DNA of 63,022 nt, filler included, from Globobulimina sp. (taxonomy: Eukaryota): NCBI GenBank assembly GCA_003354225.1. It is 30 parts of 30 records of this genome, joined end to end, with 100 filler letters (N's around TTAATTAATTAA, not from the genome) between each part and the next. Parts side by side here need not be neighbours in the genome. Positions count along the whole stretch, not along the records: positions 6,319 to 8,324 come from PIVH01009813.1; 29 more parts are not named here. The stretch is one strand, 5' to 3'. Every line of letters starts with the position of its first letter. Positions within the stretch are counted from its first letter, which is position 1. Below are positions 1 to 63,022 of this stretch, in pieces. The notes below the pieces were generated by a model. That model made no database searches. It was not told the origin of the DNA and saw nothing but the letters and a program-made list of their open reading frames with translations. The position numbers and the translations under genes were made by a program.

Positions 1-367
1 AATCACAAAAATAATTATTGCGAACTATGAATATTGGAAGAATGCATCAAATAAAACCACCATCTCTGCGGTTCCCAAACTAATTGATTTTGGTATGAAT
101 GAATATGAATACCTTATCCTCGCACACTCAAAAACACAATGTCTATATTCCTAAACAGAATGGAGATTGGATGTGAAGCGATCATCAAACACTGTCAGTT
201 ATATGGCTGAGCCAACGTGTATGGTTTCAATGCAAATACAAGAGCCACAACAAAAGGTTGGCTTATTAGCACCAACAAAACAAGTTCAATTTGAAATGGG
301 CCAGGATTCACTATCTGTTATGATTGACGGTTTAAGGCGTATTAAAGGTCAACTTAAAAAATTGTAA
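1..367 (+). CDS. COMMD9: COMM domain protein, COMMD9-like (5' partial, intron 93-158)
   Basis: Spliced translation ...AVPKLIDFEWRLDVKRSSNTVSYMAEPTCMVSMQIQE...QFEMGQDSLSVMIDGLRRIKGQL* matches the COMMD9 C-terminal COMM domain as I recall it. GT-AG intron in phase. Confidence 0.85.
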
Positions 368-486
368 ATATATAATTTTACTTACTCTTATTTCCCACGA
401 TAGGATCATAGAAATACTTACTCTGAAAATTATAAACATCGCATTGAGTCACTTCAAAAAACGTTTTTTAGTGAAATCATTTAAAA

Positions 487-2006
487 TCATTTTTTGTCAG
501 AGTCATTCCCACTGCTTTTATTTCTCTTTTTCTCTTCCTTGTACGAGCCAGTCATGTCATATTTCTTTCTCCTGTCCGGATCTTTGAGCACCTGGAACGC
601 CAGCAACACTTTCTGGAATTTATCCGTTCCTCTTTGCTTTTCGTATTGTGTGTGCTGTTGCAACTGGTCCGGATGATACTGTTTGGCCAACTTAGTAAAG
701 GCTTGTTGTATTTCCCTGGAACTTGCATTTGGTGCAATGCCCAACATTTCATACAATTCAATGAAGCGAATAGCTCTCCTCCCAATGGGTCGGCCCTCCG
801 AATCATAGCCAATGCCGCTGACTTTCTGTGAATACGTTTCTTGTTCATATCGCTCATATGTGTCTTGTGCGGTTCTTTGTTGCTGCCTCGCTATTGGTCG
901 GCTTCTATGTGTGTGAAAGCCCCACGACTTCTCAGCTTCGCGCAATATATCTTCGACTTCTTTTTCTTCCATTTGCTGTCTTTTCAGACGCGTTTGTTGC
1001 GTGTCCAAGGTATGTCCGTGCAGCAGTTTTAGTTTCGATGTAAATATTGGCGATTGCATTATTAGTGCCAGCGTTAAACCAGATGTCAGTGAGAGAATAC
1101 TTGAGGCAATGTCGTGTGTATAGGTGGCATGATCGCAATGTTTAGATGTTTAATTTTAAAGTAAATAAAAAAAACTTACCTCACATTTATGATTGGAAAG
1201 AGCAAAGCAGTCCCAATGGGCAGTACACTGATAGCCGACAATGGCAATGTAACTTTCAAGCAAGGCAAGTATGAGTATATTTTAGGTCCTTGAATGTTGC
1301 CAGAATATCCATGCACAATGCATCGATAACTAGCCTCCGTTGGTATGACATCATTGATTGCATCCGGTTTATCCTTTGCATTCGGTATAAATGGATTAAA
1401 ATATATTATAAACGCAGGCATGTATGCTTTGCGACAATGTAAGTCCACATTGCATTTGATTGTGGGTTTATGCAATCTCTCTCCCAAAGTCACATAATCA
1501 TAGACACGCTGTGTCTCTGTACTCTGTAACCAACTCCGTATTTGTTGTGTGGCTGTGTCTTCCTATAATTATAACAAGATAACATAGAGTTAATTGTCAG
1601 TCAAAATATAATATACATTAAGTGTATCAGGCAGCAAATCGTCGACATGATGCGTCATTCTTTGAAACTGCGTCGGTCCTAAGGGTATGGACAGAAATTT
1701 TGCTTCGTCGCAAGTCAATCGATCAGATGCAATGTATTGCATTTCAGGCTGTGAGGAGGAATAGGAACAGGAGGTACTGGCTTCTCTTATAGCGGGTTTG
1801 TTCGATGAGGTGGATGCATGGTATGTTGATTGTGCTGTTGCATCAAAATGCCAATATGGCACGTAATATTTATGTATTACATGGACGTATTTCTCAGTAT
1901 CTCGTCTGAATTTATGTGGCGCAAACCATTGGCGTTTAGCCCAGATGTTAAAAGTTTCCATGGCGTCGAATTGAGATAAGAAGCATGGTAATGTTGGTGC
2001 TTCAAG
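487..2006 (-). CDS. Multi-exon membrane protein with C-terminal DnaJ (J) domain (5' partial)
   Basis: J domain with HPD: LYEMLGIAPNASSREIQQAFTKLAKQYHPDQ...VLKDPDRRKKYD. An in-phase intron of about 80 nt (GTAAGT...CAAG) joins it to ORF 1176-1493. ORF 1590-1961 is probably a further exon. Confidence 0.7.
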
Positions 2007-2106
2007 NNNNNNNNNNNNNNNNNNNNNNNNNNNNNNNNNNNNNNNNNNNNTTAATTAATTAANNNNNNNNNNNNNNNNNNNNNNNNNNNNNNNNNNNNNN
2101 NNNNNN
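2007..2106. other. Artificial contig-joining spacer (first of 29)
   Basis: 44 N + TTAATTAATTAA (stops in all six frames) + 44 N, recurring about every 2.1 kb (2007, 4113, 6219, 8325 ... 58819, 60921). The contigs between spacers shrink steadily from 2006 to 2002 bp. Confidence 0.99.
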
Positions 2107-2413
2107 AATGTTTTGTATATTTGAAATGCCAAATATGTACACCTGATGAAATTGCTCTTGCTAAATACACAGATTTATACCCAAATGATTTTCTGTATGT
2201 TCTTTTGACACTGTTCTCATTTACTTGAATTGAATTATCTTTACCGGATTTGCGCGTAATCCAACTGTCTGTAATTAAGTTACAATATACTAAAATGCAA
2301 TATGATATTAATTGAGGTATATTAAACTCAAATGATTCACCATGTTCTTTAACAAATCCAAACACCAAAAGTTTAGTTTTTGACGGAACGCATACGAGTT
2401 GGTTTGCTGGCAT
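2107..2413 (-). CDS. Uncharacterised protein, probable B30.2/SPRY-like domain (3' partial)
   Basis: N-terminal LLVFGFVKE...NIPQLISYCILVYC motif resembles the start of the RCC1 gene at 20002, followed by SVYLARAISSGVHIWHFK. Confidence 0.5.
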
Positions 2414-2949
2414 TGTAAATGTGAGTATAATAAAAAAGTGTTAATGACACAAATGGTTTCAATATTATATCTGTTTAAATATGTAACAAAAAAATGGTAT
2501 AAATGTAGAAATACAAAAAATGTGTTGAATAAGTGCAAAAAATATACTATAAATAACAGTTATTATTTATAATATATCTAACTCAAAGTTGGTGCGTGCA
2601 TTTGTATTTGTACGTTGTTGGTGAGGGGCGGTGGTTGGTATCAAGCGGTTATGTTTCGGCGTAACATAAGACTTGGAGTTTGACGTGCAAACAGTGTGCT
2701 AATATAGATGCATATGTGTATATCCTCTTTGAGTGCCATTTTTTTTCATCTGGTTTCTTCTATTTAATGAGTCTCCATTAGATATAATATTATCTGATAA
2801 TACGTATTTGGTTTCCAATGTTATTACGTCCTCTGTCGATATATCTGTTTCCCTTTGGATCGCAAACAGTTAATTAAAAACATATGTTTCTGGCACATTT
2901 ATACATATCAATTGACTTTAAAATATATGTAATTATATAAGGACAATGT

Positions 2950-4112
2950 ATGCAGATTAAATATGGTGACATGTTTGCCGAGGATGAATATATGATATCT
3001 CTACAATTATATCGCTCATTCACCAGCGGTAATATTTCATTTTCATCGCAAGCCACCATAAATAATTACGGCTCCATCACTTGGAACGAACCATATCTCT
3101 GTTTACCATCAACATCGTCCAGTTCTGGTGTTATAATCTCTGCAGATTTCACATTATATAGTACTCCTTCATTAAGTGGTGTTGATGCAGATTATATTGC
3201 ATATTCCAGTAAGATGCAACAATGTCAATACAGCAATGGCACCACACAAACAATTATACATTTTGATATTGGCGATGTAACAGTTTTATATTTGGCGAGC
3301 TGTGATTATGTTGGCTTTATATGCGATACAAATTCGATGAATGCAGATGTTAATATTAACATAAATAAATTAGATATTGCCCTGCTTTTATTTGTGATCA
3401 CTTTATTATTCGTAGGTGGCATACTATTAATAATTGCCAGTTATACGAGTGAGCACAACTGGAAGTCCTCAGATCCTGTCAAATTCGATCATATTATATA
3501 TTTTATTCTATTCTTTTGGACCTCTGTATCTCAGTTGGCATTTATTTTATATTTGTTTGCTGCGGGCATCAAAGATCTATTTTATGTCTGTTTGACACTA
3601 TTTATATTATCATATATCGCCAATATTATTGCTTTGACGCATTATCTGCAGATTTGGAACCATGCGTTGGCGCCGGGTGTGACCAGACATTGGCTGCAAT
3701 ATTGGTCTTGGTTTCTAATTATGATTTGTGTGTGTTTTGGGAATGTGAATTTTGCGTTGGAGCTATGTAATTGTTTGATATTTCCCACCATTGATATATT
3801 TGCAATGCATTTGCCGAGAGCCGAGATTGTGAATGCTCGGATTTATAGGTTTTGGACCAATTCCTTGTGTTTAGATTTGCCTTTTTGTGCTGTGATTGTA
3901 ATTTGCATCTCGCAGTATAATATGAATAGATTTATTGTGTGGAATACATTGATTATTTGTTTGCTTTCCTCTGTCTGTACCATTGTCTTTGCTGTGTTAA
4001 GGAGGTCCTATTCCAATAAGAATCCAGTTGCGATGTATAAGTATTCATTTACATTCAAGCCATTTGAGCATTTATTTGAGTCATATTTCATTCATTCACA
4101 TCAACGGATTAA
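2950..4112 (+). CDS. Multi-pass membrane protein (partial)
   Basis: About 390 open codons with roughly 6-7 hydrophobic segments. Probably has upstream exons. Confidence 0.6.
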
Positions 4113-4212
4113 NNNNNNNNNNNNNNNNNNNNNNNNNNNNNNNNNNNNNNNNNNNNTTAATTAATTAANNNNNNNNNNNNNNNNNNNNNNNNNNNNNNNN
4201 NNNNNNNNNNNN

Positions 4213-6218
4213 AAATTTTGCCAAGTGATCCAAACTTGCACAACGTACTGTCAAGAAAATTATGCAAGGATACTCTTGACCTTGAGCTGAATCGACAGTC
4301 TTGCAGCGAGGTCGAATGCTTGCATTATTCCAAGAGTGTGCTAATAAGTCTTGCACAATTGCAACTGTACCTGCATATGGTGTCAAAATCCTGACGCTTT
4401 CTGGTGGAAATGCTTTCATTACCTTGCAGATATACCATACCAATACTATGGTTTGTCGAATTTGGTTCATATTCATTCGACTTTCTCCATCAACACTTTC
4501 TTCCGTACCACGTACTGCTAAATAAGCCAATGAGAATCCTTCTGTGCCCCAAGGCAAGCACCAACCATTCCAGTCTTTTGCTTTCTGTTGTTCTTCATCC
4601 AATCCAGTTGTAACCTTGCCTCCATAAAAGGCGTCCGATGTAAAATTTCCCATACAAGCTGACTGTCTGAATGTCTTGGTCAACATTTGCGTGATGATCG
4701 TTGGATTAACATTAGCAACTGGTACTTCCAGTTTGTCAATGGCAGATTCCACTGTGTATGGCATAAGCACTTTCTTCATGATTGGTCCAGGATTGTACAA
4801 TCTTGATTGTGTACTAATTGCGTACAATCGTCCCGATGCTGCATGAGCTTGTACCACTGGATCTAATTGCATTGGATCTCCACATAGTACAATCTGTCGA
4901 GCCACTCTCTCTGTCAATAGTCTACAGGCAACAAAACTATCGGTATCCGTAGCATATGATGCTTCATCAGCCAATAATGTTGTAATATTCAATGGCACTT
5001 TGAACTTTCCCAAGTATGCTTCTCCTTGTCTGAAAGTCATTATTATCAAATTGAACTTACATGAATTCATCACGTCTTTGTATAATGACTTCAAATCTTT
5101 CTTGGTCTTTGCAACTATTTTCTTCTGATTCTGTTTCATCTTGTGTCTGACATTCATATCTCGTTCTATTGCAATGAGATCTGTAATTTGTTCAACTGCT
5201 GCCCAACCTCTGAAGTAAGCTGCTCTCGTTTGAATCACCGAAGGTGTTGCATTTTGATCTTTGAACATGTAATAGTTGATTGAAATCCGTTCTACTTGTT
5301 CGTACGGTATTGGTACTCCCAACGCATCAATTGGTGTCAACAATACGACACGATAACGAGGCAAGTCTTGAACTGTAATACCTGATCGTCTTGTCTGGCT
5401 CGCCATTCGTGCAATTCCATATTCCATCATTAGTACAGCTTTGGTGCACAATGAATAAGAGGCTTCACGAGTTGGTGTTATAACTCCTACCACTTCTTGT
5501 TGACGAACCACTTTCTCATCAATGGTTTTAGTGAAACATACTCTGCCCTCGTCATCGGCTAATTTGTCCAATATTGCTTTGGCTAATGCCATCAAAGTGA
5601 GTGATTTCCCCGTACCAGGTGGACCAATTAAACTAATCAATAGCCGTAGTGCTGAAATTCCATCTCCACAGGTTTCTAATGCCGATTCAATAAAAATGTT
5701 TTGTTCTCTTGTCAGTGTAATCTTCTGACCATCTGGACCACCAAAATAATACTGATCTGGCACTGTAGGTAGTGGTGCCATATTGTTTTCAAATGGTACT
5801 CCTAAGAAGGATGCGATACATTTGTTCTTGACACTGTCTTGTACTGGCTTGGCTCCCATCACAGGGTCTCTTTGATCCCTTCTTTTGGTGTTCTTTGGAA
5901 ATGCTTTCTCTCGTTCCAATGCGGCAAAAATATTGTTCTCCATTACCTGCTCTACCATTTGTCTTTGACTTTTGTGACTCATAGCAGGTGTTATTTGGAC
6001 TGCAATCAATGTTGTCTTCCGAATCTTTTCAATAAATGGCATGGCCGACACTGGATTCAATGTGATAGTAATACGGCGTCCCGCAGCTATCATAGCATTG
6101 TCAGCAGGGGGTGGAATGTCGGTGACTAATCTCGGGTCGGGCGTTTGCAATGCAGTAGATGCCCATAAGGGACCCGTAAGGCTGCTAAACATTGTTTCCT
6201 CTCGATATGACTGCTCTA
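4213..6218 (-). CDS. Upf1/DNA2/NAM7-like superfamily 1 helicase (partial at both ends)
   Basis: Motif I GPPGTGKS, II LLADEAS, III LCGDPMQLDPVV, IV LTKTFRQ, then ILTPY and V TVDSAQGQEY. One open frame spans the whole contig. Confidence 0.9.
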
Positions 6219-6446
6219 NNNNNNNNNNNNNNNNNNNNNNNNNNNNNNNNNNNNNNNNNNNNTTAATTAATTAANNNNNNNNNNNNNNNNNNNNNNNNNN
6301 NNNNNNNNNNNNNNNNNNAATAAATAAAACAAAAAAATAATGTGACATGCCACTTTTTATTTTTCAATATCTCAAAAAATGAAGGAATTACAGCCATGTC
6401 AATATTTGGATATATCAGAATTCTATGAACAAGAATGAAAAAATAG

Positions 6447-7605
6447 ATCGTTGTGCTAGAGTTGGGAAATGATAATAAAACATTACATAAATATAAAATT
6501 GTCAATGAATCGGTGTTAGAATGCCAACTGAGATTAGTTGGTGGTGCCATGCAAATGTATGTTTCTGTTGCATTTGATTTAAAAGTATATAAAAACATAA
6601 AATCAATATTGAAACTGTAGATTTGTGAAAACATTGACTGGCAAAACGATTACATTGGATGTTGTTCCATATGATACAATTCAGAATTTGAAAGCAAAAA
6701 TCCAAGACAAGGAAGGAATACCACCAGAACAGCAAAGGATGATTTTTGCGGGAAAAAGGTTGGAAGACGGGCGGACTTTAAGTGACTACAATATACGAAA
6801 GGAATCCACACTTCATTTAGTGTTACGATTAAGAGCGGGTTATCTGTATATTTTGGATGCAAAAACTGGACATATTTTGCAATTAAAAGATAGTGATATT
6901 ATCAGTGATATTGCTATGAAACAGTTAACTGTTTTAAATGAGAAAAAAAATCAAATTTTTAATGATTTAAATGTTGCTTTTATTGAATTAGAATCTGACG
7001 CTGTAAAATTACAATCAAATTTAAATGTGGTTGTACATGGTGAGGAAGATTTGATTTATAAATGTAATTATGTTTGGAATAATTTTGAAGAAATTAGTAA
7101 TTTGATTATTGAAAATTGTGAAACATATTCAAGAGAAACAAGTATTGAATTTATAGATTTTGGTTTGGATGAACTACAGATTGAAACAGTAGTTTTTAAA
7201 TGGTTTACAATAAATATTGTTCCGCTGATTGAGATGAAGTTAAATGCGAAATTGAGTGTAAATAAAATGAAGGGATTTGTGTTAAAGGAAAGAAGTGAGA
7301 ACAATATGGATAAAAACGAATTACATACATTTCGTCATTATGCTGCAAATATTGGTCAATTGGATACAGGGAGAGTCAGTGGAAAACATTGTGATGACAG
7401 TAAATGGACAGTTGATATTTGTTTAGGTGGGCAATTCACAAATGGTGCATTGGAATTTACTGTTAAAAACACGAAAAAACAAAATAAAAATATTTGTGTG
7501 GCACATTCTATTGGTTCAATGGTTATTTTTTCTGGAAATACATATCATTCTGTTTTAGCAATAAACAACGGAGAAAGGATAAATTTGGTGATTTTTGCAA
7601 GCTGA
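6447..7605 (+). CDS. Ubiquitin-like / ubiquitin / 2OG-Fe(II) oxygenase fusion protein (intron 6557-6620)
   Basis: ...[39 protein letters not shown]...[12 protein letters not shown], then about 250 aa ending in H-C-D...H...R ([25 protein letters not shown]...[18 protein letters not shown]). Confidence 0.85.
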
Positions 7606-7678
7606 TATTAATTTTGAATTATAATATTGAGTAAAGACAGCTCTGTTTTTTACATTAATAAATAAACTTTTCCTGACC

Positions 7679-8324
7679 ATGCAAAACGGAAAAATGTCAA
7701 CTGCTGTTGATATAATTGACACTCTACTGGACGGTTTCAACAACGATCACAGCGAAATAAACTCTACCAAACAGCACACAGACAATGCGTCAAATGATAT
7801 GCACGCAGCACTGACTGGCTATGACAAAGCGCAACAAAGTGTGTTTGTAGTCTCTGAAGAGCTGCCAAAAGACACACCAATAGTAAAAGGCCCAGACTTC
7901 AATGAATCACGCTCTATTGATCACATTCTAAACGCATTCCGAGCCACTGGGTTCCAAGCGACCAACCTAGCATTTGCAGTCGATAGAATCAATGAAATGG
8001 TACTTATTTATTTATAAATTACATCCTCGCACATTCCGTTTCTCGTTTATAATAACAAAGATTCATTGGAGAATGAGCGAGGCCGATGCCAAAAAACCTG
8101 AATATGCGGATATGAGCGCACAACAAGTCACAGACACGCGGGCCACCATATTTTTCGGCTTCACATCGAATCAAATATCATCTGGAAACCGCGAAGTTAT
8201 CCGTTATTTGTGTGAACATAATATGATTGACTGCATAGTAACGACTTGCGGTGCCATTGAAGAGGACGTTATGAAGTGTTACAATCCCCCTTTTATTGGA
8301 AAATTCAGTTTGAAAGGAAAGGAG
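7679..8324 (+). CDS. DHPS: Deoxyhypusine synthase (3' partial, intron about 7999-8061)
   Basis: VKGPDFN...TGFQATNL...INEM and [22 protein letters not shown]...[15 protein letters not shown]. Confidence 0.95.
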
Positions 8325-8424
8325 NNNNNNNNNNNNNNNNNNNNNNNNNNNNNNNNNNNNNNNNNNNNTTAATTAATTAANNNNNNNNNNNNNNNNNNNN
8401 NNNNNNNNNNNNNNNNNNNNNNNN

Positions 8425-10193
8425 CGAAAAAAAGATCGCGTGGGATGGCTCAAAAAAGCAGCGCAGCTCCAAAAAAAATTGGGTTTTCCGTCGGTATGTA
8501 ATGTGAGCCAATTAACAGCAAAAAAACGAGCATGAAAACAAATTAATTGTGTAAAAACAGGCGGGGCAAAGGATGTTAACTCGTTTCGTGACAATATATT
8601 AAAAAAGAAACGCATTCCTCAATTGAATTCAATTACATTTGAGGGGATATTCTATGATTATTATTTTGAGACTGAGGAGATCGAAACGGATGACACTAAA
8701 ATGGATATCGATGACAATGACGACAATAAAGAAGAATTAAAAGAAGATTTGCCATTATTTTATCCGTCATACATGTACTCAAAAAGTTATATTCCAAACG
8801 CTTTGCTCATGTCGCAAAGCACGCATATTAGCAATAAAGCCAATGATATGATTGCTGCCGAGGTCGATGACGGTGATTATATTTTTGATTTTCATTTAGA
8901 TGAAGTTGCCACCGGTGACAATAGCGAGTATTTTTTAAACGTCGGCCTGAATTCGAATATCAACGAAGAAGATTTCCAACGAAAGAATTTAAACTTAATT
9001 TGTGTTTTGGATGTAAGTGGTTCGATGGGCTCCGGCTTTTCCTTTGGTGCTGGTTCTGGTAATTCCAAAATGAAAATCGCAAATCAATGCGTTTTGTCCA
9101 TTTTGACTCATTTGACACATAAAGATCGTTTTGGTTTATGTCTGTTCGATAATTCGGGTTGGCAGCAAATCCAATTTCAAGCCATGAAAAGACACAAATT
9201 GAATGTCTTGCAAAGTATAATGGATTGCTATGCCAATGGCGGCACAAATTTCGAAGGCGGCTGGAATTGCGGTATAAAAATGTTTGAGGACGCTCTCAAA
9301 GAAGAATCCGTCTCCGATTCGCTCGATGATTATGAAAATCGTATTATATTTCTGACGGATGCCTGTTAAGTGTATGTTTGATATAATTTTCATATATTTT
9401 TCGTCTTCAAACAGGTCCAAATATTGGTTTGACGAATCCTCATTCATTGATGGGAATGGTCGAAAAGGCAGCAAATGCAAAAAAACTCAATCAACGGATA
9501 TATACAACTTTTGTTGGTGTTGGCTTGGATTTTAATGCGAATTTAATCTCAGAGATAACCAAAGTGCGCGGTGCAAACTATTTTGCAGTTCATTCGGAGT
9601 TTGAATTTTATCAGAAATTGAGTTTAGAATTTGATTATTTTGTATCTCCGATGGTATTCAATTTGAAATTGGTATTACAATCGGAAGGTGGCGAGGTTTG
9701 CATTGATTGTGTTTACGGGTCGAATGATATTAATATCAATAATGGAGAGGTGATGAGTGTGAATACATTGTTTCCATCGCCGCCCGATGAAGACGGCGAT
9801 GTTAAGGGCGGCATAGTTTTAATTAAATTGAAAAATAATGACAAGTCTGGCCATAATTTATTTGTTGAATGTAGTTTTGAAGATAAACAAGGCAAAGAAT
9901 TTAAAAATAAACAAACTGTGAATTTAACCGCAAAAAGTGGCAAAAGTGATGCTGAATTTTATCCAAATGCGGGGACAAGAAAAGGAATATTATTGTCGAG
10001 ATATGTGGTTTTAATGAAAGAATGGATTCGGAAATTTGGTCAAGGCGCAGATATTAAGAAAACATCAGATGAATGGAAAGAAATTTTGAAAAGTTTTCGA
10101 GATTATTTAAAAAATGAAATGGAAATATGTCAGGATAAAACATTGAAACAAGAGCTTAAAATATTAACACAAATAATCAATCCTTCAAAATAA
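8425..10193 (+). CDS. von Willebrand factor A domain protein (5' partial; introns 8494-8560 and about 9365-9414)
   Basis: MIDAS motif VLDVSGSM, GGTNFEGG, IIFLTDA and YTTFVGVGLDFN. Spliced N-terminus IGFSVG|GAKDVNSFRDNI...ITFEGIFYDYYF. Confidence 0.85.
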
Positions 10194-10613
10194 TAATCTT
10201 TCTTTTTTTAAAGTTTGTGTCGTGTAAAATTTTAATTATTATAACAATAAATTGCGATTCTAATCGTCAACAAAATCAGCGAACTTAATTGACTTTTTAA
10301 ATAACTGACTCACTGCAAATTCCATATTATTACAAAATACCACCGCCAGCTTCCCAATGATGAATCAATTATGTATCGCATAGTCAATATGTTTTAATGT
10401 TTATCAATACCAAAATCTATAAACCAAAAANNNNNNNNNNNNNNNNNNNNNNNNNNNNNNNNNNNNNNNNNNNNTTAATTAATTAANNNNNNNNNNNNNN
10501 NNNNNNNNNNNNNNNNNNNNNNNNNNNNNNGGTTATCTTTTGGAATATATCGTTAAAGCATCTAAATACGTATAGTCAAAGTTTTTGAGGACGTAGTGTT
10601 TCTGTGGAAAAAC

Positions 10614-11892
10614 ATGGCTCTTATCGTCGCCTGTAGTTTTATAAGATTTATGTTTGATGTCACCAATTCAAAGGATATGCCAACAGTTCACCTTTCGAAT
10701 GCTGCGCGTGGTGGCACAAAAATGCCCGTTGTGCGTTTAGGTGCGTATATGGTTCTATTGATGTACTATTAATAACAATACGTACATTGATAATTAATAT
10801 ACGTTTATAATAGGAACTGGTGGTTATGGTGCAGCTAAAAACGAATCAGCCGGACATCCCGAAAATTGGAATGTAACCGAAGGATATATCAATGCAATAA
10901 AATGGTTACAACTCGGCGGCACAGGCTTTGACAGTGCAAACCAATACGAATCTTGGCCTGGTGTCGCAGCCGGAATTCTTAATTACACCCAAAATTGGAC
11001 AGTAATTCCTCGCGAAAAAGTCTGGATTACTTTTAAGACGGTATTAGGATATAATAATTCAATCGATACCTGGCGAAAAGGAATAAATATGTTCAATACC
11101 ACATATTTTGACTTATTATTACTTCATTATCCCTCACAAAACACTTCCAATACGTATCATTACACTGACCTTGTTTGTAATGGACAAAGTACTGAATATA
11201 ATGCGACATTATGCAGAATATCCACATGGAAAGCTTATGAATGGATATATAATGTATGTACAGTACACCTATGTATTTTGTTTAATTATTTAACATTAAT
11301 ATTGTGCATAGAATGGCGGTGCAAAAGCAATTGGAATTAGCAATTTTCAGTCAGCGCACCAATTGCAAGATATTATTGATATGAATGGCTTACTTCCCGC
11401 AGTGCATCAGTTTGAATTTCATGGCTATTGGCATGAATATCAACTCGTTGCAACTGGACAGAGCTTGAAAATGACAATAAATAGTTATGCACCTTTAGGA
11501 ACTCCAGATATGTGCGTAATTTATATTAATTTTGAAATAAATGTCTTTTTGGCACTTATTTACTGCAATTGCGTCAAAAAGATATTTTTAAATGTTGTGA
11601 TTATCAAAATAGAGAACTTGGAAATTGGTATGCACCGACACCATTGTTAACTATTCATCCGATTGCAATCCAAATCGGTGAGAAATATGGGAAAAGTGCG
11701 GCACAAATATGGCTACGATGGCAATGGCAACAAGGAATTGTGGTCAATCCACGTTCGTGGAATGAAACCCATATGAATGAGAATATGGATATATTTGATT
11801 TTGAATTGAATGAGGAAGAAATGTTAGAATTAGCCTCTATTAAACCACCATCCGATCCCAAAATATGCCCTAATTATGTAAATTATCCCTAG
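10614..11892 (+). CDS. Aldo-keto reductase family protein (multi-exon)
   Basis: KMPVVRLG|TG, FDSANQY, WITFK, DLLLLHYP, AKAIGISNF, SYAPLG, KYGKSAAQIWLRW and ENMDIFDFEL. D/Y/K/H catalytic tetrad present. Confidence 0.9.
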
Positions 11893-11971
11893 ATTGTAGA
11901 TACCAGACACTCATAAATAATTTATATTTTCTTGCTCAATAATTAATACTTTGAGCAAGTACTCAAAAACC

Positions 11972-12536
11972 ATGGCTTCCGCACTTGACATCCAAGCAAT
12001 TAAGAAACAATTCAAACGGGCCGAGGCAACAGACGGCACTGACAAAGTAGATCAACCACTGATTGTTGTAGTAAATAACAATCAAAACGAACCGATAGGA
12101 AACGGAGCATTTTTTTCAGGTCAAAACACTGTCGATCCCAATCATACCAAACGTAAAGAATTTCGAAATCAATCGCGTGAAGCATGCGGAGCATTTTGTG
12201 ATTTCGGTCAGTGTAGTTTCCACGGCGTGTCGTCGTGTTTAATTTTATATTTTGTAGTGCGTGGAATAGTGAATATATTGGTTGGCTCTATATTGCTAAA
12301 TATACATTGTTCAGATGATAATATTCATGATTTAGATGATCCGTTAGGTGCAGATTTCCCATATTCATGTCATGACTTTCATACTGAACTATATTTACAA
12401 CTGTTTGACGGCGTTTTTTGTGTGCTCGCATCACTGATTTCTGTCATTGGATTAATTACATTGAAATCATATTGTTTAATCCCTGTGATTATATATGGCT
12501 GCTTACGCATCGTCTATTTATTGGTTTTGATTTTTA
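11972..12536 (+). CDS. Membrane protein (3' partial)
   Basis: Open frame with three hydrophobic segments and a Cys-containing loop. Confidence 0.55.
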
Positions 12537-12636
12537 NNNNNNNNNNNNNNNNNNNNNNNNNNNNNNNNNNNNNNNNNNNNTTAATTAATTAANNNNNNNN
12601 NNNNNNNNNNNNNNNNNNNNNNNNNNNNNNNNNNNN

Positions 12637-13273
12637 TTACAGTTTCAGTAATCAGCTCAGAATCGGATTGTGCGGCAGTGATGGTATTATCTTCAGATAC
12701 ATCTAATTCATGTTGTTTATATTCAGATTGCGGTTCTAATTCTTTTGTATCCGTAGATTCGTCGCCATAATCTGAATCATTGTCAGAGATACGCCATCCT
12801 GTGGTGTCTAACTTTTGTGGTGTTGTGTCGTGGTTGTTTTCATGCTCATTGTCTACGCGTTGCTTTGTGTATGGTGGGCCACTAAAATCATCGGGATCGG
12901 GTTTATTGGTGTCCGGTTTATTCGCAGTATTAATATTAGTCGGTTTTTGTTTAATTGATGGTGTTTTATGTTGTTTTGTCCCAATCAGATCATCTTCTGC
13001 TTTGTTAGTGATTTGTGTGCAATCAGACGGAACATCATGGTCTCCGTCGATTGGTGGTGTTATATTCGCTTTCTTTTCAGTTTCTTGGTCGAATTCTAAT
13101 TCTTTTATATCCGTAGATTCATCAGGTTTATTTGTGTCCGGTGCATTCGTTTCAGTATTAATATCGGCTTCAGCTTTATTAGTATCTCCGTCGATTGGTG
13201 GTGTTTTATTCCGTTCATTTTCAGTTTCCACACTGGCATCGATGAAAACAACTGGCTTTTCGGTTTGTGCCAT
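12637..13273 (-). CDS. Acidic low-complexity protein with internal repeats (3' partial)
   Basis: Repeated peptides TPPIDGD x2, PDTNKPD x2 and DESTD(I/T)KELE x2. Confidence 0.6.
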
Positions 13274-13352
13274 GATAACTGACTTTGTGTTAACTTCTTT
13301 TTTTTCACACGTGTACCTTAAAACTTTAGCCTCAAAATAAAGTTACTAAACC

Positions 13353-14491
13353 ATGTCACATAGTCGCGCCCACAGTGTTTCTTTTGTAGACGTAATAAAA
13401 TTATTACCAAACAAAAGTGATTTTGATTCTGATGTCAAAGTGTTGCAGGATCGGCTTGATGGTGACTCTCAGATTGGCATTGTAGAATTGGATGGTGCTA
13501 TTTATGCGGCAAAACATATTCCAACACCAACAATGCAACACCAACTCGAGGTATTAGAAGAATGGGAATTAGGTATTGTTAAAGTCTTTTTTTTTTTGAT
13601 TATTATAATACTGCAAATAAAATATTTAAAATATCAGTGCGTGATTTAAAATTATTAGGATATCATCTTTTGTACAACGATACAAAAAATGCGTCCATGA
13701 TAATTATACAGGATTATTTGCCATGTAATTTGTTGCAATATATTTGTACCCAAAATAAATCAAATAAATCCTTGAAAACAAAAAGAAAATCAAGCCATAG
13801 AAACAAGAAACGATTGTCATCATCGCAAACATTGCAAGAATTCCCCCATTTGGCAGACCTGGAATGTAAAAATATTGCAATGAATGTATTATATAAATTA
13901 AAAAAGATGCATCGCCATGGTTTAATTCACTGTGATATTAAACTGCAAAATGTTATGAAATTGACATCGTTGAATAGGAATAAACATAATTGTGGTGATT
14001 GGCGATTGATTAATTTTGCATTTCGATGCAGGTTTAATGTGCGCAAAGGTTATTGTATGAATTCGTGGCGAGGCACCATCGGGTGGACAGCGCCGGAGAT
14101 GGTGCCCAATAATGGTCGAAATAACCGCATTTATCCAGAGACCGATGTGTGGAGTATGGGCTTAGTTATATTGTATATGGTGATCGGCGAAAATCCATTT
14201 GAATTAACTGTGAAAGAATGCAAAGATAATAAGTTATACACATTAGAATCCGGCAAAAGATATTGGTACTATAAGAAATTAGAAAAATTTGATAAAAAGA
14301 AACTTTCCCATTATTTAATGTTTTTGCATAAAAAAAATAAGATTTCGTTGGATTTATTAGATTTATTATTAAACCATATGTTGGTGTTTGATGTAAAAAA
14401 AAGATCAAATGTTAAAACGGTATTAAAACATAAATGGTTTAAAAAAGTTATTAAAATTAAACGTGTAAACTCTCGAAAAACATTGGCATGA
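13353..14491 (+). CDS. Protein kinase-fold protein, probable pseudokinase (intron about 13573-13638)
   Basis: YAAKH, HCDIKLQN, GTIGWTAPE and DVWSMG are present. The DFG position reads NFA. Confidence 0.8.
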
Positions 14492-14742
14492 TCGGAAAAT
14501 AGATCGAAGTAAATTTAGCTAGCGATTTAGTGATTTAGTTTGTGTTTTTTTTGTATATTTATAATTTGATTGGGTTTGTGATGTTTTTTTTTTACATATT
14601 TTTACCTTTTTTTCTTTCTCCTATTTGTTTTTATATATATCTNNNNNNNNNNNNNNNNNNNNNNNNNNNNNNNNNNNNNNNNNNNNTTAATTAATTAANN
14701 NNNNNNNNNNNNNNNNNNNNNNNNNNNNNNNNNNNNNNNNNN

Positions 14743-16394
14743 GCTTCAACAACAAAGTCGGGGTGAGTAACAATCAAATAATCAATATTACGATAACTGT
14801 GTAAATTTTGGTTGGGTACTTCTTCAACAAATTCAGTGGATAAATAGTTGGCAGAAGTAAAAGCAATGTATTCATGTAATGTAGTTGCATCAGCATTAAA
14901 GGCTAATCCATTACCATTAATTTGCGTAATTACTTTTTGAGGGGCTACAGGTGTTGAGATATCCCATACTGTAACATCTTGTCCTGTATTAGCCAGATTA
15001 TATCTGGCAATATTTGTGGCACCATCAATCACCTTACGGAATATCATCTGGTCCTCGATAAATTGTAGCGAGCGTTCAACGTTCAGTTCAAAATAGTCAA
15101 GATAACCAGCTGAAGTACTTGATGCACGTTGATAAGATGTCTCTATAATTAATCTGTCATTTGTTGGAGTAAATTGAAACTCAGTTTCTGCACCTTTAGC
15201 ATATTCATACCTATTTCCTGGAGTTAGTGGATGAATATCAATCTCTTTCTCAAGCTGACTATTTATGGCTATACTAAAACCATTTGAAGAATACGCTCTG
15301 GAAGCAAAATATGCTTTGAAATATCCCTTATCCGCTTGCTTTTTTATGTTTGGGAATTCAAAAACAAACTCATAATCAAGCGTATAATCATATATTTCAC
15401 CAAACCAAGTACGCCCAATACCTGCAAGGTTACGTTCATTTAATTCATGAACTGCGTAATCAGTAAAATCTGATATCTCAATTTCAGGGTTGCCCGCCGG
15501 CGGTTCAAGGTTTTGAATCCTCTTTGCCGGATAATCAAGTGCTGTAATAAAATAATATGAGTAATCTTTATAATAATTGGTTTGATGGTTGAAATTTTGT
15601 GATACAGGATTATAATTCCATACAACCGGACCTTCTCCATAAAATATCAAGTAATCTCCCGGATCAAAACTTCCGTCTTCTCCCCCAACAACAACAATTG
15701 GGTTCTCGGCTAGATCATCATAGCGAAACTCATCATTCTTTTCAGGAAGGATTCCACCTCCATTTCCAAAAACAGCAATACGTGATGGTACTGTCGACAA
15801 ATCAAATCCCATTGTTGACAACTCATCGTAGGAAACCTTATATATACCGTTCTTATTAAGTTTTATTTTAAACCATTGCCCATCCTTCAACACACTCGAT
15901 GTGGAATACTGTCTGCTATCTCTTGAATTTTCAATAATATCAATGACATCAGCAATTATATCAAACTCAACAAGTTTTTCATAAATCTGCTTTGTATCAT
16001 TCCACCTTACAGGCATAAGCTGCACTTGAACCATGGGTTCTTTTCTGGATGTAACAATGTTTGCACTTACATTAATGCTTGTATCGCTTAATCCAATTAT
16101 CCTAATTATCTTTTCTTCAGAGGCAGTAACTGGTACAAAAATTTGATTGGCTATGGAAACATTTACGTTCGCATGAGATGTATGTACGGCTAATCTATCA
16201 ATAAAAACAGGTAAGCCATCCATTTGTGGATAATATGCTCCGTCAAATGATAACCTCTCTACACTATATAATTCATCCCCCACATTTTGTACTCCATTCC
16301 ATTTTAACGACGAATGAAAATCATATGGCAACGTGTAACCAACAATCGATATAAGATAGAATAAAAAGAAAAATGTTAGTTTCTGATGCATCAT
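14743..16394 (-). CDS. porU: Type IX secretion system sortase PorU (peptidase C25 family), N-terminal part; Bacteroidota
   Basis: Signal peptide, SSVLKDGQWFKIKLNKNGIYKVSYDEL, FGNGGGILPEKN...DDLAEN, DGSFDPGDYLIFYGEGP, GRTWFGE, GYLDYFEL and VPNQNLH...DYLIVTHPDF. No introns. Confidence 0.88.
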
Positions 16395-16412
16395 AATTAA
16401 GAAATTAATGGT

Positions 16413-16420
16413 CAAAAATA
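16413..16420 (-). promoter_or_regulatory. Bacteroidota-type -7 promoter element (TAnnTTTG) for porU
   Basis: Minus strand reads TATTTTTG about 19 nt upstream of the ATG at 16394. Confidence 0.5.
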
Positions 16421-16584
16421 ATATTATTAATAAAGTTTAGTTATGTAAACGATTGTAATACCTTTTTATTTTACAATTATTTCTTATCAACTTGATTTAA
16501 TAAAAATTTAACATACAGTTAATATTATATTGAAAAAGGTCGTATAATTGTGCTCTCAAAACCAGAACCAAACTGATTGTAGTA

Positions 16585-16748
16585 ATGAAGGGAAAAAAAC
16601 GCTTAGTTGTATTCATTATGCTGTTAACGTCTTGGAGCATCTGTAATGCTCAGGACCCAGAGTTTTCACAGTATTATGCTAATCCGTTATACCTTAATCC
16701 AGCCTATGCCGGATCAATCGAATGTGGCCGTTTAGGACTAAATTATCG
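16585..16748 (+). CDS. PorP/SprF family type IX secretion membrane protein (3' partial)
   Basis: Signal peptide followed by AQDPEFSQYYANPLYLNPAYAG...LNYR. Divergent from porU. Confidence 0.88.
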
Positions 16749-17090
16749 NNNNNNNNNNNNNNNNNNNNNNNNNNNNNNNNNNNNNNNNNNNNTTAATTAA
16801 TTAANNNNNNNNNNNNNNNNNNNNNNNNNNNNNNNNNNNNNNNNNNNNACATAACTTGTGACAATAAAAGTTGTAACAGATTTGTGTGACATTATCCCGA
16901 GATCGAGTGTAAAAGGATGTGGAATATGACTCAAAACTTCAACCAAAAAAACTACGCATAAAACAATAGGGCTCTCCAATAAGTACTGATTTTTTCAAAA
17001 ACTTTTTGAACACTCTCTACTTTCCTAATCAGTTCAAAAAGATCACTACTTTTTTAAAAAGTCGTAAATAGAGTATCAATCAAGTTGTAA

Positions 17091-18854
17091 ATGTCAAAAA
17101 GAGATACAGCGAGTCCTGAAAATGCATGGATTACCATGCGAACCGATGGCAAGAATCGCCCGTTTGAGCAGGGATGTTGTGGAGAAATGCATGATTTGGC
17201 GGCAGATTGGATTGAATGCACTGAAGGTATTTAGAATTTATTTATATTTATCATACAACAAAAACGCTTTTAAATTGTAAATATATATACATATTACACA
17301 GATTTATGTGAGATTTGGTATTACGCGAACTGCGTGAAAATGGATTTGGATTTTAATATGCATGAAATGGATATATTAATGGCCGATGATTGCGACATAT
17401 TTCGCTGTCATAAACATGGATATAATGAGATGAATACAGCAGAAATTTGTGATGCTGTGGCAGCCGTTGAAGAGGAAAAGAATGAGACATTAAACAGTGA
17501 TGATTTATTCGATTTGGATGACGAAATTGAAGCAGATAAGCCACCGTTTATTGCGCCGCCGCCAAAGAAATTGAAATTGGGCAAACCAAGCCAGGCCAAA
17601 CCAAAAAAGGCCAAAAAAGCATTGAAAATCAAGAAAAAGAAAAAGAAAAAGCAATCTGCGAAGCAAGAGATGAATGCAAATACTATGAGTTTGGCAAAAT
17701 TTGTATTTTTCAGTTTGAAACTATTATTTTTTTAGTTTCAAACTGAATTTATAGCGCAAATTCGCATTAAAAAAAATAATATATAGATATGATGGATAAA
17801 TTTCGTGGGAGTTTATTAAATCCCAAATCTGTGGCCCCCTCATTATCGAAAATGGGTATCAGTGTCGTGGAGGATTTAGTAAAATATTGGAGAGTCCCGG
17901 ATTGTGCCCGCGGTTTAATTAAATACGTACGAAAGAATCAACAATTAAAAGCCCAATTATTTGGGCAATACAGCGCAGTGAATGGTGGATATAATACTCG
18001 TTATTCGCCGCATGAAAATGGAGTACTTTTCGGAGCCTTATTTTTTTATGATAAATATGGAGAATATTGTGGCGGTGACAAAGATCGCAGTGTTGGGTCC
18101 GCCTCAAACATAAATATTTTGAATCGCATATATCACGCAATGATTAGTATGGAAGGTATTTTTTTGTAGTATTTGAACAGTTTGAAACTACAATTTTTCA
18201 GTTTCAAACTGAAATCATCCATGTAAATGTTATAAATTATTTCAGTTTCAAACTAGATCCATTTTAGTTTGAAACTGATTTTTCTTTTGATTCAAGGAAT
18301 TATGAAATTAATTAATTCTATAAATAATCATAATTCCCAGACATTTTTGTTTGTAAATGTCCAGGAATTATGAAATTAATTAGTTCCATAAATAATTATT
18401 GAGTTTGAAACTGTTTTTGTGTCACTTTGAACGCAGTTTCAACACAAAAAACTGCTTTGTTTTATATTTTTATGTCAGTTTGAAACTGATTTTGTATATT
18501 GAAAATACACAGGATATCAGTTGATTTATTCGGAGTTTGTGAGAAAAAGAGACGCAACGTCGTTGGTGAGGAGATTGAAGGCAATATCTGGCTATCATGG
18601 AAGTGATAGATTATGTATTTTGACTCAAGATCGATTGCAAAAATTAGGATTTAATGTGAAAATAAAAATTGGCCCATCGGATTGTATCTATTTTAATTCA
18701 GTTTGAAACTGAATTTTTCGAGTTTCAAACTGTTGTTTTTTTGTTTGAAACTGATTTCTTCGGATTTAAATCAAAAATTTGAGAATCAGTTTCAAACTGA
18801 AACCGATACAGCCAACCAAGCCTTAGCCACCGCCTATGGACCGTCGCAGGCAAA
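17091..18854 (+). CDS. Multi-exon protein with degenerate PHD-like zinc finger (3' partial)
   Basis: Spliced GCCGEM...DWIECTE|DLCEIWYYANCV...IFRCHKH, then a Lys-rich NLS. Predicted introns 17227-17301, about 17689-17786, 18157-18512 and 18684 to about 18811. Confidence 0.6.
17711..18798. repeat. Intronic palindromic repeat AGTTT(G/C)AAACT, 11 perfect copies
   Basis: Copies start at 17712, 17734, 18179, 18200, 18244, 18266, 18402, 18477, 18700, 18721 and 18788, with degenerate copies near 18435 and 18742. Confidence 0.9.
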
Positions 18855-18954
18855 NNNNNNNNNNNNNNNNNNNNNNNNNNNNNNNNNNNNNNNNNNNNTT
18901 AATTAATTAANNNNNNNNNNNNNNNNNNNNNNNNNNNNNNNNNNNNNNNNNNNN

Positions 18955-20002
18955 AAAGCCCCAACAGATTCCTTTCTTATCCATCACAATATTATGCCAT
19001 CCGCCAGCCACTATTCCTTCCAATACGATGCCATAATCCTCAAAATATTTACATTTCATAAGCGGTGAACACTGTGCTGTTTCCATGCCCAATTGGCGAT
19101 ATCTATTGTCTCCAAACACATATAATTCACCGCAATCACTTAAGCATAAACTATGTGATTCTCCCGCTGAAATATCCACAATATCTCTAATAATTTTTGT
19201 CGCATTGCGGACTGCAGCATCAGGTGTCATAACACCACATTGTTTGTCAGTATTCATACCGCACGTAAACACACTCCCAGACACTGTCAATATTAATGTA
19301 TGCGAGCAACCTAAATATATTTATGCATAATATCAAAAGCAAGCGAATTTTATCTGTCATAGTCATACCACATTCAATTTTGCGAACATTTTCTGTCGCA
19401 AATAATTTTGTCAATGTTGGTAATATTGTTAGTGTTTCAAGGTTTGTAGCAGAGGAATTATGGCCACCTAATCTGCCATCATTTGCCTTGCCGATGGCAT
19501 AAATTGTTTTGCTTTTTTTGCTGATAAAGAATGTATTTCCGGATGAATGCGTATTGCTAATAATGTCAATGTAATCATCGTTCATATCTAGATCTGGAAA
19601 AGTTAATTGCTTGAATTGGTTTATTCTTTCTGAATTTTTAACATTGTCATTGAGTCCGAGTCCCAATCTATGTTTGTAATTATCGCCGGCTGCGTATATT
19701 GCAAAGTTATGTTTGATAAACATTTTACCGCCGCAATAACGAATATCATTTACGTCGTTTACTAATTTTGACATTGATGTTAATGTATGATAATTATCAC
19801 AATATTTGTCAAATGTTGTTCCCATTCCCCATTCGCTGCGATGATTATATCCTTTTGCAAAGACTTTATAGCATGCTGCATAAAATGTGCTTATTGTTTG
19901 GATTACATCATTAGGTATATGCACTAAGAGATCATTAGAGCATCTTCTGATGTATCCAAATGTTATGAATGTAGTTCTTTGCTGGGTTGACATGCTCCGC
20001 AT
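18955..20002 (-). CDS. RCC1-repeat protein (3' partial, one intron)
   Basis: IYAAGDNYKHRLGLG, VFTCGMNTDKQCG, IVDISAGESHSLCLSDCGELYVFGDNRYRQLG and IVAGGWHNIV. Confidence 0.85.
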
Positions 20003-20272
20003 ATGTGTGTTGTTGTTTTTTTTGGAGTTAGTTTAGTTATCTTGCGGATGGAGAGTAGTCTGAGTATATTAGAGAGAAAAAATATAAATATACTGTCAAA
20101 TCCATCGGAAAAAAAAAGTGATACATTTTTTTAATATTCATTGTCATCAAAGATTGCAAATGTTAATGTTGGTGTCTACTCGTCTTTGGATAGGAATCCG
20201 TACACGCTGTGTGAGTGTAACATATATGGAAAGGAATCATAATTAACATAACACAAAAATAAATATATATTT

Positions 20273-20959
20273 TTAGCTCTTATCTTCAATAATACCTTTA
20301 TAAAAGTAATTTAATTGATGTTCATGAAGCAATTTCTTTCTTTCCTTATTCCAATCAATGGGAAACTTGGAGTAAAAATGTTTTTTAATGGCCCAACATT
20401 CCACATCAAAATATTCAATTTGTTGCACACTCACATTTTTCATAAAAGTAATCGCCGCATCTTGCTCCAAATTATCCTTGTTTTTATCATCTATCTTGTT
20501 CTCATTCTCTTCTTTTTTGTCCTTATTCATTTTTTTTATCTGTTTATTACTCGCAGATTTCAACCATATTTGCAATGTTTTATGATAAACCCAATGCCGT
20601 TGATACAGCTCCTTCGCCGCAATGACTTGCATCTTATCATTGACGCAGCTGTAAAAAATATAAAATAACGTCGTGTCCTTATATCTTTTTATGAATTTGA
20701 TGGGTGGATGTTCGTTATGCTTCAACTTATAGCAATTTGGTGTGATGAATTTGTTGCTGTCGTCCCATTTGTCCAACCACGGCGACAGGAAAGTATGATG
20801 GATCTCAGGTTCCGGGCAATTCAAATCTAAGCCACCTAATTGCGTCAAATCCATACCCAATGTCACCATCTGGTAATTTGGATCCTGCTGCTTCATAATG
20901 CGTAATATGCCATGCAACGTAAATAAGTTTGGGTCGTTGTTATTTTTGTTGTTCTTGTT
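20273..20959 (-). CDS. CNOT2: CCR4-NOT subunit NOT2-like (NOT2/3/5 domain, 5' partial)
   Basis: LGMDLTQLG...TFLSPW...TLFYIFYS...DKMQVIAAKELYQRHWVYHK...YFDVECW. Confidence 0.85.
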   Translation of the reverse strand, partial: NKNNKNNNDPNLFTLHGILRIMKQQDPNYQMVTLGMDLTQLGGLDLNCPEPEIHHTFLSPWLDKWDDSNKFITPNCYKLKHNEHPPIKFIKRYKDTTLFYIFYSCVNDKMQVIAAKELYQRHWVYHKTLQIWLKSASNKQIKKMNKDKKEENENKIDDKNKDNLEQDAAITFMKNVSVQQIEYFDVECWAIKKHFYSKFPIDWNKERKKLLHEHQLNYFYKGIIEDKS

Positions 20960-21059
20960 NNNNNNNNNNNNNNNNNNNNNNNNNNNNNNNNNNNNNNNNN
21001 NNNTTAATTAATTAANNNNNNNNNNNNNNNNNNNNNNNNNNNNNNNNNNNNNNNNNNNN

Positions 21060-22913
21060 TCTTACAGCAAAATCCTTTTCGATGACCATTGTTTTTGTAT
21101 TATCAAATCTTCGAATTAATGCTGAATTCTTTCCAGGTTTGTTATCAATTCCATATTTATAGACATCATATTCATTTTTATCCCATTGAACTATATCACA
21201 TTCCCAATTAACATAAGGATCGATCTCATCAAAATAATTATAAATTCCAATGTGTTTAATAACAATTCCAATTCTTGCATTTAACATATTCATTGCTGGA
21301 ACATGATAAAAATTCCATTTTGACTCATGATGCAAAGCAAGTTGGTCAATTTCTTCATTAATCGACGATATAATATTTTCATCAAATAATGATTGCTGAT
21401 GATGATAATGAATATTTTGAATATGTTGAGATAAACCACGATCTAATTCCAATTCTGCCTCTTCCTCTTCTTCTTGTACTTCATCATCACCATCAATAAT
21501 CTCTTCTGCTAAATTATAACAATGCGTTATTAGAGTAGCAAAATAACGATAATATCGTAATTGTGATGGAACAAACTTTCTAAATAAATAATCAGCACTC
21601 TTCCTGTCAACAAACACAGCACAATGCAATAATTTATTATAATATTAACAACAAAAAAACAAATTTTATATTAACTTCTCCTTTGCCTTATATGATACTC
21701 TCGCGTGCTGTATAAATCTAAGTATTTCTGCCAATGATGCAGTGGGAAAATAATAAAACAACAAGCAAGCCGTCATAAACATTGATCGACCCAATCCCGA
21801 AGTTGATTGGATGACAATTACATTTGACGAATTTTCATCCGCATATTTTGTGGCTGTTTCTGCAAACTCGAACACTTTCTCTAAACACAATACACCCGTT
21901 CCTAGAAACGCATAATCATTGTTAATATATTCGCTGCCAAACACTTCATATTCACTGTTTTTAAATTCATCCGCTTTATCCACATTGGTTGGAAACAATG
22001 ATAACACCGATCTTGATAGATTTGACGAGGATTTATCTGACGATAACTCAGGCGATGATAGATTAGAAGTTGATGTCGAGTATAAATTCTGTTTGCTATT
22101 ATTATTATCATCAGCTCGGTCATAGACACATAAATCAAATATTTTATATTCGTCTTTATGCTTTTCATCCAGAAACGTTTTTACCTGCGACAATGGATTA
22201 TGTTGAAATTGTTTTAACTTTTTTCTGGAAGGTCTGGACATTATTAATATGTGATCAGTGATATATGTAATGTCCAAATCATATTTATCGTCTTTGTAAC
22301 CAATCAAATTCGAACGTTGTAAGTTACGAATTGCTTGCTGTATTTTCTTGGTTCGAGAAAATATTGCTTTGTATGTTGCTCGAGACATACGAATCCATCG
22401 TAATATTTTTACTAACAACGCATAAACAGCATATACTGAATAAATATATAATATTAAAGAACCGATTACTGCGATAAAATCAATTATATTTAAGATTGAG
22501 CAGAAGAAGTTTTTTAGGCCATATGCATAAATACGAAGTAATAGTTCAAACACATAAACAGTAATAATTATAATTGTGAATAGGGATAACATATCTTCAT
22601 CTTTTATTATTGTGGTCAAAGCCAATACAAAATCAAACACAACCAATAAAACCATAAATGTTTGAATTAAAAGTGAGTCGACGATGCTATGTATTTTTCT
22701 ACGACATGACTGTTGAATTCTTTTTATAGATTCATGATGCTGATGCATTTTTGATCGGAGGTCATCAAATGATGGTACTTCTTCCCAATTGTCACTATCG
22801 AATAAACTTAAAATGACATCTGCTGAGCTGGTTTGTTTATTGTCAATGGTAGCAGGCGCTATTTGAATTTCAAGTGCTTGTTTCTGTTCCTTAGCTGACA
22901 TTGCAAGACTCAT
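21060..22913 (-). CDS. Voltage-sensor domain + PTEN-like domain (VSP/TPTE architecture), catalytically degenerate (3' partial, one intron)
   Basis: Four TM helices with S2 VYVFELLLRIYAYG, S3 NIIDFIAV and S4 KILRWIRMSR. Then YKDDKYDLDITYITDHILIMSRPS, FLDEKHKDEYKIFDLC and spliced PSQLRYYRYF. Confidence 0.85.
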
Positions 22914-23164
22914 TTGTGTACTCAAGTGTTTTTCTTGTTTATTTAATTAAATCTTCACACATTTCTCTAAACATTTCTAAAACAAACAACCTATCAAAGC
23001 ACATATTAGACGACAGAATATCACTACCCTCAAACAACAGCATAATGTCAAAGGGGAAAGTAAANNNNNNNNNNNNNNNNNNNNNNNNNNNNNNNNNNNN
23101 NNNNNNNNTTAATTAATTAANNNNNNNNNNNNNNNNNNNNNNNNNNNNNNNNNNNNNNNNNNNN

Positions 23165-24735
23165 AAAGGCCGCCGGTCCCCCCCCCCGGCCCCGGCTTCT
23201 CCACAATTTGATGCCCGCCCTGGTCGAGTTTCCGAAGCCTCCGTCGCTGCGAATGATCGTTTGGTTGCTGGTCCGCCACTTTCCAACTTAGCATTCCTTC
23301 GAAATAACTGTTTCTCGCAATGAAGTTTGCAAAATATGTCCCCACAGCACCTACAATGATGCTTTCTATTCACGACATTGAATTTTATCTTACAACCTTT
23401 ATGCGAACAAAAACCGCGCTCTGTGTCCGCGATCCACTTTGAATGAGTTACTGTTTTGACCACAAAGGTATGATCCACTGCGGACTGTATTGTCATAGCC
23501 TTCTTATTTAAAATCAAGTCCTTCCAAAAGCCGATATTTGCTGCTAACAATTCATAGCAATCGTTGACGTCAAAATGGCTGAACGTAGTTCGCAGTGCTT
23601 AAGCTCAAATATTTCTGTGTTGGTCAGATAAAATAAAATAAACAGACCTTAAATATCGGTCATACATATTCAAAAACCATGAGCTGTATTTCCCGCTGAC
23701 TCCATAGTCCAACTTCAATATCTTCGCAATATGCTCCTTTTGCTGCTCTTTGTATTCACGACAAAAATAAAACATATTTCCTTTGTCTTTGGAATATAGG
23801 AAAACGTTCAAAAACTCCCTTTGATATTTTTTGTTTAAGAATAAATAAACGCCTTTATTTATCACTAAATGGCCAACTTTGTCCATATTAATATTCAATT
23901 TATGCCCATTTATCGATTGTAAGTCGCAATACTTTGCGTTTTCAGTTGCAACGTTAACAACGGCCCAACTGCAATCTGTCGATGATTTGGCATTGATTTC
24001 AATGGCTTTTGTGGTGTCGACAAAGATAAAATTATCCGGTTCAGCCACATTGCACACGGTATCTCGAAATAGTTTCCTTTGGTGCTTACCAAGACTGGCT
24101 CCTTCATGACATGCGCTTAAATTGCTGTCATTGAACAGAGTCAGTACATTGACCATCCATTGCGGGAAAATACAGCCAGTTAAATGTAAATGCATTGCAA
24201 ACATTAATAGTTTGCGATATGGACAAATACTGTTCGCATGGTCGAGTTCGTCAGGCAACGCATCATTTGATTTAATTTCAGACATTTTACGTTCAGCGGC
24301 GGGTTGTAATGGATTTGTTGTTGCCGTTATAGCTGTTTTTTTAATTGCAGTTGCTTGGTTTTTTGCTTTTGTAGGCCGCGATTCTTTTGCTTCTAAAGGA
24401 TGTGATGATAATTTTGAGTGTTTTGGTGGTGCTTTTGTTGAATTTGGGGGTGGTTTTGAGAGTGTTTTGGATGGAGGCACGTCTTCGTCGGATGATTGAA
24501 GTTGCGTTAAGTCACAGAATTGGGATAAATCGAATTTGGAGTTGTTATTTCTTGGCATTGTTGGATGTATTATTTCAGCATTGTTTATCTTTTTATTTTC
24601 ATGTTTTGGTGCATTTGGGTTTAATGATTTGATGACATTTGTTCCTTCTTCGTCCGATGATTGCAATTCTGCAAAGTCACAGAATTGGCTCATTACATTA
24701 TATTGTTCCTTGGAATAATTATTATCGGTTGCCAT
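23165..24735 (-). CDS. FYVE zinc-finger protein (intron about 23579-23647; 3' partial)
   Basis: KWIADTERGFCSHKGCKIKFNVVNRKHHCRCCGDIFCKLHC. An in-phase GT-AG intron links it to ORF 23605-24735. Confidence 0.75.
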
Positions 24736-24897
24736 TTAAGCTGAAAGTTTTTTATTTATTTTTTACATTTAAATTTAACCACACTGACGAAGGTAACATT
24801 TCAGCCCGAATCGTCAGTTCTTTTTTACAAATACTGATTTGAAAATTAACACATCCTAACACCACAGACAAAAGAGTAGGACTTAATAAGTTAACAC

Positions 24898-25169
24898 ATG
24901 TCACCTGATCAGGAAAACGAAGAGTCTGTCGTTTATTGTTGTAGGAGACACAGTAATGGAGATGTATCATTGGGACCATTTGGTTTTCTGTTTGCATTCC
25001 TTGTATCAATTCCTGTTATGGTGTTACTCGTGATATTTTTGGTCGGCTATGTGTTTCCATTATTTACAGGTTTCGATCCTATGCATCCCACTAAGTCGCA
25101 ATTGTCTGCATCCCAACAGAATCAATATGATGAGGTAAATATATGTGAAAATGATCCAATATCAAAAAT
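24898..25169 (+). CDS. Membrane-anchored protein N-terminus (3' partial)
   Basis: ATG-initiated ORF with one long hydrophobic segment. Divergent from the FYVE gene. Confidence 0.45.
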
Positions 25170-25269
25170 NNNNNNNNNNNNNNNNNNNNNNNNNNNNNNN
25201 NNNNNNNNNNNNNTTAATTAATTAANNNNNNNNNNNNNNNNNNNNNNNNNNNNNNNNNNNNNNNNNNNN

Positions 25270-27273
25270 ATGTGATGAATAAATTCTGTGTTGGCTGCAG
25301 TGGCAATACGTTCCGGAAGATGGCTGGCGGTCCAGAAGGCAAATTACGTATCATCCCTGCACAATATATTTGTCACCAACATGACAGATCGAAGCATGTG
25401 GATCACGTCTGGTGCCCGGTATGTGTCTCTAAAGTGAGCACCGAGATGCCTTGGAATGATGATGAGTATCATTTACCGGCTCTCTATCCACGTGCCGAAG
25501 ATGCCACTTCAACCGCAGCCACCGCTGAAACTCCCGCAGATGCCGATATTGATATCGACGTTGATGACGATGCTCGGCAGGAATCTGAGGAAGCAGAAAC
25601 CATCGCCGCAGCAACAGCCAAACCCAGCAACGCGCACAATACCAACCAACAGAAAACTGAGCTCAAGGATGATGATGAATCCACGGCTCCAGATATTGAT
25701 ATGAAAGAGTTTGGTTTGGAGGGTTTATGTCATATCCCTCCGCGGAGTGCCACCACCAAACCACTCTTCGCACAGTTAGTTGATGAAGCGCATGCCTATC
25801 TTAGTGGTACCAATGTGCGCGATTTGGATCTCGCTGTGGTCGAAAAGAAGATAAAATTCTGCGTCGCGGAATATATGAAGGTCTTCGGGCCAGTATGGGA
25901 AAAAGCTGCTTTCGAGAAGCAGTCGGAGAGTTTATTGAGTCGCGTTGCTATCGCACGTAACGAGGTTTGCGCGGAACGCGATCGATTGGCAGCACGTGAT
26001 ACCGATCGCAAACATGACGACGACGATGATAAGCAGCGTGATCGCAGCCGTTCGCGGAACCGCAACCACAATACCAACAAAACCAAGGGTACCGGTCCCA
26101 AAAGTCGTACCTCCACACGTCGTACCTCCACATTACGTATCCCGAAGAGAAACATCCTTACAATGAAACCGAAGAAGAATCGCAAACCTAAGAAACCTAA
26201 AGCAAATTCAACGCAAACGGCACCAAAATCCGGTACCAAATCTGCAGAGCATGATAAAGTATGTGCTGATTTGCATCAGTTTAACTTCCTCCTTTTTCCA
26301 AAGAACTTGCTTTTACACCGAACCCCAAACGGCTTCGTTTGTGGTTTGTACTTTCCACGTTTACCTAAGAAATACTAACCTGACCAGGTTTGTGGGCACA
26401 CACTGTTGCTGCAAACCATGTGATTTGGACGGATCTGTTGAGTCGTTACATAGCAAGCCGGTTTAATCTCGGAGTAACACCGGATCCGTCATTTGTTGCC
26501 AACGTTGCATAGCAAGCCGGTTCAATCTCGGAGCGACGTGTCAGCGCATACGACAGCGACTGACTTCTCACACAGTTAATGCGTACCATGATGCATGGTG
26601 ATGAGCGAAAGAAGCGTCAGAAAGATGCGAAGAAGGCCAAGGCCGCGAAAGCAGTACATGTCACATTTGCCGCGAAACCCGTACGTCCTACACATCGCGC
26701 AACGACGCATAGTGACTCTGAGGGTTCATCCCATGAAGGCACCGATAGCTCCGCATCCGAGTCCGATGATGATAGCTCTGACGATGACGAGAATATCCCT
26801 AATGCACAAAAAGGGTGCCTTGAAACGGCAAGAGATAATATGGCGAAGCGCGACTCCAAGAAACTGAACAAGAAACAGAATAGAAAGAATAAATTGCGTA
26901 TCTCGCAACAATTGATGAATAAATGGATGCGTGAACCGCCACATCAATGTGCTTCAAAGAAAGCAGTTATTGAGACTGCGAATGATGGCCTTACATTTAA
27001 TGAGATATTGGTTAATATGCCAGGGATAAATATACCAAGTGAAGTGATATTGGCCATGCTTAATAAAATGATATTGATAAAGACCAACGAGTGGAGCGCC
27101 TCTGCCAAGAATATGGATGCGGAACAAATGCAATTAATGTACGATTTGATACAGTTAATGGACGCATTATATCACTTATTTTATAATGATGAGAACAGGG
27201 TGTTGATCCCCACGATTTTGGCAACTTTAGATGCCGCGGAGTTTGATATCGCATCCTTTTATGATACTTTGAT
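25270..27273 (+). CDS. Uncharacterised multi-exon protein with acidic and basic tracts (partial)
   Basis: ORFs 25272-26378 and 26579-27273 can be joined by introns 26344-26387 (TACTAAC branch site) and 26504-26575 (CTGAC). Cys/His cluster at the N-terminus. Confidence 0.55.
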
Positions 27274-27373
27274 NNNNNNNNNNNNNNNNNNNNNNNNNNN
27301 NNNNNNNNNNNNNNNNNTTAATTAATTAANNNNNNNNNNNNNNNNNNNNNNNNNNNNNNNNNNNNNNNNNNNN

Positions 27374-27760
27374 TTTTTATTTGGAAAAGAAGTTGCAAAA
27401 TATATGCAAAAAAGAGGGAGAGGCTGTATTATATTCAGTGGTGCGACAGCATCAGTTCGTGGAAAGGAAGGATTCGCGGCATTTTCCACTGCAAAACAGG
27501 GCTTAAGAGCATTGGCACAAAGTATGGCAAAAGAATTGGGACCAAAAGGGATTCATATTGCACATATTATTATTGATGGTGGCATTGATAGCGAATTTAT
27601 CAGAAATATGTGGAAAGAAAGTGGAAGGAAACTTGATAAGCCTGATATGTTGCTGCAACCTGATGAGATTGCAAAGAATTATTGGTTTATATATACTCAA
27701 CAAAGAAGTGCATGGACATTTGAAATGGATTTGAGGCCTTATGCTGAAAAATGGACATAA
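27374..27760 (+). CDS. Short-chain dehydrogenase/reductase, C-terminal half
   Basis: IIFSGATASVRGKEGFAAFSTAKQGLRALAQSMAKELGPKGIHIAHIIIDG...QQRSAWTFEMDLRP. Confidence 0.9.
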   Translation, partial: FLFGKEVAKYMQKRGRGCIIFSGATASVRGKEGFAAFSTAKQGLRALAQSMAKELGPKGIHIAHIIIDGGIDSEFIRNMWKESGRKLDKPDMLLQPDEIAKNYWFIYTQQRSAWTFEMDLRPYAEKWT

Positions 27761-27813
27761 ACCACCAATACTAAAGTTTTTAAATTTGCAGCTATTAATT
27801 GCAGCTCAGAACA

Positions 27814-29377
27814 ATGGCGCAACCATCAAACAACAAAAAGAAAAGAAAATTGAGGTTGATATTAAGAAAACAAAATGATAATAACAATGGTACACCATTA
27901 CCTCGACAAAAAAAACAGAAAACGAATGATTACGGCACTAAAAAAAAGAGAAAAAAGCAAAAAGGTAAAACAGTGAGAAAAAGAATGATTAAAATTGCAA
28001 GAAAACATAAAAAACGAAAGAAAGAGAACGAGAATAAGCATCAAGAGCCAGCACAGAAAAAACGTAAAATAGACTCAAAAATGGATCGAAAACATGTAAT
28101 AAAACATGCATTAATTAGATATCATAAAGAATTTCGATTAAAAAGTGATTGGTTACAAAGTATAAAAATTGGTGATGTCATCGAATGGAAAAATGAACAA
28201 AATCCAAACAATCCAAACCATGGTCAATTCATAGCTGTGCAAATTTTAAATCGTTTTTACAAAGCAAAAATTAAATATTTTATTCATGCCACCAAACATT
28301 ACAAATATATAAATTTTGGAGACACATTGCTTAAAAACAAAAATAAGAGACAATTAAAATACATTCGCCCCAAAAAAGGCACAAAGGAAAATCCGCAGCA
28401 AAACCCATGGATTAAAACTTCAAATAAACGCTGTAACGGCAATGCCTTTGATGAAAGTTCCTCAAATTTGAGTTCTTTATGGCTCGCAAAAGCAAAATAT
28501 ATTGAAATTTATATCAAATCACTCACCAAATGGATCAGCGCAAAGATTGTAAAAATAAACCCATTTTTTGAATTTATGCACAATGACACATGTAATAATA
28601 TTGATAAATATGATCAGGCCATGATAAATAACACAAACTTTCGTTTGCCATTACAATGCATACCAAATTATAAAATGTATAGCAAAGATTATAAAAGAGA
28701 TAAAGGCAAAGCCATTGCGGTGGAAATGAGAATATATTTGGGAGCGACCCAAGATACGAAGGCTTTGTTTGAAGATTGTTGGAATAATGGCTTATTGTAC
28801 GACATCAATGAGAAAAATAATAGAAAAATGAGTATATTTTATGAAACAGAGAGAATGTTCAAAACTGTGGACTGGATATCGTCAGATTGTTTATTTTATT
28901 TTCCAATCAAAAACCTAAATGCTATCAAACAATGGATTTATGAGAGACCGGTCTGTGACTGCACCACGCAAATGGTCCACAAAATAAATATACATAAACA
29001 CGGCAAATATTGTTATGTGTGCAAAATGCTATTTATATTACATGATTCGTTATGGTTTTGCCCCAAAGAAAAGAAAGTACGCCATCACAAACAAGCATTT
29101 TATTTATGTGGCCGGTGTGTGATGGAAAGACCACACATTGTGATTAATATTGGTATTGATGATCAAAATAGTCATAAAAAAGAATATCGATATCAAAAAT
29201 TGATTGGTGGCAAATATAAAATCTGTGAAACATTGCAGGCACCGAAAATATTAAAGAAATTATTGCATTCCTTCTATCATAAATTGTTATATTATCCCTT
29301 TGATGATGCACAGTTTATGCAATTATTGGATGCAAAGGACACACATTTAAATCTGGAAAATATGCCGCCTGAATTGA
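27814..29377 (+). CDS. Uncharacterised protein with Lys/Arg-rich N-terminus and Cys/His cluster (3' partial)
   Basis: More than 520 open codons, with CDC...CYVC...WFCP...H...YLCGRC. Confidence 0.6.
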
Positions 29378-29483
29378 NNNNNNNNNNNNNNNNNNNNNNN
29401 NNNNNNNNNNNNNNNNNNNNNTTAATTAATTAANNNNNNNNNNNNNNNNNNNNNNNNNNNNNNNNNNNNNNNNNNNNTTAATT

Positions 29484-30522
29484 TCATAATTTATTGAACT
29501 TGTCGTCCGAGTTTTTAATTAAAGATTTTTTATTTTGCTTTACTTTACCAAATAGATATATGCATACTTGTAATCCAACAACAACCACCACTCCATTCGC
29601 AACTATCCCAATAATCCGCAACATAGTTATCAACCGTTCAAAGTCTTTTGTCTCATTAGTACACGGAAATTCATTTGGTGGAATATCAACATCTAAAAAT
29701 TTACATAACGGCTCCCATCCATCTCGAACATCAAATATTAACAATTTATCACTTGCAATATTATCAATAACCGCTTTATTCCATTCAATATATCTTTCTT
29801 TTATATTATTAATTTCTTCATTATCATCAAAATTAAATCCTTTCACATCCAATACAAATTCAACATATGTTTTCCTCATTACTTTGAAAAGAGGTCTCTG
29901 CGCAGCGGTCATTTCTAAAAACCAGCTATTATTTAATACGTCCCATCCTTTTCCTACTGTTGTTCTAAATGATTTATACCAAACATCGACATCATTTCTT
30001 TGCGTAAGTATAACTTTGACATTGTAATTATATGGTTCATTCTCATAAAAACGCAATATATCCATATAAAATGGAATAGACGCACCACCCACAGAAGCAT
30101 TGTACTTGGTGTTGCTCTGGAAAATGTCATCCCAATTTAAATCAGCTGCAGTTAACATACATTGTGGATTATACCATTCATTGAACGCTGTTGCATTGTG
30201 CTTTTTGAGTTTGCTCTTTTTTAAATTGAGTGCATGGAGCCACAATGGTGCATCTTTATTATCAATTGTTGTTGAATGATAGCTATTAAATCCTAATTGT
30301 TGTAAAGCAACTTGCAATGATGAGGTTCCTATTATTGAATATATATAGTATGATATTAGATTATATATATATATAAAAATAGTCCAATATAATATATACT
30401 GTACCAGTTCTGCCAAAACCGGAACCAATCACGAAGTTATTACCACATTTTTGCACGTCAAATGAGCGTTGAGCATGCACAGAGTTACCCTTTAACATTT
30501 TAGAAAGATGTGACAGTGACAT
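29484..30522 (-). CDS. Sulfotransferase domain (P-loop, Sulfotransfer_4-like) protein with C-terminal TM (one intron)
   Basis: Spliced VIGSGFGRTG|TSSLQVALQQLGFNSYH, KVILTQR...WYKS and LLIFDVRDGWEPLCKFLDVDIPPNEFPCTN. Confidence 0.85.
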
Positions 30523-30875
30523 TAAAACATGTTTAAGATGAAAACCAGCTTAAACAAATTTAAAGAATCAGACAACAATAAATTCAGCAACGTCCATCAT
30601 ACACAGTAATATCGAGTCTGATAACTAAAGGAAATAGAAAAGCTATCCGGCTGAAAATAAAAAAGCTATCAGTCAGACCAAATAATGTGTTGTGAATAAT
30701 AATAACCTAAATTCCAATCATAATCAGCAAGTATTTATTCATGGACAAAAAGATTATTGCTGTTCTCAATCATTTTAATTTCCTTTGATTACGGTCGATG
30801 TTCTGAATATAACGATGTAATTATCAATTATATATATATGATTATATGTAGATACTAGATACAAAAAAAGGTTAT

Positions 30876-31481
30876 TTATATTTGTTGCTCATCAATTATT
30901 TGAATGACATTGTCAATGATATTTATTATATTATTAGCAACCTGACCAATGTTATTTTTTTGCACATTTTCATCCGATATTTGCCACTGTTTCATTATAT
31001 TTTGATATTCCATAAAATCATTATTCATCTTCTTAAATATTTTATATTTACATTGATGAAATCTGATTAATTTATCGTTTCTCGTTGGCTCAATTCCATA
31101 TTTTGCATGATTCATAATACTCATTGCTTCATCAAAACCCATTGTTCCATTTTTGTGCGCCAACAGTCCCAAAACAGAGGCACCAATCAATACACTATCC
31201 TCGTATTTTGGTAAAATTATTGGTATCTGAGTAATATCGCAATGTAACTTAATAAACAATTCATTTTTACTTAAACCACCTGTCGCAAAAACACATTTAA
31301 TATCAATGCCATTTTCTTGAATAGTGTCCAATATAAACTTTGAATCATAACACAATGCCTGCAACGTAGCTAAATAATAAATTGCGCATTGATCAATCTC
31401 TCCAAAATCATTCAATTTCATTCCAACAAACATTCCTTCCAATGATGGATTGGAGAGTGGCGATCTGTTGCCATGAAAATA
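30876..31481 (-). CDS. FGGY: FGGY-family carbohydrate kinase (ribulokinase-like), C-terminal part
   Basis: FHGNRSPLSNPSLEG, YYLATLQALCY, TGGLSKNELFIKLHCDITQIPI and SVLIGASVLG. Confidence 0.85.
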   Translation of the reverse strand, partial: YFHGNRSPLSNPSLEGMFVGMKLNDFGEIDQCAIYYLATLQALCYDSKFILDTIQENGIDIKCVFATGGLSKNELFIKLHCDITQIPIILPKYEDSVLIGASVLGLLAHKNGTMGFDEAMSIMNHAKYGIEPTRNDKLIRFHQCKYKIFKKMNNDFMEYQNIMKQWQISDENVQKNNIGQVANNIINIIDNVIQIIDEQQI

Positions 31482-31822
31482 NNNNNNNNNNNNNNNNNNN
31501 NNNNNNNNNNNNNNNNNNNNNNNNNTTAATTAATTAANNNNNNNNNNNNNNNNNNNNNNNNNNNNNNNNNNNNNNNNNNNNATTTATTTATTTGAATAGC
31601 TTTGTCGGGGTCCCCTCAGGATTTGAACCTGAATCTTCTGGATATATCTTTCCAGTGCTCTGCTTGAGCTAGGCGACAGTTTTAATATCAATATCATCCA
31701 TAAATTGTGAGTCGTCGTTGTTTCGCCTTTATTGTCCATGGAGTTTCTGTATGTTGCTGAAATTTCTATCAAATACAAACATTAACGAAATGGAATTTGC
31801 TTAAAATTCGCAAACAAACTAA

Positions 31823-32146
31823 ATAGCACATCAGGAACAACATACTAAGAGCTTTCCTGCTCAATCAATAGATCAACAATTAAAGAAACAGAAACGCAAA
31901 AACAACCATTTGTCGATAGCTTACAATGCCACATTAAAAGAATGTGAACTAATCGATCATGAAAAGGATGAAAAGGATGAAAATGATGCGACAATAAACA
32001 TCTACGAATATCCATGTCGGTGTGGCGATTACTTTGAAATTCAAATTGCTGCATCAACGGTTCAAGAAAGTAAATCGGATTCAAATTCAAAATCGATAAT
32101 AGCTTCATGTGTTACTTGCTGCTTGAATATAAATGTTATATTTTGA
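31823..32146 (+). CDS. CSL zinc-finger exon (DPH3/DPH4-type)
   Basis: YEYPCRCGDYFEI...IIASCVTCCLNINV. No upstream J domain could be resolved. Confidence 0.55.
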   Translation: MAHQEQHTKSFPAQSIDQQLKKQKRKNNHLSIAYNATLKECELIDHEKDEKDENDATINIYEYPCRCGDYFEIQIAASTVQESKSDSNSKSIIASCVTCCLNINVIF

Positions 32147-32241
32147 TCATGAATACAATCCTTGCGCACAAACATTCTTTTAACGTTCTTCAAAACATCT
32201 CCTTGCACATAAAATGTTGTCAAATGGTGGAACAACATGGA

Positions 32242-33551
32242 TCAACTGACACTGCCACAACATGTTGAACACGGATATGATGAATTTTGAAACCACAAAC
32301 TGCTATGTGTTGCATTATTATAAAACCAGTCAGTCTGCGCTTGTGACGAGGTATACGAATCATTGATAATTTGGTTCCATATGTCCATATTTGCGTGTTC
32401 ACTGTTCATAGCAAGAGATTAGAAATGCAGAATGATTCTCGTCACTTTGAATGTTATTACTTACAAAAATATTTGTTACATTCCCATATTCATTTATTAA
32501 TGTATCATTGTTGGAACACACACATTCTGCACCAATTTGCCATTTATCATATTGAGACTGCACAGAAAACATTCTTGACTTTATAAACGGGCAAACATTC
32601 TGTGCATAGATGCATTCATTGGGTGTATTTAAAGCATCATAATATTGCAAACAATCCTCATTCATTGCAGTTGTTCCATTTTGCCATTGATAAATCCAAT
32701 TGAATGTGGATTCAAATTGACTGTAACCTTGTGCTTCAATAAAGAATCCGCTGTCTGGCATTGCCATAAAGTTCGCGTTGCGAGGAACCCAATTTTGTTT
32801 GATATAATCTGAATGGATATATGTGGCTAATCCGCCAGCACTCGAACCTGTTAATAATACGTCGGTTGCATTGGATAAACCATATTCATTCCATAATAAT
32901 TCAAGAGCACCTTTCAATATATTAAAGCCTCGAAAATATAAATGGTAGCTTATATTGTTGGATGTAACATTAATTATGCTCTTATTATTGCCAATGAACG
33001 AGCCACAATCACAATATCTGCATCATTTGGCAACGCATGACATTATATTACAAATTTGCAAATTGCAGAAAGTGATACCTGACATATATTGTGTTCCAAT
33101 TGTATGACAGTCGATTATTTGTTTGATTTGTATCCAAATATCCATAAGAAAAATGTGAATATGCTTTATCAGAGTTAGTGGAGCCATATGACGTTTGCGA
33201 GCGAGCTAAACATGACGAGGTAAACACGGGGGATACTTTGCTTGTTATCCCAGAGCACCAACCGCCTCCTTGCAAGTAAATATTATATTTATTTAGTCCT
33301 GAATTATTTCCTTGGCGATAATAAAAAATTGGCATTGATCCATCCAAACACAGTGCACCATATTTTATTGAAGCTTCTGTTAAATTCACTCTTATTCCTG
33401 GTGAATCTTTGATATTTAAATCATTTTTTGTAATGAATTGCCTGTATTCAAATAGTGTGTCGAATGTATCAATTTGGATGTTGTGTACTGCCATTACAAG
33501 GGTAATAGTTACCATCTTGAAAAGTATGTTTCCGAGTGCCATGACTACCAT
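32242..33551 (-). pseudogene. Pectin acetylesterase/Notum-family esterase with a frameshift near the catalytic His
   Basis: Signal peptide, ALCLDGS, YLQGGGWC, NWNTIYVRY|CDCGSF and LLTGSSAGGL. The frame breaks at SCYEQ*, while the natural tail (IWNQI...DWF...YPCSTCC) continues in another frame. Confidence 0.8.
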
Positions 33552-33684
33552 CTTAAAAATACTTCAAAAAACATTTCCAAGACCNNNNNNNNNNNNNNNN
33601 NNNNNNNNNNNNNNNNNNNNNNNNNNNNTTAATTAATTAANNNNNNNNNNNNNNNNNNNNNNNNNNNNNNNNNNNNNNNNNNNN

Positions 33685-35687
33685 CAAGTTCTCACAGATC
33701 GTCTTTGCATTGTTTTGTTTCAAATTCAAATTGGATTCTTTTGTGTGGTGCAGCCATGTCGTATTAACCAGCATTATCAGAGCACATTTGTCATTCAAAT
33801 ATTCCATCATTTTGACTCTGTGATTCTCGGCAGAATAAACCCAGAAAAACTCGACAATTCCTCTGTTTCTTTTGTGCGCATTCAACACTTCTATATAATA
33901 TATGACGAGCAACGAGCCGGACAATAATCCGATAAAAATGTGTTTTTTGATTAAGTTTCATGCTTGCGATCTTGCGCAATGTCAAAGTTGTGGAAATACG
34001 CATTGGGGATGAATGGGTGGACGTTTGTTGGAAGTGAAAAACAATACTGGAGTGGGGATGGATGGATGGAAGTGACAAACAATACTGAATGAACATTGAC
34101 AAACAAAACCAATGGGTTTAAGGAAAATACTTTAATGTTTTGTACACCAATAATGGCGGAGGACGATCTCATGAATAATTTAGGGTCAAAAAATAAGAAG
34201 CGACAACAAGGTTGTTGAAAAAAGTGCAGGACTTATTAGAAACCTCACATTTGTGTCTAGGTGTATGTACTTTTACTGATCTGAAAATAATTGACAGAAA
34301 TGATGATGAAACTGTGATTTGGTGCTGATGTGTGTGAAATGTGTTCAATTCGTGACCAATTTGCAAGGAATTGATCACTGAATGTATAGCCCACTCGCGC
34401 GTAGACCAATCTGATATTTGGAAGCTGAATAGTTTCTTCTTTTTATGGCTAGGACAGATCTGTTCGGAGAATAGATCGATTTATCGACAATTCCGATCCA
34501 CATTTCATCCCCTTTGTCAAACACATATGTGTCGAAACGAATCTGTCCATTGCAATCAAAGGGTAATAGATTGTCATCACTGATTATGTTCAGATAATCA
34601 TTCCATGCATTGCTGAATATCACTTTATTGGCGCTTTCATTAAAGTTGAAGTAGTCTTTAAGTGAGTTTTGTAATTTACACTTCGATCCTTGTAACCTGG
34701 CGTTTGAGAGCAAAATGGATTGTATTTGACAACCAAACAATCCATTTTTTGTTATCATGATTTTATCATATTTTTTTATTGCACGATCATGAATAACCAA
34801 ATATGCAAATCCCTCCAATGTTTTAAATAGAATAAAATTGAACACAGTGTAATATATTTTCAATAAATAAAAAAAAAATGACAGTTGGTAGATATATTCC
34901 TATCCTATCTTGATTTTATTTTTGCCCATACCAAGTCAGTCCAATGTGTCATTAATTGTGCATCAATTTCAATTTTTTATCTAAAATCTTATATAGGTCT
35001 GAATTATATGGAATCCACATATTCAACATATCATACACATTTGCATCTTGTGCAAATGGGATTACTACGTTTTCAACGGTATTGAAAAGACTGTAATCGT
35101 TTTCGACATCTTCCAATATCTCACACTTTGATTTTCCCATTACAGCTTGAACTGATCCGTGCAATGCATACAAATAAGTCGGATAGTAAAATTTGCAATG
35201 GCAGCTAGACACAGTAATCTTTGATAATGTTTCACACTAATCTTTGAACAAACCTTTAAAGTTAATATCACTTTTTTTCGGAGTTAGTAATTGTGCTCCT
35301 CGATTACTATATTTCATAGCTCTTGCAAAGTTAGCTTGCGCTTGACGGCTGCCATCACAATTTGGGTGCACTGAATGTTGCAAATCATAGCTGATGCAAG
35401 TCATTGAAGAAATTGCATATATAAATGCAAATGTGGCGAAGATATCAAAGCCATCAAATCTTGCAATGTGGCGAAGATATCCCGGTATGTTTGGCAATAT
35501 TGCGTCAATGCTCTGGCGAGTTTCACAATCTGTTTGTGATTCAGCTCATTTAAATTGGGCAAATGCGCCAAGTTCTCACAGATCGTCTTTGCATTGTTTT
35601 GTTTCAAATTCAAATTGGATTCTTTTGTGTGGTGCAGCCATGTCGTATTAACCAGCATTATCAGAGCACATTTGTCATTCAAATATT
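33685..35687. repeat. Contig with identical 119-bp ends (circular or tandem unit of 1,884 bp)
   Basis: 33685-33803 is identical to 35569-35687 in the same orientation. Confidence 0.95.
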
Positions 35688-35943
35688 NNNNNNNNNNNNN
35701 NNNNNNNNNNNNNNNNNNNNNNNNNNNNNNNTTAATTAATTAANNNNNNNNNNNNNNNNNNNNNNNNNNNNNNNNNNNNNNNNNNNNATATTGGTTCAAG
35801 ATTGATTGATTCAGCAAAATGGCAATGTCTGCATCATCCAGAATCACGCAATTCGTAGAAGAACAATCTTTGATTTTTGCTGGGCGAACCACAAAAAGGA
35901 TGAGGAGCAGCAGGAAAAGTAACATCCCTTCAGATTTCAATGA

Positions 35944-36345
35944 TCAAATGGAGCAGGTTTTTGGAAAGAAAAAAAAAAGATCAAGTTTGTAATTACAAGC
36001 CGCAATACACTCATTCTCGAAATCAAGTCCTTGACAGCAAACTGGAGAATATTCAGTATCACATGTATAAATATCGCAGATTCCTAATGAACAATCTTTG
36101 CTGTGATATGCAACTTTGTGTGATATTTGCATTGCGCTCGATGTTTGTGGACATATTCCCTGTACACATTGTTGATTTACATTGTTTATTCCAGCACAAT
36201 CCGCAATACACAGATTAATATATGTAATATCCGAACAGCAGTAAGGATCACTGTTATCATTGCACTCAAATTCACATTCTGGTATTTCCCTATTGACTGT
36301 GTCGACGTCTACGTTGCTTTTGATGAATTCATACAGTATGTTTTA
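35944..36345 (-). CDS. Kazal-like Cys-rich repeat protein (boundaries uncertain)
   Basis: CEFECNDNSDPYCCSDITYINLCIADCAG...CVQGIC and CDIYTCDTEYSPVCCQGLDFENECIAAC. Confidence 0.65.
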
Positions 36346-36535
36346 TATTAAATTAAATGAATTTGATGGTTTTTTTTGTTTAGCTAATGAATGCATACTG
36401 GATTGACATAGAGCAAAATTGTTGATGGTAACACATTCGTATCCTGATGAGAGTGATAATAATGAGCGAGTAGAGCAAGTTATAATTGGGGTTATAAGTT
36501 ATAACAAAAGAAAATTAAATAAAAACGAATTAATA

Positions 36536-37648
36536 TTATTTTTGCCTGAGCGGCGCTGGTTGGCGTTGGCTTCGGCTTCGGCTTCGTGGTTGGCGTTGGC
36601 TTTGGCTTTGTTGGCTTCGAGACGCGACTGTTGCAGTTGCAGTTGCAGTTCCAGTTGGTAGACCGTCTTGCAGTCGGACTTTAACAACGCCACTTTGTCG
36701 TGTTGCAGTTGTATCTCCGACCAAATATCCACTAATTTCCTCGTTACAATCTACGAAACTACGCCAAAACTTTTGTGCGCGTTTCAATATTTCAGTGTCT
36801 CTCTTTTGTTCCAACTCATCGACAGCGGACACCAATAACCTTCGTGACTCCGTCAATTCTACCAATGCAGCAGCAGCAGCTCCCTTTGCTTTATCCACCT
36901 GTTCCTTTTTTTTCGCCTTAGCTTTCTCCAAGTTCTCCAGTGAAAATACCGCAGTGTCGTAGCTGTCTTTAATCAGATAATAATCCAATTTCATCTTGCT
37001 TCTTTCAGGAATGTCACTTTGTGCAAATTGGTCCAAAGGCTCCAATATTTGCTCTGGCAGCGCAGCCAAATACCTTAACTTTGTGTTTGCTAAGAAAAGC
37101 ATATGTGTGCCAATTTTATGAGAGGTCTCCTGGTTTACCACCGTCGCCTGCAATTTTTTTGATAGCTCCTGCATCTCCCTGGCAGTCTCTACACTGGATT
37201 TATAAAAGCTGCGTGCAGCATTTGCAATGGGCAGTATTTCTTTTTTCATGCTTTTTAACCGTTCCAATGCAGATTCGACTTTAGCTGTTTCCTGTGACTT
37301 TGGAGCAGCTTTGCCCAGTTTTCGTACACCTCCGAGGACACGAATGCCCTTAAATATTCCTGCTGTGAATTGGTAACCACTTTCAGTGTATGCTTGTTTG
37401 GCTTTGCGACCCATGGATTCTCCCCATCGGCTTGGTTTTCGAAACATTTCTGGTGTTTCAGGTATAAGCATTGATGAAATAACTCGATCTCCTATTCCCT
37501 CTAATCCTAATTCACTCTGTTCAGAGGCACTTAATCCTGATAATGCGTTTGTGGGATGATCGTCTCGCGGAACTGCTGCTGCACTGGCTGCTGACACAGA
37601 CATTGCAGTTAATAATATCAATGCAATCGATGCTGATTTAATACCCAT
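36536..37648 (-). CDS. Helical BAR-like domain protein with N-terminal signal-like peptide
   Basis: MGIKSASIALILLTAMSVSA, then long amphipathic helices including EQILEPLDQFAQSDI...KMKLDYYLIKDSYD. Confidence 0.5.
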   Translation of the reverse strand: MGIKSASIALILLTAMSVSAASAAAVPRDDHPTNALSGLSASEQSELGLEGIGDRVISSMLIPETPEMFRKPSRWGESMGRKAKQAYTESGYQFTAGIFKGIRVLGGVRKLGKAAPKSQETAKVESALERLKSMKKEILPIANAARSFYKSSVETAREMQELSKKLQATVVNQETSHKIGTHMLFLANTKLRYLAALPEQILEPLDQFAQSDIPERSKMKLDYYLIKDSYDTAVFSLENLEKAKAKKKEQVDKAKGAAAAALVELTESRRLLVSAVDELEQKRDTEILKRAQKFWRSFVDCNEEISGYLVGDTTATRQSGVVKVRLQDGLPTGTATATATVASRSQQSQSQRQPRSRSRSQRQPAPLRQK

Positions 37649-37981
37649 ACTTGTACTTTTTTTATAATATCAATCGACAAATGCAACAATAAACAATTCC
37701 AGTAATCGAAAATTCTATGGAATGTTTAAAGAGAAAATGAAGGAAAAAGTTATGTATTATGAGTACTTTCGTCAATTATGAGTCGATGGCNNNNNNNNNN
37801 NNNNNNNNNNNNNNNNNNNNNNNNNNNNNNNNNNTTAATTAATTAANNNNNNNNNNNNNNNNNNNNNNNNNNNNNNNNNNNNNNNNNNNNAGCGATAATG
37901 TATTAAAGAAAGCACTACGTATATGTTTTTAGTTATTTGATAACGTCATAATAATAAGGGGTTGTTCTTATATTGCGCAAT

Positions 37982-38149
37982 ATAAATTTGGACCTAGGAC
38001 CTAGGTATCCTTAATTGCATTAAATTGCAATAACTCGAGACTTGTCTGTGATCCATATTGTTGTGCTAAATAAGCTTGCGTTAAAAGCCCACAACTCAAT
38101 TGCAATAAATTGCAATAACCATATACCTAGGTCCTAGGTCCAAATTTAT
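37982..38149. mobile_element. MITE-like element, 168 bp with perfect 27-bp terminal inverted repeats
   Basis: ATAAATTTGGACCTAGGACCTAGGTAT (37982-38008) and its reverse complement (38123-38149). Internal direct repeat AATTGCA(T/A)TAAATTGCAATAAC x2. Confidence 0.75.
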
Positions 38150-38458
38150 GGTATTTGAATAGAAAAAACGCATGAAATTTGAATATAAAAAAAGATAATT
38201 TAGTGGTGATAGCCACTACCATTAAAACAAGGAAAAAGAAAATAGAAAAAGTGGAAAAAAATGGAAAAAAAAAGGAAATAAATTACCGTAAAATGACTGA
38301 AAAATGTTGGATAAAATTGAAAAAAATGAATATGATGATGAGCTAGTTTATGACCATCATTACTATAATTATACAGTAATTTGTTTTTGTTGATCTGACA
38401 GTTAACTGTCAGATATCTATCCTTGCACACGCAAAAAAACATTTATTTTCGTTTCTAT

Positions 38459-38491
38459 CTTTCTACTAACTTTCTACTAACTTTCTACTAA
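38459..38491 (+). repeat. Tandem repeat (CTTTCTACTAA)3
   Basis: Three exact 11-bp units. Confidence 0.9.
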
Positions 38492-38648
38492 TGGCAACTT
38501 GCTGATTATTTTGAATCTCAATATAAACGCATATAGTCTTCACATAGTGTCAGGAGTACTCACTCAATCCGATAACAAGGGTTCACCAGTGAACTATTGC
38601 AAATTCAATTAGATCATACAGTTAGTAGTCACAACCAAATACATAAAT

Positions 38649-39530
38649 ATGTCGAGATATAATGCAAATAATGGCGGAATTAGCGGTTTAAGAAATTTTA
38701 GACAAAACAAAAACGATCGAAATGCAGCGCCTATACAAAATAATATTACCAGAATCGAAGAAACGCGAAACTATAACAAGAAAAAATCAATGAACGAGCA
38801 TAAAAAATTGGACGCAATATTTGATTGCTTTGCGTATAAAGTACAGTTTTATGAGAGGATGCATTATCGCATCGTAGGAGGACGTATGGGGATAACATTA
38901 TATTTCATGAATATGCAAAAGGATAAGGGCCATTATCTGAATGACCCAGTAAAATATGATAAAATATTTGCGAATATATTCCCACTGTGGCGACGGTTGA
39001 AGGCATGGTGTAGGGGTCAAGGAAGAACGAGAAACTGCGGAGATAAATTTGCGGAATTAACATTTTCATGGGATAATGACAGATATGCCATCGCAGACTC
39101 ATCCATTTATTGTGTGGAGGAATTTGTTGTTTTAGTGAGGCAAATTTTTAATCAGTTAAAGAGATATAGGGTTCAAAGAGATTATGCCTTCGGGAAAACG
39201 CTCGGAGCGGACTTTAACATAAATATTAGTCGACGACGATACGATGCCCCCAAATTAGCAAAATTTGTATGTAATAATGCATTTATTTCAGCCAAATTCT
39301 ATGATTCTAGAACCTACGAAGATGATGTTACTGCACGCGAGATATTACAGACAGTGACAAACAACTACAACGGCTACAAAATTACGTGTGAGAGATTTGG
39401 TGACATCTCGAAAAAAATCAGTCAGTCACTTTTATTAACGTCGTCAGGCCGCATTGACTTAAATTGGTTGGAGCAAAATATCCAATCAAGTGGAGTCACC
39501 GAGAAAGAAACGCGAGGCCTGGACAAATGA
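38649..39530 (+). CDS. Uncharacterised intronless protein; probably continues by frameshift or splice into 39490-39729
   Basis: 293-aa ATG-initiated ORF with no recognised motif. Confidence 0.55.
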   Translation: MSRYNANNGGISGLRNFRQNKNDRNAAPIQNNITRIEETRNYNKKKSMNEHKKLDAIFDCFAYKVQFYERMHYRIVGGRMGITLYFMNMQKDKGHYLNDPVKYDKIFANIFPLWRRLKAWCRGQGRTRNCGDKFAELTFSWDNDRYAIADSSIYCVEEFVVLVRQIFNQLKRYRVQRDYAFGKTLGADFNINISRRRYDAPKLAKFVCNNAFISAKFYDSRTYEDDVTAREILQTVTNNYNGYKITCERFGDISKKISQSLLLTSSGRIDLNWLEQNIQSSGVTEKETRGLDK

Positions 39531-40671
39531 GATGAAATTAAAGAACTTCAACGAGCAAAAGTTGGAGGTCGGCAACAAGAAATTATTGATTTGGGATATC
39601 AAATCGCACGATTTTTGTGATGAGATATTGACAGAATTGAGGAATAGATTTAAAATGAATGAAAATGGTGAGCTATTACTTATGGACTGGAATGCAATCG
39701 TAGCGGACTGGAATGGTTCGTTAAGGTAGTACCGGAACTAAGCAATTAGGATTTGTATGACATGATAATATAATGCTAGATTAAAGAGAATTGAATGGAA
39801 TTCAAAAATTCTTTCAACACATAATAGCGATGATTCTCAGGTATGTTTGTACATGAAATAAATTATGTTTCTGTTGTACATGATATTTAGAAANNNNNNN
39901 NNNNNNNNNNNNNNNNNNNNNNNNNNNNNNNNNNNNNTTAATTAATTAANNNNNNNNNNNNNNNNNNNNNNNNNNNNNNNNNNNNNNNNNNNNTAAAGCA
40001 TGTTGTAAATTTGGGATTGTTTGATTGTGCATCATATCAGAAACGTTTGCGATTGTTATGCGCGGGAAACAGTGCGACGGTTTGGGTAATGTTGGAATTT
40101 GTAATTGTACACTACTTAAATCGTGCGTTTTTTTCGCCATTACCTGCCATTGTTGGCCGATGAGCCAACATATTGAGTGACTTTGTTGAACAACGTAAAT
40201 GTGGTAATTTAGCTGTGTAGTGTGTTGATAATCTTTCACCTGAATAATAACTGTTGCATCGCATAAAGACGATAGACGCTGAATGGACACATTCGATTTG
40301 AGATCTTGATTTTGCATCAGCTGGTAATTGCCATTTGGAATACTATTCAATTCGTTGTAAGCATTTACATCATAACTAATTACTTCCCAAATGCTAAATG
40401 CATACAGTCTGGATTCTATAGCTGTTGATAGGAGATGGAGATTTAATAAGACCACCAAATAATGTGCAATCATTGTTATTGCCATTGATTACTTCCGAGA
40501 CTTGCGAAATTAGACTTGATGATGCAAGCAAAATTGTTAAAATTAAGAAAACTTTTGGTTTGAAATTGTGGACTGAAAACGTTATGAAATCGGAGTGTGA
40601 CGGAATGTATATTATGTAGCTAGTGAAACAGCAACACATTGCAAGAACTACTCGGTGGAAAGACAACATCA

Positions 40672-41760
40672 TCAATCATTGTCAAGTGCAGTTATGGTAA
40701 ATTCTAAATCTCCATCGATCTCATAATCATCATCCAAATCAACTGCAACATTCTGTTCAAACATTTCCCATTTTAACCCTTCATCCGTTTCCATTTCATT
40801 AACAATATCATCCATAATCATTTCATTTGCACCATTTACATTCAACAATACATCTCCGAATTTTTCTGGTTTCGATTCCCTAACAATAGTTTTGTCTCCT
40901 TCTGCGACACTCAAATCGACCTTGATAGTATTTGCTTGTTTAGATATCGCCATCGATCGTTTATAACAATTATCCAACACTGGCTTAGCTTTAATAGACG
41001 CGTGCATTTGTTGTGATTGATAAACCTTTTTCTTTCCGGATCGACGACACGCGGCCAAACCGATAAATATCACACACAAAATACTAAACAACAAGACAAC
41101 TCCGATTAGCTGAACCATTTTATCCTCAATTTTATCCTCAATTTTATCATTGTGGTTGGTTGCAATTGCTGAGATTTCCAACAAAACATTGTCATCATAA
41201 ATAGCAGCGGTACCAATGGCTGCTTGTACGCCATCATAAATCCCATCGGTGTCAGTCAATGTAGGTGAACCATGAGCAGATGAATGTGCTTCATGCAACG
41301 ATCCAGGATGTGAATTTGTGTCAAATGGTAAAATCAAACGTGGGTAGGATGAAAATACTTCTTTTTGCGATGATGTTTCTGATTCTGTATCGGAATCAGC
41401 TAACAGCGGTGCGGATAAATTGGATTGTTGTGCCTGTGCATCCTGTCGAATCTCTGAATTTCGAGTAGATACCGGTGGCTCTGGAGGTATTAATGAGGGA
41501 AATGGTTTTACAGTGATTGTAAGGTTACTTGCATTCCAACAATTACGCCATGCAGTTTCTTGAGGGATTTTATGCAAAGAATTTATTTCTGCTCGGAATA
41601 CCCAGCCTGGCTTTAAAATTACACTGCCTGGACATAGCGTATTTGTTTTTGTTGGGGCTCTTTGTATTAACCAAATTATACTGTCATGTTTGTCAATCAA
41701 ATGTAGGAAATAATGGTGTTGTGTGTTTTTGTAATTGATCACTTGTTTGAATGGTTGGAA
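40672..41760 (-). CDS. Single-pass membrane protein (eukaryote-like; 5' end overlaps bacterial-looking DNA)
   Basis: Long ORF with a Ser/Thr-rich stalk, TM LIGVVLLFSILCVIFIGLAAC followed by RRSGKKK, and an acidic tail. Confidence 0.6.
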   Translation of the reverse strand, partial: FQPFKQVINYKNTQHHYFLHLIDKHDSIIWLIQRAPTKTNTLCPGSVILKPGWVFRAEINSLHKIPQETAWRNCWNASNLTITVKPFPSLIPPEPPVSTRNSEIRQDAQAQQSNLSAPLLADSDTESETSSQKEVFSSYPRLILPFDTNSHPGSLHEAHSSAHGSPTLTDTDGIYDGVQAAIGTAAIYDDNVLLEISAIATNHNDKIEDKIEDKMVQLIGVVLLFSILCVIFIGLAACRRSGKKKVYQSQQMHASIKAKPVLDNCYKRSMAISKQANTIKVDLSVAEGDKTIVRESKPEKFGDVLLNVNGANEMIMDDIVNEMETDEGLKWEMFEQNVAVDLDDDYEIDGDLEFTITALDND

Positions 41761-41827
41761 ATGATTGAATCCTTCTCTTATTATTTTGTCAGTTATTGCT
41801 CGTTTATCTTCCATGGAGGGTTTTCTT

Positions 41828-41996
41828 TTGAAAAAAACAGCGATTATTTTTCTCATAGCACTACTTATGCCTTTCTCAGCTTTTTCTGAAGAAAATGCTG
41901 AAAAGCTTACACTTGGCTATATTGAGTTTGCACCTTACACTTTTACGAATGAAGCCGGGAAGCCGGAAGGCATTCTTATTGATCTTGCCAGTAAGG
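41828..41996 (+). CDS. Bacterial periplasmic substrate-binding protein (family 3-like), N-terminal fragment
   Basis: GGAGGG ribosome-binding site 7 nt before TTG. MKKTAIIFLIALLMPFSAFS signal peptide, then LTLGYIEFAPYTFTNEAGKPEGILIDL. Confidence 0.75.
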
Positions 41997-44501
41997 NNNN
42001 NNNNNNNNNNNNNNNNNNNNNNNNNNNNNNNNNNNNNNNNTTAATTAATTAANNNNNNNNNNNNNNNNNNNNNNNNNNNNNNNNNNNNNNNNNNNNTTTA
42101 CTTGTTTGTCAGATGGCAGATTATGTCGATGAATTGTAATAGTATCATGAGGTGATGTTGACTCATCCTTTTGGCTTTGATGTCTTTGTTTCAGTCTCCA
42201 CCGCAGAGTCATGAATAATTATGTTTTTACCTGTTTTTATTAGTCTAATGGTTTGGTTATCATTGATTGGGTTAAATTTGTCTCAGTCCCAAGGTGTATT
42301 TGTTGTATTCATGTTACTGAGTTGAGTTGAAAGTGTGCATTGCAATAAATCTCTTATTATTGTTCCATTTGTACTCAGCAATTTGGAGTATTATTGCTTG
42401 TGGATATTTTTGTTGTAAGTATTTTAAATCAAAATCATTTAATATTTATACAATATCAGAAGTAAGATGCTATTTGATTGGCAACATCATTTATTATATT
42501 GTGTTGAATTTGATTTTCAATGTATTGTCTCTATCAAACTTATGGATTGGCACAATGATTAAAATTATCACAATATTTGTTTTTTTATGCCATTGTGTTA
42601 TGATATATAGTCTAAATGCATCGTATTTGTTGTGTTTTTGGAGGTTTCTAATTTTATCCAATTTGTTTGTTGTTATTTTGATAACCTTTTGTATTTTGGA
42701 TTTCTGGCAATGCTTAATATTATTTCACGCATTGGGTTCAATCATTACATGTTCATTAATTTATTCCACAATGGGCTCATCATGAGAAAAATTGGAAAAA
42801 TCACACTGCATTCATACAGTACTAGTATTTCCAATAAATCTAATTATAAGGCTATAGCTAGAGTGTTGTTAGTAGGTAGCTATGAAATATTAATGACTTT
42901 CGTGTGCTACTGCTGCGTTGCAAAACAAAACAGCCAGTTTCAATATCTTTCTTCAAAACGTTTTTGTTGCAAGCTTAAGATGCATATGTCCTATCTTGAG
43001 ATGTCGTATACAATTGTATTAATGTGCATGAGTTATGCCTGAATCCATTAAAATCTGACCAGAGGAGATGAGTCATTAATAGAAAAGTGTGATGAACCTA
43101 TGAAAAATAACAGTTTGCGTTAGTTCGTTTGCGATGCAGATTCGCAACAAATGGACCTAGCTCTTCTCATCATACTTTCAGGAAAAGTACTCATCTCATT
43201 TGTTACATTACATTAATTTCATTAAATTATTGATAATATACAGAAGCATGGACATTATTAACATTGTTCTATTTTATGAGTGGGTATATCGGCTGCGAAA
43301 AATATAAGAAAAATTGCTATCAAGATTATGAACTTCAAACTTATTTAATTGGCAGTGCTACTTACAATTTTGCATTAGCATTAATTTGGAAAATCTACAG
43401 ACCACCAATAGCACCCTTCAATTCACCGCGGATCCCTAAAACATTAATATTGTTTACATTTATATATTTATTGATGGCAATGAAAAGAACTGGATTACGA
43501 TCCTCAATGTCTTGGTTTGCACTGGTACTCAGTGGTACAATTATAATAATTATATAAATAACATGCATGCATTAATAATATAAATAGGTTACCTTAGCAA
43601 TGATTAAAGCCATGGTACAAATAAAATATCATCGAAAATTGGATGAGTTTGGTTGGTTATTGCTAAATAATGGAGTGCAGTCAATTGTGTTTGGATTAAT
43701 TTATAGAACTTGCGCATGGACGTTAGTGACAGAATAAATATGAAGTACTTTGACTCAGACTCGGACTCACTTGACAGTCGACAGATTGCCGTGCAAGGAT
43801 GCATATGAATGATATAACTATTTTTCAAAAAACACAAAAACGATTCTAATCATTTTATCTGTACGACATTTGTATTTGATTTGCAGTCTGTATGTGTCTG
43901 TCATATGCATTGTTGTTAATTAATGATATTTTGTCAGGTGAATGAACGGCTACATTTATAGGTGTATGATTACCATCGATATCATGTTTTTTATTAATTA
44001 TATCCAATTTTGGTAAAGGTATTATCTTTTGTTTGCTCTTTTTTTTATTTTTATTTTTATTTTTATTTTTATTTGATGGAGAACTACTTAATCGAATACN
44101 NNNNNNNNNNNNNNNNNNNNNNNNNNNNNNNNNNNNNNNNNNNTTAATTAATTAANNNNNNNNNNNNNNNNNNNNNNNNNNNNNNNNNNNNNNNNNNNNA
44201 TTTGTCATTGTCATGTATTATATTTATCAACTCATTTGTTGCCATATTATCAATGCAATCAAAGAATGAAAAGGTTTATAAAGCTGCAGCATTTGAACCC
44301 TTTTTGAAAGAATCATTGTTGTTGTAAATAATTTTTGTTTTTCATTACAATCTGTCTTTATATTTTGATTGTAGATCGAGTGAAGTGAGGTGTAGTTAGA
44401 GAGTAAATCACTACCTATACACAGTATTATCCATGACTGTGAGTAAAAGTAAATGAGAAAAGTTTTTTTTTAGAATAATCTCACAAATCTTTTATTAAAT
44501 C

Positions 44502-45909
44502 ATGCGTTCGGTGTTTGGTTTTATTTTCTCTGTTATTTTATACTATTATGGTGCGTTCGCCAATGTTCAATTGTCTGTTGAATATTTCGAGACACGACAA
44601 CTTTGGTTATTTGCACTCATTTTAATTATTTTAGTTGGCAGTATCATTTGCCAAATTGGCCTATTTCTAAAAGACCGTAAAACAGCACACGACAATAATT
44701 TTCTATCAATACTGTTAATGGTAACATTCACGTGGCCATTATTCTTATTATATAAATTATGTCAATTACCATCAGAAGCAAATAGAAATGATATAATTGG
44801 CTTATTTAATGTTGTTGGTACAGCTGCCTTTTACGTGGAAGGACCATTATTACAGTTAATTGAAATATTTCTGATATCACAAAAATGGTTTGCCTCAAAC
44901 CATCGTCAAAAATCGGATATTACCACTTCATTAACTATTGACATTCCGATATCTTCAGAATGGGGCACAATGTGGTTGTTATTATCATTGATTGCTACAT
45001 ATTTCCAATTTAGTGAGGCAGCATTCCAGAGAGTTAGGCCGATTATCAATGAAATACGATATACATATCAAGGATTGGCGCAAATCCACATATTAATTTT
45101 GTATCGGTATGTTTTTCAGTTTTTGGGTTTGCAAGGTTTGCTAACAGTTTTTGTAAAGTTTGTCCGTCTTCAATTTCAGTATAAGGTGTTACTTGGAAAC
45201 ATTGTTGAGAGGTTTACGATTTTTGGTGATTTCTGCTGTATTTGGTTGGATTAGTGGCTGGTTTATAATAATTGAAATATTGTTTAAATGTTTAGCTGTC
45301 TCCAATTGTTCAATCGGTTATTTTATGCGAAATTATCCAACAAATCTAAAACGTATATACCAATTTACGGGTGTTTTAACGTGGTTGTTAATGTCATTGG
45401 ATATGTTTGAGAGCCGAAAAAGTTTTATGTTTTTATGGGATATTATTATTTGGACATTGGTGCAAATTATTATTTCGTTGGTTGGATCGTTTATTTTTTT
45501 TGAAAACGGAGTTTGTTCATCGTTTCATAGTGATTGTGTTACATGGCATATGTATGTTATCTTACTATCTGTTCAAGTAATTTTGTGCATTATATATTAC
45601 ATTACACCTTCAACACTGACAATTATAGAGTGTAATGATTATTATAATAAAAAATTTGGGCTATCAAAAGCAAATAACTCCGACAATAAAATGAGTGATG
45701 TTCAAATGTTAGAAAAAGAAATTAAAAATTCATCACCAGATAAAACCAGCAAATTACCAACGGATAATGAGAATACAGGCATGAAATTAAGCAATTCTGC
45801 AATATCACAAAAACAAAGTAAAACGTTACACTCTGAAAACGAAGATCAAAATGTTGTTGCTGTGTTTGATGTTATTGACGCTCCAGAAATAAATGATGTT
45901 GTTGAGTGA
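44502..45909 (+). CDS. Multi-pass membrane protein, XK-related-like (intron about 45108-45186)
   Basis: 8-10 hydrophobic segments. FYVEGPLLQLIEIF resembles the XK 'E-x-x-PQ' helix. Confidence 0.5.
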
Positions 45910-46302
45910 AAGAATGGTATGTTTTGGATAATATGTATGCATTTTCGCGTTTGCTTTTTTTTATATTAATGTCCACTCGTTTTATTTTGTTTGTTTTTTT
46001 TATATATAAAAACGATATATACTGTAACAATGTTAATCGTTTTTATACGCTGCCTAATAAGTTCTAAATTATTACAAATTGACAATTGACACATTACATA
46101 TGACATTTAACCTAAAACATACATTTTTATTTTTTATTGCAAGCACGATTGTAAGTGTTAATCCGATATACTGTAATTTATAAACTATTTTCTATCAAAT
46201 CANNNNNNNNNNNNNNNNNNNNNNNNNNNNNNNNNNNNNNNNNNNNTTAATTAATTAANNNNNNNNNNNNNNNNNNNNNNNNNNNNNNNNNNNNNNNNNN
46301 NN

Positions 46303-47323
46303 CAATTTGCTCAATTCGATATTCAAAGAGGTGCAATTCGCGCAGTAACCGTCCATATTGTTGTTGTGGCTCTGCGGTTCTGCAAAGATGGGCAATTTGG
46401 GAATGAGGGCTGGAATGTTTACGACGGGCGGCGGTGGCGGCGGTATGCTATTCATGCTGTTCAATATTGGCATATCAGAGGAACAGGCCGTGCTGGCAAT
46501 GGATTCCGACACTGACATTGACACCGACATCGAACTGGAAATCTTTGGGTGCAAAAAGGGCATTTTGTTGTTTGCGTCTTGTTTCATTAACTGTTTTTTC
46601 ATCCGCTTGTGCTTTTTTTTCTGTTTCAGCTTTTTCGTTTTTTCTACGAAATAATCCCGTTTACAGTTTGCTTTTTTTGTTTTGATCATTCGGATCCATT
46701 CATCTTTCTTTTTCTTTTGGTTTGCGGTCATCGCCGTCAATTCTGTCTCATTGAAATATATATTTTCCAATTTTTTGCGCAATCTGGATCTGTAATGATA
46801 TGCGTGAAATATGTCAGAACTTAATTCTTTTTTTTATATACCTGGCATATTGGAATGAAGTGTTTGGGAAAATATTGGAAGAGGCAGCTCGTGGTCGAGT
46901 AAATTTGCATTCGATGGCACATTCCAATAATTCAAATACAATGTATTTATGGAATTTATTTTGTAGTAGTTCAGATTTTTCCTGTTTCGATATGTGCAGA
47001 GCGACAGTGTCTAATCGATCGAGTATTTCTGGTAAATAATTTGTGGCCATTTCTGAGGCTTTTTGGTTCATCCACCATTTTTTCAAAGGATCTTTCCTTG
47101 CTTTTTTGTCAAAATCCTCAATTTTTTTTAAATAGGAGGCAATGCCATGGAATGCAAAATTAAATGAAAAATGCTTTCCTAAAGGTATTAACGAGACAGC
47201 TGCACATTTTTGCGTTAATGTTCTATTTATTGCTTCTATCCGTGTTACCATTATGGTGTATTCTTCCTTTTTGAAATCGCTGTACTTACCACCAGTAATT
47301 GCTGCATATTTATTGAGCTTCAT
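46303..47323 (-). CDS. Uncharacterised two-exon protein, Lys-rich with poly-Pro tract (3' partial)
   Basis: ORFs 46814-47323 and 46303-46782 are separated by a short GT-AG intron. Confidence 0.5.
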
Positions 47324-47409
47324 TGCTAAAATAATCGCGGTGAAATCGTTCGAATGCGTAAAATTAATTTTCCAGTACAGTCACACTGAAAAACAGCATC
47401 CCAGTCAAA

Positions 47410-48305
47410 ATGCAGTTATATTTATACTTTTTACCAGGAATATTCGCTTTTGTTATCGTGACAGCAGTAACCTATGCAACTGGTAAATGTGTCCCAACCA
47501 TTGGCACAATAATCACAACAATGCCTCAATTAATATTGATGGTTATCAATATAACATTTATCATTATCAACAGTCCAAATCACGCAGATATTAAACAAGC
47601 TTTATTCACGATACCAAGCGGTGTTATTGCGGAAGGAATGTTGTTATTGTCATGGAAATATATACCAAAAGTCATTGCATTTCAAAATCAAACACTAACA
47701 TTATTCATTTTGATTTTGAGCTCATTTTTATTTTGGTCCATTGCACCATTAACATTTGAAATATATTTCGAATTTACAAATTTCACTGACGATCTAATCG
47801 CATATGTCGCCGTTAGTGTTGCTTCGTTAACATTCATTATTGGCTTTGTTACAGCACTGACAGACACAAAGTCGATTGTTGATGAACCAAATGATCATAT
47901 TGTAACTCACAAAATTTATATAGCTCAAGGACTCGCAGTGATGACCACTGCGACATTATGCACTTATTTTGCCTCAGTTGGCTTAGGAATTTTGTCCGGA
48001 TTTATGAGCGTATTCCCATCGCTTTTAAGTGTGTCCATGATTTTTTTTTGGATGACAGATGGTGACAAATTACCAACGAAATCTGTTGGAAGTTTATTGC
48101 TTGGAATGCACGGAATTAATATATTTGCTCTTGTGACTGCATGGTTGTATTTGTCTGAGGAGTGGAATATTGTGCTTTCGTTATCAGTGTCATGGCTGAC
48201 TGCCATTGTAGTTGGTGAAATCCCCATGTTATTACTCATGAAATACACTGAAAAAAGAAATAAACGGTTACGGCCAGAACCGGCGCCGACCGTACCACCT
48301 TTGTT
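47410..48305 (+). CDS. Multi-pass membrane protein with internal duplication (3' partial)
   Basis: About 9-10 TM segments. IGTIITTMP and LSGFMSVFP look like repeated half-domains. Confidence 0.6.
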
Positions 48306-48974
48306 NNNNNNNNNNNNNNNNNNNNNNNNNNNNNNNNNNNNNNNNNNNNTTAATTAATTAANNNNNNNNNNNNNNNNNNNNNNNNNNNNNNNNNNNNNNN
48401 NNNNNTCGAATTGTAAATTCATTATTTAATTGGGACGATTTTTCCAAAAAACTGGTTGGTAGAAAGTGTGCAAATTGTGGAAGACAAGAAAATCTATTTG
48501 ACGATAATTATAAAATTGAAAGATTTTCGAAATGTTCTTCCTGTCAATCTGTGTTTTATTGTAATTCAAAATGCCAAAAAATTGATTGGAATAAACAGCA
48601 TCATAAGGAATGTAAATATATGACAAATAGGAAGCAGTTTATCGAATCTGTAAATGTGTTAAATTAATGCTAAAAATGGTGTTTTTTATTTCCAATTTGA
48701 TACAATTATTTAAAAGTAACATGTGATGTTATTTCATTTTAAAATATTTGCATAATTGAAATTAAAGTAATATTTTATATTTTAAATAAAATGCCCTTGC
48801 AAAAACAAGTCCTCACACAACATATACAGCTTTATTATACTAGCTCAACCAATAATATACGATTAATATCCAATATAATATGACTTTTTTTCTCATAGTA
48901 GTGGGGGCACATTCAGCCAGAGAGTAAGTCTGGCTCCATACTCACCGATTGCTTGAACATCCCGGCGAGGTTGT

Positions 48975-49506
48975 TTATGGTATCAAATGAGACACCATGT
49001 GTAAACGTGAAAGATTTATATTTGGCATATTGTATGGAGTTGTAGTTGACAGTAAGATAGCTGGAGTTGTTTGGGTGCATTCTCCCAATTTCTGCGAGTT
49101 ATCTGCAACATTATTGAATGGTTGCTGTATGGGCGTGGTATGTGATTTGACCTTCCACAGAATGCTTTCACTTTTTTTCAAGTAATTTTGTGTGTTTATA
49201 AACAGGTTGGAATGTGCCAATTTATTTATTCTTCGGGGGGGTGGTGATTAATGGAATGAAATTATACAACGAATCCGTGAAAATCACTTTTCTGCGATTA
49301 CCTGTATTTATTTTGCATCTATTTATTAAAAAGTCAGATTTTAATATTGCAAACAGTTCACCATAATGATTTGTTTGGGCACCTATGGGTTGTGCGTAGC
49401 AGTGAACTGTGTTATGATCTTTTACGAATATTCCAATTCCAGTGGTATTGGTACGTGGATCATGTGAGGAATCCGGATGGCTAAATTTGGCAGATCGAGT
49501 TTTCAA
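48975..49506 (-). mobile_element. Decayed retroelement RNase H domain (frameshifted)
   Basis: PDSS...TTGIGIF, QTNHYGELFAI, VIFTDS, then after a frameshift LWKVKSH...FNNVAD. This is the RNase HI motif order. Confidence 0.75.
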
Positions 49507-49712
49507 ATGTTGGTTGGGGATCTGGTTTCAGATTATTATTGCACGCAGAAAATAGGATAATAAATGTACTATATAATATATAAAGATGTAATTAATTAGA
49601 ATAACAAAAAAACAATCACACCTATTTTAAAGAAACACGACACACATACATATATACTAAATTTTAAACAGTTTTTTTAATATATAATAAATTTTAAGTT
49701 GGTGCATATTTA

Positions 49713-50408
49713 TTATGGTCCCTCTGACCGCATCGACTCTGTTGACTTATCTGACTGCACTGACACGACAATGGTCGCGGTACTGGTTGCATCCGTTGCA
49801 TCCGTTGCATCCATTGTATCCATACTATACGATTTTGTTTTTGTAATAGTCTCATTTACTTTCGTTTCTTTTATGCCATCTAATTGCCATTTTTCACATG
49901 TACCATGACAACGGAAGCACACTTTATTATAAATGTACCCATTGGATGCAAATAATAAATATAAACATGTTGCGGTTATTACACAATCAATAACAAGAAG
50001 CTGTGGCATATCATATCGAGGAACAAATCGCATCGCTAATAACAAAATGGTAAAAAAAACCGATGAAACTATAGCAATGGTTGCCAACAATCCATTTTTA
50101 ATTGCCACAGAAAGTAATTCCATATCGATCACTGACGCTGTTGCTGTTGCGGCTGCCGTCGGTGTTAACGATTTTTGTACCATGAACACTTTCAGTTTGC
50201 CAACGAATAATGTCACTAATTTTACAGACAACGCAATATATAATAAAACCCACGATGGGCCGGCTACTAATAATAATGTAAAACTCTTTGCGCTTCCTAA
50301 CAAAGCAAGAAAACCGAAAATTATTAAACCAGCCCATGAAGAATATAATAATTTGACAGTGCAGTTCGAGATCTGTAATAAAGAGCCTTTAAATACAAAA
50401 TCAATGCG
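49713..50408 (-). CDS. 7TM/GPCR-like protein, C-terminal helices (5' partial)
   Basis: Four hydrophobic helices ending IDCVITATCLYLLF...YNKVCFRCH, then a Ser/Thr-rich tail. Confidence 0.55.
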   Translation of the reverse strand, partial: RIDFVFKGSLLQISNCTVKLLYSSWAGLIIFGFLALLGSAKSFTLLLVAGPSWVLLYIALSVKLVTLFVGKLKVFMVQKSLTPTAAATATASVIDMELLSVAIKNGLLATIAIVSSVFFTILLLAMRFVPRYDMPQLLVIDCVITATCLYLLFASNGYIYNKVCFRCHGTCEKWQLDGIKETKVNETITKTKSYSMDTMDATDATDATSTATIVVSVQSDKSTESMRSEGP

Positions 50409-50508
50409 NNNNNNNNNNNNNNNNNNNNNNNNNNNNNNNNNNNNNNNNNNNNTTAATTAATTAANNNNNNNNNNNNNNNNNNNNNNNNNNNNNNNNNNNN
50501 NNNNNNNN

Positions 50509-50605
50509 TGTATTTTGTGGTGAATGTGCGCAGCAATTTGAAAACAAAAATTGTCCAATATGTCAAACTAAAGTTACTACGATCATTAAATTGTATTACA
50601 TGTAA
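50509..50605 (+). CDS. C-terminal RING finger (5' partial)
   Basis: VFCGECAQQFENKNCPICQTKVTTIIKLY*. Confidence 0.75.
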
Positions 50606-51775
50606 TAATTTGTCGCTATTTTGGAATGGAATTTTATGGATATTTCAGTTTTAATTTTATATTTTTAATTTTTGTGTTTTGTGTTAGTGCTTTGAGTGTG
50701 TTTTTCGTTTCTATCATCACGATATTGCAATTAAGGACGTCTAGACATACTACCACTACTCTCCTTTAAACTACCCCTAATGTCAAGGTAAATGAGATTA
50801 GAAAACTTTGTAAGTGTGTAGAAAACTTCACTTCCACTCCTCTCTCATCTTCCTCAACCATGTGACCGGGAATCCGTCACGTGTAAAGATCGGATACGTT
50901 GCAGGCAGATCATAACTGCTCAACTGTTGTTGCTGAGTAAACCCGTTGGATTTTAGGTAGCTGTTTACGTGGAATATTATTAGTGGCGTGTATAATTTTG
51001 AGACCGACAATGCACGCCCAATGCAATTGTAACTAATTTACAATGTGATTGGGACATTGAATTTTACATTAGGTGGCCGACAACACGCTACCTCTCGGCT
51101 ATTATTTTATCCCTCGTTCATTAGTACCGCGATGATGGCGGATTGCAGCTGGAGAGACACTCCATGGTATTGCTTGCCTGCACGTGTTTAGTTGGATTAT
51201 TAGGTTATTGGCTATGGCTTATTCCTGGTTTTTCAACGTGATTTGATCAGCGATGTTTTCCTGTTCAGTTATGGTTGGTGCTGGTTGTTTGTTGGAGCAG
51301 TTAAGGAATTGTGTGGTGTTTATCATCGCACTGCTCGGATACTCTCTTCTTTAGAAATCTTTTCTAATTGAATGAGATGTGTTATCCTTGCACTGAAGTT
51401 TTTGATGTCAATAAAATTATTCTCAAAAGTCCATATGGTTTATTGTATGGTCATCTTCCTGCAACGATAGGTGGTTGGTTGGTTTATCGTTGGTGATCGC
51501 CAGGAAGTACTCAAAGACCGCAGGATCAAAACATTATGGATTTGCATTGGGATGGACTGTCAGTCCGTGTTGCTTTTCTATCATAACTTTTGTATTTGAA
51601 GTGTGTTTTGATGTTTTTGTAAGCTACTGGTGATGCCCGAAATTTGACAGCACTCATAGCCTCGTTTGTGACCGGGTGTTTTTTTGTTGTTAAGTTTGAA
51701 TGTTGTCCCACTACTACTCCTATCTTTCCGTGGTAAGAGGTATTGTGACAAACTACAAACAACCACAACACACAG

Positions 51776-52030
51776 GATCTGCGATATGCGCGTCTCGGAG
51801 ACCACCTTCATCCACAAGCTGTGGGGCGGCTACCTCCGATCGCAAATCAAATGTTGTAAATGCGGCTACGAGTCCAATACATACGACTCGATCCTCGACA
51901 TCTCGCTGGAGATCAAAGGGCCGTCCTTACGCAACGCGTTTAAGCAAACAAGTACCAATCCGACCATTGCCAGAAAAAGCGGCGCGCCATCAAACAGTTC
52001 ACCATCTTCGAGGCGCCCAACATATTTCCC
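51776..52030 (+). pseudogene. Fragment of a USP36/42-like ubiquitin-specific protease with an internal deletion
   Basis: ETTFIHKLWGGYLRSQIKCCKCGYESNTYDSILDISLEI...AFK, then in another frame NKYQSDHCQKKRRAIKQFTIFEAPNI. Confidence 0.8.
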
Positions 52031-52611
52031 TACAAATCAGCTCTTCTGAAATGATGACTAATTAATTAGCTTATCACTGATATGATGATGAATACTTTTT
52101 TTTAATCCAAGGGTTCTGTCTGATTTTAAATTAATTTAAATGAGAGAATGTTTGATCCAACAAATATCGAATGAGTAATAATTTAAATTTAATTTTTTAA
52201 ATATAAAGCAATTAATGGTAAGTTTGTGATGAGTATCTTTTCCAATTGATTTTGGATTTGCTGATTACCACAATTAAATATTGAAAACACACAAATTGCA
52301 TTCTCGTTATTATACCAGGCAACACTGCAAATTATTAAACGACAGACACACAGCACAAGCACAAGCACATCTTTTTTGATTTTTTTGATTAGTTTATTAC
52401 TCAGAAATTTCGTGAATTTTCTATTTTGGATGGTTTTTGAAGAATTATTTTAAGCAATGTATGTTTGTTCGTTATTCATTTGTTTTTATACCTTTTTATG
52501 ATGACTTTTCANNNNNNNNNNNNNNNNNNNNNNNNNNNNNNNNNNNNNNNNNNNNTTAATTAATTAANNNNNNNNNNNNNNNNNNNNNNNNNNNNNNNNN
52601 NNNNNNNNNNN

Positions 52612-53083
52612 CAATATAATAGACTTTTGGTTCTTTTATCATTAAATAAAATATTGATACAATTGATTTATTATTATTGTTATCGTGATTATCATCATAC
52701 ACTTTATCAAATAACCGACATAATATTTTAATAAAATCTTTATTTAATAAACATGGTAAACATAACAAACAGAACTCAAACATTTCATATCTAAGATTAT
52801 CATTAATATCCTTCCATTTTAATCTAACTAATTCTTGAAATGATTGTAATTGTTGTTTTGCTGATTTTGCATTCATAAAATTATTTAATGATTTTTCCAT
52901 TTTCAACAAACATTCATTATTTTTATTTTTATTTTCTTTAATTAATTCTTTAATAATATCGTGTTGTTCATTAAATTCAAATGTAATATTAACAATTGGA
53001 TATTTGTTGATTGCTTTACATTGAGACCCTTTTAGTGATAAATGTTCTATCTTTAACCGTCCTTTTTTAGACATCATTGACAC
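52612..53083 (-). CDS. Uncharacterised protein (3' partial)
   Basis: Open frame of about 155 codons in very AT-rich DNA. Confidence 0.4.
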
Positions 53084-53283
53084 AAAAAAAAACTCTATTA
53101 TTAAACCACATTATATATAAACTAAAAAACTACTGTCGATCTTGGTATTAAATAGCAACTGTTACACACTTTATTAATTTAGAGAAGTTTACTACTGTAT
53201 ACGTAGTTGAGTGTGTATCCACATATTATGTTGTTTATGATTATTACTTAATAAAACATGCAAAATCTCTGAAATCACAGGAT

Positions 53284-54315
53284 ATGGGAAAATCAGTACT
53301 AAATTTAAACAATGCTACTAATTCATCCGTTAAGGTCCATTAATTATTTTTGATATACGTAATTCGTTCAAATACAAATCGTCTCAATCAGTCCACATCG
53401 CCAGATTCGCAACAATTACCATCAATATATCAACGAGCATGGTGGGCAGGTGAATGGGATACAACACATATAGTAATTGTCATATTGTTGATTATATCCA
53501 TATGCATAATATTTGCAACTATCGGTTGTATATATTAAGCTCTTAAAACTAAAAAAAAAAAAGCTCAAAAAAAGTGCAATAACTCGAATATTGATTCCAT
53601 TGGAAATATTATTAAGAAAAATAAATATAATGAGTTGGGAAGCACTGATAATGAGGAGACCTCACACGAAAAGTACGCGGACTCCATAGTTATCGTAGAA
53701 AAAGTGATGAAAGAGATTGAACAGAGTGAAGAGAGTGAGAGTGGGTTTAATTCAGAGGAATTATATGGTACGGCCGGTACAAATATCACAGTTAGCGATC
53801 ACCAAACAGTAGGATCTGATATCGATTCTACATGTACACCGAGATCGGCATTATTAATGGATAAAGCATCCATAAGAAGCAGCATTAAAGCTTCTGCAAT
53901 GACAGTTGGCTCTGCTTCGCGACCTAGTTTTGGTTCACATCTACAAAGTTTTGGTTCACGGGATAGCGTCGATCATGACCCAACACTCACAGACGCATTT
54001 GATCATTTTGATGAACACTTGAATGCATTAAATGCTAAGCATCAACGAGAAGTAATCCGCGAAGGAGAGGAATTAGTTTGGGACAATTGGCTTACAATCA
54101 CATTGAAACAGTTGTTCCCAGATAATTGGCAAGAAACTCTACATCATTTTAAACAGCAAAAAATAACGCAAAATGTATTGATATCAGTAAATACTGACAA
54201 GCAAAATAAATGTGAAATATGGAAGGAACTGATACCAATCATTGGCGACAGAATACGGTTCCAAAAAGCTTGGAGTGACGAATTATTGCGTCAACAACTA
54301 AGCACACAAACGTAA
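53284..54315 (+). pseudogene. Single-pass membrane protein with C-terminal SAM-like domain and one in-frame TAA (53536-53538)
   Basis: Exon MGKSVLNLNNATNSSVK, intron to 53391, TM helix, TAA, then the same frame stays open to WLTITL...HHFKQQKIT...KELIPIIGDRIRF. Confidence 0.6.
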
Positions 54316-54714
54316 ACGTTAAATTATTGTAGTGTTAATATTACCATGTATCCTAATTTGCTATATATACAATTTTATTACTGTATTACTTTCAACGCAT
54401 TTCCATCTTCTTAAGTTTTGATTTAATTCTACAGTAACTACTCAAAAGCATGGCGTTGTTTTTCAAACGAGCTGCACGCGTACTGGCCACCAAAGCATCT
54501 AAAGCCTCCCTGTCGCCGTTTATCAGTTCAGCCATTTGTCCATTCAGGTAACTGGGCCTGGGGGGAGCAGACAAATCTACTTGGATGGATTTCTCTGAAG
54601 ATTCTGAAGATGCANNNNNNNNNNNNNNNNNNNNNNNNNNNNNNNNNNNNNNNNNNNNTTAATTAATTAANNNNNNNNNNNNNNNNNNNNNNNNNNNNNN
54701 NNNNNNNNNNNNNN

Positions 54715-55447
54715 TAAAAAAAGAGCACAGAAATTGTTAAAATGGTTTCAAGATTTATTATCAAAACCTGCCATATTAAGAGATCCAATATTTCAAAAAG
54801 GAATATATTTACAAAAAGATTTACAAATAAAAATGTCCCAAATTGCAATTGATTTGCAATCACGGAAACGTGTCATTGATATTTATGACAGAAATAAACA
54901 AAATTATAATTATAAAAAACAAGTTATTATAAATAAAAAAAAGGATATCGATAACCTGAGGATAATACAACAAAAACAAAAACAAAGACAAAGACAAGAT
55001 GACGATGAGAATGAGGATAATAATGACTATAATAATAATAATCCAGTTGCCGCTAATAATAATAATAATAATATGTTTGAGGATAATGAGGATAATGATA
55101 TTATTTTAAATGACAGCTATGAGAAACATTTTTTATTCTCGCTTTTACAGGAAACAGAAAATAATATGATTTTTTGTGATGATATGCTTCAAGAGGACCA
55201 TATCAGTGATATTGCAATCAATGAAGCAAATTATGATCGAGAAAAAATAAATAAAATGTATATATTTGCATTAAATCATGTGTTGCCAAACACAAACACA
55301 ATGCATATAAATAATAATAATAATACTTATGATATAAATAAATATCTGTTGCAAACAATATCAATTGACTATTTTGAGCAGATTGACACTTTAAAGTTTG
55401 AGATTAGAGACTTGATTTTGTCACATTGTGATGTAATAAATGATTAA
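54715..55447 (+). CDS. Uncharacterised Asn/Asp-rich protein (5' partial)
   Basis: Open frame of about 240 codons. Its stop lies 1 bp from the stop of the convergent gene. Confidence 0.5.
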
Positions 55448-55448
55448 A

Positions 55449-56582
55449 TTATATTTTTGTATCCGTCACTTTGACTGCGATCTTCCATGTTAGTTTTTTA
55501 TTTTTCTGCGTTTTCTTGTTTTTCTCATTTTCCTCATTTTCTAAATCAACAATATTAAAACCTCTGATTTTATATCCAACCCTTTTAACTGAATTCGAAC
55601 TAAGTCCATCTTGTGAATGATATAAAGACATCTTATAATCCTCAATTTGTGCATAGAAATCTTTTTCAATACAATATAAATAAAATGAAACGGTAATACG
55701 TTTTAAATTAATTGGCATACTCGATAAACTAAAATAAAATGTATTACACGACATGATAAACGTATCGAATGCAATCTGAAATGAATCATTATTTATATCT
55801 AATGTGTATAATAGAGTTGGTCCATTAAAATCATTCCCATTCCCATCCCCATCCTCATTCCCATCCTCATCCTCATCCTCATCCTTATTTATATCAATAT
55901 GCCATGAAAATAATTGAATTTTATTTACCTTTACATTTTTTATATTTTTTATAGTTTCTAAATATGAAGCAAATGTTTTACATAATGTCACATTTAATTC
56001 TTCAAATTGACTCTCATTTATCCAGTATTCTTGCTTGTTTTTAACGTAATGATTAAATAAATCATTTATATATGACTCATTTTCTTTTTTTTCCTCTTCT
56101 TCCAACATCTTACTTAATAATATTTGCGTATTATCATCAAAATCAGCAAAAAACTTACCTTCACAAATTGCAATAAATAATTTAAATGCTTTCATCATCA
56201 TATTATTATTACTCTGATATTGATAGGTTGTGATAATATTATTTATATTTAAATGTATGCGAAACAATAATTTTTCATCCTGCTCCACATTGTCTGTCAG
56301 CCAATTTACATTAAAATAGGGCATTGTGGCATCTCTATAGGATCGTAATTGCAATATACATCCTTGAGACTCATTGCCATTGCATATATTTATAATAAAT
56401 CGTTTATTTGTAGTGACAGAGATTGGTGTTTTAAAAGTTAACATAGGGAATGAATTGAATAATGGTTTACAATTTATTTGAAGATAATAGTCTTCGTCGT
56501 TGTACATAATGTTACCAAATAAATAAACCGATTCAAATAATAATTTACAAAAATTGGCAATAACTTGATTGCGTTTTTTCAA
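55449..56582 (-). CDS. Uncharacterised protein (5' boundary uncertain)
   Basis: 377 open codons in AT-rich DNA with an acidic tract. Confidence 0.55.
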   Translation of the reverse strand: MKKRNQVIANFCKLLFESVYLFGNIMYNDEDYYLQINCKPLFNSFPMLTFKTPISVTTNKRFIINICNGNESQGCILQLRSYRDATMPYFNVNWLTDNVEQDEKLLFRIHLNINNIITTYQYQSNNNMMMKAFKLFIAICEGKFFADFDDNTQILLSKMLEEEEKKENESYINDLFNHYVKNKQEYWINESQFEELNVTLCKTFASYLETIKNIKNVKVNKIQLFSWHIDINKDEDEDEDGNEDGDGNGNDFNGPTLLYTLDINNDSFQIAFDTFIMSCNTFYFSLSSMPINLKRITVSFYLYCIEKDFYAQIEDYKMSLYHSQDGLSSNSVKRVGYKIRGFNIVDLENEENEKNKKTQKNKKLTWKIAVKVTDTKI

Positions 56583-57276
56583 ATTAAACTGTTGCTTAAT
56601 TAAGGTATTGTATTACGGTTATTTACATATAAAATCTCCGTCTATTTGTATGCATAAAACGAAAAGTTTTGATTCTGTGCAGCTAAAATATTAATAAATA
56701 GTGGCTGCATTACCGTNNNNNNNNNNNNNNNNNNNNNNNNNNNNNNNNNNNNNNNNNNNNTTAATTAATTAANNNNNNNNNNNNNNNNNNNNNNNNNNNN
56801 NNNNNNNNNNNNNNNNCTCGCATTCTTCATTATTATTGTTTTCATGTTCCTTGGTTTGAAGTATTATTTTGTTTGTTTTTTTCTCTCTTTGTGATAGATA
56901 CATTTTGCAGTCAATCGGAAGTTGGTAAAGAATTTGTAAAAGTATACCTTTATGATAATATATAATTGTATTTAATCATCACTGAGGAAATATTTCACAG
57001 CGATAGCGGCTACAAAACGATTCCAACTGACAAATCCGGTAAAGTGCAGTTGTGAAATTACGTTGATTTTTCTGAAATTGGTGATTGTAATAAGGATCCG
57101 ATTGGTTGCCTCTTCATCTTGCAAATTTATATAAAAAATACCGCATTACAAGAAAATATGATCCATCATAAAAATCAAAAAAACACACAAAACTGCTACG
57201 GAAAGGATTCCACAAAAAGAGTTTTTTCGTTGCAAACACCACGTCGCTCAAAAACTAAAAAAGAGAGAAAGACAGC

Positions 57277-58594
57277 ATGGACACCTTCGAAACTGCTCAT
57301 AAAAAAATTACAATCTCAAATAATGGGAAAACTGTGACAAGCAAAGGTGGTGGTGGTTGGTTTCAATATGTTTGGGGCAATGCATTTGGAAGAATAGGAA
57401 TGGAAGCAAGCAGCAAAAAAAAATATAAATGGAAGTTGACATGCAAGCAAAGGAGTTATTTGATGTGGATTGGTATTCAATCAAACAGGAATGTTAATGC
57501 TGATTTTCAGAGGATAGATTATGGATATGATGGATATTTTGGTAATAAATGCCATTTAGGAAAAGGTAAAAAATATGGAATTGAATGGGGTGCCGGTGAT
57601 GTGATTGAAATGAGAGTTGATTTTGAAAAACAAGAAATGGGATATTCAGTAAATGGGATCGATCAAGGAATTGCTTTTAGGAATCTACAGTTGGGACAGA
57701 CATATTATTTGGTTGTTAGAATGCGTACAGATTGGAAAGGAGAGAGCATTTTTTTGAATGCTTTTAAGAAAACGGAAGAAAAAGAAACTGATTTCAAACA
57801 AAGTGAGATCAGCAATCAATTTGAGAGGAAATTAAATGAAGCATTCAATAATCAACAAAATCAGGTTTAAAATATTTTGTTTTTCTTTCGTTTGTTTTTT
57901 AATTTTGTATATAAAAAACATAAAAAACAGAAGAAACAATTTGATGATGAAAATAATGCATTAAAACAACAAATAAATGATAATAATAATAAACACAAAC
58001 AAGAAATTAAGGCGTTACAAAGAAAAATGAAAAATATTGAAGGTATTATAATATATTAAAAGTATTTGATTATTATATTAAAATAAAAATATCTGCAAAA
58101 CAGGCGGTGAAAATGCATTAAAACAGCAGATAAATGCAATGCGGAAAGAATCAGAAACAGAAAAACGAGAAATAAATAAAGTAAAAACGGAAAATAAAAA
58201 ATTAAAAAGAGAAATAAATAATTTATTGGATGATAAAAAAGAAATGGAATTAGAAATAAATGAATTAAAAGAAGAGAATGAGAGATTAAATCGGAATAAT
58301 TTGGATTATGCGTTATGGCGAGAATGGGATTCAAAAAAAGTATTTTATTTTATTATGAATACAGCGAATGATGGCTCCTTAAAGCAATACGAAGAAAGTA
58401 TAAAAAAAGAAATATTTGAATCGGAATATACTGGCAAAGATTTAACAGAAATTGAATTTTATCATATTCAATCAATGGGAATTAAAAAAATCAGTGCAAG
58501 AAATGCTGTCTATAAAGCAATTCAAAAACTTATTCGAAATAAATCTGAAATTAATGAAGGAATTGCTTCAAATGAACCAACTCCATACATATGA
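57277..58594 (+). CDS. SPRY + coiled-coil + SAM-like protein (introns about 57865-57930 and 58043-58103)
   Basis: MWIGI...YGYDGY...WGAGDVIEMRVDF...YSVNGIDQGIAF, then a coiled coil, then WREWDSKKV...YTGKDL...SMGIKK...VYKAIQKL. Confidence 0.8.
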
Positions 58595-58918
58595 TTTTCT
58601 TTTTTTAATTTTACTTAATTACTAAGCTTGTCCAAGATTCAAAGGCAAACTATGAACACAAAAATATCTCAACACTCCCTTTTGACACAAATGTGAAACA
58701 TTATTGTATGATGGATCACATTTCAACACATAATGCAGAGTTAAAATATAATTTGCCATATAACCACCAATAATCCCACGTGCTGTGGCTATTAACGCTA
58801 AGCCCCATATTCCTGAATNNNNNNNNNNNNNNNNNNNNNNNNNNNNNNNNNNNNNNNNNNNNTTAATTAATTAANNNNNNNNNNNNNNNNNNNNNNNNNN
58901 NNNNNNNNNNNNNNNNNN

Positions 58919-60920
58919 ATACAAACAGACGATGATTGGCTGAATAATTATATTCAAAACAGCAATTATCCAATGTTTGCGCCACAATTTAAGCAAACTA
59001 TATTGTTACCGATGTTATTTGTTGAAAATATAACCGATATGTCGGCAAAAATATCGTTTTATAGCGAACCAGATTTTGATTTTTATATTGAAATGGCTTA
59101 TGACGAAGAAAAGGAATCGAAATGGGATTTTTTAACAGTTGTGTACAATGACGAGAGGACGTATTTATGTGACGATTTAAGACGGCATACTGCATACAAA
59201 TTACGTGCAAAATATAAGAATCACACAAGATTCACAGAAGTGGTGCCATTTAAAACAAAGTTGCCGGCACCGCCTGTATTTGTGGTGGAAAATATAGACT
59301 CAATATCTATGACAGTATGTTTTGTGATATATATATACAATGTATTTATCTGATATATTATGGCGAATATGCAATTAAATAAATAGGTACGGTTTACATT
59401 GCAATCAGAATTAGAATGTGATGTTGAAATTATGGACATAGAAAACGTAAAATCAAGTTGGGAACGTTTAGCAACGTTTAAAAACCAAACAGAATATTTA
59501 TGTCAACATTTAGAAAGCAATAATTCGTATCGAATTAGAGCAAGATATAAAGACGAATTTGTATCTTCCAATTATTCGCAATCCACAGCCTTTCATACAT
59601 TACCTCAAAGACCAAAGGTTTCGATTCGAAATCAACGCCCAACTTCGGCAGAATTGGTATTTTCAAATATGTCACAGTTGGTGTGTTGCGTTGAGATGGC
59701 AGACGATGAAAAACGATCAAATTGGAAACAAATAACGACGTTTTCAGATAGGAACAGTTATTTATGCAACGATTTACAGCCGAACCATTCATATAAAATC
59801 AGAGCAAAATATAAAAGTGAATTTGTAGAGTCTTTTTATTCAAAAAGAGTGGCATTTATTACCCTGCCGAATGCGCCGTTGTTGGCAGTCGAAAATGTCG
59901 CCGCTACGTCAGCCAAAGTTTAGTGTCATACTTCCGAGTTATTCTTGATTGCATAGGTAATAATTATTAGGTGAAGCTATTAAACGCAGTTCGCTTGGAT
60001 TGCGAGATTGAAATAATGGATACAATCGATCGTTGCGATGCGATGGGACTGTCAGACTGGATCAGTTGTCATCGAACATTTGCAAATCAAACAACATATT
60101 TATGCACAGATTTAGACAGCGGTTCTTCGTATCAACTTAGAGCAAGATATGAGAATGAAAGCGGTTATTCTGATTATTCCGATATTGTATCATTAGATAC
60201 ATTGCCGGAGGCACCCCGTTGTTCGGTCGAAGGCATCACAGAAACAACAGCTACGATAAGGTTTCGTAAAAGTTCTCGATTGCAATGTTATATTGAAATG
60301 TACGATGATATGAAGGCAATGTGGGATGAAATAAATGTGATTTCAAACACAACAAGACATGAATTAGTGGACTTAAAATCTAATCAAACGTACAAAGTTC
60401 GAGCAAAACGCAAAAGTAAAAATACTTTCTCAGACTATTCAAACATTTTGGTGTTTACTACGGTGCCAAAACCACCTACTTTCACCATGGAAAATGTACA
60501 AGACACAACAGCACAAGTTATGATATTATTAATTTGCTATTTATAGCATTAATATATATATATATTATTATATGCAGTTAACACTTCCTATCCAATCGCA
60601 TTCTGATTGTCATATTGAAATTGCTGAAGCTGGCAACGAAGAGTGCAAATGGTATGGAATTGCAATTTTTTCGAACCAGAAAGTGCAGCTATGTACAAAT
60701 TTAAAGTACGGCACATGTTATAAAATTCGGGCAAAGTATGAAAACGAAAGCGGATGTTCGCGTTTTTCAGAAATATCATCATTTACAACACAATTACCAG
60801 TGCCTCCATGTTTGCTCAGGGTCGAAAATATAACCTCAAAATCCGCCACGTTTGTTTTTTCCGACGCGATTATATTTTCTCTGGAATGTTCGGTGGAAAT
60901 CGCACTCGATATCGACGATG
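58919..60920 (+). CDS. Tandem fibronectin type III repeat protein (partial; introns 59315-59386, 59918-59970, 60517-60577)
   Basis: At least six repeats of about 88 aa with W...YLC.DL....Y.(L/I)RA(R/K)Y......YS....F.T.P..P. Confidence 0.85.
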
Positions 60921-61020
60921 NNNNNNNNNNNNNNNNNNNNNNNNNNNNNNNNNNNNNNNNNNNNTTAATTAATTAANNNNNNNNNNNNNNNNNNNNNNNN
61001 NNNNNNNNNNNNNNNNNNNN

Positions 61021-61276
61021 GTTTATGCGATTGATTTATTGGACATATTTTATTATTACCGTTCAACACTTCAAGCAAACAATCATTACAAAATAAATCA
61101 AATTCGTCATCAATATGCTCACATGATAACTCCACTGCATCTTTGCAAATATTGTGGCATGCATTACATGCAAATTTAGGAATTTCGTTCGCATCCAACA
61201 CTAACAATACATTCCATCCCTTGCCATGCGCTCGTAATGATGATGTGGATAAATCTTTTTCTTGTAGCGCAGCCAT
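61021..61276 (-). CDS. TRAF-type RING finger protein N-terminus, copy A (3' partial)
   Basis: FACNACHNICKDAVELSCEH...FCNDCL...CPIN.SH. Confidence 0.75.
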
Positions 61277-61330
61277 GATCGGACACTTGAGACAAGTAAC
61301 AGTTTTTTTAAATTTGCATGCATTCTCGTA

Positions 61331-61422
61331 CCGTACTTAGTTGAATTATTTAACATATAACCTGGTGAGCAATATACTGCATTTAGTGAGGAAAGTATGT
61401 TAAATAATTAAACTAAGCACGG
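61331..61422. mobile_element. MITE-like element with CCGT termini and flanking TA dinucleotides
   Basis: TA-CCGTACTTAGTTGAATTATTTAACATA ... TATGTTAAATAATTAAACTAAGCACGG-TA: 27-bp inverted repeats with 2 mismatches. Confidence 0.7.
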
Positions 61423-61471
61423 TACTTAAGAAAGTTTTTCTATTAACCTTGTTTTTCAAAGAATTTAAATC

Positions 61472-62665
61472 ATGGCACAAGAAAATACAAAAAAAGTAAC
61501 CTTATCTTTCACCTCCAAAAGCAAAAAAGTGAGCTCTGCGCTAGATCTTCGACAACAATCCATTTCAAAACATCGCGACAATGACTCAATCACACAACAA
61601 ACTGTCACAAATATCAAAGATAACCTATCCAATCATCATAGCAATAACAGCAAACAACACATAGTAATACCATTAATTAAACATAATAAATGGAGAAAAC
61701 CAAGCAGCAAACCACCACCTTTAGAATCAGAGTCAGAGTCAGATGCTCTCACAAAACAACAACAAGACGCAGTGAATTTGATTGCAAACAATTTGAATGA
61801 CAGCAACGATAATTCTGTATCTGTGGCACCAATAATCCTCGCACCAAAACAACAATGCGTACACACGGATGCTTTCAATGAGATGGAAGCAAACAAAGTG
61901 CCTGGAATTGAAGACGTAGTAAATGTAAAAAAAAGGTTAGACATTGACGTGGCACTTCGCCCAAAGCAGCCAGATAACGAGGAATATGCTTCCGTTCCAC
62001 TGTTTAATTTCGGTGAGGCCATATTGCGTGGAATGGGATGGAACCGCAATATACCGGTTGGTAACCAATACGGTGCCAATAAAAACCAATTGAAAATACC
62101 GAAAACCACCGCTATTAAACCTAGGCCAAAGAACCTGGGCTTTGGTGCTGTTTTAACTAAAAAAGAGGCAAAACATCTCATTGAAAAGAAATATAATCCA
62201 AAAAAACAAAGAACCGCAGCGGAGAAAAAACGTATTCGAGAGATTCAAAGTTTTACTGAAACGGGGCTGGAGCCTCCAAAAAAAAAGCAAAAAATTGTTG
62301 AGAATGGGAACGGATTTGGGGGTAAAAAAGAGAGAATAAAATGGGTCAGAAATGGATTGAAAGTGCGATGTATAAATAAGGAGAACGGATATTTTCGAGC
62401 AAAGGGGATTGTGAATGATGTTATTGATGAATATAGATTTTTAATTGAAATGTGTACTGATTCAAAGTTATTGACATTGTATGAATACGAAATTGAGACT
62501 GTAATAACGAAAAAAGGTGAATTAGTGGTTATTTTAAACGGTAAAAATAGGAAAGAGAAAGCATGTATTTTGAAGAAGGACAAACATGCACAATATGCAA
62601 CGCTTCAACTGCAACATGATTTGTCTATTGTTAAATGCCATTATGATGATATCTGTGCTATTTAA
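61472..62665 (+). CDS. GPKOW: G-patch and KOW domain spliceosomal protein (GPKOW/Spp2/MOS2)
   Basis: RPKQPDNEEYASVPLFNFGEAILRGMGW...RPKNLGFGA, then the KOW region WVRNGLKVRCI...IETVI...CHYDDIC. Complete and intronless. Confidence 0.9.
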   Translation: MAQENTKKVTLSFTSKSKKVSSALDLRQQSISKHRDNDSITQQTVTNIKDNLSNHHSNNSKQHIVIPLIKHNKWRKPSSKPPPLESESESDALTKQQQDAVNLIANNLNDSNDNSVSVAPIILAPKQQCVHTDAFNEMEANKVPGIEDVVNVKKRLDIDVALRPKQPDNEEYASVPLFNFGEAILRGMGWNRNIPVGNQYGANKNQLKIPKTTAIKPRPKNLGFGAVLTKKEAKHLIEKKYNPKKQRTAAEKKRIREIQSFTETGLEPPKKKQKIVENGNGFGGKKERIKWVRNGLKVRCINKENGYFRAKGIVNDVIDEYRFLIEMCTDSKLLTLYEYEIETVITKKGELVVILNGKNRKEKACILKKDKHAQYATLQLQHDLSIVKCHYDDICAI

Positions 62666-62744
62666 GTCAACCATTGAACGCTCTTTCCATGATGAGAATG
62701 CATGAAAATTTAAAAAAACTGTTACTTGTCTCAAGTATCAGATC

Positions 62745-63022
62745 ATGGCTGCGCCCCAAGAAAAAGATTTATCCACATCATCATTACGAGCGCACGGCAA
62801 GGGATGGAATGCATTGTTAGTGTTGGATGCGAATGAAATCCCTAAATTTGCATGTAATGCATGCCACAATATTTGCAAAGATGCAGTGGAGTTATCATGT
62901 GAGCATATTGATGACGAATTGGATTTATTTTGTAATGATTGTTTGCTCGAAGTGTTAGACGGTAATAATCAAATATGTCCAATAAATCCATCGCATAAAC
63001 AAACAAGCTGTCAATCATCGCG
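62745..63022 (+). CDS. TRAF-type RING finger protein N-terminus, copy B (3' partial)
   Basis: MAAPQEKDLSTSSLRAHGKGW...FACNACHNICKDAVELSCEH...CPINPSH. Inverted copy of 61021-61276. Confidence 0.75.
   Translation, partial: MAAPQEKDLSTSSLRAHGKGWNALLVLDANEIPKFACNACHNICKDAVELSCEHIDDELDLFCNDCLLEVLDGNNQICPINPSHKQTSCQSS

What the first reader, a model, noticed from the sequence alone, without database searches (positions are those of the whole stretch)
6447..7605. Ubiquitin-like + ubiquitin + 2OG-Fe(II) oxygenase fusion protein
Seen: after removing intron 6557-6620 there is a full 76-aa ubiquitin that differs from canonical at 10 positions and keeps all seven lysines. It ends LRLRAG instead of LRLRGG and runs in frame into about 250 aa with an intact HxD...H...R iron/2-oxoglutarate site. 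Upstream, hidden from the ORF track, are 33 codons resembling the C-terminal half of a second, diverged ubiquitin-like unit ending LRLVGG. Known: canonical ubiquitin fusions are to RPL40, RPS27a or more ubiquitin, and deubiquitinase cleavage needs the GG end. The oxygenase motifs resemble the OGFOD2/ICU11/lysyl-hydroxylase-like group (from memory). Inference: a polyubiquitin gene was recruited onto a hydroxylase. The first junction may be cleavable and the G75A junction may not be, leaving a permanently ubiquitin-tagged oxygenase. This could couple oxygen-dependent hydroxylation to the ubiquitin system.
Basis: partly seen in the sequence, partly recalled or inferred. Interest (0 to 1): 0.72.

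Follow-up and report, generated by a model that had tools for sequence, protein, structure and literature searches.

The report
Ubiquitin fused to a foraminiferal oxygenase
This is the real, transcribed tail end of a foraminiferan gene in which a near-normal ubiquitin is joined directly to an oxygen-using hydroxylase-type enzyme, and it belongs to a small, apparently undescribed protein family that in full-length relatives also carries a ubiquitin-conjugating-enzyme domain.

Summary
Intron 6557-6620 is spliced out in assembled contigs of two public runs. Removing it gives a 76-residue ubiquitin with 10 substitutions, all seven lysines and an RAG end. This runs in frame into a 254-residue domain.

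That domain is a 2OG/Fe(II) oxygenase:
- H183, D185 and H236 are invariant and R246 nearly so.
- The AlphaFold model has pLDDT 92.
- The best PDB folds are mimivirus and human lysyl hydroxylases.
- Profile-profile comparison with OGFOD2-like proteins gives 99% probability.

The locus is only the 3' end of a larger gene. The contig is 2006 bp, and the ubiquitin-like piece is an exon starting near 6460. One spliced contig carries 774 more bases upstream. Four full-length relatives (621-643 aa) read UBE2D-like E2 (catalytic Cys replaced by Ser), linker, ubiquitin-like domain, ubiquitin(RAG), oxygenase.

All nine organism-named relatives are Foraminifera, from four genera. Some sit in the Reticulomyxa proteome as "ubiquitin" or "hypothetical protein". 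Eight literature searches found no description.

Ala75 is fixed in the window's clade (7 of 7), while other clades keep GG. Published probe data show several deubiquitinases tolerate G75A, so "uncleavable" is unproven.

Verdict: a real new domain architecture built from known domains. The mechanism is inferred.

The parts
6319..6459 (+). 3' end of an upstream intron. The exon or exons for the rest of the protein (E2 domain, linker and N-terminal half of the ubiquitin-like domain in relatives) are not on this contig.
   Evidence: The contig begins at 6319. A TAG stop lies at 6444-6446 in the coding frame. Contigs of X2, X6 and X8 begin to match at 6458 and continue upstream for 27, 774 and 93 letters that do not lie on the contig. 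P0005 residues 1-273 have no match anywhere in the window.
6460..6548 (+). Exon part encoding the C-terminal half of a diverged ubiquitin-like domain ([29 protein letters not shown]) plus one inserted Ala. The first codon, GAG, is split, and its G comes from the upstream exon.
   Evidence: Translation. tblastn to P0005 residues 274-308 gives 63% identity, E 2.9e-9. It aligns with the ubiquitin-like domain ends of P0005, P0059, P0060 and P0061. On its own the Pfam ubiquitin match is weak (E 0.092).
6549..6556 (+). First 8 bases of the ubiquitin unit (ATG CAA AT), at the end of this exon.
6557..6620 (+). Intron of 64 nt with GT..AG ends, phase 2.
   Evidence: The joint from 6556 to 6621 is present in 1 contig each of X2 and X6.
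6621..6840 (+). Remainder of the 76-residue ubiquitin, ending LRLRAG (G75A).
   Evidence: PF00240 at E 3.5e-28. Lysines, L8, I44, H68, V70 and R72 are kept.
6841..7602 (+). Oxygenase domain of 254 residues, of the 2OG/Fe(II) OGFOD2 / lysyl-hydroxylase-like type. Residues about 1-83 are a family-specific N-terminal part and about 84-254 are homologous to OGFOD2-like proteins.
   Evidence: AlphaFold model with pLDDT 92.3 and pTM 0.88. Foldseek against PDB puts mimivirus L230 lysyl hydroxylase first at E 3e-9. hhalign against OGFOD2-like proteins gives 99.0% probability, E 3.6e-18. Pfam hits are below threshold.
7387..7395 (+). The HxD part of the predicted iron-binding triad (H183, C184, D185).
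   Evidence: H and D are invariant in 21 of 21 rows of A2 and 12 of 12 rows of A4. They align with HHD of mimivirus L230.
7546..7578 (+). The distal His (H236) and the predicted 2-oxoglutarate-binding Arg (R246).
   Evidence: H236 is invariant. R246 is present in at least 90% of A2 rows, with only the truncated row lacking it, and is invariant in A4. The pair aligns with H...R of L230.
7603..7605 (+). Stop codon TGA.

Best explanation
Shown: positions 6460-7605 are the last two exons of a transcribed gene of a foraminiferan-type organism. They encode the end of a ubiquitin-like domain, one Ala, a near-canonical ubiquitin ending RAG and, with no linker, a 254-residue 2OG/Fe(II) oxygenase of the OGFOD2 / lysyl-hydroxylase-like type with an intact HxD...H...R site. 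The gene belongs to a Foraminifera-restricted family in which ubiquitin always sits directly in front of this oxygenase.

Inferred from relatives: the complete protein is about 620-640 residues. It would start with a UBE2D-like E2 domain whose catalytic Cys is Ser and whose HPN motif is HCN, followed by a linker of about 80 residues and a full ubiquitin-like domain.

Inferred mechanism: the oxygenase is an active, O2- and 2-oxoglutarate-dependent protein hydroxylase acting on a side chain such as Lys or Pro. The ubiquitin keeps its I44 patch, R72 and K48/K63. Together with the E2-like domain, it acts as a built-in targeting or regulatory module that places the hydroxylase on ubiquitin-system partners such as RING E3s, ubiquitin receptors or ubiquitin itself. 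In this clade the fixed Gly75-to-Ala change slows or prevents removal of ubiquitin, so the domains stay in one chain.
For: Reality and transcription:
- The intron joint is seen in X2 and X6.
- Three contigs bridge the ubiquitin-oxygenase junction: X2 record 2 (6621-7602), X6 record 8 (6621-7057) and X7 record 15 (6643-6960). They differ from the window in 10 of 982, 18 of 437 and 16 of 318 letters.

Oxygenase identity:
- Invariant H183, D185 and H236, with R246 nearly so.
- AlphaFold model with pLDDT 92.3.
- Foldseek hits are all 2OG oxygenases, led by lysyl and prolyl hydroxylases.
- A family profile against PDB puts L230 lysyl hydroxylase first at E 0.006, with the motifs aligned.
- hhalign to OGFOD2-like proteins gives 99% probability.
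- The atlas lead agrees.

Family and architecture:
- 56 representatives at E<=1e-3 and 20 at E<=1e-10.
- 18 of 18 rows that extend upstream of the oxygenase have ubiquitin immediately before it.
- P0005, P0059, P0060 and P0061 have UQ_con at E 1e-38 to 1e-43 plus two ubiquitin-family stretches.
- P0059 aligned to UBE2D2 shows HPN replaced by HCN and Cys85 replaced by Ser. The same motif is read in the other three.
- The window sits inside this clade of 7 rows with 99/93 support, and all 7 have AG.
- All 9 organism-named members, of 30 looked up, are Foraminifera.

Constraint on ubiquitin:
- L8, I44, H68, V70, R72, K6, K27, K48 and K63 are kept in 12 of 12 ubiquitin units.
- The C-terminal half is invariant at 29 of 36 positions in the AG clade.

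The two-domain model has no low-confidence linker (pLDDT 89.9, pTM 0.80).
Against: - No biochemical data exist. Activity, substrate and cleavage state are all inferred.
- The E2 domain and the first half of the ubiquitin-like domain are not on the contig. Their presence in this species rests on relatives and on 774 unread upstream letters of one contig.
- Pfam 2OG models stay below their gathering scores (best E 0.039-0.041), and PF25238 itself does not hit.
- 10 of 18 family members keep GG at the joint. That is what one expects if the joint is processed.
- G75A probes are accepted by several deubiquitinase classes.
- A pTM of 0.80 could be carried by the large domain alone, and no error map was available.
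- The runs are labelled '?' or 'RNA? (guess)'. That they are RNA is inferred from the spliced contigs.
Confidence: 0.6

Rival explanations
1. Cleavable pro-protein. The ubiquitin acts as in ubiquitin-RPL40, ubiquitin-RPS27a or ubiquitin-NiSOD fusions, as a cis-chaperone or expression aid. Deubiquitinases cut after AG or GG, releasing a free oxygenase and a separate E2-ubiquitin-like-ubiquitin piece with a free C-terminus.
For: - 10 of 18 members keep GG at the joint, even where the rest of ubiquitin has drifted.
- G75A probes still react with USP21, UCHL3 and OTU and CE-clan enzymes (passages of PMC7391069).
- Non-ribosomal ubiquitin fusions to NiSOD, a membrane protein, actin and P1 are known in algae, including rhizarians (passages of PMC6332867; search listing).
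Against: - Ala75 is fixed in 7 of 7 rows of the window's clade across 53-66% domain identity.
- The ubiquitin differs from canonical at 10 of 76 positions, so released copies would add variant ubiquitin to the cell's pool.
- Ubiquitin is not N-terminal in the full-length relatives.
- The first strand of the oxygenase starts right after the joint in the model.
Confidence: 0.28
2. One reading: a stand-alone polyubiquitin-derived gene (ubiquitin-like, ubiquitin, hydroxylase) complete on this contig. The first joint is cleaved and the second is not, giving a permanently mono-ubiquitin-tagged oxygenase.
For: - The GG-Ala-MQIF joint looks like a polyubiquitin junction.
- The X2 contig shows only 27 letters upstream of 6458.
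- An in-frame ATG at 6549 could start a ubiquitin-oxygenase protein.
Against: - The frame is closed by TAG at 6444-6446, and only half a ubiquitin-like domain is encoded.
- X6 record 8 is spliced and carries 774 more upstream letters.
- All four full-length clade members have an E2 domain and a complete ubiquitin-like domain.
Confidence: 0.08
3. The oxygenase-like domain is not catalytic, or the locus is a pseudogene or assembly chimera.
For: - Pfam models do not reach threshold.
- The contig is short and the assembly is fragmented.
Against: - The metal and 2OG residues are invariant across the family.
- The frame is open and spliced.
- Independent contigs from other runs carry the same fusion.
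- Relatives in four genera share it.
Confidence: 0.04

Closest known systems
OGFOD2-like 2OG/Fe(II) oxygenases (Pfam PF25238 with a 2OG-FeII_Oxy_3-type core)
   Same: Profile-profile homology over residues about 84-254, at 99.0% probability, E 3.6e-18, 148 columns, including HxD, the distal His and the Arg. The weaker sequence hits of the window's domain are such proteins: 10 of 10 tested carry PF25238, 9 of them above its cut-off.
   Different: PF25238 itself does not hit the window's protein at E<=1. The first 80 or so residues are family-specific. The tested OGFOD2-like proteins carry ankyrin repeats or nothing N-terminally, never ubiquitin or an E2 domain.
Collagen-type lysyl hydroxylases (mimivirus L230; human LH3/PLOD3 C-terminal domain)
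   Same: These are the best structural matches: 9nev and 6ax7 at E 3e-9 to 1e-8, with TM 0.50-0.53 normalised to the query and 0.64-0.67 to the target, and LH3 at TM 0.55-0.57 on the query. They are also the best sequence-profile match, at E 0.006 with aligned metal and 2OG residues.
   Different: Sequence identity is 13-18%. There is no glycosyltransferase domain and no signal for collagen substrates. The N-terminal partners here are ubiquitin-system domains.
Ubiquitin carboxyl-extension fusions (ubiquitin-RPL40, ubiquitin-RPS27a; ubiquitin-NiSOD, -actin and -P1 in algae)
   Same: A single ubiquitin is joined head-to-tail to an unrelated protein with no linker. Rhizarians are already known for unusual ubiquitin fusions.
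   Different: Here the joint is AG rather than GG. The ubiquitin has 10 substitutions. In full-length relatives it is internal, preceded by an E2 domain and a ubiquitin-like domain. The partner is a 2OG oxygenase, a word that does not occur in PMC6332867 (0 occurrences).
Oxygen-sensing hydroxylase to ubiquitin-ligase pathways (PHD-VHL-HIF; Dictyostelium/Toxoplasma PhyA-Skp1)
   Same: A 2OG prolyl or lysyl hydroxylase-fold enzyme functionally tied to the ubiquitin system. PHD2 and Dictyostelium PhyA appear among the fold matches (ranks 25-26). The pathway logic itself is recalled knowledge.
   Different: In those systems the hydroxylase and the ubiquitin machinery are separate proteins. Here they are one polypeptide. 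No substrate is known.
UBE2D-type E2 enzymes and their engineered C85S forms
   Same: The E2 domain of P0059 matches UBE2D2 and UBE2D3 at E about 3e-47 over 145 residues. It carries Ser at the catalytic position, like the engineered C85S chains in PDB.
   Different: This is a natural Ser, with HPN changed to HCN, in 4 of 4 full-length clade members. The domain is not on the window's contig.

Membership tests
Ubiquitin family (PF00240) | Beta-grasp ubiquitin domain recognised by the family model | tested here: met
   E 3.5e-28, 97.6 bits against a cut-off of 25.4, profile positions 2-72 of 72.
Ubiquitin family (PF00240) | C-terminal Gly75-Gly76 | tested here: not met
   The end is LRLRAG. Ala75 is present in 7 of 7 rows of the window's clade.
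Ubiquitin family (PF00240) | Seven lysines and the L8/I44/H68/V70 patch | tested here: met
   All are present in the window's unit.
Ubiquitin family (PF00240) | Released as a free, conjugatable monomer | not testable with these tools
   This needs protein-level data.
2OG/Fe(II) oxygenase superfamily (double-stranded beta-helix) | HxD/E...H iron triad | tested here: met
   H183, D185 and H236 are invariant in 21 of 21 rows and 12 of 12 rows.
2OG/Fe(II) oxygenase superfamily (double-stranded beta-helix) | Basic residue about 10 residues after the distal His that binds 2-oxoglutarate | tested here: met
   R246 (His+10) is invariant in A4 and aligns with the Arg of L230.
2OG/Fe(II) oxygenase superfamily (double-stranded beta-helix) | Double-stranded beta-helix fold | tested here: met
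   The model has pLDDT 92.3. There are 371 PDB matches at E<=0.001, and every listed match is a 2OG oxygenase. This is a predicted structure, not a solved one.
2OG/Fe(II) oxygenase superfamily (double-stranded beta-helix) | A Pfam 2OG family model at or above its gathering score | tested here: not met
   The best hit is 2OG-FeII_Oxy_5 at E 0.039-0.041, 14.7-14.8 bits against a cut-off of 27. Relatives give sub-threshold hits to 2OG-FeII_Oxy_3, Tet_JBP and 2OG-Fe_Oxy_2.
2OG/Fe(II) oxygenase superfamily (double-stranded beta-helix) | 2-oxoglutarate-dependent turnover | not testable with these tools
   This needs an enzyme assay.
OGFOD2-like (PF25238) | Match to the family model | tested here: not met
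   PF25238 is not among the hits at E<=1.
OGFOD2-like (PF25238) | Homology to family members beyond the shared core | tested here: met
   hhalign gives 99.0% probability, E 3.6e-18, query 84-259 against template 268-426.
Collagen lysyl hydroxylase (PLOD / L230) | Close structural similarity of the hydroxylase domain | tested here: met
   These are the top Foldseek hits, at E 3e-9, with TM 0.50-0.57 on the query and 0.60-0.67 on the L230 target.
Collagen lysyl hydroxylase (PLOD / L230) | Significant sequence similarity, an attached glycosyltransferase domain and collagen-type substrates | tested here: not met
   The profile E-value is only 0.006. No glycosyltransferase domain appears in the window or in relatives. 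The substrate was not testable.
Cleavable ubiquitin carboxyl-extension fusion | N-terminal ubiquitin ending GG immediately before the partner | tested here: not met
   The joint is AG. Ubiquitin is internal in full-length relatives.
Rhizarian polyubiquitin junction | One or two residues inserted between head-to-tail units | tested here: met
   The window reads GG-A-MQIF, and its relatives read GG-A/S-MQ. The feature is described in passages of PMC3014934.
E2 ubiquitin-conjugating enzyme (UQ_con), for the full-length protein | UBC fold | not testable with these tools
   The upstream exons are off the contig. The feature is met in relatives P0005, P0059, P0060 and P0061.
E2 ubiquitin-conjugating enzyme (UQ_con), for the full-length protein | Catalytic Cys and HPN motif | tested here: not met
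   Tested in relatives only. P0059 aligned to UBE2D2 shows Ser at the Cys position and HCN in place of HPN. The same is read in P0005, P0060 and P0061.

The most novel reading that the evidence does not exclude
Foraminifera carry a built-in oxygen-to-ubiquitin coupling device. It would be a single polypeptide in which an E2 domain with Ser in place of the catalytic Cys, together with a non-removable ubiquitin, mimics a charged E2~ubiquitin conjugate. This mimic docks onto RING E3s or ubiquitin receptors and brings an O2-dependent lysyl/prolyl-type hydroxylase to them, or to ubiquitin itself. Ubiquitin signalling would then be rewired directly by oxygen level. That would be relevant to a lineage in which several species live in hypoxic or anoxic sediment.
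Probability: 0.15. Interest if true: 0.85.

Novelty: new variant of a known kind. Interest (0 to 1): 0.62.

Why it matters
Every domain here is familiar, but the combination of E2-like domain, ubiquitin-like domain, ubiquitin and OGFOD2/lysyl-hydroxylase-like oxygenase in one chain was not found described in eight full-text searches.

In animals, Dictyostelium and Toxoplasma, oxygen reaches the ubiquitin system through separate hydroxylases and ligases. A physical fusion would be the most direct coupling yet seen. It gives a testable entry point into how foraminifera, important players in low-oxygen sediments, sense or respond to oxygen.

It also offers a natural experiment on two positions that ubiquitin biochemists usually mutate by hand: Gly75 to Ala in ubiquitin and the catalytic Cys to Ser in a UBE2D-like E2.

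OGFOD2-like enzymes are themselves poorly understood, so a partner domain is a functional clue.

Tried and rejected
- **Whole-genome search.** It was not possible because no genome is held for this window. The upstream exons could therefore not be sought. tblastn of four full-length relatives against all about 30 contigs of the window found only this locus.
- **Complex prediction.** Ubiquitin part against oxygenase part gave no verdict (score 0.00, controls not run). I do not use it either way.
- **The look-up of sequencing runs.** No RNA holder is listed. All runs are '?' or 'RNA? (guess)'. That they are RNA is my inference from the spliced contigs.
- **X7 and X8.** They show no contig across the 6556/6621 joint. 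Cover there is thin, so this says nothing.
- **Loose ends at 6835 reading GGN-stop (X6, X8).** I considered these as transcripts ending between the domains and rejected that. They are the 3' ends of canonical polyubiquitin mRNAs that match the ubiquitin part at 88% or more.
- **Single-sequence search of PDB.** It gave only a Tet-like dioxygenase at E 0.44.
- **Pfam at E<=1 on eight relatives.** It found no F-box or other known domain in the linker between the E2 and ubiquitin-like domains. The F-box idea came from reading LPxEL-like motifs by eye and is dropped.
- **Profile search of the 5.8-billion-protein set.** It added only fragments and no new taxa.
- **The search of earlier findings.** It returned nothing for this genome.
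- **Literature.** Searches found no paper describing a ubiquitin-oxygenase or E2-ubiquitin-oxygenase fusion. Neither did passages read in PMC11354881, PMC2938197, PMC4327156, PMC6332867 and bioRxiv 10.1101/2022.07.20.500910.
Full report
**What the window is.** The 63-kb window is not one stretch of chromosome. It is about 30 contigs of roughly 2006 bp each, joined by N44-TTAATTAATTAA-N44 spacers. The finding lies on the contig 6319-8324. Neighbouring blocks of the window are therefore not genomic neighbours. No whole genome is held for this window.

**The observation.**
- The sequence and the six-frame ORF list show an open frame at 6447-6620 and another at 6613-7605.
- Removing 6557-6620 (GT..AG, 64 nt) joins ATG CAA AT to A TTT GTG and yields a 76-residue ubiquitin.
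- By eye, against the canonical ubiquitin printed, it differs at ten positions: E16D, E18V, S20Y, E24Q, V26L, D39E, L43M, Q49R, Q62R and G75A.
- It keeps all seven lysines and L8, I44, H68, V70 and R72.
- The Pfam ubiquitin model matches at E 3.5e-28.
- The unit ends LRLRAG and runs without a break into 254 codons, ending at TGA 7603-7605.

**Transcription and assembly.** I laid four public runs on the contig.
- The 6556-to-6621 joint is present in one contig each of X2 and X6, each with 99 letters on the shorter side. It was not seen in X7 or X8, where cover is thin.
- The intron of the downstream gene (8000-8060) is spliced out in 4 of 4 runs. The runs therefore behave as RNA, although their records say '?' or 'RNA? 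(guess)'.
- Three records bridge the ubiquitin-oxygenase junction at 6840/6841 with far more than 31 letters on each side:
  - X2 record 2 (6621-7602, 10 other letters in 982);
  - X6 record 8 (6621-7057, 18 in 437);
  - X7 record 15 (6643-6960, 16 in 318).
- X6 and X7 are one sample, so these are two independent studies. Both come from organisms that differ slightly from the window's.
- The fusion is thus not a misassembly, and I saw no transcript of this gene ending between the domains.
- The loose ends at 6835 read GGN-stop. They belong to canonical polyubiquitin mRNAs, which pile onto the ubiquitin part at depths in the thousands.

**The gene is incomplete on this contig.**
- The frame is closed by TAG at 6444-6446.
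- Contigs of X2, X6 and X8 all begin to match at 6458 and continue upstream for 27, 774 and 93 letters that do not lie on the contig. With AG at 6458-6459, this points to a 3' splice site and an exon starting near 6460.
- tblastn of the Nonionella stella protein P0005 places its residues 274-308 on 6459-6563 (63% identity, E 2.9e-9) and residues 307-630 on 6622-7596 (62%, E 1e-129). Its first 273 residues find nothing in the window.

**The C-terminal domain.** Pfam gives only sub-threshold 2OG hits (E about 0.04). Several independent lines nevertheless agree.
- Across 21 family rows H183, D185 and H236 are invariant and R246 is present in at least 90%. In the oxygenase-only alignment A4, R246 is invariant too.
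- AlphaFold2 with that alignment gives pLDDT 92.3 and pTM 0.88.
- Foldseek against PDB returns 371 matches at E<=0.001, and every listed one is a 2OG/Fe(II) oxygenase. The leaders are mimivirus L230 lysyl hydroxylase (E 3e-9), human LH3 and P3H1. P4H, PHD2 and Dictyostelium PhyA come lower down.
- The family profile against PDB sequences puts L230 first (E 0.006), with HxD, His and Arg aligned.
- The weak tail of the representative search consists of OGFOD2-like proteins. All 10 of 10 tested carry PF25238, 9 of them above its cut-off, and 8 also carry ankyrin repeats.
- hhalign of the two alignments gives 99.0% probability and E 3.6e-18 over residues about 84-254.
- The protein-atlas lead points the same way.
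Formal Pfam membership is not met.

**The family.**
- The exhaustive representative search found 56 proteins at E<=1e-3 and 20 at E<=1e-10. Word-indexed searches added four full-length relatives and some fragments.
- Of 30 proteins looked up, 9 carry an organism name, and all 9 are Foraminifera: Nonionella stella, Bolivina argentea, Globobulimina turgida and Reticulomyxa filosa.
- The Reticulomyxa entries are deposited as 'ubiquitin', 'Fe2OG dioxygenase domain-containing protein' and 'hypothetical protein'.
- Every row that extends upstream of the oxygenase has ubiquitin directly in front of it (18 of 18, the window included).
- Nine further rows begin inside the oxygenase domain and are uninformative. 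Two of them (P0003, P0012) start with Met a few residues in and could be ubiquitin-less forms or truncated gene models.
- The joint is AG in 8 rows and GG in 10.

**Where the window sits.**
- A maximum-likelihood tree of 21 oxygenase domains places the window in a clade of seven rows with 99/93 support. All seven have AG. The rows left out of the tree were fragments: P0004, P0008, P0011, P0018, P0020 and P0022.
- The four full-length members of this clade (P0005, P0059, P0060, P0061; 621-643 aa) have UQ_con at E 1e-38 to 1e-43 and two ubiquitin-family stretches.
- Aligned to UBE2D2, P0059 shows HPN changed to HCN and the catalytic Cys changed to Ser. The same motif is read in the other three.
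- The sister clade keeps GG and has extra ubiquitin-like repeats instead of an E2 domain (P0062: four ubiquitin stretches).
- More distant clades have E2 domains with either Cys or Ser, and an acidic spacer after GG.

**Age and constraint.**
- Arg49 occurs in 8 of 12 ubiquitin units and Arg62 in 8 of 12, spread across clades. L8, I44, H68, V70, R72, K6, K27, K48 and K63 occur in 12 of 12.
- In the AG clade, 29 of 36 C-terminal-half positions are invariant, against 20 of 40 in the N-terminal half.
- The ubiquitin is thus an old, constrained part of the protein rather than a fresh capture.
- The GG-A/S-MQ joint between the ubiquitin-like and ubiquitin units matches the rhizarian polyubiquitin insertion (passages of PMC3014934). 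The same Ala joint appears in loose ends from canonical polyubiquitin in the runs.

**Cleavage.**
Passages of PMC7391069 report that G75A probes still react with tested USP, OTU, UCH, Josephin and CE-clan enzymes 'to some degree', and readily with UCHL3. G75V does not react.
- Against cleavage stand Ala75 fixed in 7 of 7 clade members and a two-domain model without a low-confidence linker (pLDDT 89.9, pTM 0.80).
- For cleavage stands retention of GG in 10 of 18 members.
- I rate persistence of the fusion in this clade as somewhat more likely than not.
- The complex prediction gave no verdict and is not used.

**Mechanism.**
- Shown: the architecture, the conservation, the fold and the transcription.
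- Inferred: an active O2- and 2-oxoglutarate-dependent protein hydroxylase whose ubiquitin, and E2-like domain in the full protein, recruit it to ubiquitin-system partners or regulate it.
- The main rival is a cleavable pro-protein.

**Novelty.**
- Eight full-text searches found no description of this architecture. Nor did passages of five papers.
- Known non-ribosomal ubiquitin fusions in algae involve NiSOD, a membrane protein, actin and P1.
- Supplementary tables were not available.
- I class the finding as a new variant, meaning a new domain architecture, of known kinds.

Noticed in passing
window 1-63022: The window is a chain of about 30 contigs of roughly 2006 bp, in slowly decreasing length, joined by N44-TTAATTAATTAA-N44 spacers. 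Adjacency between blocks has no biological meaning.
   Followed up: yes
window 7679-7999 and 8061-8324 (+): The downstream gene on the same contig is deoxyhypusine synthase (PF01916, E 2.8e-20 on exon 2). It is cut off by the contig end. Its 61-nt GT..AG intron (8000-8060) is spliced out in 4 of 4 runs. Only 73 nt separate the oxygenase stop codon from its ATG, and one X2 contig runs from the oxygenase gene to 7726, across both.
   Followed up: partly
relatives P0005, P0059, P0060, P0061 (E2 domain, residues about 70-95): This is a natural UBE2D-like E2 domain with HPN changed to HCN and the catalytic Cys changed to Ser, in 4 of 4 full-length clade members. More distant family members have either Cys (P0013, P0021) or Ser (P0014) at that position.
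   Followed up: partly
relatives P0005, P0059-P0061, residues about 146-225; also P0006 and P0062: A conserved linker of about 80 residues lies between the E2 (or ubiquitin-like repeats) and the ubiquitin-like or ubiquitin domain. It has no Pfam match at E<=1. Its function is unknown.
   Followed up: partly
window 6319-6455: This presumed intron stretch is matched by short contigs in X2, X7 and X8. One X8 contig (477 nt) matches 6354-6449 and then continues with unrelated sequence. The stretch may be a dispersed repeat or part of another transcript.
   Followed up: no
window 6621-6662 and 6835 (loose ends of laid contigs): Canonical polyubiquitin transcripts in the runs show an Ala codon between units (GG-A-MQIF) and a final unit ending GGN-stop. 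This is the rhizarian junction insertion.
   Followed up: partly
window 7589-7627: The X2 contig differs in the 3' UTR right after the stop codon. It has a 24-nt gap at 7604 and a short repeated stretch. The stop codon itself appears unchanged.
   Followed up: no
window 4213-6218 (-), neighbouring contig: A long open frame (701 aa as listed, running into the spacers) contains GPPGTGKS, a Walker-A-like motif. By eye it looks like a superfamily-1 helicase. It was not tested.
   Followed up: no
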